Assembly: GCA_963836185.1 (NCBI GenBank)
Contig: CAWIIQ010000001.1
Span: 544,001-608,000, forward strand
Length of the DNA: 64,000 nt
Origin: Candidatus Krumholzibacteriia bacterium
GTDB lineage: Bacteria > Krumholzibacteriota > Krumholzibacteriia > Krumholzibacteriales > Krumholzibacteriaceae
Direction: 5' to 3'
The notes under the pieces are model-generated. The model saw only the letters and a list, made by a program, of their open reading frames with translations. It ran no database searches and was not told the DNA's origin. The position numbers and the translations under genes are program-made. Positions 1-64,000 of the stretch are shown in pieces. Position 1 is the stretch's first letter; every line of letters starts with the position of its first letter.

Positions 1-2
1 GT

Positions 3-929
3 CAGAACAGGGCCGGGAGTACCTCAAGTCCCGAGGAGGATTATTACTACGCTACCGTCAGCGGAGGGCAGGACAACCGGGCAGAGAGAAGATACTGTAC
101 TGTGGGAGGGGGCCAGGAAAACAGAGCGAGTGAAGAGTACGCGACAGTCGGCGGCGGCAGGCAGAACACCGCAGAGGGGAGATCGACAGTCGGGGGCGGC
201 AGCAACAACATGGCTCTTAACGGAAACAGCACCGTCGCGGGCGGTATGGACAATACAGCGCATAATGGTGCGACAGTCGGCGGCGGCAGTAATAACCTCG
301 CCAGCGGGGACGGATCGACGATTCCAGGAGGGCGAGAGAACGAAGCGACTGAAACCGGCACATTTGCCGCCGGATCGATGGCTAGAGCGAGGCACGAGGG
401 CTCGTTTGTCCTCGCGGCGAGCTGGCCGTCGAGTGGTGACGATACGATCTCTACAGGAGGGGACGAGCAGTTCGTCATCCGTGCCGACGGGGGGATCTAC
501 CTGACGAACACGAGCGAGCAGGCGACCTACAACCCCACGAGGTTAATAAATACTTCGACCGGAGCATATCTCGCCAATGACGGTACATGGCACGACTCAT
601 CTGACCGGAACCTTAAGGAGAATTTCGAGCCGGTCGACGGTGAGGAACTACTCGAGAAGATCTCCGAACTTCCCGTCACGAAGTGGAACTACAAGATCGA
701 CGATGGGAAAGCATCGCACATCGGCCCCGTAGCGCAGGACTTTTACTCGATCCTTGGCATAGGCAGCGACGACAGGACGATTGCCGCCCTTGACGAGGCA
801 GGCGTATCTCTCGCCGCGGTCCAGCAGCTCTACCTGAGATCGAAGGGCCAGGAGAGCGAGATTGAGGACCTGAGAAATGAGATCAGTGAGCTGAAGAAGC
901 TCGTCAGGACGTTGTTGGACAAAGAATAA
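3..929 (+). CDS. 5'-truncated repeat-rich protein with C-terminal intramolecular chaperone/autoprocessing domain (Peptidase S74, tail-fibre-like) and coiled coil
   Basis: Frame is open from the window edge. Tandem ~14-aa (A/S)TVGGGxxNxA repeats, then SDRNLKENF...W.YK...HIGPVAQDF (S74 signature) and a C-terminal coiled coil. Confidence 0.85.
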   Translation, partial: QNRAGSTSSPEEDYYYATVSGGQDNRAERRYCTVGGGQENRASEEYATVGGGRQNTAEGRSTVGGGSNNMALNGNSTVAGGMDNTAHNGATVGGGSNNLASGDGSTIPGGRENEATETGTFAAGSMARARHEGSFVLAASWPSSGDDTISTGGDEQFVIRADGGIYLTNTSEQATYNPTRLINTSTGAYLANDGTWHDSSDRNLKENFEPVDGEELLEKISELPVTKWNYKIDDGKASHIGPVAQDFYSILGIGSDDRTIAALDEAGVSLAAVQQLYLRSKGQESEIEDLRNEISELKKLVRTLLDKE

Positions 930-1067
930 AGGCTTGATAGACAAAGGGTTACATTCCTCCGCGTTTTTCCCGTTGTAATAACTGATAATAATTAGTGTAT
1001 TATTATACGTGGCCTGATTATCATGTGCCTTGCCGACTTACATCCATGTATCAGGGAGCGTGAAACG

Positions 1068-2351
1068 ATGAGTATCTCTTCAGGACCCTGGATTCGTTTG
1101 CTGTATCGTCTATTATTCTGCTTTCGATCTCCGCTGTCGCGCCGCGGCGGGGCTATTCTCGGGCCTGAGCAGATCGTCCAGGCGGGCGGCATGGATATTA
1201 ACATTCCCGGATACTCGGTCCCCTCGTTTGTCGACTGGAACAGTGACGGCCTGAATGATCTCGTGGTAGGAGAGGGAAGCGGGCTCACCGGGTTCGGCCT
1301 TGTGCGCGTATATCTCAACAGCGGCACTCCGGGTGATCCCGCCTTTACGGGGTATTTTCATGCGCAGTCGAACGGGTCCGTGCTGCAGAGTCCCGGCGGC
1401 GGCTGAATGGGGATCTTTCCCCGCGTGGTCGACGCGGATCTGGACGGCCGGAAGGACTTGCTCACAGGCGAGGCCGAAGGCAACATCAGGCTCTATCTCA
1501 ATATCAATACAGATACAGATCCGTCATTCGATGGCGGCACTCTGATCGAGGTCGGCCCGGCCGGCTCGAAGACAGCCATCGATGTCGGGCAGCGCACGAC
1601 CCCTGTTGTAGTCGACTGGGACAACGATGGCAGGAGGGATATCGTCGTCGGCAGCAAGGACGGCGTGGTGAGGCTCTACAGAAACACCGGCACCGATGCG
1701 GCATGGGATTTCGAAAGCGCGGAGATGATACTCGATGGAGGTATCGATCTCGTTGTACCTGCTCTTCGATCGAGCCCGCATATCGAGGACCTCGACGGCG
1801 ACGGGAAAAAGGACATTCTTGCAGGCAACACAGCGGGCCAGATCATGACCTGGTTCAATACGGGCACGGATGCCGTGCCTGTCTATAACGGATACACCCC
1901 TGTCGAGTCGGACGGTTCGGCGATAGACCTCGCTGGCGACCAGAGAGCGCGGCCTTTCGTATGCGACTGGAACGACGACGGGATCAGGGATCTGTTGATC
2001 GGGTACGGCGACGGCCTGGTACGTCTGTACATCGGCCTGTCCGACCTGACGGAGTGCGTGTGCGATACTCCTGCTTCGGTCCGGTTCCTGCAGGCCTGGC
2101 CCAATCCATTCAATCCCGTTACGACGATCGGATTCGAACTCGATGTGAGGGGGCCGGCGAGTCTTCGCATCTACGACGCTACGGGAAGACTGGTAAAGAC
2201 TCTCGCGAACGGCCTCTTCGACGCGGGGCTTCACGAGACGGTCTGGAACGGGACGGGGGACGCAGGCCAGCGGGTCTCGAGCGGGATGTATTTCTGCAGG
2301 TTCGAATCGGGGACATTCCGGCAGACCCAGAAACTCATACTGCTGAGATAG
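1068..2351 (+). CDS. FG-GAP/VCBS repeat protein with C-terminal FlgD-Ig (T9SS-like) domain; in-frame TGA at 1404-1406 read as probable selenocysteine
   Basis: ORFs 1023-1406 and 1407-2351 are in the same frame, separated only by TGA. Five DxxxDGxxD(L/I) repeats span the junction. C-terminus has PNPFNP...IYD..GRLV...SGMYF...KL. RBS GGAG lies before ATG 1068. Confidence 0.8.
1407..1440 (+). promoter_or_regulatory. Candidate bacterial SECIS element
   Basis: Stem CCGCGT (1421-1426)/ACGCGG (1432-1437) with loop GGTCG starting 20 nt after the UGA; possible lower pairing GAT/ATC. Confidence 0.7.
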
Positions 2352-2374
2352 TCACTTAAAGCGAAGCCCGCAGC

Positions 2375-5300
2375 TCAATATTCTTTGCTCCAGTTGATTT
2401 CCAGCCCCGTTTCCTGATCCTGATCGATGAAGCTCTCGATCTTGAAACGTTTCGTCAGCTGGTACTCGAGGTTGATCAGGAAATTGGCCGTGTTCTCCAG
2501 GCCCTGTTCGTACTTGAGCATAGTCTTTGTGTTTATGTACTTGCCTACGGTCAGGGCCGTCTCATTCGGATCCCTCGTGCTCTGCTGGAAGGTGAACATA
2601 TCCACGCCGAGTCTTTTTGACATCTCCCCTTCCAGTTTCGAGGCGCCGAATACCAGCAGGATCTCCGTGGTCCGTTCCTGAAGCAGGTTCGACTGGGAGC
2701 CATCGAGGTTGTCCATTGTCTGGCCGAAAAGGAGGAGGGACATGATATCGCTCTCCGACTTGGCCGGATTGGAGGTGAGCTCGATCTCTGGCTCGAGCGC
2801 CGTTCCAGTGAGCTTGATGAAGATGTCTATGTCGGTCACTTTCGCTTTCAGGCTCAGGTCGAACGACGGATTCATCTCGTCCTCTCCATAGAAGAAGACA
2901 CTGCCGCGCTGGATCTCGAAGTACCTTCCCATGAAAGAGAGCCTGCCCTTGGTCGGTTTAAGTTCGCCTGTTATGACAGGCCTGTCTCCCTGCTGCCTGA
3001 TATGAAGGTCGCCCTCCAGCTCGAAGTTGATCCGTTCGCTCTCGATCCGGAAGGAGTTGGGAATGGAGATCGTCACGTCGATATCCATTCCTTTGAAGCC
3101 CTCCGGTTCACCTGCGCCCAGACTGTCCGGATTGCTGTTTTCAGCCGCCGTAGTGTCGTTCGAGATACGGAAGGAGTCGGCAGCTACCCACAGGATCGCG
3201 TCGCCTTCGACATCGTGAAGACTCTCCTTCATCTCGGGAAGGCGGAGCAACGCGCGCTCGATGACGACGCTTCCCCTGACGGACGGTCTGGCAAGGTCGC
3301 CTCCGAATTCAAGGTTTATTGTCGGGGAGGCCTGAAGATCGCTCGCTACCGCGATGGACATGTCTTTCGTGTCGAGCCGGCCGCTGAAGCCGGGGTTGGC
3401 GATATCTCCGGCTGCGGTGAATTCTATATTCATGATTCCTTCAAGGTCGATATCGGGCGGAAGCAGCGGATCGAGGTCGGTGAGGGCCAGTTCCTTCGAT
3501 TTGATTTCTACAAGCATCTCAGCGGCTTCAGGATGCTCGAGCTTGAAAGGGGCAAGAGTAACATCCAGCGGGTATTCGAAGACACCGGTCAGGACATCCT
3601 GTTTCGATTTCGTAAGTGAGAGACTGGCAGACAGGCCTGAAGTACGGGATCCGGCAGCTGCTCCCGCTGCGTTCCTCGAACTCATCAGCCGTGTAAGTGC
3701 TGTATCAGATACAGCCTCGCGCGCGTACGTCCCGTCTATGGAGAGCAAGTATTTTTCAAGCTCCTCGCCCCCTGTAAATGCGCAATCGAGCTGAACGACA
3801 GCTTCGGGATCTGAGAAGGTGCCCCTGGCCGCTATCCTTCCGCTGAGCGAACCAATCAGCCTGGGACTATCGGATATAAAGGGATTAGCGTTGCCCGACA
3901 CCGGCATCCCGTCTATGACCATGTCCATCATGAGCGGGCCCTTCTTGAACGATCCATCTTTCTGAAGGGGTGGAAGGGTGCTTTCCAGTGAGATGATCGT
4001 CTTCTTCGGGCCCTCGATACCAAACGACGCCTGAACGGCATGGTCGTCTGATGACACGTTGAAGTTGATCGCGGTCCTTCTCCCGTCGACGATCGTTATC
4101 CCGCTTATCATACCATCCGCGGTAACTCTCGAAAGGCCATCGGCGCGTACGTCGACAGTCACGCTGTCGGGCCAGAGGCGGTCAGTGATCCTGATCATCT
4201 TTGGCTTCTTTGGCACAGCGATCTCGATATGAGCTTCCAGGTCGGAGGAGTCAGGGGACGCGGACCCGTTCGCCCTTATGCTCCCGATGCTTCCCTCGAG
4301 AGAGAGCCCGTCCACGATGAAGCCGCCCCCGGCGATCGTGGATATCGTGAACGGACCTGTCGATGCCAGGGTCTGCCCTGAGAGAGAAGTGAAGAAGGTG
4401 TCGGCGCGAACGGAGAAGCCGTTCCCCTGCGGCATCCTCAAAGCGATAAGTATGTTCGAGTCGATTCCGTCGGCGGCAAGCCTTACGGCCGGGCCGGTCG
4501 TATCGCCAGGTTCCGCCTGATCGGTGTAGGAAGCCCTGACGCTGTCGAACATGACGACGCTTGTCTGGAGCCCTTCGGGAAGGAAAAGGCCGGCGGTCGT
4601 TATCCCCTCGTTCCTTTCTGCAGTCCCGGAATATCGCGGGATGACCAGGCCATCGGTGGAAAGCATGCCTTCGATGCCGATTGAATACAGACGGATCGTC
4701 CTTCGTTCCCGTGATCCTGCAGTCAGCGTTCATCGTCAGGTTGATACTTCTGCCGGCGAGCCGTTCCAGCCGCCGGACGAGAAGCGAATCGGAGAGTGAC
4801 ACTGCGGCTGCGAGATCGATCATCTCTCCGGCGATGCCGCCTTCCGCCGAGATCCTCAGCCCCTCGAATACGACCAGGGCGGTATCGACGGCCATGCTGC
4901 CGCCGCTGCCTTTGATCGAGACGAGGGCGGTATCGATCCATTCCGTTCTACCTAGATCGAAACGCCCCGCGATGGAGCTTCCGCTGTCTTCCGGCGCTAT
5001 TGCCGCCTCAAAATCTATCATCATCGGGCCGAGGTCTACGATTGCGTCTCCCTTTCCCGTCAGTGGAGCGAGCAAGCGCGGGCCGGGAAGCAATGCGGAG
5101 CCGGCCGCTGTTATCTCACGGCCATTGTGCGCGATTGTTCCGCCGACACTGAGTGAGAACGGCCCATCGGCCCGCCACAGGGCCGTCATGGAATCCCATG
5201 ATGAAGAATCGGGCTGGAGCATCGTTTTCAGCGAAGCGGGAGGTTCGGGCCACTCCCCGCGAATGTCAAACCGGCCGCTGCGCGTGGAGTCGATATCCGC

Positions 5301-6935
5301 GCTTACAGAGATTTTTCCGAACATCCCTTCGGTGTGAAGGTCCCGTATAGCAATATCGCCGGTCACGCCGTCCACGCGCACATTCCCGGCGAGATAAACC
5401 GTTCCCGAATCGGGCCATGTCCCGTCAGTGCGTGAGAGTGTCACATCGATGCCGGAGGAGAGATCGGCGACGGCGCTTGTTATGATCCTTATACCGGAGG
5501 TCTCTAAAAGAAGATCTGCCGTATATGGATCGCTTCTCTCCACGGGAATAAATCCCGAGACATCTATAGAATCCAGGGAGGTTCCACCCGCTGTAAGATG
5601 TCCCGTGAGCAGCATCGGTATTCCTTCCGGTCCCCCGCACTCACCAGTTTCGAGTCTCAGTTCGGCGGAGGTCCCCTCAGGGAGTGAAACTCCGGGAAGT
5701 ATACGTGTCAGCCATGTCATGCTGTCGGCCCTCAACTGTGCGGACAGATCGGGGATACTGTCTGTCAGCGAGCCGGAGGCGCTCAACATGAGTCCGGGCA
5801 TCTCGAGAAGCAGGTCTTCGACCTCTATCAGATCATCCGCGTATGTTCCGGAGAGATGAAGAGTGTCGATATAGGAGGTACCTCTGAGATGCATGTCCGC
5901 GGACGCCGAGAAAGACGGCGACAGGGCAAGGTGACCCGTGATATTGCCGCGGGCGCCTTCCAGGACCCCGATCCCTTCGAGCGAACCTGCAAGGAAGGGG
6001 AGAGCAGCCAGTTCTTCGGTTCCCGGGGTGAGAAACTCGATCTCCAGGTCGATCGATTCGATGCGGTGGTCGACGACCTTGGCGATGCCGCCGATTGATA
6101 TAAATACGCCAGCCGCGGCCGAAGGGCCGTCAGCAGGGACGATTCGGATCGTGAATGAACTGTCCGGCTCCGTACTGCATATCATGCGGACATCCATATC
6201 GTGGGGCAGCAGGATTCTGCCGTTACCATCGAGAGATGGAGCGGCCAGATCCGCTTTCAGCCGGAAACTGTCGACGGATACGGGTGCGCTGGACCTGTCG
6301 AGGGACAGTTCCTCGATCGCTATGAACGGTTCTGACCCGGAGAGAAGGTCCAGCCCGCCGGACAGCTTCAGTCCGACCAGCTCGACTCCATCCGCGGCGA
6401 TGATCCGCCGTCCTTCGACTTCGATCCTGTCGACGGCGATCGAGGGGACGCCGGGGAGCGATCCGGCACGGGGGAATCCGCCTCCAGAGCTTTCCTGATC
6501 CATTGATCTGTCCGTAGCACCGGCGCTGTCTGCCGAGTAGGCGAAGATCTCCGTGATCGCCGGGATATCCGCGCCGATTCCGCGAAGCGCGACCTTATGG
6601 ATGTGAATATCTCTCGAGAACAGTCTGGAGATATCGATCGATACGGCAAGTTCTCCCGCCTCGGCGAGGGTGTCCGTGTAGTCTGTCCAGGCCACTCCAT
6701 CGATCTCGATGGTTCCGAGGGAGGGCCAGCGCGCCTCCGATACTGCAAACTCGCCGGGAAGTGAATGCCCCGCCCTGGATATGGCAATATCAAGCGCCTT
6801 CTCACGTACGGGCCTTACGAGCAGGAGCAGCAAGAGGATGATCACTATGGCGAACAGCGCCGCCGCCGCAATGGCGAGTATCTTAAGTGTCTTTCTTATG
6901 CCGTTCTTAACATTCATCGTCTCTATACTCATCAC
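2375..6935 (-). CDS. tamB: Translocation/assembly module TamB (frameshift near 4685)
   Basis: ORFs 4251-6935 and 2375-4666 join by one indel (...DDPSV|SIGIEGMLSTDG...). N-terminal TM anchor, C-terminal DUF490-type motifs (LTVGKYI...LEYQL...GLEINWSKEY), coupled to tamA. Confidence 0.85.
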
Positions 6936-8764
6936 ATCGGGTATCCGATAGCGAAGTGGAACGCGTATTCAGGTTCGTCCGGCTGGTAGTCAGTCAGCCT
7001 GTAACCGAAGTCGAAGCGAAGCGGGCCGACGGGAGTCATGATCCGGATTGCGGGACCTACGGCGATCTCGATATTGTCCCAGGTGAAGTCGCTGTGTGTC
7101 TGCCAGGCCTGTCCATAGTCGGCGAAGATCGCTCCATTGAATTTCCAGAAAAGCGGGAACCGCAGCTCGACGAAGCCTGTCATCATCACTTCGCCGCCGA
7201 GAGGCAGGCCGTTTTCGTCCAGCGGCCCAAGTTTTCTCCTGTTGAAGCCCCTGTGAGACGTTGATCCCCCAGCGTAGAACCGTTTGTCGGGGAGAAGCAC
7301 CAGTGATGGTGATATTGGAGTGGCCGATCCCAGGTGCAGGTTCGTAGCGAATGCGAGTTTCTTCGTAATGGGGATATGCGCCGTCCCATTGATCTCGGCG
7401 AGAAAATAGCTGCTGTTCGAAACTCCACCTTCCGGGCCGTACTGGATGCTGAACCAGGAATAAGTGCCCTTCGTCGGATTGATGCGGTCGTCAGTGCCGT
7501 CACGCACGATGCGATAAAAGAACCATGTAACCGGTCCCTTGGGATCCTCGAAGTATTCCTGCTCCGTCGTTTTGACGGTGTAGTCAGCCCTCTCGATCAC
7601 ATATCCGATCGATGATTTCATTGTGCGGGAGTGGGCAAGGCTGAGACCGACACCGATGCCGGGGGCTGTCTTGTCATAACTGTCCTCGCTGATGTCGTCT
7701 ATTCCGATTCGCAAGGTCCCTACCACCCTGGCATTGAACAGAGCCGGCCACCATGATACCCATCTGCCGGTCCTCTTGTACTGGGTGTAGGAGAGTTCGA
7801 TGCTAGAGCCGCGGCCTCTCTTAAAGAGGTTGGAATGCCTCCACCGGACCCTCGCGCTGAAGCCGTCGTCCGACCAGTATCCTCCCGCGAGTTCTATAAG
7901 GCGATGCTGCCTTTCCGAAAGCTCTACGACCATGGCAAGTGAGTCCGGCCCGGTATCCTCGAGCGAGATGCGGATCTGCCTGAAGAGCTGCAGGTTCGAG
8001 AGATTCTCTCTCGCGTCAGTGACCATCTTCGGCTTGAATCGTTCGCCCCTGTCGATGTTTATCGCGATCAGAGCCAGCTTGTTGAGATCCTCGCTCGCCC
8101 CGCTCGCACGGAAATCGTCGAAGTAATAGACCGCACCCGCCTCTATCTGGATGCGCACTCTTACCGTAGTCGTGTCTGTCATTTCCACGGATGATGACGC
8201 GGTAGCGCGGGCATGGCCTGCCTCTCTCAATATCTCCAGAACGGCTATTTCATCGGCTACAAGGTCATTGTCGGAAAAGATCGAACCAGCCTTCGTCTTC
8301 ATCTTTTCCGCGGCCGGTTCCCTGAAATGTTCAGGCAGGCCGTTGATCTGGAGGCCCGAGACTCTGACTGGAGGTCCGGGGTCGATATCAAGTGTGAGCT
8401 TGATCTCACGCTTATCCTCTTTCGCAGAGACTGACAAAGAGACCGTGCTGTATGGATATCCCCGTAAAGCGTAAAAGAGGCGTATCCTGTCGAGATCCCT
8501 TTCGAGGCTTCGCTCGTAGAGAGCGGCGTCCTTTTCCTTTAGCTCCAGGCCCTTCTCGAGCTCATCGATATATGTTTTGTCCGGGGCGGTGAGTGAAAGT
8601 GAGCTGACTTCCCAGCCCCGGTAGTTGGATATCTTGTCCCATATGGCAGTGTCATCGGCAACAACGGAGGAGGCGACAGAACCAGCGGCATGCACCTGCT
8701 CCTGCTGCGCATGAGCGGGTATGGTGATGGCCAGAAACATCAGAATGACAAGAAGGCGTTGCAT
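6932..8764 (-). CDS. tamA: TamA/BamA-family Omp85 outer membrane protein
   Basis: Signal peptide from MQRLLVIL (8764), POTRA-like repeats, RFYAGG...RGF, TPVGPLRFDFG, C-terminal FHFAIGYPM; 4-bp overlap with tamB. Confidence 0.9.
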   Translation of the reverse strand: MQRLLVILMFLAITIPAHAQQEQVHAAGSVASSVVADDTAIWDKISNYRGWEVSSLSLTAPDKTYIDELEKGLELKEKDAALYERSLERDLDRIRLFYALRGYPYSTVSLSVSAKEDKREIKLTLDIDPGPPVRVSGLQINGLPEHFREPAAEKMKTKAGSIFSDNDLVADEIAVLEILREAGHARATASSSVEMTDTTTVRVRIQIEAGAVYYFDDFRASGASEDLNKLALIAINIDRGERFKPKMVTDARENLSNLQLFRQIRISLEDTGPDSLAMVVELSERQHRLIELAGGYWSDDGFSARVRWRHSNLFKRGRGSSIELSYTQYKRTGRWVSWWPALFNARVVGTLRIGIDDISEDSYDKTAPGIGVGLSLAHSRTMKSSIGYVIERADYTVKTTEQEYFEDPKGPVTWFFYRIVRDGTDDRINPTKGTYSWFSIQYGPEGGVSNSSYFLAEINGTAHIPITKKLAFATNLHLGSATPISPSLVLLPDKRFYAGGSTSHRGFNRRKLGPLDENGLPLGGEVMMTGFVELRFPLFWKFNGAIFADYGQAWQTHSDFTWDNIEIAVGPAIRIMTPVGPLRFDFGYRLTDYQPDEPEYAFHFAIGYPM

Positions 8765-9033
8765 TGAAACAGTATACCTTATAGGGAAGGTTTGGGAAAG
8801 GCAGGAACCTCCCGCTGCCTTGCATTCACTGCCTGTGATGGTCTTGCCCGGGCGGGCGGGATAGAGTCTTTTGTTGCAGGTCCGGGCGGTTTTCACCTCC
8901 TGAAGCGATGTCAATTTCCGTTTCCCGGCCGGAAAAAATGGCGGTCCTGACGTTCCCTGTAATTTCCCGTTTTTTCCCATGTTGCTGTTGTCGTTTTCCA
9001 TCGTCCCTGTAGTAATATTTCCAATCCCGGGGC

Positions 9034-9048
9034 GGGCATGGAACTTGC
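9034..9048 (+). promoter_or_regulatory. Possible sigma54 (-24/-12) promoter
   Basis: GGGCATGGAACTTGC has GG-N10-GC spacing, about 80 nt upstream of ATG 9129. Confidence 0.45.
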
Positions 9049-9128
9049 CGAAATCCACTTCAGCCAGTGTAAATCTGTATCAATTCTCTCCCGCGTGACA
9101 GGGCAGAACGGCAGCAGAGGGGGAAGCG

Positions 9129-10367
9129 ATGAGTGGACCGAACAAGGTATACGTCATCGATCCTATGGATCCTGAGACCAGAGTCAACGTTACTTCTCCA
9201 TCGAGTGAGAACGGAGGAGAACTCCCCGATTATCTCAAGCCGTCTTCCGGCGGGGACCAGGCCGGCCAGGGCGAATCCAGGTCGAGGGCGAACGAGAAAC
9301 AGTCGGGCGTACCTTTGATCCTGTCCTATCTCACAGGGCCGTTTTCGATCCTGGCGACACGCCGGGGGCGCAGGAGCCGTTTCTGGGCAGGACTGTCCCT
9401 GTTCAGTGTAATCCTTTCGATTGTCGTTATATGGATGTGGAGGGGACTCTCATACTGGTCCACGCGAGAGAACCCCGTTGGAGCCGTCATGGTTCTCCTG
9501 GCGGTCGCGGCGGTCATATCCGGTTTCTCCGCGTGGACACGGGCAGTAGTGCTTGCCGGGCGATACGAGGGCCCGAGGATCAGGCGGTCGCCGGACTGGA
9601 TGAGGTCTTCATTTGCCGCTGGTCTGTTCGGGATCATCTGCCCGGGGATGGGACTCTACGTCGCCGGTCGCTCGAAGAGAGCGGCGTCGGCATTGTGGAT
9701 GGCCTGCCTGACCGTCATATCCCTGCTCGTTCTCGCGAGAGCGGCCTGGCTGTGGGATTTCAATATATACGCGGGCGCTTTCGCCGTAAGGCCGGATACT
9801 CTCGAGTATATTTTCATCTTTGCGGGTGCGGCGGCGGTTCTTGGAGGACTGGCCTGGGTCGTTCAGGCGCTTAATGGGGCGCGCCTGGCTGGCCGGGCCG
9901 CGAACCGCAAGACGGTCTCCCGGAGAAACTGGGCCGCCGTCGCCCTTCTGATATCGATGATCAGCTTTTCCATCCTTTCGAAACCGGCGGTCGTGGCCGA
10001 GGCGCTCGACAGTGGCGCAGCGGCGGCTCGCAGCGAGGGTATGCGGATCATCCCTCTCTATCTCTCGCGGGCGGCGGTCCGTCTCGATCCATCACAGCCT
10101 CGATACGTCATAAGATCGATCGAACTGTATGAGGAGATCGGAGAAAAGGCAAAGGCCGACGCGATGCGGCGAGAGCTCATTGCGAGGCTCGAACCTTCGA
10201 TAGGGCTGCTGGAGGAAGAGGGAATAGTCGTGCCGACAATATGGATGAATGACGGCGCGGTCATCCCCGCATCTCCCGATATCGATGCGGCGTCCGGACC
10301 GGCAGAGGCAGTCATATCCGCCGAGCTGATGTTTCTTGACTGGGATATGAGCCGAACGATCCCCTGA
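9129..10367 (+). CDS. Hypothetical multi-pass membrane protein with C-terminal helical (TPR-like) region
   Basis: 412-aa ORF with about 7 hydrophobic segments and an upstream purine-rich RBS. Confidence 0.7.
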   Translation: MSGPNKVYVIDPMDPETRVNVTSPSSENGGELPDYLKPSSGGDQAGQGESRSRANEKQSGVPLILSYLTGPFSILATRRGRRSRFWAGLSLFSVILSIVVIWMWRGLSYWSTRENPVGAVMVLLAVAAVISGFSAWTRAVVLAGRYEGPRIRRSPDWMRSSFAAGLFGIICPGMGLYVAGRSKRAASALWMACLTVISLLVLARAAWLWDFNIYAGAFAVRPDTLEYIFIFAGAAAVLGGLAWVVQALNGARLAGRAANRKTVSRRNWAAVALLISMISFSILSKPAVVAEALDSGAAAARSEGMRIIPLYLSRAAVRLDPSQPRYVIRSIELYEEIGEKAKADAMRRELIARLEPSIGLLEEEGIVVPTIWMNDGAVIPASPDIDAASGPAEAVISAELMFLDWDMSRTIP

Positions 10368-10398
10368 GAGGCATCAAATATAAAACAGTCAATCACGA

Positions 10399-10434
10399 GG
10401 GGACGCTTCCGTACCGGGGGCGTCCCCGATTTTT
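10399..10434 (+). terminator. Probable intrinsic terminator
   Basis: GGGGACGC...GCGTCCCC stem followed by GATTTTT. Confidence 0.55.
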
Positions 10435-10488
10435 ATCATGCAACCGGTGCCGTGATGTGATATATCTCCGATTGAAAGCGGCACTGCC

Positions 10489-13143
10489 ATGATAGGAAAA
10501 ACTGTATCGCACTACAATATCCTCGAGAAGCTCGGCGAGGGCGGTATGGGCGTGGTCTATCTTGCCGAGGACAACAGGCTGAACCGGAAGGTCGCGCTGA
10601 AGTTCCTGCCGAAACACTTCACATCCGATACTGACGCACGTGAACGTTTCGAACGCGAAGCGCGGGCAGCCGCGGCGTTGAATCATCCCAATATCGTAAC
10701 GGTCTATGACATCGGTGAAGCCGATGGCCAGGTTTTCATGGCGATAGAGCCGGTGGAGGGGCAGACCCTGGCCGATTGCATCTCGGCCGGGCCTCTGCCG
10801 TTCGCCGAAGTACTCGACATAACCCGGCAGATTGCCGAAGGCCTGGGGAAAGCGCATGAAGCGGGCATCGTGCACAGGGATATAAAGCCGTCCAACATCA
10901 TGCTCGACCGCGACGGCAGGGTGAAGATCCTCGATTTCGGCCTGGCGAAACTGAAGGGATCCAGCAAGCTGACCAGAGAGGCCTCGACTCTCGGAACGGT
11001 TCAGTACATGTCACCCGAGCAGGCGCGGGGGGATGAAGTAGACGGGCGAAGCGACATCTGGTCGATCGGCGCCGTCCTCTACGAGATGCTTACGTGCAGG
11101 CAGCCCTTCACAGGGGATTACGACCAGCACGTGATCTATTCGATTCTTAATGAAGAGCCGGAAGCGCCAGGTACGATCCGGAAAGATCTGCCTATCGGTC
11201 TTGAACGGGTTGTAAGGAAAGCTCTGCGGAAGGATCCGGATGAGCGATACCAGGACACAGGCGGGATCATCAGGGACCTGAATGCCGGTGACAGAGAGGG
11301 TGTCGCGAATAGAAGTTCAGGGGGTGCGGTAGTCGCGAAGTGGGTATTCGCGGCAGTCGCCATTGTCACTGCTGCCGTGGTTGTAATAAAGCTGAGTTCC
11401 GGTGATGGCAGCCGCAGGTCCCACGATCCGGTTTCGAGGCAGTTTACTTTTACCGGAGACGCTGAAGATCCGTCGATCAGTCCGGATGGAAAGATGGTCG
11501 CCTTTGCTGCAGGAGGAATGACTCCGGACGGCGCTGTTTACATCAAGGACATAGAGAGCGGATCAAAGGTCAAGATCCTCTCGAGCTCCAGGACTTTCAA
11601 TATTAAATGGGCGCCGGACGGATCGAAGCTGATCTACAGTGAATTCATTTCCGATGAGAACTCGGGGACCTACCTGCTTCCCTGCCTTGGCGGCTCTCCC
11701 CGAATGCTTCTGAGGCTGCCATGGTACTTCATATCATGGGCCCCGGAAGGAGACAGGATCGCCTGTTCCCTGGTAGGCTCCGGCGAGCTTTTTATCCTCG
11801 ATATCGTTTCCGGTGATACAACAGTCGTTCTCCTTGATCAGGATATCGGAGAGATAGAGGATATCGACTGGTCCCCGTCGGGAGAGGAGATTCTGCTGCA
11901 GGGGAACGATCATGAGATGATGTCGCTCTGGACGGTCGAACCGGATGGAAGAGGTCTGACCAGGCTGTTCGAGATAGACCAGGCAAGCGGCTTCTTCCTG
12001 GGAAATCCGAGATGGTCCCCGTGCGGGGATGCGATCTACTACCTCGAGACCGGGATAAGGGGTCAATTCATCTCCGACCTGATGAAAGTCGGCTATGACA
12101 GGAGCGAAAGACTGCTTGATGGTGAATCGAAGACAGTTCTAAGCAACCTTTCCGTAGTGAATATCCCCGGATTAGATATTTCATATTCGATCTCTGACGA
12201 TGGGAAAAGACTCGTCTTTGAACAGAGGTCCGAGAGGATGGATCTGTGGATGATGAGGGCGGAAGGCGAGGGGGAAGAGGTACAGTGGAAGACCAGGCGT
12301 CTCACCAATTCGACGATGCTGAAGACGAAACCCAGCCTTTCTCCAGACGGGGGAATGGTAACATTCGCGATGGGAAACGAAAGATCGTTCGATATCTATA
12401 CGCTTGCGCTTCCCGCAAACCACGATGAACCGGTCGCCGAACCGGTCAGGCTCACCTATCTCGAATCTAACAGCGACCTTCCGGCTTATTCTCCCGACGG
12501 CAAAGAGATAGCGTTCTACTCGATGGACGATGACATCATGAGGATCTGGCGGGTCGATGCCGGGGGCGGCACCCCCAGGCCATGGACTTCCTCTAGGGGA
12601 AGCATGATGGACCAGGAACTTACCTGGTCCCCCGGTGAGAAGATTATTTACAGAGCTGGAAAATTCAACAATTACAGGATCCTTGATCCTTCCACTGGCG
12701 AGGAATCGGACCTTATCGAAACTGAGTTCAAGGGGGCATATACGTTCAGCCCCCAGTGGTCCAACAGGCGGGACCGGGTGGCACTGTTCCAGAATGTGAT
12801 TACAGAGACTTCCCAGGAGATGAGGATCTATCTGTTGTCACTGTCAGACGGGAATTACAGCTCGATATCGGGCGCCATGTATTATCCTGTTGGATGGTCA
12901 TCTGATGACAGATCAATATTTGTATTGAATTTTCCGGAGGACTGGAGCAACGCGGGCGAGATGTTTGTCTTTCGGATGGACCCCGTGGATGGCAGCACCG
13001 AGGAACATGCACCGGTCCGATTCGCTCCTAACGAGGTAAGGGAGCTCGTCATCTCTCCGGACGGCCGCACGATAGTATTTCTGCACAGGATAACCTCGAC
13101 GGATATCTGGCTCGTCGAGGATTTCGATCCGGGAATAGAGTGA
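10489..13143 (+). CDS. Hanks-type Ser/Thr protein kinase with TM and TolB-like (PD40) beta-propeller sensor domain
   Basis: GEGGMGVVY, VALK, HRDIKPSN, DFG, YMSPEQ; TM around aa 280-300; repeated SPDG motifs. Confidence 0.95.
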   Translation: MIGKTVSHYNILEKLGEGGMGVVYLAEDNRLNRKVALKFLPKHFTSDTDARERFEREARAAAALNHPNIVTVYDIGEADGQVFMAIEPVEGQTLADCISAGPLPFAEVLDITRQIAEGLGKAHEAGIVHRDIKPSNIMLDRDGRVKILDFGLAKLKGSSKLTREASTLGTVQYMSPEQARGDEVDGRSDIWSIGAVLYEMLTCRQPFTGDYDQHVIYSILNEEPEAPGTIRKDLPIGLERVVRKALRKDPDERYQDTGGIIRDLNAGDREGVANRSSGGAVVAKWVFAAVAIVTAAVVVIKLSSGDGSRRSHDPVSRQFTFTGDAEDPSISPDGKMVAFAAGGMTPDGAVYIKDIESGSKVKILSSSRTFNIKWAPDGSKLIYSEFISDENSGTYLLPCLGGSPRMLLRLPWYFISWAPEGDRIACSLVGSGELFILDIVSGDTTVVLLDQDIGEIEDIDWSPSGEEILLQGNDHEMMSLWTVEPDGRGLTRLFEIDQASGFFLGNPRWSPCGDAIYYLETGIRGQFISDLMKVGYDRSERLLDGESKTVLSNLSVVNIPGLDISYSISDDGKRLVFEQRSERMDLWMMRAEGEGEEVQWKTRRLTNSTMLKTKPSLSPDGGMVTFAMGNERSFDIYTLALPANHDEPVAEPVRLTYLESNSDLPAYSPDGKEIAFYSMDDDIMRIWRVDAGGGTPRPWTSSRGSMMDQELTWSPGEKIIYRAGKFNNYRILDPSTGEESDLIETEFKGAYTFSPQWSNRRDRVALFQNVITETSQEMRIYLLSLSDGNYSSISGAMYYPVGWSSDDRSIFVLNFPEDWSNAGEMFVFRMDPVDGSTEEHAPVRFAPNEVRELVISPDGRTIVFLHRITSTDIWLVEDFDPGIE

Positions 13144-13239
13144 TCCGGATAAAGTGCCGCACCTCATTAAGATTGAATCGACACCCATTTCATAGTAGAA
13201 TGAGCCCGATATATTCAACGGCTCTTTCCGGGGGAAATT

Positions 13240-14736
13240 ATGAAAATCATCATCAGCCTTCTGGTGGTATTTATCATGTTATCGGTCCTTGTATGGATCG
13301 GATGCAGCAGCGATTCGGGCGTCACAGATCCGGTCGGCGGCGGAAACGGCGGCGGGGACGCAGATACACTCGCTCCGGTGGTCAATGTCACAAGCCCGTC
13401 TGACGGATCAGGTCTGCCCGCCTCGCTCAGCATCACCGGTACGGCGACCGATGATTCGGTAGTCGATACGGTCTTTTTCGAGGCGCGCGACCTCTGCGGT
13501 CAGACTCTCTGGTCGGAGCTGGACCTGGATTCTCCCTACGCTGCGACGTGGGACGCGAGCGGAGTCCAGGACGGTGGCTACCGTATCTGCATGGCGGCGG
13601 TCGACTCGGCCGGCAACATGTCGGACTGGTCATCCGTGGATGTCACAAAGGGGACGACGACCGCCCAGATAACCGGGTTCTCACCCTCGGCTGTGTACAT
13701 CGGGAGGAGCATCGGGGCGGTGGGTAGCGGCTTCGGGCCCGACAACGGCAACGGCCGTGTGACGGTCTTCGGGATTGAGGCGACGGTGGAGTCATGGACC
13801 GATACCCTCGTTACATTCACTGTACCGGCGGGTGTTCCCGTAGATGCCGGTATGAGCATGGAGATACTGGCGAACTGCCGCTGGCGGATAACGGGGCAGA
13901 TCGAGGTCCTTCCAGACCGGGTAACCCGGATTACAAACGATAACTCAATGGTGGAATATCCCTGCTGGAACGCAGATGGGTCTATGATCTATTTCTGCAT
14001 GGCGACAGGGACAAACTGGGATATCTGGCGGATGGATGCCGATGGCAGCAACTGGCGGCAGGTGACCTTCTACCCCGAGGCTGATTTCATGCCGGACATC
14101 AAGCCTTCGACGGGAGAGATGGCCTGGATGTCGAGGAGGGGCGTAGAAGGTGAATACGATATCTTTCACGGGTTCCTGATAGCTGAGCCCCCGGGAAATG
14201 CAGTCTGGGAAGGGCCGATAACCGCCGACAACGATCTGAACAGGGCGCCCGCATATGCGAACCAGGTATACATGGGGTATTCCATGGTCTATGGACAGTT
14301 CTACGACCCTGACGATGATGGTTATGCGGTACCGACGATATTCCTCTGGGGTTCGACAGGCGGCGCTGAAGAACTTGTCGAGGGGGACAATCCGGCTTTC
14401 ACATATAATGGCAGATGGGTCGTTTTCCAGGACGAAGATCACGACATAGCCAGGATCGAGGTGGGGGGAAGCGGCGAACCGGAAAAGCTGACCACTGGAT
14501 TCGCCGACTACAATCCCCATGTCGGGTGGCAGAACGACAAGATAGTATTTACCCGCGGCAGTATGAACGGATACCGTGGTCTCTGTGTCATCAATCTCGA
14601 CGGGACCGGGTTCGAGGTCCTGCTCGACCAGAGATGGGACCAGTATGACGCCGCCTGGTCGCCCGACTGCACGAAGATCGTTTTTACCGGGCACAGGATG
14701 GGTCGATCCGATATATATGTTTACGAGGTCCCGTAG
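13240..14736 (+). CDS. Lipoprotein with Ig-like, IPT/TIG and TolB-like propeller domains
   Basis: Lipobox WIGC, DTLAPVVNVTSP Ig motif, GSGFG..SWTDT IPT motif, WSPD repeats. Confidence 0.8.
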   Translation: MKIIISLLVVFIMLSVLVWIGCSSDSGVTDPVGGGNGGGDADTLAPVVNVTSPSDGSGLPASLSITGTATDDSVVDTVFFEARDLCGQTLWSELDLDSPYAATWDASGVQDGGYRICMAAVDSAGNMSDWSSVDVTKGTTTAQITGFSPSAVYIGRSIGAVGSGFGPDNGNGRVTVFGIEATVESWTDTLVTFTVPAGVPVDAGMSMEILANCRWRITGQIEVLPDRVTRITNDNSMVEYPCWNADGSMIYFCMATGTNWDIWRMDADGSNWRQVTFYPEADFMPDIKPSTGEMAWMSRRGVEGEYDIFHGFLIAEPPGNAVWEGPITADNDLNRAPAYANQVYMGYSMVYGQFYDPDDDGYAVPTIFLWGSTGGAEELVEGDNPAFTYNGRWVVFQDEDHDIARIEVGGSGEPEKLTTGFADYNPHVGWQNDKIVFTRGSMNGYRGLCVINLDGTGFEVLLDQRWDQYDAAWSPDCTKIVFTGHRMGRSDIYVYEVP

Positions 14737-14775
14737 ACCGGCAGACAGGTTTATCAACCGATATCCCGGAGGCCC

Positions 14776-15843
14776 ATGGATCTGTACGAAAACGGCGCAG
14801 TATCAGCCCCTTCCGTGAAGAAGGTCCGGCAGGGCGTGCGCCTCTTCCTCGTCCTTACCGTACTGGGCCTGGTCTTTGTCCTGTACAGGTCCTCATTCGC
14901 CGGGAGTATTGAGAGCCTCTCCGGATTCAGGTGGCAGTACCTGGCGCTCGCGCTTGGACTGGTCCTTTTCGACTGGGTCCTGGCCGGCCTTCGCATATAT
15001 GTCTTCGCAGTAAAACTCCAGCCGGGGATCTCATACATCGGGTGCGTCCGCGCCGGCCTCGCGAACATCTTCATGGGGGGCATCACTCCTTCCCAGACTG
15101 GAGGAGGGCCGGGTCAGATATATATGCTGTACAAGGAAGGGATGCCTGTCTTCGACGCGATGGTCGTCAGTTTCCTGAGCGCATTTCTTGGAACCGTGCT
15201 CTTTCTGCCCCTGTGCAGCCTCTTCTTTCTCGTCTTTTTCGAGCCCGTCGCCGTCGACTTCCGTCTTCACTACCTGCTTTCGGGATCGTTCGCGATATTC
15301 CTGTTTTTTATCGCCCTCGCGATCGCCGGGCTGGTCGCTCCGGGATTCGTGAAGCGGTCGGTGAGGTTTGCCGCCGGATTGATACCGCCGCTGGACCGCT
15401 GGCTCGAACGAAAAGGATATCTCGAGGCAGCGGACAGGCTCGTCGAACGCTACCATACGATGATGAAGTTCTTCCTCGAGAGGGGGAAGTCGGCGTTCGC
15501 CGCGGGATTCATCCTCTCGGCTGCGATCTATATAAACAAGTTTACCATAGCCTGGGTCGTACTGCGGGGGATGGGGATCACAGTGCCTTACCTCGAGGTG
15601 ATATACACCCAGCTTGTCCTGATAATGATCTTCTACTTCGCTCCGTCGCCCGGCGCGGCGGGCCTCGCCGAGATAAGCGCCGCCGAGGTGATGAAAGGGA
15701 TCGTTCCCGCGCAGTACATCGGCGCTTACGTTCTTCTGTGGAGACTCTTTACGCTGTTGATCGGCCTCGGGGCGGGCGCGCTGGTTATGATGCGAGCTTT
15801 CTACAGGAGCCGGAAGGAACGGCCGCCGGCGGATATCGGCTAA
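14776..15843 (+). CDS. Lysylphosphatidylglycerol synthase TM-domain (UPF0104, flippase-like) membrane protein
   Basis: ITPSQTGG, PSPGAAGLAE and LLWRLFT motifs; multi-TM. Confidence 0.85.
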   Translation: MDLYENGAVSAPSVKKVRQGVRLFLVLTVLGLVFVLYRSSFAGSIESLSGFRWQYLALALGLVLFDWVLAGLRIYVFAVKLQPGISYIGCVRAGLANIFMGGITPSQTGGGPGQIYMLYKEGMPVFDAMVVSFLSAFLGTVLFLPLCSLFFLVFFEPVAVDFRLHYLLSGSFAIFLFFIALAIAGLVAPGFVKRSVRFAAGLIPPLDRWLERKGYLEAADRLVERYHTMMKFFLERGKSAFAAGFILSAAIYINKFTIAWVVLRGMGITVPYLEVIYTQLVLIMIFYFAPSPGAAGLAEISAAEVMKGIVPAQYIGAYVLLWRLFTLLIGLGAGALVMMRAFYRSRKERPPADIG

Positions 15844-15889
15844 CGGAAATAACCAACAGTACTTGTAAGCAATTATCGTCGTTTTTCTG

Positions 15890-15918
15890 TTGAAAAACGA
15901 TTCTTCTTCTGGTATCAT
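15890..15918 (+). promoter_or_regulatory. Sigma70-type promoter
   Basis: TTGAAA-N17-TATCAT. Confidence 0.55.
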
Positions 15919-16126
15919 TCCGCCCGTTAAAGCGGCTTTTATTTACAGGCCAGTTCTGGCAAAAAATCGTGATTCGTATTGTGTGGATCTGATGCACTGG
16001 TGGGCTGAAACCGGTGTCAGATCCAAGAGGTGAGGTGTGTCCTGAACAAGAGCTATACCCGATCCTGTGAAATGTATTATCCAACGTGACTTGTCACCAA
16101 ACCGACTTCGTGGAGGGGAAATCACC

Positions 16127-17557
16127 ATGAAAAGATTCTTCGCTCTCATAACGCTTCTAGTCCTTGTATCCGTATCCTGCAGCAATGAGGATGTTGTAGA
16201 TCCTCTCGATAACGCGGGTTCGGCGGCGGTCAGCCTCGATCCGGAATTCATCGCCAGCGAACTGATCGCCCAGACTGGCTGGCCCGACGCGGACGACCAG
16301 ATGCGCCTGCCGGAAGGATGCGGGAATATCATCGACATCGAGCGAGAGGAGATCCTTCCTGGTATCGTACACTACAGCTATCTGCTCAAGATCGGTGAGG
16401 GGGAGTACGATTTTATCAAGCTCCATCGCGTCGTGAAGGAGTCCAGACCATACAAGCCGATCAAAACATGCAAGAATGTCTTCTTCCAGCATGGAGACGG
16501 AGTGGGATTCGAGGGAATGGTCCTTTACGGGGTCAACGCTCCCAGCGTTCCTTTGGAACAGTCCATGGCTGTCTATATGGCGCAGAACGAAATCGATTTC
16601 TGGGGGATCGACCAGAACTGGATCCTCATTCCGCAGGAGACGACAGATTTCGGCTTCGCGGAAGGCTGGGGTATCCAGAACCAGGTCGAGAATCTCGACA
16701 TCGCGCTGTCCATCGCCAGGTTTACGCGCCTCATGACGGGATGCGGCCCGGGTAAGATGAATCTTATGGGTTACAGCAGCGGCGTATGGACGAGCTATGC
16801 CTACTTAAGCTGGGAGACGCAGAAGAAAGCCCAGTTCAGGAACGTTGGCGGATATATCCCTGTTGACGGAGTGTTCAAGACGGATGACGAATATATGATC
16901 GGTATATTAAGCACATTTTCTGCCATGTACCGGATGAACTATGAGGGCGGGCAGTATGTAACTCCTGTGCCTTTCGGACCCGCAGGATATCTGGCGATGA
17001 CAGATCCGGATGGCGATTCGCCGCTTGCCCCGGGATTCACCAATTACCTGGTCGGGATGGTGTTCGGCGCCGCGACTCACATGTTCTCCCCCTACACTCC
17101 CACGTTTCACTACGTCGCCGGAACATTCGATCCCGTGACGAGCATGCCGGACGGGTTCCAGTTCACCACGGATCAGAAATGGTTCGAGTTTATCGTGTCC
17201 GCTGCTTCGTATGAGTCGATTCTGTTCCAGATCGAATATATGGAGCTTGCTGCCGATTCGTATGATATGCCGTTTGACGATTATCTCGGCGATGTGACGG
17301 TCCCGATATTTAACGTCGGAGCGGGGGGAGGACTGGGTTACTACAGTGAGTATACTCTGTCACTTCTCGGCAGTACTGATGTGACGAGCCTTATTGTCGC
17401 ACTCTATCCGCATGAGTACGGGATAATCGACTTCGGTCATATCGACATCTTCATCGCGGACAACGCGCAGAGCCTTATCTGGACGCCTGTTCGCGACTGG
17501 ATCGTCGACCATTCGTGCCGGCAGGGTAAGGGAGACCGGAACCGGGCCAAGGAATGA
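16127..17557 (+). CDS. Lipoprotein, alpha/beta-hydrolase fold
   Basis: RBS GGAGGGG, lipobox VSVSC, HG oxyanion region, GYSSG nucleophile elbow, C-terminal FGHID. Confidence 0.75.
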   Translation: MKRFFALITLLVLVSVSCSNEDVVDPLDNAGSAAVSLDPEFIASELIAQTGWPDADDQMRLPEGCGNIIDIEREEILPGIVHYSYLLKIGEGEYDFIKLHRVVKESRPYKPIKTCKNVFFQHGDGVGFEGMVLYGVNAPSVPLEQSMAVYMAQNEIDFWGIDQNWILIPQETTDFGFAEGWGIQNQVENLDIALSIARFTRLMTGCGPGKMNLMGYSSGVWTSYAYLSWETQKKAQFRNVGGYIPVDGVFKTDDEYMIGILSTFSAMYRMNYEGGQYVTPVPFGPAGYLAMTDPDGDSPLAPGFTNYLVGMVFGAATHMFSPYTPTFHYVAGTFDPVTSMPDGFQFTTDQKWFEFIVSAASYESILFQIEYMELAADSYDMPFDDYLGDVTVPIFNVGAGGGLGYYSEYTLSLLGSTDVTSLIVALYPHEYGIIDFGHIDIFIADNAQSLIWTPVRDWIVDHSCRQGKGDRNRAKE

Positions 17558-17608
17558 TCGATCATTGAATAGATGCCCCATGGAACCATGTCACCCTGGC
17601 GGGCATTG

Positions 17609-17646
17609 AAAAAGCCCCCTCTGGATATTTCCGGAGGGGGCTTTCT
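17609..17646. terminator. Bidirectional intrinsic terminator
   Basis: AAAAAGCCCCCTCTGGA-TATT-TCCGGAGGGGGCTTTCT between convergent genes. Confidence 0.8.
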
Positions 17647-17783
17647 TCCGCGGGCTGACCGCCGCTGCTGCCGGCGGCCCCTGCTTCGCTCAGCGATCTT
17701 GCTGCTTCGCTGTCCTGTAAACGGCCACCAGACGGGTGGGGCCGGAAAGCCCTGTCCGCCCGGCGGCCAAAATAATCAGATCA

Positions 17784-20700
17784 TCAGCTCTTGTCGGGAT
17801 CCACGGGCTTCTTCCATATCTGCTTCGGAGGATCCTCGGCGATCTTGTTCATCAGGTACTCGATCGTCTTTTCGAGCTGCGGGTCCTTTCCGCTCACGAC
17901 TTCGTCGGGCATGTTCTCGACTTCGATATCGGGAGCGACTCCAAAGCCCTCGACCTCATATTCTCCACTGGGATCCATGAACCCTACCGTCGGGACGGTG
18001 AGATATCCGCCGTCCACGAGAGGGGTGTTCCGGTTCATGCCCACGAGGCCGCCCCACGTGCGTTTACCTACCAGGGGACCGAGTCCGGCCTGGCGGAACA
18101 TGTAGGGGAAAGCGTCTCCGCCGGAACCGGCATACTCGTTTATCACGCAGGCGAGGTGCCCGGTCGGCCCGCTCATCGGGAACCTGCGGACTATGCCGTA
18201 CCGTGATCCCCAGAGGCTCTTGAGTTCCCTGCCGAGCCTGTCGACAAAGAGGGAGGGCATCCAGCCGCCGCTGTTGTAGCGGACGTCGATGACGATTCCG
18301 TCCATGTTGGCCTGCGGGAAGAACTGCCTGCCGAACTCGTACAGGCCTGTGATGGCTGTGCTCGGTACGTGGACGTAGCCGATCTTTCCGTCTGAGGCTG
18401 CGAGACATTTCTGCCTGTTGCCTTCGACCCAGTCCTCGTACCTGAGGCCGATGTCGGCACCTGTCGGCACGACTGTCCATTCCTTGGCGTCCTTGCCGTC
18501 CGCTTCCTTGCTGACTTTAAGTACGGTCTGATGACCAGTAGTGTTGGCAAGCAGGTCGAACGGGTTGGTGGGGTACTTCAGCTCCTGGCCGTTGATCGCG
18601 ATAAGGTAGTCACCCTCGCTGATATCGATGCCGGGCTGATTGAGGGGCGCCTTGAACAGGGGCTCCCAGTTGCGGCCCTTGTATATCTTCGAGATCTGGT
18701 ACCGGCCATTTTTTCCGACCTCGAAATCGCATCCGAGCTTGCCGTTCGACACTCTCGGGCTCCTCGGGTAGTAATCTCCGCCGCCGACGTACGAGTGGCC
18801 GATGTTGAGCTCGGCGATCATCTCTCCGATTATATAGTTGAGATCATCCCTCGTCGTCAGATAGGGGAGAAGCGCTTCGTAGCGTTTCTTGATCTTCTTC
18901 CAGTTGACGCCGTGCATGTTCTCGACATAGAAGAAGTCGCGCTCGAACCTCCAGGCCTCGGTGAACATCTGTTTCCACTCTTCCATCGGGTCGAGCTTCA
19001 TCCTGAGGTTCGCCGTATTGATCTTGTCGTCACCGACCTTCTTGCCGGGGGCGATATCGATGATGCCGTACTGGCCCATGGCCGAGTAGATCAGCTTCTT
19101 GCCGTCGGCCGAGACATCGTATCCGTTGATCCCCGAGATGACGGTCTTCGACTCGCGCTTCTTGAGGTCGTAATACTTGATGGTGCCGGAGAACTGGCCG
19201 TTGGGCGGCCCGTAGGTCATGTTCGGGCCGGAGAAGGTCGCATAGAGGAGCTTGTCTTCGAGACCGACGAGGCCTGCGATGTTGCCCGGTCCTATAGGCA
19301 AAACGACCAGCCTGTCGCCGAGCCCGTCGAGGTCTATCTCCCAGGCCTTGTCTTCCTCGGCCTCTTCTTCCTTGTCTCCGTCCTTCTTGTCCTTGCCGTT
19401 TTCCTCGTCGGCTTTTTCATCCTTCTTTTCTTCGTCGCCCTTCTCTTCCTCCTTCTCCTCTTTCTTCACCTCGATCTCGTCGCTCTCAGGCGCGAGAAGG
19501 GAAGGAGTGTCGGCCTTGAGCGTGAGGGCACATACTACTGAAGCTGATTCATAGCCGATATCAAACTCGAAATTATTGAACGTCCAGTTGATCGATCGGT
19601 CGGACATGAAGTAGAGATACTTCCCGCCCGGATCAAAGGACGGACCATAGTCGTTGTGCATGTCGCCGGTCACTTTGTGCGCGACACCTTCGTCAATGTT
19701 GTAAAGGTAGATCGATGAGAACCCGGCCTCGTTGTTCTTAGTGTAGGCGATCCACTTCGAGTCGCCGGCCCATGTGTAACTGTTGATGTCAAAAAGAGGA
19801 TCCTCGTCGATCACGACGATCTTCTTCGCGTCGATGTCTACGTAGTAGAGCTGGTACGACTCGTCGTGGAAGAGGATCTTCTCGCTGTCAGGCGACCAGT
19901 AGATGAGCCATGGGAAGTTGCCCAGGCCCTTTGTTATCTGGTTCTCTTCGCCTGTGCCGTCCGACTTCATCGTGTAGATCTCGTATTCGCCTGATTTGTC
20001 GGAGAGGTAAGCAACCCACTTTCCATCGGGCGAATACGCGGGGCTGCGTTCGCGTACACCAGATGTGTTAGTAAGGTTGCGTACCTCCCCCTTCTCGGCG
20101 GGAACTGTGAATATTTCACCTCTCGCGCCGAAAATAGCTCTTTTGCCGGTACTCGAGACGTTGAAATACCTTATGTTGCGGGAGGCATTGACGTATCGTG
20201 TCCTGCGCCATGAATGATCGCTCGGTATCGTTACCTTGATCCTGTTCGACTTCCCCGTATTCAGGTCAAGTACGTAGAGATAGCCGCCGTTCTCGTAGAC
20301 GATAGAGTCGCCGCCGAGACTCGGGAATTTTACGTCGTATTCATTATGATTTGTGATCTTCTTGATCTCGCGGGTCGCAAGGTCGAGTGAGAAGATGTTC
20401 ATCGTGTGATCACGGTCCGAAATGAAGTAGATCTTGTCTCCGTGCCACATCGGGAAGGCGTCGGTGCCTTCGAACTCGGTCAGTTTGGCCGATTCGTTCT
20501 TCTCAAAATCGTAGAGCCAGATATCCTGGGCCATTCCGCCCTTGTACCTCTTCCAGGTCCGGAACTCACGGCTCATCCTGTTGTATGCGATCTTCTTTCC
20601 GTCAGCTGAATATGAGGTGAGCTCTCCTTCGAAGAGGGGAAGCGCCTCGGGGTATCCGCCCCCGGTGCCGATAGTGAAGAGCTTCCTGTAGCGCGGGCCG

Positions 20701-21110
20701 GGATTGGTCTTCGACTCGCGGATCGAGCGAAAGAGGATCTTGTCGCCCTTCGGGTGCCAGTCGACGACGAGGTCGCCGGATGAGTGATACGTAAGCCGCT
20801 TCGGGATCCCGCCGGTTACGGGGATCGTGTATATATCCTGGTTTCCGTCATAACTTCCTGAAAATGCCAGTGTCGCGCCGTCGGGAGAGAATTTCGCGAA
20901 TCCCTCGCCTCCGGTGTGTGTTGTAAGGCGCGTCGCCGTTCCGCCAGCGGACGGGACGGTCCAGATGTCTCCAGCATAAGTGAAGACGATGAGTTCCCCG
21001 TGGATGTCGGGGAATCGCATGAGCCGGCTTTCCTCGGTCACGGCATACACGTCTGCCGCCGTCAGAAGGACAGCCACCATTGCCAGGGCCAGTAATCCTC
21101 GCTTACCCAT
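17784..21110 (-). CDS. Tricorn protease (S41B) with beta-propellers and PDZ domain
   Basis: LMRFPDIHG, TWKRYKGG, ELNIGHSY, DVRYNSGG, AGSGGD, GKRTWGG motifs; signal peptide. Confidence 0.95.
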   Translation of the reverse strand: MGKRGLLALAMVAVLLTAADVYAVTEESRLMRFPDIHGELIVFTYAGDIWTVPSAGGTATRLTTHTGGEGFAKFSPDGATLAFSGSYDGNQDIYTIPVTGGIPKRLTYHSSGDLVVDWHPKGDKILFRSIRESKTNPGPRYRKLFTIGTGGGYPEALPLFEGELTSYSADGKKIAYNRMSREFRTWKRYKGGMAQDIWLYDFEKNESAKLTEFEGTDAFPMWHGDKIYFISDRDHTMNIFSLDLATREIKKITNHNEYDVKFPSLGGDSIVYENGGYLYVLDLNTGKSNRIKVTIPSDHSWRRTRYVNASRNIRYFNVSSTGKRAIFGARGEIFTVPAEKGEVRNLTNTSGVRERSPAYSPDGKWVAYLSDKSGEYEIYTMKSDGTGEENQITKGLGNFPWLIYWSPDSEKILFHDESYQLYYVDIDAKKIVVIDEDPLFDINSYTWAGDSKWIAYTKNNEAGFSSIYLYNIDEGVAHKVTGDMHNDYGPSFDPGGKYLYFMSDRSINWTFNNFEFDIGYESASVVCALTLKADTPSLLAPESDEIEVKKEEKEEEKGDEEKKDEKADEENGKDKKDGDKEEEAEEDKAWEIDLDGLGDRLVVLPIGPGNIAGLVGLEDKLLYATFSGPNMTYGPPNGQFSGTIKYYDLKKRESKTVISGINGYDVSADGKKLIYSAMGQYGIIDIAPGKKVGDDKINTANLRMKLDPMEEWKQMFTEAWRFERDFFYVENMHGVNWKKIKKRYEALLPYLTTRDDLNYIIGEMIAELNIGHSYVGGGDYYPRSPRVSNGKLGCDFEVGKNGRYQISKIYKGRNWEPLFKAPLNQPGIDISEGDYLIAINGQELKYPTNPFDLLANTTGHQTVLKVSKEADGKDAKEWTVVPTGADIGLRYEDWVEGNRQKCLAASDGKIGYVHVPSTAITGLYEFGRQFFPQANMDGIVIDVRYNSGGWMPSLFVDRLGRELKSLWGSRYGIVRRFPMSGPTGHLACVINEYAGSGGDAFPYMFRQAGLGPLVGKRTWGGLVGMNRNTPLVDGGYLTVPTVGFMDPSGEYEVEGFGVAPDIEVENMPDEVVSGKDPQLEKTIEYLMNKIAEDPPKQIWKKPVDPDKS

Positions 21111-21318
21111 CAGGATCTCCTTTCAGGGGTAAAGAGAAAAGGGTGACTAAATGATTCATTCAAATCCAGTAACCTGTTGTTTGATATGACATTAAGACAG
21201 GACAACCCCGTAGACCGCCCCGCTCTTTAACAAAGGCACGCCAGTGCCGATATCTATACTACTTGTAGAGGGGTAAATAGTTTCAATTTTTTGCGATATA
21301 GTGAAACCGATGGCTGTT

Positions 21319-22665
21319 TTACCAGGCTGCCACGCAGATTCCATCGCGGCATTCGAGGGGGGGAGGTACGGGCACATCGCAGGTCGACATGTATCCATAT
21401 TTCATGTTCATGTAGTCCTCGAACGAGGCGTGTTCACTGACGAGTGCCTGCAGGTGCTGCTCGTCGACCGTCGAGGCTGAATAGATGAGAAACATCCAGG
21501 GGCCGCCGCATGGCTTCGAGCCTGTTCCGATGACCCTGCAGTCGTCATCGCCCGAACAGTACGGGGTTCCGATGTAATCGACGATCCTTTCGAACAACTC
21601 CTTCAACTTTGCCTGGTCCTGCTCTTCGCTAAATTCGACATCCCAGGGATATCCCTCGCGCTGGACGCAGTATTTCCAGGTGCCCTCCCGGGAGAGGTCG
21701 ACCGTGATCTCGAGCTGCTCCTGTCCCACGGGGAGGTACGGCTCGACGAACCGGATCGTCGTGACCGCCTGCTCGTAGTTGGCTATCGAGTAGTTGACGT
21801 CATATAGACAGATGCAGTCGCAGAGCCCGCCGGGCGGGTGCTCGATCCCGGTGATCGTTATAAGGCCCTCCGCGAATTCGAAGTCGGCGTCGAGGGCGTC
21901 GACGCAGCAGTTGTATGCCGTATTCGTTTGGTATATCCGAAGGAGGTTGTCGGCGGGGAAGTTATACAATATCACGCATGCGGAATCGGCGCTTAAAGAT
22001 CCGGCGTCGTCGTTTGTCCCGGTCACGTCCTTGCACCCGCTGTAGTTATCGATCATGCCGATCGGATCCTCGCCGGCCTGGCCGGTGTTCCACGGGTATG
22101 TGAATCGCTGAACGCAGTGTGAGCCTGAAGGTTCGGCATCGAGGTCTATCGAGATATAGAGCGGTTCCGCTCCCTCGTCGAGATACTCCTCGAAGAACCT
22201 TATCCAGAGGGCGCCTCCTTCTATCCCCGCTATCTCGTATGAGAGATCGTAAAGGCAGAGGCAGTGGCACATCAAAGCGTCGTCGCCTTCGGTCTCCGTG
22301 ATATTGAGTCCCACGAGTTGAGTATCATCCTGGTTGTCATAGATGGCGTTGTAAACGGGTTCGATGAGCCCGACAATCGTCCCGGGGCAGCAGTTCAGAG
22401 CCGCGTTAAGATGGACGACCCTCAGGGTATCGGAGCCGTCCCATTCCCAGAAGACGCAGTCCAGAACGGTCGGCGCGCCGGCATCGAAGCCATATTCGTT
22501 CTCCTTGCACTCTGTAGCGTGGACGAGTGTCCCGGAGAGGTTTAAGGGCTCATGGCCGACCGGCGGTGTGATCTCGTCGCTGCAGCCGTGCGTGAGAAGC
22601 GCGAGTGTCAGGATCATCGTCGAGAGTGATATAAGGCGGATCAGGCGAGTCTTGTCGGAAAACAT
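21319..22665 (-). CDS. Cysteine-rich lipoprotein with two NCC...CxCxC repeats and a C-terminal KPCGGP domain
   Basis: Lipobox THGC; duplicated LNCC..CHCLCLYDL and YNCC..CDCICLYDV; GSKPCGGPW domain. Confidence 0.75.
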   Translation of the reverse strand: MFSDKTRLIRLISLSTMILTLALLTHGCSDEITPPVGHEPLNLSGTLVHATECKENEYGFDAGAPTVLDCVFWEWDGSDTLRVVHLNAALNCCPGTIVGLIEPVYNAIYDNQDDTQLVGLNITETEGDDALMCHCLCLYDLSYEIAGIEGGALWIRFFEEYLDEGAEPLYISIDLDAEPSGSHCVQRFTYPWNTGQAGEDPIGMIDNYSGCKDVTGTNDDAGSLSADSACVILYNFPADNLLRIYQTNTAYNCCVDALDADFEFAEGLITITGIEHPPGGLCDCICLYDVNYSIANYEQAVTTIRFVEPYLPVGQEQLEITVDLSREGTWKYCVQREGYPWDVEFSEEQDQAKLKELFERIVDYIGTPYCSGDDDCRVIGTGSKPCGGPWMFLIYSASTVDEQHLQALVSEHASFEDYMNMKYGYMSTCDVPVPPPLECRDGICVAAW

Positions 22666-22833
22666 CGTAATCATCCCCCTGGCCCGAGAGGGCCGGAATA
22701 TCGCGGTGAGGTCCACATATAAAGATAGCCGCGTACCCTGGGCGTGTCAACCGCCTCGGGAAGGTGTATAACCCGTTGAACACACAGGGCCGTTCCGCTA
22801 GAGTATCGGTGGTTCTTTTACAAGGCGGTAGAT

Positions 22834-25302
22834 ATGACAAAGCGTACGAAAAGACTGCTTGTTACCCTCTGCGTCATCGCCGGGGTGATAATAGCGGCGA
22901 GTATAATTCTCAGGGTCGTGCTTACCAAGGAACGTCTCACAGCGATGATCGTACCGAGGATCGAGGCGCGCGCAGGCGCCGAGATCGAATTTGCCGACAT
23001 CGGCATCAGGTTTCCATTCGGGTTCGGCGTGAGGATCGACAGGCTGCAGGTCTCCAGGGTCATGCCGGAGGGAGGAGCGATCAGCCTGACCGCCGAGAAA
23101 TTCAACGTAGATGTCTCGCTTATGAGCCTCGTGAGGCGCAGGCCCGAGGTCAAGAGTGTCACCCTCGGGGGAGCGGCCCTGAGCATAACGGGCGTGGCGC
23201 CTGATATCGATGTTGAGGTCGAGCAGCTCGGCGCGAAACTGTCGATGACTCCGTTTGATTCGATCTTTGTCCTCGATCCGGATATCTCCGCGGAAAAGAT
23301 CACGATCATCACGACAGCGACAGGCGAGAGGATGGAACTGCCTCCGTTGAGCTTCAGCGGAAGGGTTGAGGCGCAGGCCGACCTGACCCGGGCGGCCGTA
23401 AGGGACGGTAAACTTTCGATCGCCGACCTCGCGGCCTTCCAGGTCGAGGGCGACATGGCCGACCTGCGCGGAAGCCGGGAATTCACCATGAGCGTGAAAT
23501 CGTCAGGCCTCGAGGTGAAGCAGCTCTTTGGCCTTCTCGTGGAGAAGGGGTTGCTGAAACTGCCGGAGGATCAGCCTGAATTCACTGTCGAGAGCGGGAC
23601 CGCGGGTATCGAGGCAAGGGCCGCCGGCATGGTTTCCGATCCTTCCGGGATCATGGTCAGCGGCAGGTTCGATATGGAAGAGCTGGTGGTCAGCGTGCGG
23701 CCGGCCCCGGCGCTCACGGCGGATGGATCTGTCGATTTCTCCGATTCGCGGGTGTCGTCAAAGAATCTATCGCTCAAGACGGAAAAATCGAAGGCGACGG
23801 TCGCTTTCGGGATGGATATAGACAAGGCACAGAAAAAGCCCGAATACCTCAGCTTCGACGTCCAGGCCAGAATCGATCTGGGCGAGCTGAGCTCGATAGC
23901 GCCTGCCGGGCCTGATCAGGAAGAACCGATTGTAATGGAGGGGACACTGAAAACCGTTTTCAAGGGAGGCGCCCGGCCCGTTACCCTGAAGAATCTCTTC
24001 CCGCCCAAAGATGGCGGAACCACTCCGGAGAAGATCTCCCGCGCATGGAAGGATCTCAAGCTCGACGGGACCATCGATCTGTCCGCTGACGAACTGTCCG
24101 GGGAGAAGGGTCCGGCGAGTATCTCCTCGCTTGAAACGACAGCCGCTATCAACGGCGGGAGCGTCAAGTCGATCGATGCATCGTTCGATATGGGGGGAAG
24201 GCCGTGGAAGGTCAAGGGTGAGATGAAGGATGTCATGCCGGCTCTCGCCGAGCTGATGCTCTTCGCCCAGAAAGGCGAGATGCCTGAAACGCTGGGGCCG
24301 GTGCTCGACGGGCTCATCAATTCCCCCGACATGTCGATATATGTGGAGGGACGGGCGTTCGATGCCGCGGCATTCCAGGCCGAGGCCGAAAAGGCGAAAA
24401 TCTCGGCTGACAAGAGTTCCGGCGGCGGGGGTGCGCCGATGGAAAAGGCCGGCGCTGACCCTATGATCGCGAATCCCGTGACACTTCTTATGCTGAAGAA
24501 GACATTCGTATCCGTGAAGGTAGATTCGATAATCTCGAAGGGGGCTGTCCTTACATCCCTCGACGCCCGGGGCAGGATAAGCAACGGTGTTCTCCGGGCG
24601 GACCCCGTTACGGTCGAATACGCAGGCGGTAAAGGGAAAGGCAGGCTTGTCTCGGATCTTCGCGATCCATCGAAGATACGTAATGATATAGACATAGATT
24701 TTACCGGCATCGATGCGGGCAAGGCTCTTTCGGGTTTCAACAGCGCCGGAGGCCTGGTGAGCGGGAAATTCGCAATGAAACTCGACGGCCGGTTCGCCGC
24801 GGGCCCCGGTATGGATATCCTGCAGAACCTGACCGCCACAGGCAGGGCGACCTCTACGAGCGGCACGGTCGATTTCACGCGGTTTATGGCTCCGCTCAAG
24901 TCGGCGGGATTCAACCTTTCCTCGATCGAGAAGTTTGATTTCCACGAGTGGACCGAGAAGTTCGTGATCGATAAGGGCAGGGTCAGCAGCGAGGTCTGGA
25001 CGATAAAGTCGAATAGCGGAGACTGGGACGTCGCGGGATCGTTCGGTTTCGACGGGACGCTCGACTACAAGGCGGGACTAGTGATAAACCCGCAGCAGCA
25101 GGCGCAGATGAAGGATCTGGCTAAGTACGCCGCGATCATCGATCTCTTCAAGGATGACGCGGGGAACATACTCCTTATGCTCGATATCGGAGGCACGGCA
25201 AAGCAGCCGAAAGTGAGGCTCGATCAGTCGAGGGCTAAGGAGAACGCGGGGAAAAAGCTGATCGATGGAGCCAGGGACAAGCTCAAGGACCTGTTCAAAT
25301 AG
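22834..25302 (+). CDS. AsmA-family protein
   Basis: N-terminal TM, beta-rich body, C-terminal GSFGFDGTLDY...IGGTAKQPKV typical of AsmA-like C-termini. Confidence 0.8.
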   Translation: MTKRTKRLLVTLCVIAGVIIAASIILRVVLTKERLTAMIVPRIEARAGAEIEFADIGIRFPFGFGVRIDRLQVSRVMPEGGAISLTAEKFNVDVSLMSLVRRRPEVKSVTLGGAALSITGVAPDIDVEVEQLGAKLSMTPFDSIFVLDPDISAEKITIITTATGERMELPPLSFSGRVEAQADLTRAAVRDGKLSIADLAAFQVEGDMADLRGSREFTMSVKSSGLEVKQLFGLLVEKGLLKLPEDQPEFTVESGTAGIEARAAGMVSDPSGIMVSGRFDMEELVVSVRPAPALTADGSVDFSDSRVSSKNLSLKTEKSKATVAFGMDIDKAQKKPEYLSFDVQARIDLGELSSIAPAGPDQEEPIVMEGTLKTVFKGGARPVTLKNLFPPKDGGTTPEKISRAWKDLKLDGTIDLSADELSGEKGPASISSLETTAAINGGSVKSIDASFDMGGRPWKVKGEMKDVMPALAELMLFAQKGEMPETLGPVLDGLINSPDMSIYVEGRAFDAAAFQAEAEKAKISADKSSGGGGAPMEKAGADPMIANPVTLLMLKKTFVSVKVDSIISKGAVLTSLDARGRISNGVLRADPVTVEYAGGKGKGRLVSDLRDPSKIRNDIDIDFTGIDAGKALSGFNSAGGLVSGKFAMKLDGRFAAGPGMDILQNLTATGRATSTSGTVDFTRFMAPLKSAGFNLSSIEKFDFHEWTEKFVIDKGRVSSEVWTIKSNSGDWDVAGSFGFDGTLDYKAGLVINPQQQAQMKDLAKYAAIIDLFKDDAGNILLMLDIGGTAKQPKVRLDQSRAKENAGKKLIDGARDKLKDLFK

Positions 25303-25324
25303 GACGACGATCGACTGTGCATAG

Positions 25325-25378
25325 AAAAAGCCCCCCGGGATCAGCGGCTCTCAAGCCGCGTCTCCCGAGGGGCATTTT
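25325..25378. terminator. Bidirectional terminator-like hairpin
   Basis: AAAAAGCCCCCCGGGA...TCCCGAGGGGCATTTT between convergent genes. Confidence 0.65.
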
Positions 25379-25396
25379 ATCTAAACTATGCGACCT

Positions 25397-26242
25397 CTAC
25401 TCAGAGTAGTTCAGGGCCGCGGCGCGTCCGTTTACCTCGACGATGCTTTTCAGCTCGTCACAGGTAGATATGATCGGACGGTCGTTGATCGAGGACGGGC
25501 TCGGACCTATCTTGAACGACAGGTTGTCGAGATCCTCGAGAAGCAGAAGGCCGAAAGTAACGACAAGAGCGTTGCCGTAATAGGCCTCGTGCCATTCCCT
25601 GTTGAACGTGATAGCGACGCCGCTGAACGGATCGCCCATCGTCAACTCGACTGCATCCGAATAACTGACATACGAATGGGTATACTGCGTGCCAAGCTGA
25701 AGAGGATTGCCATTCTGGTCCTCTATCGTTACCTGGAACTCGGTGCCAAACGCACACTCCTGATCTCCACCCTCGAGCATAATGAATATGTAGCAATCGA
25801 GAGGTGTGAACGCCATCGTCTCGCCGCCGCACACAGTCGCTTCGCCATCATAGAAGATAGCGATCGAAGGATTGGCAGGAACTTCGACGTCGAGAGTGTA
25901 AGCGGCCTGGTCGGTGTGGGGAGTTCCGGCGGCGTCAGTAGCGACGACGCTGAAGTTCCACGTACCCGAGTCCTCCAGAAGCCCCATGATCTGGCCTTCC
26001 GAGGAAAGGGTGACACCGGCAGGAAGCGTCGAACCAGCAGCAAGGGACCAGGTGTAAGGTGCCGTACCGCCGGTAGCTTCGAGCTGGATGTTGTACGGAG
26101 TACAGGTGTAACCCGTAGAAATCGCAGCGGTGGTGATCCCGAACTCTGTCGGCTCAGGGTTCACCGGTGAATCGTCATCCGAACAGGCAACCATTAGCCC
26201 GGCCAGTGACAATGCCATAAGGACCAGGAAGACCTTCCTCAT
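25397..26242 (-). CDS. Lipoprotein with putative Ig (He_PIG-type) domain
   Basis: Lipobox MVAC; ATGGTAPYTWS..G.LPAGVTLSSEGQI motif; RBS GGAGG. Confidence 0.8.
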   Translation of the reverse strand: MRKVFLVLMALSLAGLMVACSDDDSPVNPEPTEFGITTAAISTGYTCTPYNIQLEATGGTAPYTWSLAAGSTLPAGVTLSSEGQIMGLLEDSGTWNFSVVATDAAGTPHTDQAAYTLDVEVPANPSIAIFYDGEATVCGGETMAFTPLDCYIFIMLEGGDQECAFGTEFQVTIEDQNGNPLQLGTQYTHSYVSYSDAVELTMGDPFSGVAITFNREWHEAYYGNALVVTFGLLLLEDLDNLSFKIGPSPSSINDRPIISTCDELKSIVEVNGRAAALNYSE

Positions 26243-26295
26243 GATGAGACCTCCTTCTCTTCAAGTGAGTCCTGTTGTCCCCTCGACGACCTTTG

Positions 26296-26312
26296 AGCAA
26301 CCAGTGTGCCAA
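26296..26312 (-). promoter_or_regulatory. Sigma54 (-24/-12) promoter
   Basis: Minus strand reads TTGGCAC-ACTGG-TTGCT, an exact TGGCAC-N5-TTGC match about 55 nt upstream of the lipoprotein start. Confidence 0.8.
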
Positions 26313-26476
26313 TCACAACCGGCTCTTCTTGTGGTGTGTTAACGTCTGTTATTATAGGGATTTAGACCTATTGCGAGAAGGGTGTCTCAGGGCCCGGTAC
26401 TGCCCAGTTGATTCTCATAATGCCATACTCGTGCGTGTAGCGTTCTGCCATGTTCTCTGATTGCGTGCTGTTGAGC

Positions 26477-27109
26477 CTACCGGTCCCTCATCGCTCTTTT
26501 CAGCGCTGTAAAGACCTCGGTTGGGGCAGGGGTGCCTTCTATGGCTAACAGGCGGCCCGCATCGCGGTACATGTCTATCACGGGCTGGACGTCGCTGTGG
26601 AATATCTCGAGTCTTTTTCGTATCGCCCCGGCGTTATCATCGGGGCGCAGCCCGATTTCTCCACCGCATGCATTGCAGACGCCGGTCCTCGCCGGAGGGT
26701 GGAAAGCCGCGTGGTAGATAGCGCCGCAGCCGGAGCAGGTGAGGCGGCTCGATATCCTGTCGACAATAAGATCGTCAGGAACGTCGATGAGCAGACACCG
26801 CCCGGGGCGGTACCTTGCATCGAGCTTTTCAGCCTGGTAGATGGTCCGGGGGAATCCGTCGAGGATATATCCCGAAGAGTATCCTTTTCTCTCTATATAA
26901 TTGAATACGACATCGGTGATCAGCTCCTGCGGGCCGATCTCTCCCCTGAGCACGTATTCCTCTATCCGTACGCCGAACGGGGTCCTTTCCTTTATCTCGT
27001 CGCGAAGTATCGCTCCGCTGGAAAGATGGGGCAGCCCTGTCTCTTCAGACAGCATCGCTGCCTGCGTTCCCTTCCCCGATCCCGGTTTTCCCAGCAGAAC
27101 AATTCGCAT
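26477..27109 (-). CDS. adk: Adenylate kinase with zinc LID
   Basis: GKPGSGKGTQ P-loop, LDGFPRT, CxxC...CxxC LID, RPDD. Confidence 0.93.
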   Translation of the reverse strand: MRIVLLGKPGSGKGTQAAMLSEETGLPHLSSGAILRDEIKERTPFGVRIEEYVLRGEIGPQELITDVVFNYIERKGYSSGYILDGFPRTIYQAEKLDARYRPGRCLLIDVPDDLIVDRISSRLTCSGCGAIYHAAFHPPARTGVCNACGGEIGLRPDDNAGAIRKRLEIFHSDVQPVIDMYRDAGRLLAIEGTPAPTEVFTALKRAMRDR

Positions 27110-27182
27110 ATTCATCCTTTTGCCGTGAATATTCGAGGCGGCTACAGGGTATTATGTACGGCCGGAAGGGGTCAATGAGTGA

Positions 27183-27211
27183 TTGTCGGCCGCGCCGCGA
27201 GGCGGTATAAT
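27183..27211 (+). promoter_or_regulatory. Sigma70-type promoter for lemA-htpX
   Basis: TTGTCG-N17-TATAAT. Confidence 0.55.
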
Positions 27212-27267
27212 CGTGGCCGGATACTTAAGCGGCGGAATCAACCGGGAAACTGTGGAGGTAGGAAGCT

Positions 27268-27819
27268 ATGGCATGGATACTTTTGATCGCGGTCGTCCTG
27301 ATCGTCTTCTGGGCGGTCGGCCTGTACAACACGCTCGTACGGCTTCGCAAGAGGTGCGACAACGGGTGGGCGCAGATCGACGTTCAGCTAAAACGCAGGT
27401 ATGACCTGATACCGAACCTCGTGGAGACGGCCAAGGGTTATCTCAAGCACGAGAGAGAGGTCCTCGAAAATGTGACCAAGGCAAGGCAGCAGGCGATAGA
27501 CGCATCTGGAGTGAAGGATCAGGCGCAGGCCGAGAATTTCCTCTCGCAGACGCTGAAATCCCTGTTCGCGGTCGTTGAGGCCTATCCCGACCTGAAGGCG
27601 AACCAGAACATGCTCGCCGTTCAGGAGGAGCTCGTCTCGACGGAGAACAAGATCTCGTTTGCGAGGCAGCACTATAATGACACCGTTATGAGGTATAACA
27701 CGAGGACCGAGGTCTTCCCCTCGAGCATCGTCGCCGGCATGTTCGGATTCGAGGAACGCGAATTCTTCGAGCTCGAAGACGAAGCGCAGCGCGAGGCGCC
27801 CAAGGTCGACTTCTCCTGA
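27268..27819 (+). CDS. lemA: LemA family protein
   Basis: YN.LV, WAQIDVQLKRRYDLIPNLVET, EAYPDLKAN, RQHYN..V..YN...FP. Confidence 0.96.
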   Translation: MAWILLIAVVLIVFWAVGLYNTLVRLRKRCDNGWAQIDVQLKRRYDLIPNLVETAKGYLKHEREVLENVTKARQQAIDASGVKDQAQAENFLSQTLKSLFAVVEAYPDLKANQNMLAVQEELVSTENKISFARQHYNDTVMRYNTRTEVFPSSIVAGMFGFEEREFFELEDEAQREAPKVDFS

Positions 27820-27825
27820 TAAGAC

Positions 27826-28716
27826 ATGTACGACCAGATATCGCAGAACAAGCGGAACTCATGGTTGCTCGTGATCGTCATCACGATCTTCCTCGTGCTT
27901 CTCGGGTACCTGATGGGAGAGTACTGGGCGAAGGGATACGGTTACGGGGGGATCATATTCGCTCTGGTTATCGCCCTCATCTCGGGGCTGATAAGCTATT
28001 ACGGCGGCGCCGGCATGATACTGGCGATGAGCCGGGCTAAAAAGATCGAGAAGAAGGACCACCCGCAACTGTTCAATGTGATCGATGAGCTCTCGATCTC
28101 TGCCGGCGTGCCGATGCCCGCTATCTATATAATAGATGATACGGCGCCGAACGCCTTCGCTACGGGACGCGATCCCGAGCACGCCTCTGTCGCCATCACG
28201 ACGGGACTGCTTTCAAAGCTCGACCGCGACGAACTGCAGGGTGTGATGGCCCACGAACTCTCACATGTCCAGAACCGCGACATCCTCTTTTCGATGATGG
28301 TCGGGATCATGGTCGGTTCGATCGTCCTTATAAGTGATTTTTTCGTTCGCAGCGTCATCTGGGGAAGGGGAGGCAGGAGAAAGGGGAACGACAAGAGCTC
28401 GGGGCCGCTGATCCTCATCGGCCTGGTCCTCGCCATACTTGCGCCCATTTTCGCGAAAATGCTCCAGCTGGCCGTATCGAGGCAGCGCGAGTATCTCGCC
28501 GACGCCTCGGCGGCGCTGATAACACGTTATCCGGAGGGACTCGCCAGCGCGCTGGAAAAGATATCGGAGGACAAGGAAGTCCTGGAGGTCGCCAACCGGG
28601 CGACGCAGCACCTCTATATCGTCAACCCGATCAAGCCGTTCGAGAAGCGGGCGAAATCGCTGTTCAGCACACACCCACCGATCGAAGAGCGTGTAGCGAG
28701 ACTTCGTTCAATGTAA
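27826..28716 (+). CDS. htpX: HtpX-like M48 zinc metalloprotease
   Basis: PNAFATG, HELSH, SRQREYLAD, FSTHPP; follows lemA. Confidence 0.95.
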   Translation: MYDQISQNKRNSWLLVIVITIFLVLLGYLMGEYWAKGYGYGGIIFALVIALISGLISYYGGAGMILAMSRAKKIEKKDHPQLFNVIDELSISAGVPMPAIYIIDDTAPNAFATGRDPEHASVAITTGLLSKLDRDELQGVMAHELSHVQNRDILFSMMVGIMVGSIVLISDFFVRSVIWGRGGRRKGNDKSSGPLILIGLVLAILAPIFAKMLQLAVSRQREYLADASAALITRYPEGLASALEKISEDKEVLEVANRATQHLYIVNPIKPFEKRAKSLFSTHPPIEERVARLRSM

Positions 28717-28721
28717 TAAAG

Positions 28722-28815
28722 GCCCGGTATTCCCCTCGGAATCCCCGGATGAAACGCCGATATTCCCCTCTGAATCCCCGGAGGCACCGAGGGATTCAAC
28801 GGGGAATACCGGCTC
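28722..28815. repeat. Intergenic palindromic (REP-like) element: two direct copies plus one inverted copy
   Basis: CCGGTATTCCCCTCGGAATCCCCGGA (28724-28749), CCGATATTCCCCTCTGAATCCCCGGA (28757-28782), inverted copy about 28787-28812. Confidence 0.7.
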
Positions 28816-28835
28816 TTATGACTCTGAAATAAATA

Positions 28836-29798
28836 TCAGACCAGCAACTTGCCCGAATCCATAATAACCTTGCCGTCCAGCTCGAGCGTCGGGTCCTTGA
28901 TTATCCCATCCAGATGGATCGGGACGTCGAAAGTGCCGCCCATCGACATATTGTTACCCAGTGCGATGTGGACGGTGCCCATGACCTTTTCGTCCTCGAG
29001 TATGTTCCCGATGATCTTTGCCGCGTCGTTGGTTCCGACACCGAGCTCGGCGGTATGGAAAGCCTTCTTTCCGACGGCTTCGAGCTTCGACCTCAGCTCA
29101 TCGGCTTCAGGGCCGCCGGTGATCTCTACGGCGTAGCCTCCCTCGACCTTGATCGTGATCGGCGTCTTGCCGTTCAGGTCGCCGATTCCCGCCATCGAGC
29201 CGTCGACTATAAATACGCCGTGCGACTGTTCCTCCGCCGGCATCATGTACGATTCGCCCGAAGGGAGGTTGCCGAAAGAGCCGGGATCGTGGATCAGCCC
29301 CGTAGACGGTATCGCGTTTATCCCGTCTATAGGGATCGTGAGGTCGGTGCCGAGGGCCGTTGTCACCCTGGCGACCTTCGCCTTGTCGAGAAGGGCAGTG
29401 ACTTCGTGGGTCCTGTCCGCGATAGCGTAATAATCGGCGTTGAGGCACCTGACCATCGTGTCGAGAGTGATGCCGGGCATCGTTGCCACCCTCGAACCGG
29501 CCTCGCACGCGTTACGCCGCGCCGCTGTATGGGTCAGAGATTTCGAGGCGGGGCAGATGACGGCGTCTGCGAATTTCATCGCCTCCGAGACCATCTTCGG
29601 CGGTTCTTCGCCGTTTCGGCTCAACGGCTGCATCTCCATTATCACGCTTGTCGCGCCGAGTGAGCGTCCTGCCTCGACGAGGGCCCTGCCTATCCCGACC
29701 AGTTCGGTGTCGGTCACTACGAGTAGTTTCTCGCCTTCGACAACCTTGAGGCAGTCCCTTACAGCTATCAGGGCCGAGTCCATCAGAGCCTTGTCCAT
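28836..29798 (-). CDS. Aminopeptidase (M29/thermophilic metalloprotease-like)
   Basis: GNLPSGE, AELGVGTN, EDEK..GTVHIALG, HLD motifs. Confidence 0.9.
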   Translation of the reverse strand: MDKALMDSALIAVRDCLKVVEGEKLLVVTDTELVGIGRALVEAGRSLGATSVIMEMQPLSRNGEEPPKMVSEAMKFADAVICPASKSLTHTAARRNACEAGSRVATMPGITLDTMVRCLNADYYAIADRTHEVTALLDKAKVARVTTALGTDLTIPIDGINAIPSTGLIHDPGSFGNLPSGESYMMPAEEQSHGVFIVDGSMAGIGDLNGKTPITIKVEGGYAVEITGGPEADELRSKLEAVGKKAFHTAELGVGTNDAAKIIGNILEDEKVMGTVHIALGNNMSMGGTFDVPIHLDGIIKDPTLELDGKVIMDSGKLLV

Positions 29799-29871
29799 TA
29801 TGGTCCTTTCGTTTCATTTGAATGTTGATTGCGTATTCAGCGTGGAGATTCTAGCAGGTACCGCGGGACAG

Positions 29872-30833
29872 TTACAGGCCGAATTCCTGCGGGGGAGGGG
29901 CAGTGATCTCGATCGTTTCTTTCGTCACGGGATGCGGCAGCGATATCTTCCACGCGTGAAGGAGCATTCGGCCCTGCCGGTCTCCACCCCGGTCGCTGCC
30001 GTATACGGGATCGCCCGACACGGGATGACCGATCGACAGCATGTGAGCCCTGATCTGGTGCGTCCTGCCTGTTTCTATCCTTATCTCGAGCAGGGCGCGT
30101 TCATCCGGCAGTTTCCTGATCACCGAGAAATGGGTCACGGCGCTCTGGCCGGCACTGTCGGGCGACCGCCCTCGACGACTCGCCCTTTTCTATCGAAAGA
30201 GGCGTGTCTATCGTTCCGCTTCGTTCCCCGGGTACGCCGTCTACGACGGCGAGGTATGTCTTTACCGGCTCTCCCCCGGCAAACGCCCGCGACATCTCGC
30301 GAGCGGCGAGTCGGGTCTTGGCGATGACCAGCACTCCCGATGTCTCGATGTCCAGCCTGTGAACGGGTGATGCGGCGAAGAGCGGCGGTCCGTCCGGGTC
30401 CTGCTCCGCGGGAGGCAGGTACCTGCACAGCAGATCGAGGAGCGATCCGAGCTCGCTGCGGTTCCCGGGCTGCACGGGAAGCCCGGCCGGTTTGTCTATC
30501 ACGAGTATGTCCCTGTCCTCGATGCAGTACGGCTATTCCCATGCCGATATCTCCGAACCTCATCGCCGGTTTCTCGTCTCCTGCGGGGACTTCGGGGAGG
30601 ACCTCGGCCGGCCTGTCTTTGCGAAGGCGTATCTCGACTACGTCACCGTCCTTGAGCCTCGCCTTCCCCGGAACCTTTTCGCCGTTAAGCCGGATCTTGC
30701 CCTTCCTGATAAGGGTCTGAATGACGGGAAAGGAGAGAGCGGGACGCACAGCTCTTACGAACCTGTCCAGCCTCGATCCTGTCCAGTCTTCCATCACGGT
30801 TATCTTTGTCTCTTCTATCTCGCTCATCGTCAT
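29872..30833 (-). CDS. RluA/RluC-family pseudouridine synthase with S4 domain (frameshifts near 30520 and 30140)
   Basis: RLDRF S4 motif, DKPAGL, HRLDIETSG, TGRTHQIRAH, LHA spread across three frames. Confidence 0.88.
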
Positions 30834-32305
30834 TCCAGTGCTTTTACGTCGATGCTCTCGACCCTGTCACCATCGTAATTGAATTTTATATAGATACAAG
30901 GAGCGAAAGCCCGTGCCTGCTCCAGTCCGCCCTCGACCTCGTATTACCTTCCAGTCCGGCTTGTAGAGTGAGACCGCGTCAGCGGCATATGGGAATGCGA
31001 GAGGCGGTTTCTCGACTGCGGCAACCGTGTAATCCGGATTCTCTTCTATGGTTGATACCAGGAAGCCGACAGATTCCCTGTACATACGGGTGAAATCGCT
31101 CCAGATCCGTTCAAGCCGGTCGACCCTGACGATGCTGCCGGCGATGAAAACGCAGATCGCCGCGATGCATATTACTTTCAGGACCTTTTTCCTCGAGTTC
31201 CACAGCAGGCCGAGGACGAGAGTGAACAGGAGTATCGGCTCCGACCGACGAGAGATAGTAGTACCGGTTCTGCGTGATAGAGACGGTCGAGAAGAACCTG
31301 TATCTGAAGGCAGAGGCGGGTACCAGGGCGGCAAGGGTCCAGAGCGCAGCCAGGGTGAACTCGCGGCGCCTGCCGGCCACGCGGCCGATGTACCATATTA
31401 ATGCGAGTACGCCGATAACGAGAAGTTCGGGGAGAAAGGGATGAGTCGGTTCCTGCAGCATCGTGCCTTCGTGATAGAAGAGGGAGAAGAACGGCCACGG
31501 CCAGAGCTGGTAGAGGAACCCGCCTGCCGTGTTGCGGAGCATATGCAGCCCCGGTTCCCAGTTGTGCTGGGTGAATCCGCCTATCACCAGTCTTCTGGTG
31601 ATCAGGTACAGCGGCGGACACTGCAGACCAGGATATCAGGGAGATCCTGATAGTGGCCGCGTTCTTCCATTCTGTCCCGGTACAGGAACCATATGACCAT
31701 CAGTATCGGCAATCCCGCGATCGCCGTCTCCTTCGCCAGAAGGGAGAGGGCGAACAGGGCGGTCGCGGAGATGACAGTGGATCGTCCGCGTTTCTTTCCT
31801 GTGATCAGTACGAGGATGGCGCCGAGCAGCAGCGCCGTTGACAGCAAGTGTCGTTCTCGCGCTTATCCAGAAGACGGCTCCCGTATGGATGCTCGAGACA
31901 GCGAACAACGCCGCTCCGGCGGCGGCCTGCCTCCAGTCACTCAGTATCCGGATAAATAGGTGAAAGACGAGCACCGAGCAGATGAAATGCAGCAGGATAT
32001 TGAAAGTATACTGAAGTCTTCAGGTTGCCGGGGGCGAGATGCTCGAAAGCGTAGAATGTGACGTTTATCAGCGGCCTGAAGAAATTGACGACGCGGTAGG
32101 TGAAGAGGTTCGACGGCGTCATGTCGTATCGCGCCCTGCTCATCCATGAGAAGTCGTCGTTGAAGAGGTAGTTGTCAGAGATGCCGTGGTATGTGACAAG
32201 GCAGAGGACGAAGAGCAGAGCGTAGACGGCCGGTGTGAGCCATGCGGGCTCGTCGGGGCCCGTTCTGACGTCATTCGAAAGGTCTATGGATATCCCGGAG
32301 CTCAT
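30830..32305 (-). CDS. GT-C/PMT-like (glycosyltransferase 39-type) membrane protein, multiply frameshifted
   Basis: Fragments DDFSW..FFRPL, H..AV.WISAR, ALLAKE, RYYY in successive frames; the repaired C-terminus would end in an ATGA overlap with the RluA gene. Confidence 0.7.
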
Positions 32306-32347
32306 GGACCACACTATAGAGCAGCGTGTCCCCGGGGCACAATCGAT

Positions 32348-32991
32348 TTACCTTGCCAGGGATTTTATCGCTCCCCAGCTTGTCTCATCCGTACCTAAGA
32401 AGGTGTCCGAATAGTTCCAGGTATTCCCCACGTCCCCCGGGAAGAAACCTGTTCCTGAGACGGTGTGGCTCAGCAGCTCGGCAACACTAGTACCCGTCAA
32501 TATCAAAATAGTATTCCTTTACCAGTCCCACGCCGTCAGAGAGCCATAATATCTGTACGGTCGCGTCAGGATCCGAAACTAGATCGATGTCGATCCTGTA
32601 ACAGGGAAATGTGCCCGCCGCTGTCGTGACCTGCTCCTGCAGCACGATCGTTGCCAGCGTCTCCTGGCCTCCGTAGTCTATAGCCTCTCCATGTCTCGCC
32701 GATGGTCATCGATGAGACAGGACAGTAATATACTCCAGCCGGCAGATATGCCCACGTTGGACCGTCATCACGGACAGCATAGATACGGTACTTTCCATCT
32801 TCCTCAAAGACAAAGTAATCACCGTCATGTTCACCGTACTCGATTATTCTGAGTATCGATCCGTCGTGTCCATCCATGGTGCTGTCAGCCGTGATCGTCC
32901 GCGTTATGTCTTGAGCCAGGACTGTAGATGGATTCACGCAGAGGAGAAGACAGGCCAGCACAACAAGAGATACGAGTGCATTCGATCTCAT
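32348..32991 (-). CDS. Small secreted protein ending in TDETSWGAIKSLAR (two apparent frameshifts)
   Basis: Signal peptide, RBS GGAGG. Reading continues in other frames as VTTAAGTFPCYRI..WLSDGVGLVKE and then GFFPGDVGNTWNY..SWGAIKSLAR-TAA. Confidence 0.65.
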
Positions 32992-33071
32992 AACAACCTC
33001 CCTGAACAGATTATCTTCTCTGTGGATTGCTGTCAGGCTACCATATTCCGGCGGGTAATCAAGCGAATAAC

Positions 33072-34398
<1,327 letters not shown>

Positions 34399-34835
34399 GT
34401 TCTTCCTGGTCCGGCGTTTTACAGATCTCTACCCGCCGGACGCGTGGAAAAGAAAGGACCGCAATAATTGCAGCAATAAAAAATAGCCCCCTCTGGGGCT
34501 CTGCGATACACGTTCCGCGAACGCATCACGAACATGCATCATCGAAGTAATGATACCGCAACGGGGCCGCAGGCGCAAGGGGAATCCGACCGGACAGTTT
34601 CTCCGTGCTGCAATCTTCAGAGGGGGATCTCAAAGCAATTCAGGCATATTTCATGCTTTGGAGATTCTTTCCAAGTTCTGCCTGGCAAAGAACTAATGGG
34701 TGTAGGTGCCAGATCTGCGGGTCTGTATCAATACAGGCGGGGTGTCCGATCCGCATTCCCGGCACCGGAAGCGCTTTTAGGGTAGAGCGCACATGTTATT
34801 TACTGGTGTCAGTGTTTTTTTCAAAGGAGAGCTTC

Positions 34836-35840
34836 ATGTTCAAGGCACTGCTTCGCTCGTTGCTCGTACTCACCCTGATCGGACTCTTCGGTGGTTGCGG
34901 CGATGACAACAATCCGACCGAGGTTGATAAGGAATTGACCGGTACATTCTCCATCAATGGAGATGCGGCCATGACTGAGAGTGTCAATGTCAACCTGGTC
35001 TTCTCTGTGAGCGGCGCCGACTCGATGCGTTTTCAAAACGAGGGTGGCGACTGGTCCGGCTGGGGATTTATTCTGTCCGGGCAGACCACCATACCGTGGA
35101 CGATTCCCTCTGGTGATGGATTGAAGACAGTCTTCGCCGAGTTCAAGACTACCAGCGGATTATCCCTCGCCCTGGACGATGAGATAGAACTCGATACAGT
35201 CCGGACCCGTATCCTGATCCTGGAAGATGACGGGACTGAGGACAGTATTCAGACGATACTGACCGACGCCGGCTACACCATTACGATGGGCGGCCTCTAT
35301 TACGACTACACAGGTACCGATTTCAGCAACTGGGACCTGGTCATCCTGCTCTACGGGTATGACTATGGCTACGACATCGAAGCTGACATACAGCAGGGCC
35401 TGAAGGACTTCGTCGTCACCGGCGGTGTGCTCCTGACGACGGAATGGTTGACTTACGAGGGTATCGGCTCTGAGGATTGGGAAACATTGATAGACATTTT
35501 GCCGCTGGCCTACAACGATGACTACTGCGACGATGGCGGAGGCGAGTGTCCTGAGACCTATACGAAGATGGTGGATCATCCGATCACCGAGGGCCTGCCC
35601 GCGACATTCCTCACTCCTGCTGACTGGACCTACAGTTTCCTGGCGGCCAACGATTCCACGCTGGCTACCGATGTCCAGGTGCTGTTCCAGGGCTCGAACA
35701 GTGGGAACGCGATGGGTATCGGCAGGCTCGGCCTGGGGTACACGATCCACTGGAGCATGGCCGGAGTCTATGACGGTACCGATATCTGGTCGACGGAGAC
35801 CGTAAGGATCCTGACCAATGTAGCTGCTTTTGCCGACTAG
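34836..35840 (+). CDS. Lipoprotein with Ig-like domain and C-terminal alpha/beta (GATase-like fold) domain
   Basis: RBS AAGGAG, lipobox FGGC, SINGDA..T.S.NV motif, DFV.TGG.LL and HPITEGL motifs. Confidence 0.7.
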   Translation: MFKALLRSLLVLTLIGLFGGCGDDNNPTEVDKELTGTFSINGDAAMTESVNVNLVFSVSGADSMRFQNEGGDWSGWGFILSGQTTIPWTIPSGDGLKTVFAEFKTTSGLSLALDDEIELDTVRTRILILEDDGTEDSIQTILTDAGYTITMGGLYYDYTGTDFSNWDLVILLYGYDYGYDIEADIQQGLKDFVVTGGVLLTTEWLTYEGIGSEDWETLIDILPLAYNDDYCDDGGGECPETYTKMVDHPITEGLPATFLTPADWTYSFLAANDSTLATDVQVLFQGSNSGNAMGIGRLGLGYTIHWSMAGVYDGTDIWSTETVRILTNVAAFAD

Positions 35841-35862
35841 ATTCGTTCAAAGAGAATATCCG

Positions 35863-35891
35863 GGGCGCTCTGTCAGACAGGGCGCCCTTTT
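35863..35891 (+). terminator. Intrinsic terminator
   Basis: GGGCGCTCTGT-CAG-ACAGGGCGCCC followed by TTTT. Confidence 0.75.
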
Positions 35892-36026
35892 AATATCCCC
35901 GGAGCACGAGTCGGCATAACCGGATCCTTCCATCGGGCAAAGCAGTTTGAATTGATTGCGCGACAGCCCGCATGATAAACTGCCGTCTGGCATGAGATAA
36001 TCGACATGGACTGGGGGTATCAGGTA

Positions 36027-37337
36027 ATGAGACGAGAAACATGCCTGCTGACCGCGGCTATTCTTCTCGCAGCGAATCTATTCGGATGCAACACGGATCC
36101 TGCCGGCGACAATCAGGCTGAGAATCAGGCTCACTATATCATCGATCTTAAAATCAATCCGCTTGATAAAACGATCGAGGTAGCGGGTACAATGCGATTG
36201 CCCCGCGAAAAAATCTCCGCCGATCAGCTTGAGTTCTATCTGCATAATCAGTTCGAGATAACATCCATGGTCTCTGACAGCCCTCTTGATTTCACAATCG
36301 ATTCTGGAGAATCCACGATTCCCTTCTTTCCCGAGGCAATGAAGATCATCATAGTGCCCGAAGGTGAAATCCGCCAGGCAGACACTGTGGAATTCAACTT
36401 CGCGTATAGTGGGAAGATTACGCGATGGCCGGGCTGGAGCGCCAATGTGATCTGGGATGAGTGGACGGAGATCGGCCTTTATTTTCCCTGGTTTCCATTC
36501 AGCTTCGAACTGGGGACCTTTACATACGACCTGAACGTGGTGTGCGACTCGAAATACGGATTGGCTTCGATCGGTGATATCCGGAAGACGGAAACCGGCT
36601 GGTCGATCTCCTGTTCCGACCCGACAAATGACATCGTAGTATGTCTCGCCACCGACTTCATGATTCACGAGAGCGAACTGGAAAAAAACTTGCTGCGCAT
36701 CTACCATTTCAGCATTCCTGACTCGACTCTTGAATTGTTATCTGCGGATATCGCCGGGATAAAGAGAGCTTACAATGAGTGGTTCGGAACGGTGGACCGG
36801 GATATCTGCGTCGTGGAATCCAAACGAATCAAAGGGGGCGGATATGGTCGTATTGGAGGGATATTCCTCGGAGGATTCGATGACAAGTCTTTTGCTCTCA
36901 ATCGTGAACGTTATAACCGCTACCTTGCTCATGAGATCGCTCACCAATGGTGGTACAAGGCCCCGGCGACAAATTGGGAGGATTGGCTGAACGAATCGTT
37001 TGCTGAATACAGCGCACTGGCTCTGATCCGTGAGATATTTGGAGTCGAGATCTTCAGCAAGCGACTCGAAAAAAAGAAAAGCGAGATTATTGACACTTCA
37101 CCCATCTGGGAATTCGACAGGAATAACGATCCCGCTGCCTTTAAAATTCTTTACAGCAAGGGGCCCTTACTGCTCTTCAAGCTCGAGGATAGAATAGGCC
37201 GCGAGGAATTCCAGCGGCTATGTTCGATGGTTTTCAGCGGAAACATCAAGATCACGTCCGATTTCCTTGACTTGCTGGAAACCAGTGAAGGTGAACAAAC
37301 CCGTATGTGGTTCGAAGAACTCTTGAAGACACTCTGA
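36027..37337 (+). CDS. M1-family (gluzincin) aminopeptidase, lipoprotein
   Basis: Lipobox LFGC; HEIAHQWW...WLNESFAEY; YSKG. Confidence 0.88.
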   Translation: MRRETCLLTAAILLAANLFGCNTDPAGDNQAENQAHYIIDLKINPLDKTIEVAGTMRLPREKISADQLEFYLHNQFEITSMVSDSPLDFTIDSGESTIPFFPEAMKIIIVPEGEIRQADTVEFNFAYSGKITRWPGWSANVIWDEWTEIGLYFPWFPFSFELGTFTYDLNVVCDSKYGLASIGDIRKTETGWSISCSDPTNDIVVCLATDFMIHESELEKNLLRIYHFSIPDSTLELLSADIAGIKRAYNEWFGTVDRDICVVESKRIKGGGYGRIGGIFLGGFDDKSFALNRERYNRYLAHEIAHQWWYKAPATNWEDWLNESFAEYSALALIREIFGVEIFSKRLEKKKSEIIDTSPIWEFDRNNDPAAFKILYSKGPLLLFKLEDRIGREEFQRLCSMVFSGNIKITSDFLDLLETSEGEQTRMWFEELLKTL

Positions 37338-37356
37338 GCTGGAACTGGATTGAATC

Positions 37357-38439
37357 TCACTGATTCAGGCGCCACAAGCCGAGGTTGTCCATCACGATCC
37401 CTGATGCCACGCTTTGAAAGTGATTTGCCTCATCCTCGGGTAATCCTGCAAGGTATGAAGAGCTCTCGACCGATTCCCTGAAAACCGAGGAATAGATCGC
37501 ACAGGCGGTCAAGTAAGAGCCGCGCAGCGAGGGGTGGTTCCAGTCTGACATGAACAGGTAGTGTTCGGGCGGCTGTTCGAGCATGATGCTGTTCCAGGCC
37601 CAGCCGACAGGTGAGATCACGATATCCACCAGATCCGGATATGTCAGCGTGTTGTCGTATACGAGCTGCTGCATATCGAAATAGTCGTCTGTTCCTCCTG
37701 CCGTCCACAACATACCATCCTCGAAAGCCCACGGCATACAGAACATGATCTCGGTTGCGCTGCAGTTATTGTGGATGGTCTGTTCCAGTGAATTCAGAGC
37801 AGAGACCAGATTGAAATGAGCGCTTTCTGGATAAGCCACGATCCTGCCCACTCCCTGAAGAATGACAAAATCCCAGTCGCGGGAATTGATCATGGAAATG
37901 GTCGTGCTGCTGGTAGTGTGATAATCGAGAAAAACACCAAGTGGTATCACAGCCTCGACTAAGACTTCCTTGTCTTCGGCTTCAGCGAGATCTTCAAACA
38001 TGCCTGGCAGATCGTTATATGCGAAGTAACTGCTCCCGAGGAACAGGACCCTGGCTGGTCCTGTTGGATCCGGAATCAGGGTGTATTGGCCGGTGAATAT
38101 GATCGTGTCGCCGTCTGCTGACAGGATCTCTGAAGGCGGATCGGGTGTGTAGTAGTCCTCGATCGTTTCCCAGCTCAGCTCGTAATCACCTGCGGGCATC
38201 TCGACCAATACAGTATCCCCCGATCCGGCAAGAGAATAATCCCCGGGGCCGGACAGATCCCATGCGAATATGGTGCTGTCAGGTGTCACATCGACGCAGA
38301 CAGTCGCCAGGGGTTCGGGTGTGGGCTCAGGTGTTGCAACCGATTCTTCTTCAGAACATGCGCCAACGGTCATCAGTAAACAGAGCGATATTGATATCAG
38401 GCTGATAATTTGAGAATGATCATATCTTTGTAGTAACAC
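37357..38439 (-). CDS. SGNH-like (DUF4886-type) lipoprotein with extra N-terminal beta domain
   Basis: Lipobox VGAC; VLFLGSSY, WDFVILQ, PVGWAW, DWNHPS..GSYL.A. Confidence 0.8.
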   Translation of the reverse strand: MLLQRYDHSQIISLISISLCLLMTVGACSEEESVATPEPTPEPLATVCVDVTPDSTIFAWDLSGPGDYSLAGSGDTVLVEMPAGDYELSWETIEDYYTPDPPSEILSADGDTIIFTGQYTLIPDPTGPARVLFLGSSYFAYNDLPGMFEDLAEAEDKEVLVEAVIPLGVFLDYHTTSSTTISMINSRDWDFVILQGVGRIVAYPESAHFNLVSALNSLEQTIHNNCSATEIMFCMPWAFEDGMLWTAGGTDDYFDMQQLVYDNTLTYPDLVDIVISPVGWAWNSIMLEQPPEHYLFMSDWNHPSLRGSYLTACAIYSSVFRESVESSSYLAGLPEDEANHFQSVASGIVMDNLGLWRLNQ

Positions 38440-38489
38440 GAACCACCCCTCCCCGGTGACTTGATAAGCGAAAATCCGAGGCCTGGATA

Positions 38490-38518
38490 AAGATAGGCAA
38501 CTGAATGGATCAGGTCAA
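38490..38518 (-). promoter_or_regulatory. Sigma70-type promoter, copy 1 of a shared motif
   Basis: TTGACC-N17-TATCTT on the minus strand. Confidence 0.55.
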
Positions 38519-38620
38519 ACCCGGTCGATATTCCGGCAGGGCACCTCGGCCCGGAGGATCAAGCGGATGCGGCCCTCAGGCCAGCCCGGCAACCTTTGGC
38601 ATATAGATGAAATACAAGAT

Positions 38621-38640
38621 TGTCTAAAAATAACTAGACA
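38621..38640. promoter_or_regulatory. Palindromic operator candidate
   Basis: TGTCTA-N8-TAGACA about 45 nt upstream of the DUF2087 gene. Confidence 0.5.
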
Positions 38641-38683
38641 TGACGTGTATTCTTTGCTATTATTCCCGAAAAGGAGAATTGCC

Positions 38684-39436
38684 ATGAGTCACAGGATCAC
38701 AGATTCCGTCACCCCGCAGCAGCTGAAAGAGGGCTACACGAGCACTACAAGTACATTCGAGTGTATCTTCTGCGACGAATCCTTCAGAAAGGGTCATATA
38801 TATCCCTTTGGAAAGGATATGGTGGATGCGGAACTCGCCATGAAAAACCACATTATCTCGGAGCACGGCTCGGCATTTCATGCCCTGCTGGCCCTGGGCA
38901 AGAAGACCACGGGGCTTTCTGATATTCAGCGCACACTGCTGAGTCATTTCTTCGATGGTGTGTCCGACAAGGAGATTCAGCCTCTGGCAGGTGGAGTCAG
39001 TCTCTCGACCATTCGCAATCACCGCTTCGTTCTCCGCGAAAAGGCTCGCCAGGCGAGAGTATTTCTGGCGCTTATGGAACTCATGGAAAGTGGGGAACAG
39101 GACCCCGGTTCCCGGTTCATCGAGATACCCGGCCGGAAGTCAGCTGATGATGAGAGGTTTGCAATCACAAGGGCCGAGTTCACCAAGATCATAAAGGCGA
39201 ACTTCCCGGATGGACCCGACGGAATGCTGGCCCGCATCCCGAAGAAGCAGAAGCACAAGGTTGCCATTCTGATCCAGATCCTGAAGCGCTTCGATGCGGC
39301 CCGCCGCTACAACCAGAGCGAGGTCAACGATATCCTTGCGACAGCATTCGATGATTACACGACGCTGTGCCGGTACATGGTAGACTATGGATTCATGGGA
39401 CGGACGCGGGACGGAGCGGAGTACTGGCTGGAGTAG
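38684..39436 (+). CDS. DUF2087 domain protein with N-terminal Zn-binding and HTH regions
   Basis: CxxC..H...H, STIRNHRF.LREK, PKKQK.K, EVN.IL...DDY.TL.RY.VDYGF..R..DG.EYW; RBS AAGGAG. Confidence 0.88.
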   Translation: MSHRITDSVTPQQLKEGYTSTTSTFECIFCDESFRKGHIYPFGKDMVDAELAMKNHIISEHGSAFHALLALGKKTTGLSDIQRTLLSHFFDGVSDKEIQPLAGGVSLSTIRNHRFVLREKARQARVFLALMELMESGEQDPGSRFIEIPGRKSADDERFAITRAEFTKIIKANFPDGPDGMLARIPKKQKHKVAILIQILKRFDAARRYNQSEVNDILATAFDDYTTLCRYMVDYGFMGRTRDGAEYWLE

Positions 39437-39478
39437 AGGCTTACGTCAGCTCGATTACAGAATTGGAGAGTACGTGAT

Positions 39479-40325
39479 ATGATCAGATCCCCAGGTAAAG
39501 AAGAGACCAGGACCTAAGCCGAGATCACAGAACATTATGAAATTGAAAAAGAACTTGCCGATAAGCTTAAAAATACAAACAAAAACGAAAAACGAACTCT
39601 TTACACCTCATTATAAGATGAACTATACAAGCGGGTCCCTAATCATGGACAACTCAGGCGAAAGGCTTCGATAGACGAACAAAAACTGGTAGTAAGTAAT
39701 CAAATGCAATTGCTCGACAGGTATCTGGATGATTAAAAGGTGTTTTTAGAAGTGGGACCCGGGGATTGTGCTTTATCTATATCACGTTGCGAAAAAGGTG
39801 AAAAAAGTATATGCCATCGACGTGAGTAACATGATAACGGAAGCTTCTAGCCTTCCGAACAATTTTTCTCTGATGATATCGAATGGATCCAGTATTCCAG
39901 CGCCGAATGGCAGCGTTGACATTGTTTATTCGAATCAATTAATGGAACATCTGCATCCGGAAGATTCGATGGAACAACTTAAAAATATATATGATTCAAT
40001 CGTTCCTGGCGGTATTTACTTGTGCATCACGCCAAATAGGATAACCGGCCCACATGATATATCTAAGTACTTCCACGAGACAGCAACCGGGTTTCACCTT
40101 AAAGAATATACAATATTCGAACTTAACAGGATGTTCAAATCTGTAGGATTTTCAAAAGTATTAACCTACAACAAAGTACTTGGCAGATACGTCAGGACAC
40201 CTACTGTACTGCCGATGTTTCTGGAAAGACTGATTTTGCAGATGCCGGCAAAACTAAGACAAAAATTGTCAAATAACAATATGGTCAAGCGCATAATTAA
40301 AATACGTATTGTCGGTGTTAAATAG
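39479..40325 (+). pseudogene. Class I SAM-dependent methyltransferase pseudogene, low GC
   Basis: In-frame TAA at 39515, 39614 and 39734, plus a frameshift near 39780. FLEVGPGDC, AIDVS, YSNQLMEHLHP, TPN..GPHD motifs remain. Confidence 0.8.
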
Positions 40326-40378
40326 TCGCAGGATTGATTGCGAACTGATTGTCGATTGATATGGAATTGGATTGAATG

Positions 40379-41209
40379 TCACTCACCGAGGCGCCACAGG
40401 TCGAGGTTGTCCATCACGATATCGGATGCTACATCCTGAAAGTGACTCGCCTCATTAGCGGGTAATCCGGCAAGGAATGAAGTACCTGCGACCGATTCCC
40501 TGAAAACCGATGAATAGATCACGCAGGCCGTCAGGTAAGAACCGCGCGGGGAAGGGTGGTTCCAGTCTGCCATGAACAGGTAGTGTTCGGGCGGCTGCTC
40601 GAGCATGATACTGTTCCATGCCCAGCCGACCGGTGAGATCACGATATCTGCCAGGTCCGGGTAGGTCAGCGTGTTGTCGTATATGAGCTGCTGCATATCG
40701 AAATAGTCGTCTGTACCTCCGACGGTCCACAGCATGCCATCCTCGAATGCCCACGGCATACAGAACATGATCTCGGTCGTGCTGGAGTTATTGTGGATGG
40801 TCTGCTCCAGTGAACTCAGAACAGAAACCAGATCAAAATTCGCGTCTTCGGGATAAGCTACGATCTTGCCCACTCCCTGAAGAATGACCAGATCCCAGTT
40901 GCGGGAATTGATCGTGGAAATGGTCGTGCTGCTGGTAGCGTGATATTCAAGATAGGTGCCAAGGGGAACCACCTGTTGGATAAAGATTTCCTTGTCTCCA
41001 GCGTCAGCTAGATTTTCAAACATGCCTGGCAGATCGTTATAAGCGAAGTAGCTGCTTCCAATGAACAGGATCTCCATCTGTCCGGATGGCGGCGGAGTCA
41101 GTTGTAGAACAGGTTCATCTTCAGAACAGGCACAAACGGTCATCAACAAAAAGAGTGATATGAATATCAGGTTGATGTGAAGGGGGAAAATATGGAGCCT
41201 GGAAAACAC
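40379..41209 (-). CDS. SGNH-like (DUF4886-type) lipoprotein, paralogue of 37357-38439
   Basis: Near-identical catalytic domain (ILFIGSSY...DWNHPSPRGSYL); lipobox VCAC. Confidence 0.82.
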   Translation of the reverse strand: MFSRLHIFPLHINLIFISLFLLMTVCACSEDEPVLQLTPPPSGQMEILFIGSSYFAYNDLPGMFENLADAGDKEIFIQQVVPLGTYLEYHATSSTTISTINSRNWDLVILQGVGKIVAYPEDANFDLVSVLSSLEQTIHNNSSTTEIMFCMPWAFEDGMLWTVGGTDDYFDMQQLIYDNTLTYPDLADIVISPVGWAWNSIMLEQPPEHYLFMADWNHPSPRGSYLTACVIYSSVFRESVAGTSFLAGLPANEASHFQDVASDIVMDNLDLWRLGE

Positions 41210-41257
41210 GAACCACCCCTCCCGATTGATTTACGATGCGGGAACCTGCGCTGATAT

Positions 41258-41286
41258 AAAATAGGCAACTGAATGGATCAGGTCAA
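41258..41286 (-). promoter_or_regulatory. Sigma70-type promoter, copy 2
   Basis: TTGACC-N17-TATTTT. Confidence 0.55.
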
Positions 41287-41337
41287 ATCCGATTGATATT
41301 CTTGTGTTGATCTATCTGACCTGGGATCGATGACCAT

Positions 41338-42552
41338 TCAGTGCTTCTCCCTGACATCCTCGTCTGATTTGTACCCGAAATCGTAGCGCACCGAGAGCTG
41401 AAGCCGACCGAAGGTGCCGTCTGTGCTGTCCTCGAGCACCCGCCGGGCATACATCACTTCGCCGCCGAAGGTGAGCTTGGGAATGGGGGAATAGAGCAGG
41501 TTGACAGAGTAGCTCTGCGCTTCATCGTTCACAGCGCCTCCGGTCACTTCGCGGTCGTTGTTGGCCGCAAACGCCGATACGTTAAGGCTTGTGCGCAGCT
41601 TGTCGTTCCACCAGTGGCGGTAGCCGATAAAACCACAAACGAGGTCGATATTGTGGAGATTGCCATTGTTGTCAAGCGCTGAGGAGTTGACGTAGTTCAG
41701 GGCTGCGTAACGGCCGAGTCCCCGTCCGGCGGTCGTCTGCAGCAGGAACTCGTCACGCTGACCGACCTTGATCTTCGTGCCCAGACTGAGCCCGTACCCC
41801 AACTCGCTGTCTTCCACGGTCTGCGTCTCATCAAGGGCGGAAGGGCCTTTGTAATGTAGTTCGCGCCCTAGAAGCGAGATGCCGAGGGTGCCCCAGTCGC
41901 CGGCGAAGTCACGGCGGACGACGAGATCAGGCAGGCGGCTCGCCTCGGTCACAACTCCGACGGGGCCGTTTTCCGTATTAACACTCACGGCCGTCTCAGG
42001 ATTCTCCAGCGAGATCTTCCAGGCACCGGCAGATAGACGTACCTGGGGCTGGCGGCAGAAGATAATTCCTTCTCCCGCACCGGAGAAATCGAGGTCCTCC
42101 GGCAGTACGATGATCATGAAGGTTGTCCACGTCTGGCCGAAGAGCCAGTTGTCGTACTCGAGGAAGATGTGCCGAAGGCGCGGATTGAAGGAGTTGCTCA
42201 CCTTCTCGTCACCCTGACTCGCCAGCAGGAAATCCATTTCCAGGAATACACGCAAGGTACGTTCACCCACCGGCGTCAGGGTCTGGAAGTGGAAGCGTGA
42301 TTCCTTGACATGAAAGTCGAGGTTGTAGTTCCCATCATTCTCACCAACAGGAATCTGGCTGGGCAGGTGGATGTCGCGCTGTGGATTGCCCAGTGGGACA
42401 TCTCCGTTACGGTAGTATGTCGACAGGACGTCGAGCTTGATGAAGCCGCCGTAGGAGAATTTGGTTTCGCCAGCCATGGCCGGTCCCGCAGTGGCCACCA
42501 ATACCAGAACGAGGAAGGTAAGGACAGTCTGCTGTATGTTTTTCGAATCCAA
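41338..42552 (-). CDS. DcaP-family outer membrane porin
   Basis: Signal peptide; GGFIKLD, SRF, E.DF, PRLRH, GQTWTTF, RQPQVR, LENPET, GLGRY motifs. Confidence 0.88.
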   Translation of the reverse strand: MDSKNIQQTVLTFLVLVLVATAGPAMAGETKFSYGGFIKLDVLSTYYRNGDVPLGNPQRDIHLPSQIPVGENDGNYNLDFHVKESRFHFQTLTPVGERTLRVFLEMDFLLASQGDEKVSNSFNPRLRHIFLEYDNWLFGQTWTTFMIIVLPEDLDFSGAGEGIIFCRQPQVRLSAGAWKISLENPETAVSVNTENGPVGVVTEASRLPDLVVRRDFAGDWGTLGISLLGRELHYKGPSALDETQTVEDSELGYGLSLGTKIKVGQRDEFLLQTTAGRGLGRYAALNYVNSSALDNNGNLHNIDLVCGFIGYRHWWNDKLRTSLNVSAFAANNDREVTGGAVNDEAQSYSVNLLYSPIPKLTFGGEVMYARRVLEDSTDGTFGRLQLSVRYDFGYKSDEDVREKH

Positions 42553-42621
42553 GATCGACTCCTGTTCTGTAACTCATTAAAGACAGCCCTCTACCATTTG
42601 AGCAGGAACTTGCATCCAAGG

Positions 42622-42650
42622 AAAATATGTAACCGACCTGGTCAGGTCAA
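42622..42650 (-). promoter_or_regulatory. Sigma70-type promoter, copy 3
   Basis: TTGACC-N17-TATTTT, sharing the flank CAATCGGAwTTGACCTGA with copy 2. Confidence 0.55.
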
Positions 42651-42672
42651 TTCCGATTGTTCGTGAGCCCTG

Positions 42673-43557
42673 TCACTGCGACAGTGTTGAGGAAGATTGT
42701 GCAGAATTCGAACCGAGTATGTCGAGTCCCTCTTCGAGCATCTTTTCCGCCTTTTTGTCTCTGACTTTCTGGCTTTTCGCCCCGAGCACGACTGCGATGG
42801 CCCTGTTATCTTCATCGACCGCTGTCGCCGCGATTGAAAAGCCGGCAGCCCAGAAAAAACCGGTCTTAAGCCCGTCACATCCCTCCATCGTTCGGAGCAG
42901 ATTGTTGTGGTTCTCCAGAAGGAAGGGCACCTCCGCCTCCGTCCTGAAGGGACGACGCCAGGTGGACGTGTATCTCAAAGCATCTGGCTTCTTAAGAAGC
43001 TCACGGCACAGCATTGCGATATCACGCGGAGTGGAGACATCGGGCCGCTGCCCCCTGCCAGGGGGGAGACCGTGCACCGAGTGGAAGACCGTATCCTTCA
43101 TCCCTATCTTCTTCGCGCGCTTGTTCATCAGATCCACGAAGACCTCTTTGCTGCCCATATAATGGATCGCGAGCGCCACTGCTGCATCATTCGCTGACTG
43201 GACCATCAGCGCATAAAGCATCTCATCGACGGAAAACACCTCATTATCCTTCAGGTATACCTGGGATCCGCCGATCGTGGAGGACGCGGCCGTCACCCTG
43301 ACAGGATCGTCGAAGGTCAGATGCTCGGCGTCTATGGCATCAAGGAGCAGGAGCAGCACCATCAGTTTCGTGATGCTTGCCGGATAGGCCCTGACGTCGG
43401 GCTTATCCTCAAAAAGCACATCTCCGGTCGCCGCATCGATCAAGATGGCGCCGGCATACGGATCCCTTGACACTATTTTCATTGAAGTTGCGGAGTCGGA
43501 GATGAATATCCCCATCAGGATGATGACGATAGTGATCAGTGTCATGTTCAGTTTCAT
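42673..43557 (-). CDS. D-alanyl-D-alanine carboxypeptidase (S11)
   Basis: PASITK (SxxK), SAND (SxN), GLKTG (KTG). Confidence 0.92.
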   Translation of the reverse strand: MKLNMTLITIVIILMGIFISDSATSMKIVSRDPYAGAILIDAATGDVLFEDKPDVRAYPASITKLMVLLLLLDAIDAEHLTFDDPVRVTAASSTIGGSQVYLKDNEVFSVDEMLYALMVQSANDAAVALAIHYMGSKEVFVDLMNKRAKKIGMKDTVFHSVHGLPPGRGQRPDVSTPRDIAMLCRELLKKPDALRYTSTWRRPFRTEAEVPFLLENHNNLLRTMEGCDGLKTGFFWAAGFSIAATAVDEDNRAIAVVLGAKSQKVRDKKAEKMLEEGLDILGSNSAQSSSTLSQ

Positions 43558-43765
43558 GAATTACGCCTTCGTTCCTTTGTCCGGTTCACTGTAATGACGG
43601 CGAAAGTGTATTGTACAGTCATAGCTAGCGTCAAGATAAGCTCTCATTCCACCGGGCGCCATAGCTACAGATCTATGATAGGGGAGACAGTGAGTGGAAC
43701 GGGTGGATACGGTTCCAGCTTGGGGACGCTGTTCGAAGGATCCCAAAATAGAATTGGCTCCCCAT

Positions 43766-44785
43766 TCAGGACTTGAACCTGATATTCAGGAATGCCGACA
43801 ATGTAGCGCTATTACTGCCGTAACCGTCATCAGGGCGGGTGGCCATATCGATCCGGAAATCTACGCGTTGCGATGAGAGTCCCACTCCTACGCCGAAGGT
43901 GGTATCACTGTATAATCGGCCGGACGCAACGCCGATTCTCAGGTACAGCATCTTAAGAAGTGACAGCTCAGAGGCGAAGCGAAACAGGCTTCCTTCATAG
44001 TCCTCTATGTAATCTGACTCGATATTTGTCATGATCGTGACCAGGGGTGCCTTGAATCCCAGGCGTTCGTTGATAGAATGAATACTTCTGCCTTCGTAGA
44101 GGAGTGTTATCCCCAGCCTGTAGGCCCATTGAGAGTCGTCGTTGTAATAGTAGACCATTTCCGGGTTGCAGAACTGGCTCAGCTTCAGCCGCCGGTTGAG
44201 GCTCCCGCCGAATGCGGCTATGGTCCTTCCTCCATCGCTGTTGTTGTGCAGATATCCTATCCTCGCTCCGTAATCCCATGCCCAGCCAGAAGCTGTGTTT
44301 TGTGTGGGAGCAGCGAACCATAAATATTCACAGCAGACATTATCAAGATTTCTCGCCGTAACCCCGAATCCCGCTATCAGTCCGTTGGCTGCATTCAACT
44401 CCAGGGCGCCTGTGAATCCTGTGTATCTATCGTCAGGACATTGATGGCCCTGGTAGAGATTTATACCGTGAGCCGCGGCTGCCAATCTGATAATGCTCCC
44501 GTCTGCGTCTAAATCAAAACCAGCTCCTGCCAGCCAGCTGATGTCGCTGTCTTCCTGGAAGAACGCTCCGTTGCTGGAGCCGGAGAGGTAAATCCCTTCG
44601 ATCGCTCCGATGACCGCCGGATTTCGGATCAGGTTCCAGGGATCATTTCCGTCAGCTATGCCGGTCGATCCCATTCCTGTCGATCTCGCCGATGGAACGT
44701 AACTCAATACATCCCAGCCACGGGCGGGGCGCGCTGATACGAGGAATCCTGCAAGGGTTGCCAGGATCAGGGCCGATCTCATCAT
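43766..44785 (-). CDS. PorV/PorQ-like outer membrane beta-barrel
   Basis: Signal peptide, SARSTGMG..G.A....D.....NPA N-terminal motif, LRIG..FGVGV, near-terminal Phe. Confidence 0.65.
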   Translation of the reverse strand: MMRSALILATLAGFLVSARPARGWDVLSYVPSARSTGMGSTGIADGNDPWNLIRNPAVIGAIEGIYLSGSSNGAFFQEDSDISWLAGAGFDLDADGSIIRLAAAAHGINLYQGHQCPDDRYTGFTGALELNAANGLIAGFGVTARNLDNVCCEYLWFAAPTQNTASGWAWDYGARIGYLHNNSDGGRTIAAFGGSLNRRLKLSQFCNPEMVYYYNDDSQWAYRLGITLLYEGRSIHSINERLGFKAPLVTIMTNIESDYIEDYEGSLFRFASELSLLKMLYLRIGVASGRLYSDTTFGVGVGLSSQRVDFRIDMATRPDDGYGSNSATLSAFLNIRFKS

Positions 44786-44972
44786 CTGGACCCACTCTTC
44801 CCCAGGGGATAGATGTCAATACAGGGGAGTAATCAGGGGATTCAGGGGGGTTCCGCTTACATGAATATTGTATGAGACAGGCCAGCCAGCGTCAATGACA
44901 TTAATTGCCCGTTTGCCAGTTTCCATCTTTCTGCTATCCTCTCTAACCGAGTCCGGAATCTTGGAGGAAAAA

Positions 44973-46973
44973 ATGAATATGATGACGAAGAGGGCGGCAT
45001 GCGCCCTCATGCTGACACTTGTTCTGGCTGCTTCGGCTGCGGGTGCGGGAGCGAAGGAACCATTGACCATAGGTGAAATGTTCAGGATCCGGCAGGTGTC
45101 CTCGCCGGTGATATCGCCCGGTGGCAGGTACATAGCCTACGTGGTAGAGGAACCGGCAGATACGCTCAAGGATCAGAGAACAGGGAACCCCGACATCTGG
45201 GTGATCGATCTCGAGGACAGAGACCATCCGAGGCAGTTCGCTTTCAGCTGTTCGCGCGAGACCTCGCCGGCATGGTCTCTGGATGACTTGTATCTCTACT
45301 TCCTCTCGGACAGGGGGGATGAGAAGAAGACACAGGTCTGGAGGATCGCCGTATCAGGTGGAGAGGCCGAGCAGGTGACATCGCTCGAAGGGGGCGCCGT
45401 ATCTTTCGCGCTCAGCCCTGACGGATCGAAGCTGGCGGTAACCTCCGGAATGGGTGAGACCGCTGAAGAGAAAAGGGCTCGCTCAGAGGGCAGCGACTGG
45501 AAGATCGTGGGAGAGGACAGGACCATTCACCGCCTGTGGATCGTCGACATTGAAACGGGGGAGTCCAGCCCCGTCACTCCCGAGGGATTCCACGTCTCTT
45601 CGGCTTCGTGGTCGCCCGCAGGCAGCGAGCTCGCGATGATAACGGCCGATGCTTCTGGGAGCAACGAGACATACTTCAATTCGAGGCTCGAACTGCTCGA
45701 TCTCTCCGACCGCAGCATCGATCTTGTAACGGGTAACGCGCGCGGAAACCCTTCCTGGTCACATGACGGAAAACGCATCGCCTTTATATACAGGCAGAGA
45801 CTCGAGGGGAACACTCTTCCGGCCGGCATCGTGGCAGTAATAAATACAGACGGCACCGGCTTGAAGCTCCTCGGTGAGCGCCACGAGGGGACCCTCGTCA
45901 ACCCGGTCTGGATGCAGAAGGACGAAAAACTTCTCGTGATCAATCTCAACGGCGTCCGCGGAGAGCTCGCTACCGTATCGGTCGGCGATTCGAAGGTCGA
46001 GAGGATCGAGGAACTCGATATCCCCTATTACCTGCGCAAGTCGTTCGATATATCGCGCGACGGTTCGAGGATCGTCTTCCTGAAGGGGAGCGCCAAGTCG
46101 CCCCCCGAGGTCTGGCTCTGGGAGAGTGGCCTTTTGAAGGGAAGCGACCAGCTGACACGCATTCACAGGTGGCTCGAGGAGAAGGAACTGCCCGAGGCGA
46201 AGGTGGTAAGGTGGAAGAGCCGAGACGGTACCGAGATCGAAGGGGTACTGTGGCTTCCTGGCGGATTCAGGAAAGACGGGTCATATCCCGCAGTGGTCAA
46301 TGTACACGGTGGCCCCATGTGGGCATGGTGGTACGGGTGGCACGGCAACTGGCACGACTGGGCGATTCCTCTGGCGTCCCGCGGCTTTGTCGTCCTTCTG
46401 CCCAACCCGAGGGGGAGCATGGGGTACGGCCCGGGGTTTGCCAGAGCGAACTTCGACGACTGGGGCGGCGGCGACTACGAGGATGTGATCTCAGGCGCTG
46501 ATTTTCTCGTAAGCGAAGGGTACGCCTCGCGGGAGAGGCTCGGCATCGGCGGCTGGAGCTATGGGGGATTCATGGCCTCTTGGGCCGTTACGAAGACCGC
46601 CCGTTTTTCGGCGGCCGTAGTCGGCGCCGCCGTGACGAACCTCTTCAGTTTCCACGGCACGACTGATATCACCCCGACATTCCTCGAGGAATACTTCAGG
46701 GAGGTCGCCTACAAGAGGGCGGAGGCGTACAGGAGCCACTCCCCGGTCGAGTTCGTTACAGGTTCGAGGACCCCGACGCTAGTGCTCCACGGCGAGAACG
46801 ACGCGCGCGTCCCCGTTTCTCAAGGGTATGAGTTCTATAACGGGCTGAAGCAGTCAGGCGTCGAAGTCGAGATGGTCGTCTATCCCCGCGAGGGGCACGG
46901 ATTCAGGGAGATACGCCACCAGATCGACCTTATCGAGCGGGTCGTCGGCTGGTTCGAGCTCCATCTGAAATAA
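44973..46973 (+). CDS. S9 prolyl oligopeptidase/acylaminoacyl peptidase
   Basis: HGGP, NPRGS.GYG, GWSYGG, D.RVP, EGH; signal peptide; RBS GGAGG. Confidence 0.93.
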   Translation: MNMMTKRAACALMLTLVLAASAAGAGAKEPLTIGEMFRIRQVSSPVISPGGRYIAYVVEEPADTLKDQRTGNPDIWVIDLEDRDHPRQFAFSCSRETSPAWSLDDLYLYFLSDRGDEKKTQVWRIAVSGGEAEQVTSLEGGAVSFALSPDGSKLAVTSGMGETAEEKRARSEGSDWKIVGEDRTIHRLWIVDIETGESSPVTPEGFHVSSASWSPAGSELAMITADASGSNETYFNSRLELLDLSDRSIDLVTGNARGNPSWSHDGKRIAFIYRQRLEGNTLPAGIVAVINTDGTGLKLLGERHEGTLVNPVWMQKDEKLLVINLNGVRGELATVSVGDSKVERIEELDIPYYLRKSFDISRDGSRIVFLKGSAKSPPEVWLWESGLLKGSDQLTRIHRWLEEKELPEAKVVRWKSRDGTEIEGVLWLPGGFRKDGSYPAVVNVHGGPMWAWWYGWHGNWHDWAIPLASRGFVVLLPNPRGSMGYGPGFARANFDDWGGGDYEDVISGADFLVSEGYASRERLGIGGWSYGGFMASWAVTKTARFSAAVVGAAVTNLFSFHGTTDITPTFLEEYFREVAYKRAEAYRSHSPVEFVTGSRTPTLVLHGENDARVPVSQGYEFYNGLKQSGVEVEMVVYPREGHGFREIRHQIDLIERVVGWFELHLK

Positions 46974-47090
46974 TCGGTCGATTTATCCCGCAGGACCGAT
47001 AAAACGGGTTGAGTAATCTGCGCCGGAGTTGTAGACTCCATCTTTTCCGGTAGCACCACATAACAACCAGCCACCCCTCGGAGGTCTCAC

Positions 47091-48542
47091 ATGAGCGGTC
47101 TCTTCGGCGTTGTTTCCAGTGAAAGATGCAGCGAGTATCTCCTCTATGGAACCGATTACCATTCGCACCTCGGGACGCAGTTCGGCGGCGCGGCGGTTCT
47201 AGGTGAAGATTTCGAGAGGCAGATCCACAACATAAGCAACAATCAGTTCAAGTCGAAGTTCGCCGAGGACCTCCTTGCCATGAAGGGCGGGATGGGGATC
47301 GGCGTCATCAGCGCGTCCGAAGAGCAGCCGATCTATATTAATTCAAAGTTCGGCCCCTTCTGCATAGTGACCGACGGATATCTCGACAATGCCCACGAGC
47401 TGACCGAGGAGCTTCTCGCCGAGGGTGTGACCTTCAGCGAGGTCGGCGACGGTATCGTCAACTTCACCGAGCTGGTAGCCAAGCTGATCACGAAAGGCGA
47501 CTCGATCCCCGACGGAATTACGAAGATGTTCGAGCGGATAGACGGCTCTATCTGCCTGCTTATGCTGCACGGCGACGGCATATACGCCGCCCGTGACAGG
47601 CTCGGTTATTTCTCGCTGGCGGTCGGCCAGAACAAGGACGGCTGGGCGGTCAGTTCGGAGACGACGGCTTTTCCCAACCTCGATTTCGAACTGATGAAAT
47701 TCCTCCGGCCAGGAGAGGTCCTTCTGCTCGGCCCGAACGGGCTCAGGCAGGAAAAAGAAGGGCACGATGATCAGCAGACATGCGCCTTCCTCTGGATATA
47801 CACAGGTTTTCCAGCCTCGTTCTACGAGGGGATCAACGTCGAGACGGTCCGCGAAAGGTCGGGCAGGGCGATGGCCAGAAAGGACAGCGATATCGAGGTC
47901 GACGTGGTCGCGGGAATACCCGACTCGGGGACCTCTCACGCTATAGGGTACGCGATGGAATCGGGGAAGCCGTACAGGCGTCCCCTCGTAAAATATACGC
48001 CTGGATACGGCCGCAGCTACATTCCGCCGTCTCAGGACATTCGTGACCATGTTGCCAAGATGAAGCTCGTGCCGAACAAGGCGATCATCGACGGGAACAG
48101 GATCATCATCTGCGAGGATTCGATCGTGCGCGGGACGCAGCTGAAGAACTTTACCGTCAAGAAGCTCGTAGCCGACGGCGCGAAGGAGATCCACGTGCGG
48201 CCCGCATGCCCGCCGCTGATGTTCCCCTGCCGTTTCAACCTCTCGACCCGCGATATCGACGAGCTTGCCGCCCGCAAGGCGATAAGGGATATCGAGGGCA
48301 GCGACATAGCGGACATCTCGGAGTATCTCGATCCGTCAACCGAGAAGTACGCGAAGATGATCGACTGGATCCGCAAGGATATCGAGGTCACCACGCTTCG
48401 CTACCAGACGATAGAGGACATGGTCGAGGCGATAGGTGTCCCGAAGGAGAAGCTCTGCCTCTACTGCTGGAACGGCGAGTACCCGGAGCCCGGTTCGGGC
48501 TGCGCCGGGTGCGGCAAGGAAGAGGTCGGCGCCAAAGCGTGA
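47091..48542 (+). CDS. purF: Amidophosphoribosyltransferase-like protein (PurF, Cys1-to-Ser variant)
   Basis: QP, ARDRLG, SSE, GIPDSG, EDSIVRGTQ PRPP motif, Fe-S cysteines (CAF, PCRF, CLYCW); N-terminus MSGLFG. Confidence 0.9.
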   Translation: MSGLFGVVSSERCSEYLLYGTDYHSHLGTQFGGAAVLGEDFERQIHNISNNQFKSKFAEDLLAMKGGMGIGVISASEEQPIYINSKFGPFCIVTDGYLDNAHELTEELLAEGVTFSEVGDGIVNFTELVAKLITKGDSIPDGITKMFERIDGSICLLMLHGDGIYAARDRLGYFSLAVGQNKDGWAVSSETTAFPNLDFELMKFLRPGEVLLLGPNGLRQEKEGHDDQQTCAFLWIYTGFPASFYEGINVETVRERSGRAMARKDSDIEVDVVAGIPDSGTSHAIGYAMESGKPYRRPLVKYTPGYGRSYIPPSQDIRDHVAKMKLVPNKAIIDGNRIIICEDSIVRGTQLKNFTVKKLVADGAKEIHVRPACPPLMFPCRFNLSTRDIDELAARKAIRDIEGSDIADISEYLDPSTEKYAKMIDWIRKDIEVTTLRYQTIEDMVEAIGVPKEKLCLYCWNGEYPEPGSGCAGCGKEEVGAKA

Positions 48543-48577
48543 CGGCCGGAGAGGCCTGCTTGAAGTGAGGTGATCTT

Positions 48578-49084
48578 ATGGCGATACGGGAGATCCTTCA
48601 ACTCGGCAACCCGGACCTGTACGATATCTCTATCGAGGTCGAGAAGGATGAACTCGACCTTATGAGGGATATCGTATCCGACCTTGCGGACACGATGTTC
48701 GCTTTCCGCGAGAAGTACGGGGTGGGGCAAGCGATTGCGGCCCCCCAGATCGGCGTGCGCAAGCGGATGGTCTACATGAACACCGGCGAACCTGTCGTTC
48801 TGCTCAATCCCGAGATAACGAAGAAGAGCATCGAGATGATGGAGGTCTGGGACGACTGCATGAGTTTTCCCGAACTGCTCGTCAGGGTGCGGCGGCACAG
48901 ATCGATAACCGTCGCTTACAGGGACCTCGAGTGGAATGAGAAGGAACTAGAGGCCGAAGATGAACTCTCCGAACTACTGCAGCACGAGATCGATCATCTC
49001 GACGGGGTGCTGGCCGTGATGAGGGCCACGGACGAGCATTCGTTCGTAACGAGAAGCGAAAGGTGGCGGGTCAAGGGTCAGTGA
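48578..49084 (+). CDS. def: Peptide deformylase
   Basis: AIAAPQIG, DDCMS (variant of EGCLS), QHEIDHLDG. Confidence 0.92.
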   Translation: MAIREILQLGNPDLYDISIEVEKDELDLMRDIVSDLADTMFAFREKYGVGQAIAAPQIGVRKRMVYMNTGEPVVLLNPEITKKSIEMMEVWDDCMSFPELLVRVRRHRSITVAYRDLEWNEKELEAEDELSELLQHEIDHLDGVLAVMRATDEHSFVTRSERWRVKGQ

Positions 49085-49087
49085 TCC

Positions 49088-49864
49088 CTATTCCTCGTCC
49101 CGTTTTTCAAGCTCTGTTACCAGTGCGGCCACGACTTCCTCGGCAATATCTACGAGCAGGACCTTGTTGAGTGATTCCCCTTTGTGATTTTCCACCGCCG
49201 AGATGACTGCGGCTGCCGATTCTTCCGCTCCTATACCGCCGTCGACATATCCCAGCCCGGGAATGGCCGCTGTCTCCGCCTCGAGCTCTTCAGCTTCCTT
49301 CAGAGCCGATGACAGGGCGGCGGTCACAGATCCGGCCGTGATCGCGCCCGAGCCGTCCCTGACGGCTGCGTGGATCACATTTTCCGCGGTGAGGCTGCCT
49401 GATCCCGTAGATACGGCGCTGCCCGCTGCGATCGGAGCCTTTTCCTTCGATTCCTTTTCGATCTCTTCGCCACCTGCATCCCTCACCGCTGCCGCGGCTC
49501 CTGCCGCCATGCTGCCGTCAGGTTCGACGGGGGTGACTATCGCGTCGGAGAAGACCTCCGTGATATCGGAGAGGCGGACCTCAACGCCGATCTCGCCGAT
49601 CGATGTGATGTACCTGTTCTCGTCCATCGCTATCCCGGCGAGGATCACGTCGGGGCGCTTCTTGAAATCGGCGATCATCGCCTCTCCCTTTCGGCCCGCA
49701 TAGCCCGCCGCCCTGAATACTTCCGATGGATCTATTTCGCCCTTCTCCCAGGCCGCTATCTTCTCCGAGAGGGGCCCGATGAGCTCGCCGGATCTCCTGC
49801 GCCTCATACGCTCTATGAATTCCTTCTTTCTTATATCCCGGGGGTCGTCGTCGAAAAGCATCAT
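49088..49864 (-). CDS. Macro-domain protein with N-terminal helical extension
   Basis: DIT...DAIV, AGGEEI, G.AV.TG.G.L....VIHA, AIPGLG; RBS GGAGG. Confidence 0.8.
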   Translation of the reverse strand: MMLFDDDPRDIRKKEFIERMRRRRSGELIGPLSEKIAAWEKGEIDPSEVFRAAGYAGRKGEAMIADFKKRPDVILAGIAMDENRYITSIGEIGVEVRLSDITEVFSDAIVTPVEPDGSMAAGAAAAVRDAGGEEIEKESKEKAPIAAGSAVSTGSGSLTAENVIHAAVRDGSGAITAGSVTAALSSALKEAEELEAETAAIPGLGYVDGGIGAEESAAAVISAVENHKGESLNKVLLVDIAEEVVAALVTELEKRDEE

Positions 49865-49965
49865 TTCCTCCATTTTGGGTCTTTTCACAATCCGCCGCAG
49901 ATTATATCCTATCGGGACTGCGGCAGAAAGCCGCAAGTGAAAGCACCGTATCGAAAGGAGCTGGA

Positions 49966-52051
49966 ATGAGAAGGATATCAGTTCTTCTGATAGCGATAGC
50001 GCTGGCGGCAGCGGTCGCTTCCCCGGCGGCGGCCGAGGGAAAGAAGCCCTGGACGCCGGACGACCTGTGGAGACTCAAAAGGGTCGGAGGCAACCAGGTC
50101 TCGCCCGACGGCAAATGGATCGCCTATGTCGTGAGCGTGACCGATTTCGAAGAGAACAGGGGTAATTCGGATATCTGGATCATCCCGGCCGAAGGCGGAG
50201 AGCCGCGCAGGATGACCACGAGCCCCAAGAGCGACAACCACCCTCGCTGGTCGCCCGATGGTAAAAGAATCGCATTTCTATCCTCGCGAGGCGACTCGAG
50301 GCAGATCTACATCCTGCCGGTGCGGGGGGGAGAGGCAAGGCAGGCAACCGATATCTACGGCGGCGTGGGCGACTTCATCTGGACGCATGACGGGACCGGG
50401 TTCATCTTCACTGCGCGCACCTATCCCGGATGCGAGGATTTCGACTGCGTAAAAGAGAAGGACGAAGAGAAGGAGGAGTGCAAGGTCTCCGCGATGGTCC
50501 ACAAGAGCCTGATGTACAGGCACTGGGACACGTACGAGGACGGTAAGGTCCAGCATCTCTTCCATATCGCCGCCGAGGACGGCGAACCACGAAATCTTAC
50601 TCCGGACCTGAAGTTCGACGCGCTGACCTATTGGCTCGCTTCGGCGGGGAGGGAGTTCGAGCTCAGTCCCGACGGAAAGACGGTATACTTCGCCGGGAAG
50701 CAGGACGAGGACCAGGCCGTCTCGTACAACGAGGAGATCTGGATGGTCCCCTTCGACGGCGGCGAGGTCACCAGGGTGACATCGAATCCGGCCGCCGACA
50801 GCCATCCCCGCGTATCCCCCGACGGAAAGTATCTCGCGTACCGCGCGACACGAAGGCCGGGATACGAATCGGACAGGTACGAACTGACCGTTATCAAGCT
50901 CCCCGATGGAGAGCCGGTATCGCTGACTCCCGATTACGACCGCAGCGTCGGCTCGTTCTTCTGGTCGCATGACGGGAAGAAGATCTACTTCACCGCCGAG
51001 GACCGGGCCGACATCAACCTCTTCAGCGTTTCGGCGAAGGGTGGCAAGGTCGAGACCGTGATCGGAGGCAAGGGGGATGTGGGGCGAGGTTATCATCTCA
51101 GCGTGCAGCCGGGCCCGAAGGACAAGTTCTTCACATATCTCTACAGGCCGATGGTCCACTACTACGAGATATTCCGCTGCAACAGCAAGGGCGGCGGAGT
51201 CAAGAAACTCACCGGCGTCAATGACGATCTCTATGCCGAATATCATTTCCCCGACGCGGAGGAGATGTGGTTCGAGGGCGCGGAGGGAGCGAAGGTCCAC
51301 GGATTTCTCGTAAAGCCGATGAACTTCGATCCGGGCAGGACCTATCCGCTGCTCGTACGGATCCACGGCGGGCCGCAGCAGATGTTCGGGTATGCGTACA
51401 GGACGGAGTACGCCGTCTTCTCCGGCGCCGACTATGCCGTCTTCTTCTGCAACCCGCGCGGGTCCACGGGGTACGGCCAGGAGTTCTGCGACGGTATCAA
51501 CGGCGACTGGGGCGGCAAGGTGATCGAGGATATCAAGAAGCGGCGTACGCCACGTCCTGGCGAACTACGACTGGGTCGATGGCAGCAAGGTCGCCGGCTG
51601 GGGCGGATCGTTCGGCGGATTCGTCTGCAACTGGCTGCAGGGGCACAACGAGGACAAGATGTTCTCGGTCCTCGTCACCCATGCGGGCGAGGCCGATCAG
51701 TGGAGCTCATACGGCTCGACCGAAGAGCTGTGGTTCCCCGAGTGGGAGTTCTTCGGAGCGCCGTGGGACAAGCCGGAGCTCAATGACCTCTACTCGCCGA
51801 TACGGTACGCGAAGAACTTTTCTACTCCTCACCTGATAATCCACGGCGAACTCGACTTCCGCGTTCCGATCACAGGCGGCGAGCAGATGTTCACGGCGCT
51901 GCAGCGCCTCGGAGTGCCGTCGAAGATGATCAGGTACCCGGACGAGAACCACTGGATCATGCAGCCTCATAACGCGCGCTTCTGGTACGCGTCGATACTG
52001 GACTGGTGCGAGCAGTGGCTCCGTCGCGATGGAGCTGAGAAGGAAGAATAA
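49966..52051 (+). CDS. S9 family peptidase (frameshift near 51540)
   Basis: Propeller plus IHGGPQ in ORF 49966; GGSFGG, DFRVP and ENHW in the frame of ORF 51659. Confidence 0.9.
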
Positions 52052-52053
52052 AG

Positions 52054-52122
52054 AAACGGCCGGCTTTACCCTCGGTCTCCCCGGAGGAACCGAGGTCGAC
52101 TACGGGTAAAGCCGGCCGTTTT
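52054..52122. terminator. Long bidirectional hairpin with internal REP-like core
   Basis: AAACGGCCGGCTTTACCC...GGGTAAAGCCGGCCGTTTT between convergent genes. Confidence 0.75.
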
Positions 52123-52123
52123 G

Positions 52124-53719
52124 TCAGTCACCCGGAGGAAGCGATCCCCCTGAATCCTTGAGACAACGCTCGGCATCTGGATGGCCCGGATCCACTTTCA
52201 GTGCATCTTTCCAGATAATTCTCGCTCTTTCCATATCTCCAGCATTGGCGTAGACCTTTCCGAGCCTGACCATCCGTGTGGCCTTTCCGAAGTTCGTGTC
52301 CTTCGCTATTGTCAGCCCGGTCGCGTAGAAGATAAGGACCGTCGCTATAATCACGATCATGAGGTCGAAGAGTTTCCTGTCCCTGACCATCTTGAGTATC
52401 TTCATCAGCGCCGCTCCGGCGAACGGGATGAGGAAGATGACCACCGGCAGGCGATAGCGGGCGAGGACGTAGAAGATCACCGCCGCGGCGAGGTATGTAA
52501 GCACGCCGCCGTAGAGCAGGATCAGCCTGTCCCACGATTTCCTCGTAAGGAATATCCCAAGCAGGGCGAATGAGAGGATGAACCAGTAACCGGGAAGAGG
52601 CAGCGATATCAAGCCTCCGAACTGACGGTGGAATGGCATGCTCTCAATACTGGCGCGCTCGTACCTGTTGAAGAAGTAGAGGAATTTCCTGAAGTTCAGC
52701 GCGGCCGATCTGCCCGGTTCGGATGAGATATACTTCAGTCCCTCATTCGTCCAGAACCTGGAAATCTCTTCCGGGGAGAGCTCGCGCTTTTCTGCCGATT
52801 CGGCGAGCAGGCGCATCCTCTCCTGCTGTACCTCTGGCGTTCCGCCGAGTGGCATGTCGCGGTAAAACGGCACGGAGTAGAAGCCGTTCGCCCTCGGATT
52901 GTTTCCTATGTAGAAGTTGATCCCTCCGCCGGTCGTAAGAGGCACGAATTTACCCGTCATCCTCGCGTTACGGATCGTGAGCGGCGCGACGGCGAAGATA
53001 ACGCCGATAATAAGGGCCGCTGAGTATCTCAGGAATCTTCTGCCTGTGACGGGGCCGTTTTCTTCGGTCACTTCATGCTTCTCGTGGCTGCTGTAATTCT
53101 TGATCAGCCTGATCTGCAGTATCGCGAATGGGATCAGCAGGACCGCAACGGGTTTGGCCATTATCGAGAGGCCCAGTACGAAGCCCGCGACCATCAGCCT
53201 TGCCGGGCCGGCCGGCCTGGAATCGGGTGTCAGCAGAAGAAGGAAAAAGGCGTTCAGAAAGAGGATCAGGGTCGCCGGCAGTACAACACCCTCGTAGAAG
53301 ATCGACGGAAGGTAGAATGCCGCGAGAAGGCCGGCGATTATACCGGCGGTAGACGACCTGAACAGCCTCCTCGTGTATACCGTGATGAATGCGCATGCGA
53401 GGACGCCGAGAAGCGCCTGCACGCTCCGAACCGCGGTGAGGTCCGGCCCGAAGACCCGGTATACAAACGACAGGAACCAGGGGTACAGCGGCGCCTGCAT
53501 CAGCCTGGTCGGCGGGAACTCGCCTCCCCATACGAGTGCCTTCGCCCACTTGTCGTAGACCAGGGAGTCCAGGACGAGGTTGTGAGCCAGCGGATTGAGG
53601 CGTGCGGTGAAGATCACGTGAAGCAACCTGGTAACAGCTGCGACCAGTACGACCACCGCTGCGAGAAACTCCTCGCTGATATATCTTGCGCTGACGATAT
53701 CTTTCTTCATCCGTTTCAT
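52124..53719 (-). CDS. Glycosyltransferase family 39 (PMT/ArnT-like) with C-terminal TPR
   Basis: DS..YD.WA, PLYPWFL, RN..M..., GINFYIGNNP.ANG, RYRLP; TPR tail. Confidence 0.88.
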   Translation of the reverse strand: MKRMKKDIVSARYISEEFLAAVVVLVAAVTRLLHVIFTARLNPLAHNLVLDSLVYDKWAKALVWGGEFPPTRLMQAPLYPWFLSFVYRVFGPDLTAVRSVQALLGVLACAFITVYTRRLFRSSTAGIIAGLLAAFYLPSIFYEGVVLPATLILFLNAFFLLLLTPDSRPAGPARLMVAGFVLGLSIMAKPVAVLLIPFAILQIRLIKNYSSHEKHEVTEENGPVTGRRFLRYSAALIIGVIFAVAPLTIRNARMTGKFVPLTTGGGINFYIGNNPRANGFYSVPFYRDMPLGGTPEVQQERMRLLAESAEKRELSPEEISRFWTNEGLKYISSEPGRSAALNFRKFLYFFNRYERASIESMPFHRQFGGLISLPLPGYWFILSFALLGIFLTRKSWDRLILLYGGVLTYLAAAVIFYVLARYRLPVVIFLIPFAGAALMKILKMVRDRKLFDLMIVIIATVLIFYATGLTIAKDTNFGKATRMVRLGKVYANAGDMERARIIWKDALKVDPGHPDAERCLKDSGGSLPPGD

Positions 53720-53752
53720 CAGCGATTATGATAATGCAACGGCGCACGGCGG

Positions 53753-55153
53753 TCAACGGTTCACGGTAATCTCGAAGAGCTCGCTCTCGACCATCTCCCA
53801 GACCTTCAGGCCCGCCTGCTCGACGCCATCGTCGTCGACTGATCTCTTGACCATCGCGGGGATTTCCGGAAGGAGCCTGATTGTCACGGTGGTGCCTTCT
53901 GCCGTCCTGAATACAGCGAACGGGGGCCCGTCGAACGTTTTGACGGAGATGTTTCTCTTTCCAAGGGTGCATCCGCTGCCCAGCTGAACGCCATCGATGA
54001 GGCAGGATCGCGGCGGCTCGAGTACGCTGTGGACTTCGGCGCTTATGCCGAAGTGACCCGATGAGCCCGTTTCATCAAGGGCGAGCCTGCCCATCCTGTA
54101 GCCGAGGACGACAAACGGCCCGAGATGCCCGTGGAAGTTTCTGATAAGGGCAAGGGCGTCTCCCGCTGCCGGCATGTTGTGCGCGTGCCCTTCGTGGTCC
54201 ATGCCCGGCGCTTCCCAAGTACCGTGGAGGTATCCTTCAAGGCAGGCGCCATTTTTAAGCCTGACGACCCTGATCCTGCCGCCATCCGATCCTTTAAGGG
54301 AAAATCGGCCTCCGGAGCGTGCGGCAGGCTCGAAAGTCTTCCCGTCTGTCTCGAAGAGGCCGGGGGCCGCGAGAGCAGCCGCGGCGATCTCGTCAAACAG
54401 GAAAAGGTGCGCTCCGGTATCCCCGCCTGTGGTCGCGGTGATCCATCTTGCCGCCTGCGTGTTTCCTTCGACATCGCGCAGCAGTTTGCCCGGGTCGCCG
54501 TCCCATGACACATCGACGAGGAAGATCGTGCCTGCCTTCTCCATGACCAGGCTGGCCGCTTCGGGATCGTAGCCGAGGTTCCAGCCGTCGACCGTCTCCC
54601 CATCGAGCGAAACGGGCATCCAGATCTCCATGTCCTTAAGGGTGCCGGGATCACGCCGCTCGAGCTCGGCCAGGTTGGTCAGCGGCCCCAGGGCCAGCCA
54701 TACACCCCCCCGCAGCAGGTCCGGGCCGGAAGAGGCGCCGGCGAGCGAACTGGCAGAGAGAGTCCGCGGGGGAGGGAAGGGATGGCCGCCGAGTCCCTCG
54801 GCGTGTGATCTCCACTGCGGAGGCTCTTTCGTCTTTCCGGGGAATCCTCTGTAGACGGTCACCGGGGCCGATCCCGCGGACTCGATCAGGCCGATCAGGT
54901 TGTCTGACGCCTTTACCGCCGAGGCGGAGCCTTCGACCGTGCAAAAGGCGGCAATCTCGATTCCACGCGAGCCGAGAAGCGCGAATATCGCCCTGGCGTC
55001 ATCGAGCCCCATGTCGGTATCGACGATTATTACGCGGCTTTCTCCCTCCGGGGAGACAACGGCAGCTGCGCAGCGGCGGGCCGGCAGGAGTTGAGAGGAC
55101 AGGGCCATTATAACGAACACTGCGACTGCTGCGACAGATCTCACTCTATTCAT
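53753..55153 (-). CDS. Secreted nucleoside-hydrolase-fold / FmdE-domain fusion protein
   Basis: Signal peptide; VDTDMGLDD, LGPLTNLA, WN..YDPEAA (NH fold); HEGHAH linker; FHGHLGP...G.RMG, SCLIDGVQ..GCTLGK (FmdE). Confidence 0.85.
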   Translation of the reverse strand: MNRVRSVAAVAVFVIMALSSQLLPARRCAAAVVSPEGESRVIIVDTDMGLDDARAIFALLGSRGIEIAAFCTVEGSASAVKASDNLIGLIESAGSAPVTVYRGFPGKTKEPPQWRSHAEGLGGHPFPPPRTLSASSLAGASSGPDLLRGGVWLALGPLTNLAELERRDPGTLKDMEIWMPVSLDGETVDGWNLGYDPEAASLVMEKAGTIFLVDVSWDGDPGKLLRDVEGNTQAARWITATTGGDTGAHLFLFDEIAAAALAAPGLFETDGKTFEPAARSGGRFSLKGSDGGRIRVVRLKNGACLEGYLHGTWEAPGMDHEGHAHNMPAAGDALALIRNFHGHLGPFVVLGYRMGRLALDETGSSGHFGISAEVHSVLEPPRSCLIDGVQLGSGCTLGKRNISVKTFDGPPFAVFRTAEGTTVTIRLLPEIPAMVKRSVDDDGVEQAGLKVWEMVESELFEITVNR

Positions 55154-55250
55154 TTTAACCTCCGTGTATCCTCTCGCGTCGATTGCCGGATCGGGATTTC
55201 TCGGTTCGTCCTTCCTGAACCCTTGTGATAAATAGCACAAATAAGCAAAA

Positions 55251-55302
55251 CGTGCCACTATTTACTTGACTAAAGTAGCACGAATACGGTTATGTTGGCA
55301 CG
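55251..55302. promoter_or_regulatory. Inverted-repeat operator overlapping a -35 box between divergent genes
   Basis: CGTGCCAC-N16-GTAGCACG (55251-55282) enclosing TTGACT (55266); extra half-sites ATAGCACA (55232) and TTGGCACG (55295). Confidence 0.55.
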
Positions 55303-55341
55303 ATTTGATCTCGACTGTATTTAACGCGCTGGTGGTGGAAG

Positions 55342-57189
55342 ATGCTTCGGAAGATATTTTATGTTTTCGCTCTATTCTCTGTCTTCACTTCAGGCGCCGG
55401 CCTTTGCGGCGATGCGAAAGGTGAAAAACCGGACACTCTCGTCCAGTACAGGATGGAGGAGATCATCGTCACTGCGACCAGGATCGAATCTCCACTCGAG
55501 AGCCTGGCACTCTCGGTCTCCTTTATCGGACCGGAGGAGATCGATGTCTCGCTCAAGAACTCTTCGACTGATCTGGCGGGGATACTCCCCGGAGTCTTTA
55601 TCATGCGGACGGGGAATTTCGGGAGAAGCGATGTGAGTATCCGCGGACTCGGCTCGAGCGGGAGACAGTCGCTCGTCCTGATGGAGGGCCGGCCGGAAAG
55701 GATGGCCCTTTTCGACTGCACGGTGACTCAATCTTTTCCTCTGCATGACGTCGAAAGGGTGGAAGTGGTCAAGGGAGCTTCCTCCACCATGTACGGATCG
55801 GGCGCGATGGGAGGGGTGATGAACGTCATCCCCCGCGGCGTGAGAAATCCCCTAGAGATCGATCTGCGGGCGGCGGGAGGGACCTGGGATACATACCTTT
55901 CAAGCGGCCGCATTGCGGGCAGAAAGGGAAGGCTGGCCGGCTCGGTCAGCGCCGACTACAGGGAGTCGGCTGGCCACGTGGAAAATTCCGCCTACAGGGG
56001 CACCGATATCACCGCCAGGGGAGAGACGCTGATCCCCGGGGCTCTGGTGCTGTCCGTATGGGCGAAGTACTTCGACGGGTACAAGGAGGAGCCGCTCAGG
56101 GCCACTGACGACCCTTCGTTGATCTCCGATACGTGGAACGACTACAAGCGAGGCAGCCTCGACCTGGGCCTGAAAGGCGAAGGCGATCAGTATCATTACA
56201 GCGCGAGGTATTACCGAAACTTCGGGGAGCACAGGTTCTCCGATGGATGGCACTCGAAAGATGCCACAGACGGGATCATCGTGTACGGGAGATCAGAGCC
56301 CGCAATCGGGCTGGAGATCTCGGGCGGCGGAGATTACAGATTCCAGCGGGGCAGGCTGCCTGAGGAGCCGGATGCTGAATGGGACAAATGGGAGGCCGGG
56401 GCCTACCTTCAGGCGGAGTATCTCTGCAGGGAGCGGATCACCCTGACGGCAGGAGCCAGATATAATTATGACGGCGTTGCCGGAGAGGAAGTTAGCCCGT
56501 CTTTCGGCCTGGTCCTGCGGCCGTTCGAGGGGACGAGCCTGAGAGCAGTCGCCGCTCACGGTTTCAGGTCGCCGCAGATCAACGAACTGTACATGTTTCC
56601 TTCGTCGAACGAGGGCCTTGAAGCGGAAAAGGTGTGGAACTACGAGGCGGGGTTGCGCCAGCGGCTTCCCGGAAGTCTCGAGATAGATCTCTCAGTCTAC
56701 AGGATGGACGGAGAGAACATGATCGAGTTTGCCGACAATCCCTCTCCGCCTCCGATGATGAGATATGCCAACACTGGGGATTTCATTTTCGACGGGATGG
56801 AAGTGTCTATGGACGGGAACTGGAAAGGCGGCTTCGGCTCGAATGTCTCATGGTCGAAACTTGATCCGGGGCGCTGGACGCAGGGAAGGCCGGGTACGAA
56901 GGTCGATTTCGGCATCTATCAATATGCGAAACGCTACACGGTTCGGCTGTCCGGAAGATACATCGGTGATTATTACGCCGGGAACGATTCGACCGATCCG
57001 ATACCTTCCTATACGGTCGTCGATATCTACGGGGAAGCGGGAGTAGCTGGAGGCGTGTCTGTATTTGCCGGACTCAGCAACATCGGCGACACGGAGTATT
57101 TCATCTATACCGATCTGCCGGGGGGACAGGCCGGCCTGTACCTTATGCCGGGCAGGACATTCACCGCCGGACTGAAATACGGATACTGA
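55342..57189 (+). CDS. TonB-dependent receptor (BtuB/CirA-like)
   Basis: IIVTATR, IRG, ERVEVVKG..S..YGSGAMGGV.N, GFRSP.I.ELY, PGRTF..GLKY.Y. Confidence 0.93.
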   Translation: MLRKIFYVFALFSVFTSGAGLCGDAKGEKPDTLVQYRMEEIIVTATRIESPLESLALSVSFIGPEEIDVSLKNSSTDLAGILPGVFIMRTGNFGRSDVSIRGLGSSGRQSLVLMEGRPERMALFDCTVTQSFPLHDVERVEVVKGASSTMYGSGAMGGVMNVIPRGVRNPLEIDLRAAGGTWDTYLSSGRIAGRKGRLAGSVSADYRESAGHVENSAYRGTDITARGETLIPGALVLSVWAKYFDGYKEEPLRATDDPSLISDTWNDYKRGSLDLGLKGEGDQYHYSARYYRNFGEHRFSDGWHSKDATDGIIVYGRSEPAIGLEISGGGDYRFQRGRLPEEPDAEWDKWEAGAYLQAEYLCRERITLTAGARYNYDGVAGEEVSPSFGLVLRPFEGTSLRAVAAHGFRSPQINELYMFPSSNEGLEAEKVWNYEAGLRQRLPGSLEIDLSVYRMDGENMIEFADNPSPPPMMRYANTGDFIFDGMEVSMDGNWKGGFGSNVSWSKLDPGRWTQGRPGTKVDFGIYQYAKRYTVRLSGRYIGDYYAGNDSTDPIPSYTVVDIYGEAGVAGGVSVFAGLSNIGDTEYFIYTDLPGGQAGLYLMPGRTFTAGLKYGY

Positions 57190-57200
57190 CCTGGCCCGGG

Positions 57201-57581
57201 TCAATCAGATCCGCCGTCCAGATCATCCGCGATGATCTCCTCTATCTTCCGTTCGTCTTCGTGTGTCCTGATCAGGTCGAGGACATGCTCGAACTCGCCG
57301 CGCACGTCATCGCCGAACCCGTCGACCATGGCGAGTGTGCGTTTTCCGCTGTTGAGCCGGACCGTCCGCATCTTCTCGAGGATCGATTCGTAAGACTTGT
57401 CTGACGTGTACCCTGACAGAGTGTATCTCGAAACGAACTCTCCGCATTTCGCGCACTCGATATAGATCCTGACCTTCTTTCCCCTGCGTAAGTAGACATT
57501 GTTTTTCGTTTCGACGGCTCCGCATTTCGGGCAGTGCTCAAGCCGCGCGCTTTCCGTGCTTTTTTTCTCGTTTATATGCAT
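57201..57581 (-). CDS. Small zinc-ribbon protein (CxxC...CxxC)
   Basis: CPKCG..ECAKCG; 12 nt downstream of the DASS gene. Confidence 0.7.
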   Translation of the reverse strand: MHINEKKSTESARLEHCPKCGAVETKNNVYLRRGKKVRIYIECAKCGEFVSRYTLSGYTSDKSYESILEKMRTVRLNSGKRTLAMVDGFGDDVRGEFEHVLDLIRTHEDERKIEEIIADDLDGGSD

Positions 57582-57592
57582 ATCATGCTTCC

Positions 57593-58963
57593 TTAAAAGA
57601 GAAAGTATATCACAAGTGTCACGAATATCAGTGAGATCGCAGTGACGAGAGTTCCGGCCCTTGCCATGTCGCGGACGGCTATATGCCCCGAGCCATAGGC
57701 GATTGCGTTGGGCGGCGTGCTGACGGGAAGGATCATAGCTGCCGACGAGACAATCGCGACTACCAGCGCGCTCGACATCGGGGAGACCGCGGAGATTCCG
57801 ACCACTATCGGAAGGAGCAGGTTCGCCGTGGCGCTGTTTGAGATAAATGTCGTCATGATCGCCGCAACCGCCGCGAGAAGGAACAATATTCCTAGCGTCC
57901 CCATCGCCGCGAAGTCTATCTGAGCGACCATCCATTCGCTGAGCCCGCTCTCTCTCATCGCCACACCGAGGCTCATTCCGCCGCCTACGATAAAGAGGAT
58001 TCCCCAGCCGAGTTCCCTGAGGTCGTCATCGTCGAGAAGCCTGAGCCCGAAGAAGATGACAAAGGGTATGAGCGCGATTATCGATGAGGGTATTCCATGC
58101 AGTGACGAGGTGAGCCAGAGGATCACGACGAGTACGAATACGGCGATGATAAATTTGGAGCGCCTGTCGAGTGATTCGACCTCTTCAGCTACTTCAAGCT
58201 CCACGTGCTCTATTTTCGGCCTGAACAGGTAGTAGAGGATCAGCCAGCAGACCAGTATCAGGACGATGACGATCGGCACCCCGATGGTCATCCAGCCTAG
58301 AAAGGACATCTCGTATCCCGTCTGCTCGAGGAACCCGATCGCGATGGCGTTCGGGGGGGAGCCGATCGGGGTCCCGATGCCACCGATGTTCGAGGAGAAG
58401 GGGATCCCGAGGATCATCGCTTTTTTGAACGGTTCATTTCCCGGGAAGGTGTTCACGACCGGGATGGCTACCGCCATCATGAGGGCCGTCGTCGCCGTGT
58501 TGGAGATCCACATCGACAGGAAGGCGCACATCACCATCATGCCGAGCAGAACGGCCGCCGGTTTGTTGCCTATCCTGTGCAGCAGTTTCCTCAAAAGCCA
58601 CGTATCGATCCCGTACCGTTTGACCGCCTGTGCCATCACGAATCCACCGAGCAGCAGCACGACGACCGAGCTGAAGAAGGGGTGTAGAAAGATCATGTAG
58701 CCGGAGCCGGTCAACTCCAGCGGGCCTCCGCTCCGTCCGAGGAGGATGACTTCGAGTATTACGATGATGAACGAGGTCACGTAGAGAGAAAAGGGTTCGA
58801 GGACCCAGAGTATCGCCGCCATGGTGAAGATCCCGAAGGTCAGTCTGCCCGCTTCGGACAGTCCGTCGAACGGGATGCGGCTCACCGCCGCCCCGGCCAG
58901 CAGGGCGATTGCCAGTATGAAGAGGGCCTTGCGGTTCTTTTGCGTAAGAATCAGAAGTTTCAT
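57593..58963 (-). CDS. SLC13/DASS sodium-coupled anion symporter
   Basis: SMWISNTATT, GGIGTPIGSPPN, SNSATA, LPVSTPPNAI. Confidence 0.95.
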   Translation of the reverse strand: MKLLILTQKNRKALFILAIALLAGAAVSRIPFDGLSEAGRLTFGIFTMAAILWVLEPFSLYVTSFIIVILEVILLGRSGGPLELTGSGYMIFLHPFFSSVVVLLLGGFVMAQAVKRYGIDTWLLRKLLHRIGNKPAAVLLGMMVMCAFLSMWISNTATTALMMAVAIPVVNTFPGNEPFKKAMILGIPFSSNIGGIGTPIGSPPNAIAIGFLEQTGYEMSFLGWMTIGVPIVIVLILVCWLILYYLFRPKIEHVELEVAEEVESLDRRSKFIIAVFVLVVILWLTSSLHGIPSSIIALIPFVIFFGLRLLDDDDLRELGWGILFIVGGGMSLGVAMRESGLSEWMVAQIDFAAMGTLGILFLLAAVAAIMTTFISNSATANLLLPIVVGISAVSPMSSALVVAIVSSAAMILPVSTPPNAIAYGSGHIAVRDMARAGTLVTAISLIFVTLVIYFLF

Positions 58964-59127
58964 CCTGATCTTCCTTCCGGCACCGAAGCGTCAAACAGGG
59001 AGAAGATAATAGGGGGGGCGGTTAATGTGAAGTGAAATCGGCCGCGGCTCGAATCGCCTTGACACCGCGCCTTTCAGGCCGATAGCATCACGCGTACGGA
59101 AATGGTTTTAATCCACGGAGGCCCGAT

Positions 59128-60039
59128 ATGTCCGAAATCAAAAAAGTACTTTTCACATCAGATTTTTCAGATCTATCCAATCACGCGCTGCCTTACGCGA
59201 TCAAGATGGCGAAGATCTACAATGCCGAGTTGATCATGCTCCACGCGGTGACGATCTACGACAACGATCCGAACGATCCCGACTATCACTTCCCGTACCT
59301 GCAGACATACTGCGAGCAGGCCACAAAAAGCGCCGATGACCGGTTCCAGGTATGCTACGAGCGCGCCGGCGACTCCGGGGTCAAGGTTCGCAAGGCTCTT
59401 GTGCAGGGTATCTCCCCGCACGCCGCTATCCTCGAGTTCATCAAGCAGGAGGGGGACATCGGCCTGATCTGCATGTCTACACACGGCCGCAGCGGGCTGA
59501 AGCATGTGCTTCTCGGCAGCGTCACCGAGAATGTAATCAGGTATTCGCCGTGCCCTGTCCTCGTTGTGAAGCAGACCGAGCACGAGTTCGTCGATCCAGA
59601 GACTCACGAGGCCCATATCAGGAAGATACTTTTCCCTTATGACTTTTCCGACGAGTCGCTCGAGCCGGTCGAGATGCTCCGCTCCATCGGCGGAGTTGGA
59701 GGCGCCGAGATCATCGTCCTGCATGCCGTCGACGTCGAGATACCTCCAGTATATTATACGGCGGGAGTCACGTCGATACTTCAGCTCGACCCGGAGCTCG
59801 ATGACAGGGTGGAAGGGAAGATGAAATCGGAGCTCGGAAAGGCCCTCGAAGGCTTCGATGTGAAGTATGTCGTCAAGGAGGGCAGGGCGGTCGACCGGAT
59901 ACGCGAGGCGGCGGAGGAAGAGAAGGTCGATCTGATAGTGATGGGTTCGGCGGGGTCACACGGAGTCGGAGACTTCCTCTTCGGGTCCACCTCGGCCCGG
60001 GTCATCCAGAAAGCGGTCTGTCCCGTTCTCATCATCTGA
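59128..60039 (+). CDS. Tandem-domain universal stress protein
   Basis: Two USP domains (THGRSG...LGSVTE..CPVL; MGSAG...FGST..CPVL); TTGACA-N18-TAGCAT upstream at 59059. Confidence 0.95.
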   Translation: MSEIKKVLFTSDFSDLSNHALPYAIKMAKIYNAELIMLHAVTIYDNDPNDPDYHFPYLQTYCEQATKSADDRFQVCYERAGDSGVKVRKALVQGISPHAAILEFIKQEGDIGLICMSTHGRSGLKHVLLGSVTENVIRYSPCPVLVVKQTEHEFVDPETHEAHIRKILFPYDFSDESLEPVEMLRSIGGVGGAEIIVLHAVDVEIPPVYYTAGVTSILQLDPELDDRVEGKMKSELGKALEGFDVKYVVKEGRAVDRIREAAEEEKVDLIVMGSAGSHGVGDFLFGSTSARVIQKAVCPVLII

Positions 60040-60792
60040 CCTGTCGATCATGTTCCGGTAGAGCCATTTGAACGCTATCCATGCCAGCCAGCCGAGGAGC
60101 GCCCCGAGGGCCATCCCCGCGATGATATCAGATGTCCAGTGCACACCGATGTATACCCGTGAATACGAGACGAGAAGCGCGACGAAGAGCAGGGGCCAGA
60201 GCGTCTTGCGGAAGGCGAGGCCGAGAAAGAGCATCGCTCCGGTGATATTTGTCGCGTGGCTCGACGGAAAGGAGAAGGAGGACTTGTAGCTCCGAATGAC
60301 CTCTGCCGGTGTCGTTATCCAACCCTCGGGCCCGTACCAGAAGTGAACGCTGCCGAGGACCTCGCACGGCCTCGACCTGCCGACGAGCGGCTTTATGACA
60401 GAGGCGGAGAGCTGATCGGTCGCCGCTACGAGAGGGATCAGCATAAGCGCCACCCATCTTCCCCTGGTTCCTCCGAAGAGGACAAGGAACGCCCATATAA
60501 TGATAACCACGATGCGGCTGCGCCTGAAATCGGTCACTATCGGCATCAACACATCGAGGACGGGGGTGGCGGCCTTGCCATTGAGGAGCCGGAAGATCCT
60601 GACCTCGAGGGAACTCTCGTCCGGTGCGGGAGGGGGTACGAAAGGCCTGGTATCCGCAGTATCCGGCGTCATCGCTTCGTGCACGGCTTCGTGGGAGACA
60701 GCCGTGGAATCCCTTATTGAGGCTTCCGCTCCGGATAAGGAAACAAAAGCGATCAGGAGCGCTGAGAGTATTATTGATATGCGGGTTATCAT
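59956..60792 (-). CDS. PAP2-family phosphatase
   Basis: K..VGRSRP, SFPSSH, SRVYIGVHW.SD; likely start MITRISII. Confidence 0.9.
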   Translation of the reverse strand: MITRISIILSALLIAFVSLSGAEASIRDSTAVSHEAVHEAMTPDTADTRPFVPPPAPDESSLEVRIFRLLNGKAATPVLDVLMPIVTDFRRSRIVVIIIWAFLVLFGGTRGRWVALMLIPLVAATDQLSASVIKPLVGRSRPCEVLGSVHFWYGPEGWITTPAEVIRSYKSSFSFPSSHATNITGAMLFLGLAFRKTLWPLLFVALLVSYSRVYIGVHWTSDIIAGMALGALLGWLAWIAFKWLYRNMIDRSDDENGTDRFLDDPGRGGPEEEVSDSV

Positions 60793-60905
60793 CGCTGGGA
60801 ATCTACAGTATAGGCAGATGGCTGGCAAGGATGTAAAAGAGGCTGTGTGGCTCTTGTTGATCTGGTGGTATATGGGGGAGGCAGATCCTGGATGACGCGA
60901 AAATT

Positions 60906-61727
60906 TTACGTTCCGACCATCTGCGGCTGGATGTGGAATCCGCCTACGAGGCTTTCGAGCGAGCCGGAGCTCTCGAGAAAGGGGAACTCGATCAGCACCG
61001 GTTTTCCGACCTCGAGGTGTATCCCTTCCATGAAACTCGAGCAGGTCTGGATCGACGCGGGAAGTGTGGCGAAGAAGACGAAGTCGACCAGGCGGATGGC
61101 ATCCTGAGGTCCGAGCGCGCACATGACTGGCTTGTCGGGGTCGTCGAATCTTTCCGCGTGAAAGGCCGGCTGAGTGCGGGTCATCAGTTTTCCGATCTTG
61201 AGGTAGGCCCTCGTATTGGTCGTCCAGTATGCCGGGATATAGATGTGCCAGCGACCGGCGCTCTCCATCCGGCCGAGTATATGCTCGAGCTCGGCCCGCG
61301 AGGGCAGGCGCTTTGCCAGGTTCGAAGAGTCGATCATCGCGGGCTTGTTAGAGTCTGCCGAGCTGACGCCCATCATATTCATACCGAGTTCGGTGACCCA
61401 GTCGGATTCGGCCTGATCCACCTCGATCTTCGTCGTGGCTACCTTCTGTGATACTTCTGTCAGGCCGGTCATCACCGAGGTGACGTTCTTTCTCAACGCT
61501 TCGACATCGGCGGTCAGGACCCAGAAAGGCAGGTATATAATTTTTCCCTCGCGCTCCTCGGGAGGCGAGGCCCTGTAGACGTTCAAGGGAGCGAGGCCTT
61601 CGTCGGTCAGCACGCAGCGGCGGAAGCAGGTGTCGCACTGAAAGCTGACATACCTCCCCATGACGGGGAGCTCTCCGCCGCACTGGTCGCACTGAAGCCG
61701 TTGTACTGTCAGAAGGGCGTCCTTCAT
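60906..61727 (-). CDS. Zinc-ribbon protein C of the SPFH operon
   Basis: ATG 61727 overlaps the upstream stop (ATGA) and has RBS GGAAGG; CDQCGG..CDTC; YLPFW motif. Confidence 0.7.
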   Translation of the reverse strand: MKDALLTVQRLQCDQCGGELPVMGRYVSFQCDTCFRRCVLTDEGLAPLNVYRASPPEEREGKIIYLPFWVLTADVEALRKNVTSVMTGLTEVSQKVATTKIEVDQAESDWVTELGMNMMGVSSADSNKPAMIDSSNLAKRLPSRAELEHILGRMESAGRWHIYIPAYWTTNTRAYLKIGKLMTRTQPAFHAERFDDPDKPVMCALGPQDAIRLVDFVFFATLPASIQTCSSFMEGIHLEVGKPVLIEFPFLESSGSLESLVGGFHIQPQMVGT

Positions 61728-62756
61728 AACCTTCCTCCGAACCATCGCTCGAGCCTCTCCTGCGCCCAGCGGTGCGGGGGCAGTATCGTGCCCGACTGCA
61801 CGAGGTCGTAGATGTATGTCCCCGCGGTGGCGATTATCAGCAGCGGCCACCAGGTGCCGGCGAGGACGGCGGTGAATGCCGGGACGAGGAAGAACGACTT
61901 TGCCGATATCTTCCTCCACGTGGGGACGTCGCCCCGTATCACGTTGCCGTTGTTTCCGTCGATAGTTATCGAGTAGATGCGGTTCGCGTGCCGGTACCGC
62001 AGTATGTACACCGGGATAGTAGTAGATCGAGAGCCTGTTGCCGAAAAGCTCGAACCTGCTTGCCTTGATGAAAGCGCCCACGGGCGCAGCGAGCGTCGTC
62101 ATATAGTTGTATCCATCGCTGCGTGCCTGCGCGGCGGTCTTCATCGGCAGCGCTATGTTGAGCTTATCCTTCATGTCGTGTTCGAAGACGTTCCACTGCA
62201 GCAGCTGCGTTCTCAGCGATATTCCCTGGAGGCCGAGGTGCCTGAGGGAACAGGCCGGCGTCGACCAGTCGATACGCTTGAAGGTCAGTTTCGAGAAGGG
62301 ACGTTTCTCCTCCTGGATCCGGGTCACCGTCCGGGTCCCCTGTGGACTGGGAACGGGGACCTCTATCTCGTGCCTGAGGACTTCGTCGCCGCTGATCCAT
62401 CCCGACATCATCCCGCTCATCCGCCAGAAGGGCACGTTAATCATTCGAAGATCGATTATCGAGGCGTGTCTCGCCTTGATCCTGCCGCCGGTCTTTTCTG
62501 AAAGGTGCTTCAGGGCGGCGAGCCTCGCCTTGCCCTCGCTGATGCGGGGATCGAGGATATATCCGCGGACCCCTCTCGGGCGGGTGACGAGGAGCGCCGC
62601 GCCGCAGTATTCACAGCGGATGCTTCTCTCGCCCTCGTGGACCCTGAGAGATCCGCCGCACGCGCTGCAGCTCACACCGAATGTCTCGGAGGACATGGGA
62701 GCCTGCGGTACCGTCGCGGAGACTTCCGCGGTCGCGTTATCGAGAGTCTCAGTCAC
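61724..62756 (-). CDS. Zinc-ribbon membrane protein B (frameshift near 62012)
   Basis: GTG start overlapping the upstream TGA; CSACGG..CEYCG; VPFW; YYP(V)YILRY..IDG..G; C-terminal TMs in ORF 61724-62011. Confidence 0.7.
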
Positions 62757-63464
62757 TCTTGCTCGCAATCCTTGATCTTCAGGGTAAAGGCGCCCCATCC
62801 GGCCAGGGCGGCTGTCATTATCACCAGTATCCTCGCAGCCGCCGAATGGCCGAGCTTGCCGATGAAGAGATAAGCGACCGCCATCGCCGCGGCGGCGAGG
62901 ATGTTCGGCACGCTGACTGACGCCGGGCGTTCCGGGAGGCAGCGATTCGGCGAACACGTAATAGCTTTCGCCCATGATCAGGGCGCGGTATTTCTTTCCC
63001 GATGCCCGGTATCTTACCCGGTAGATGGGAAGAAAGAGTATCCTGGCAGCTTGGGCCAGCGTCTCCGGCTCCTCATCGTGCGGGAAGACCTTTTCTTCCC
63101 CGGCGAGAGATTCGTCGAAGAAACGGTATTCTCCTGCGGGAGGGAAGGAGAGAGGGCCGAGTTCGGGCCAGGTGCCCCTGCCGGGCTGGCCGAAGAGACG
63201 ACCCCTGTCATCCTCGAGCATGGTGTAGGGGATGTAGGCGAAATCGAGCTTTATATCCTTTGGAGACGCGAGGCTCTTTGCCGCGAGAAACGACCGGAGC
63301 GCCTCCTCGGCGTGCCGGTCGTTACGTTTGTGAGGCAGTATGAGGCGCTCGGGCCCCCTGTCCTCCTCTACGGCGAGGGCGATGCCGCAGTAAGAGCAGA
63401 AGAGCATCTCCTGCCCGGGGTGTATGCTGTTTTCGCCCCCGCAGAGGCGGCAATTAACCTGCAT
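62753..63464 (-). CDS. Zinc-ribbon membrane protein A (frameshift near 62935)
   Basis: CRLCGG..CSYCG; YIPY; LPIYRVRY; the shifted frame gives two TMs ending KIKDCEQE-TGA. Confidence 0.7.
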
Positions 63465-64000
63465 CGTCCTCTTTTTCCAGTTTTTCGCCGCAGCTCGTGC
63501 AGAACTTCGTTCCCGGAGGCAGCTTCGCGTCGCAGTGCGGGCAGGTCAGATCGGCGCCGATCTCATTTCCGCAGTTCGAGCAGAATTTAGCCTCGGCAGG
63601 CAGTTCCGTGCCGCAGTCCTGACATCTGTTCATCACGACCATATGGGTCCCGCAGTTCTGGCAGAACCTCGAGTCGGGCGTGACCTCGTTGTGGCATCTC
63701 GGGCACTCGAGCATCTCGATAGTGCCGGTAGCCGATGCGGACGGCCTGCTGACGTTCTGTGCGAGCATGCCGGGGATCATCATCCCGAGGCCGGCTCCGA
63801 CGCCGACGCCCATTCCGCTGGCCGCCGCCGCGCCCGCTCCGCCGCCGCCGCTGCCGCTCGATGATGCAGCGTCACCCATCGCCTTGGCGGCCTTGAATTT
63901 GAAGAACTCGTCGAGATTGCCGACGGCTTCGAGTCCGCTGCGCTCATCGATCATCTTCTGGACCTCAGGCGGCGGCGTGATCGAGTTGATGAAGAAGTCG
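63454..64000 (-). CDS. SPFH/band-7 domain protein with C-terminal double zinc ribbons (5'-truncated)
   Basis: SITPPPEVQKMIDER..., GMGVGVGAGLG, then repeated CxxC..FCxxCG ribbons. Confidence 0.85.
   Translation of the reverse strand, partial: DFFINSITPPPEVQKMIDERSGLEAVGNLDEFFKFKAAKAMGDAASSSGSGGGGAGAAAASGMGVGVGAGLGMMIPGMLAQNVSRPSASATGTIEMLECPRCHNEVTPDSRFCQNCGTHMVVMNRCQDCGTELPAEAKFCSNCGNEIGADLTCPHCDAKLPPGTKFCTSCGEKLEKEDDAG

Follow-up and report, generated by a model that had tools for sequence, protein, structure and literature searches.

The window, a stretch of 64,000 nucleotides, contains near its start two apparent open reading frames that lie in the same frame and are separated by a TGA. 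The question raised by this locus is whether the TGA ends a gene or is read as selenocysteine (Sec) and, in the latter case, what a protein carrying such a residue might do. A frame check confirmed the proposal of the first-pass annotation that a single reading frame is interrupted here by TGA alone: positions 1068-2351 (+) form one frame of 427 codons plus TAG, which starts at ATG 1068, ends at TAG 2349-2351 and has its sole in-frame TGA at 1404-1406. This codon corresponds to residue 113 in the context SPGGG-U-MGIFPRVVDAD and is located, as had been claimed, in the loop between FG-GAP repeats 1 and 2 of five, before blade 2 of the predicted propeller. No purine-rich site is found upstream of ATG 1407, again in agreement with that annotation, while ATG 1068 is preceded at a distance of 9 nt by the purine-rich ribosome-binding site AGGGAG (1053-1058, +).

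UGA 1404-1406 is very likely decoded as Sec, joining the two apparent pieces, which are likely to be one exported, predicted propeller-shaped protein. The evidence comes from the homologues, from a hairpin downstream of the UGA and from the selenocysteine machinery of the genome.

Cysteine and probable selenocysteine at the TGA site

Matches to the protein were found in 33 of 208 genomes of the phylum. Among the best 40 rows aligning at the site, the codon is TGA in 14, TGC or TGT (Cys) in 17 and TGA followed by Cys in 8, and one row is frameshifted; lower rows, which aligned to other blades, were dropped. Cys or TGA at the aligned position is the pattern by which the first-pass annotation had proposed to check the Sec reading, and position 113 is in fact Cys or Sec in 39/39 rows of the 39-row alignment. 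Among the full-length matches the TGA itself is shared with 7 other genomes, and in 8/8 pairs dN is far below dS both before and after the TGA (dN/dS about 0.1-0.25). The full-length relatives, together with Cys or TGA at the site, support the claim of one protein of about 427 residues with the motif G-U-M-G, encoded by a single gene at 1068-2351 (+).

Of the metagenome loci (best 80 of at least 316 confirmed), TGA stands at the site or just before it in 34 and Cys in 21; the site is not covered in 6, and 19 show neither. Motifs among these 80 include U-C, U-C-C, U-G-C and U-G-A. The site occurs across the family as C, U, UC, UCC and UGC, and the lone Sec emphasised in the first-pass annotation is one form among these: the window's protein does have a single Sec, no Cys within the Sec loop and no CxxU/UxxC motif, but this form is not the only one. 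Among 145 sequences of at least 42% identity the residue is C in 124, U in 16, S in 3, Y in 1 and D in 1 (Cys/Sec in 140/145). This set may count genes twice and scores U-C genes under C; its number for Sec is too low, since genes of this kind are truncated in protein collections. Three entries (P0004, P0136 and P0141) begin right after the site, gene callers having listed the downstream piece alone. The codon following the UGA is ATG or GTG in only 6/17 lone-U genes.

The Sec loop differs in Cys content from the equivalent loops of the other blades, where any Cys is found in only 3-10 of 161-171 members. A second Cys/Sec is present in the Sec loop of 65/174 members and a third in 13/174, as in C-x4-C-x2-C and U-C-C, at positions that vary (-10, -7, -6, -2 and -1 from the proline). 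A single Cys/Sec is found in the loop of 109/174 members, including the window's gene, and since most members have only one, a reactive dyad is unnecessary.

Cys and U-C paralogues coexist in four genomes (G037, G049, G050 and G054); no close paralogue was found in the gene's own genome, and no relatives were found in viral contigs. In G050 (L095, contig C4) two Cys genes of the family are in tandem about 8 kb from selA, in G054 (L096, contig C31) a Cys gene and a U-C gene are about 3 kb apart, and in G037 a Cys gene lies about 8 kb from selA. Two degenerate copies were observed: L053 (G019) lacks blades 4-5 and shifts frame immediately downstream of the TGA, and in L054 (G018) blade 1 is joined to blade 5 out of frame and the site is missing. 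In the distant propellers L143 and L164 this loop reads C-V-C-P-G-P-G, and further downstream lies a sequence of the TCCAC type.

As for the machinery, the genome (3.5 Mb, 92.5% complete) encodes selA over the cut-off, a tRNA-Sec (selC) scoring 71 bits with a TCA anticodon, and a Sec-type selD with its own in-frame TGA. The search for selA, selB, selC and selD, which the first-pass annotation had named as a check, thus recovered all but an intact selB, the latter being present as several frameshifted pieces (C1:47922-49803). These pieces are probably assembly errors: indel errors are suspected because selB and a GTPase gene beside a tRNA-Thr/Tyr/Gly/Thr cluster (likely tuf, C1:71107-71980) are broken into frames in the same way. 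In the window, 4251-6935 and 2375-4666 (TamB-like) also appear to be one gene split by a frameshift. Public sequencing runs matched at most 12% of the gene's words and gave no contig reaching the TGA or the 5' indels, so they provide no evidence either way. Of 32 relatives with the family, all 32 have selA over the cut-off and 28 have selB over it, 3/3 for selB in the genus. Presence of the machinery does not discriminate Sec forms, selA being found in 32/32 genomes, those with Cys forms included.

A genome-wide change of the code, with TGA read as Trp or Gly, was rejected: 1326/2276 long frames end with TGA, the tRNA-Trp has a CCA anticodon, and the only TCA tRNA listed is tRNA-Sec.

A SECIS-like hairpin and its history

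The two hairpins described in the first-pass annotation were found where it had placed them. The hairpin at 1421-1437 (+) is composed of the stem CCGCGT (1421-1426) and ACGCGG (1432-1437) and of the loop GGTCG (1427-1431), which starts 20 nt after the UGA, and a competing hairpin at 1409-1422 (+) has the arms GGGGA (1409-1413) and TCCCC (1418-1422). The published bSECIS consensus comprises a loop of 3-9 nt, a stem of 4-16 bp, a G at loop position 1-2, a spacing of 16-37 nt and an energy of at most -7.5 kcal/mol (PMC13188914). The hairpin of the window is within these limits, with a loop of 5, a stem of 6, GG at the start of the loop, a spacing of 20 nt and -11.8 kcal/mol for 1415-1445. When longer stretches are folded, the competing hairpin enters the lowest-energy fold. 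Folded as a single sequence, the hairpin does not stand out from what chance would give (z of -0.74, +0.07 and -0.05 in longer stretches and -1.56 for 1415-1445), and against synonymous recoding it reaches p 0.064. The hairpin is significant across the family only, not from the window sequence alone.

For the comparison across genes we used the loop and spacing limits of PMC13188914 together with a stricter rule of our own, requiring unbroken Watson-Crick pairs in the stem. A perfect stem of at least 5 bp with a G-loop is found in 39/55 TGA genes versus 2/38 Cys genes (one duplicate removed), and a stem of at least 6 bp in 35/55 versus 0/38; the Fisher p of 1e-10 for the association of stem and TGA is overstated, kin not being independent. 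Significance at p <0.05 versus synonymous recoding is reached by 23/55 TGA genes and 0/38 Cys genes. In the gene's own genome the background of such stems is 116/1326 at the TGA ends of long frames and 296/3255 at Cys codons. The strict test is failed by 16/55 TGA genes, but these misses are weak evidence against the hairpin because the rule also misses the genome's own selD.

The same 6-bp stem is kept in 7/9 of the closest TGA genes, with variant stems in the other 2. Three hairpin sequences are found in the family: CCGCGT/ACGCGG in the window's clade, CCGCGC/GCGCGG, and TCCAC/GTGGA in distant U-C genes. In all three the loop lies 17-23 nt after the UGA, although sequence and codon register differ. 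The stems of 22 distant U-C genes contain 18 double changes, a value as high being reached by 0/500 shuffles; slid controls pair in 25-43% of cells versus 82% at the true stem, although the +2 slide reaches 16 double changes. The contrast between TGA and Cys genes bears out the expectation, stated as a check in the first-pass annotation, that the hairpin should go with TGA-bearing homologues. The competing hairpin is not conserved: folding predicts it also in the Cys gene L071, and it is absent from the other TGA genes of the clade that were folded.

The history of the site was traced with a quick tree only (87 rows, site and hairpin masked, root not inferred), in which at least 12 changes are needed among the four states C, U, UC and UG. 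In this tree the window's gene belongs to a group of 8 U genes in all and 1 Cys gene (SH-aLRT 97). The nested Cys gene, L071, has kept the R-V-V-D-A-D of the clade and lost the stem, a pattern that fits a reversion from Sec to Cys. A change from W to A in the window's clade builds the 3' arm of the stem, and L071 retains that amino-acid scar. The family displays SECIS elements arising and decaying inside coding sequence.

Probable export, predicted fold and surroundings of the protein

Export through a FlgD/T9SS-like tail had been proposed in the first-pass annotation, and the profile matches agree with such a tail. The C-terminal FlgD-Ig/T9SS type A sorting domain (2097-2348, +) matches PF13860 (38 bits) and passes the sorting-domain profiles PF18962 (27.3, cut-off 27) and TIGR04183 (32.5, cut-off 23). 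The genome has matches over the cut-off to SprA, PorU and six of the PorV family (for example at G000:C2:331131-335548 and C1:2036249-2040659), and dozens of its proteins carry the same C-terminal tail. The GldN profile has no match in the genome, but its control was silent too. According to the abstract of a 2022 review (PMC11611037), the T9SS is limited to Bacteroidetes. One PorV-family match, G000:C1:1297332, also contains a TGA, near the protein end and with no Cys context, where a frameshift is likelier than Sec.

Relatives start with stretches that, judged by eye, resemble signal peptides, but the N-terminus of the window's protein as assembled is not a signal peptide, and its hydrophobic stretch lies in the neighbouring frame. 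With respect to 4/4 aligned relatives, the signal-peptide region (1068-1148, +) is shorter by a single nt around 1075 and by a further 2 nt around 1145, so that about 23 codons, from about 1075 to 1146, are in another frame. An assembly error is the likely cause of these gaps, and a real change a less likely one.

The body of the protein (1149-2042, +) is composed of five FG-GAP-type repeats (Pfam PF13517/PF01839) with DxDxDG-type loops, followed by the FlgD/T9SS tail. The AlphaFold2 model obtained from the 39-row alignment (pLDDT 93.8, pTM 0.91) has five four-stranded blades; confidence is lowest in two segments, namely the Sec loop and the loop of blade 1 that bears E69. The propeller and the five repeats of the first-pass annotation stand; alignment, model and structural matches indicate that the repeats close into a complete propeller of five blades, not into the seven of the integrin type. 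The top structural matches are five-bladed as well (4pvi, 4mlg, 3k1u and 3qed; Z 17.8, rmsd 3.2-3.5 A over 242-257 residues, about 10% identity), and a Foldseek search of the PDB gave only poor fits to larger propellers. An Atlas search with the homologue P0023 returned only generic FG-GAP/T9SS clusters.

The matched GH43, GH62 and GH32 enzymes resemble the predicted model in blade number and overall fold. They use catalytic Asp/Glu, whereas the window's family has Arg, Ser and Cys/Sec before the strand-A prolines, and the window's protein, at about 10% identity, matches no GH profile. The FG-GAP repeat type and the DxDxDG loops are shared with integrin alpha, ITFG2, CRTAC1 (9etn) and UmbA4 (9oee), which fit the window's model poorly as a whole (TM-score by query at most 0.51, rmsd >7). 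In contrast to these, the window's protein has only five repeats, a Cys/Sec loop and no ASPIC/UnbV domain: no Pfam hit to the latter was found after the propeller at E 0.01, the tail being of the FlgD/T9SS type.

From repeat register and general propeller topology, the Sec loop should precede strand A and lie on the face opposite the DxDxDG loops. The positions matching the Sec site in blades 3-5 hold arginines, conserved in 35-36/39 rows. In detail, subfamily conservation over 39 rows is 39 for R119, 36 for R176, 35 for R234, 35 for R293 and 36 for R295 (1422-1952, +); upstream of these, S50 is conserved in 39, and E69, in the blade-1 loop, is Glu in 36. In a wider alignment of 36 rows the values are 23 for R234, 23 for R295, 20 for R293, 12 for R119 and 12 for R176, and at the E69 position 24 rows have E or Q, while a third of the rows have Tyr or another residue. 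Judging from secondary structure and repeat register, the conserved arginines would ring the Sec loop on the same face.

Other members of the family have dockerin-like tails, no tail at all, or are modules of giant surface proteins whose further domains are of the Ig, cadherin, MBG, RHS or peptidase type. A rhodanese domain is fused in 1/39 scanned homologues, P0042, which has Ser at the site and Cys elsewhere in the loop. Six Cys homologues (P0031, P0032, P0056, P0062, P0125 and P0150) have in common, at the N-terminus, a domain about 150 residues long that contains several Cys and His residues and gives no Pfam hit.

No recurring neighbour gene was found among 6 frames of the window and 67/106 frames from 16 loci, the remaining frames, mostly family members or short, having been left out. 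The gene directly upstream, whose 3' end occupies window 1-929 (+), encodes adhesin-like repeats rich in GG together with a Peptidase_S74 chaperone domain and is not kept beside the selenoprotein gene in relatives. On the other side, TamB and Omp85/POTRA (TamA-like) genes at 2375-9058 (-) converge on the selenoprotein gene. In one genome only (G015, L104:4248-5471), a CdhD-domain gene and a 4Fe-4S gene are found near the homologue; the CdhD domain is also carried by HgcA.

Possible functions of a putative surface selenoprotein

The mechanism that we propose has three steps. Very probably, SelB would bind the hairpin 20 nt downstream and deliver Sec-tRNA to the UGA. The signal peptide and the C-terminal sorting domain would then, quite probably, route the protein to the surface by a T9SS-like path, with the DxDxDG loops binding calcium on one face. 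On the opposite face Sec113 would stand on a glycine-rich loop beside the arginine ring, and for this third step, in which the closeness of Sec to the arginines is taken from the repeat register, the chances appear evenly balanced. The role proposed for the arginines is to stabilise the selenolate and to bind an anionic substrate such as thiosulfate, polysulfide, a charged disulfide or a similar oxyanion. The selenolate would attack an S-S, S-O or O-O bond, and a thiol or sulfide from outside would resolve the adduct, unless the member has a neighbouring Cys that could do so. Taken as a whole, a surface selenolate nucleophile serving redox or sulfur transfer on an anionic substrate is a reading that we would accept and doubt in equal measure.

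This reading is favoured because the chalcogen is near-invariant, nearby Cys residues have been gained repeatedly and switches to Sec have been repeated. In its favour count the Cys/Sec of 140/145 close members, the extra Cys found in the Sec loop only, the arginines and the one rhodanese fusion (P0042). Against it count the 109/174 members with no second Cys in the loop, the lack of a conserved neighbour able to re-reduce the protein, the weaker arginines of distant members (R119 and R176 each in 12/36), the many Cys homologues that are modules of giant adhesin-like proteins, and the occurrence of the rhodanese fusion in only 1/39, with Ser at the site.

The same Sec gene could serve other functions. 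Its loop might be a site for soft metals or metalloids (Hg, Cu, As, W/Mo oxyanions), acting as a surface trap or uptake helper and not as a catalyst, which we consider unlikely though worth keeping in view. Up to three Cys/Sec residues in the loop (13/174 members) would suit such a site, an arginine-rich pocket would suit oxyanions, and CU/UC selenoproteins are described in metal and transport systems (10.1101/2022.07.06.499078). The single Cys/Sec of 109/174 members and the varying positions of the extra Cys argue against it, as does the scan of 16 loci, which revealed no recurrent neighbour of the transporter or metal-resistance type.

Rather unlikely too is an adhesin or matrix module that would bind an anionic glycan or protein in its pocket and attach either this ligand or another subunit by a covalent Se-S, Se-Se or ester bond. 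Cys forms are found as modules of proteins as long as 6,800 residues, several of which also have domains of the Ig-like, cadherin, MBG, RHS or dockerin type, and a lone reactive residue fits an intermolecular bond. Thioester adhesins use Cys-Gln, which the Glu/Gln at the E69 position in 24/36 wide rows may echo. However, within the subfamily that position is Glu in 36/39 rows, a third of the wide rows have Tyr or another residue there, and Sec-Cys dyads would favour an internal bond.

We hold it improbable that Sec or Cys is only structural or regulatory, serving to clamp the loop or to act as a redox switch within a lectin-like propeller that depends on calcium. Such a role agrees with the five-bladed carbohydrate-active proteins among the top structural matches and with the Ser, Tyr or Asp of 5/145 close members, but most members have no partner Cys, the tree needs at least 12 state changes, and the costly upkeep of a SECIS would be hard to explain for a passive residue. 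Finally, it is very improbable that the TGA is a true stop marking a split gene or a pseudogene, or that it stems from a sequencing error: the frameshifts in selB, the likely tuf gene and the 5' end of the window's gene, the TGA ends of long frames in this genome, the gene callers' downstream pieces and the degenerate copies of G018 and G019 would agree with it, but the same TGA in 7 other genomes, aligned with Cys and tied to the hairpin, is usually not followed by a start codon, and a closed propeller would be divided behind its first blade if the gene were split.

Compared with known systems, the gene is similar to SelB/bSECIS selenoprotein genes (PMC13188914) in its in-frame UGA, its small-loop hairpin starting with G in the range of 16-37 nt downstream, its Cys homologues and the presence of selA, selB, selC and selD in the lineage; it differs in that the protein is likely exported and has no CxxU/UxxC. 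From thioredoxin-type CxxU/UxxC oxidoreductases it differs by its all-beta propeller (AlphaFold2) and by the lack of Cys in the loop. With the CU/UC selenoproteins SaoL, SaoC and HgcA (10.1101/2022.07.06.499078) its family shares the vicinal Sec-Cys of many members and the cutting of genes at UGA by annotation, and SaoC has a signal peptide; no sequence relation to them was found through NCBIfam, and the window's gene has a lone Sec.

FG-GAP, VCBS or propeller families are absent from the 119 families of Table 1 of a 2026 selenoprotein catalogue (PMC13188914), and no selenoprotein model of NCBIfam release 20 matches the family (searched with the window's protein and with a set of 8). The accessible parts of PMC12013277 and 10.1101/2022.07.06.499078 do not mention FG-GAP, VCBS or propeller. 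Our literature search, whose scope did not extend to the family table of BSepDB (PMC13326102), which could bear on novelty, found no description of an FG-GAP/VCBS selenoprotein family. The gene is very likely a selenoprotein gene, decoded in the standard way, and belongs to a widespread bacterial family that is uncatalogued as far as checked; what would be new to the catalogue is the predicted fold, the probable cell-surface location and the motif.

Somewhat short of even chances, we tentatively propose a new class of extracellular selenoenzyme of sediment bacteria, built on a five-bladed FG-GAP propeller, displayed by a T9SS-like path outside Bacteroidota and performing surface sulfur or redox chemistry on an anionic substrate. 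Its loop would have switched repeatedly among Cys, Sec, Sec-Cys and Sec-Gly-Cys, the coding sequence being rewritten each time to set a SECIS about 20 nt after the UGA, and the lone-Sec form would mark position 113 as the essential reactive atom. If true, many annotations of genes cut in two would be corrected, and the known selenoproteins would gain a widespread family. One and the same site exists in nature as Cys, Sec and Sec-Cys, in some cases as paralogues in a single genome, so that the contribution of selenium outside the cell could be tested directly.
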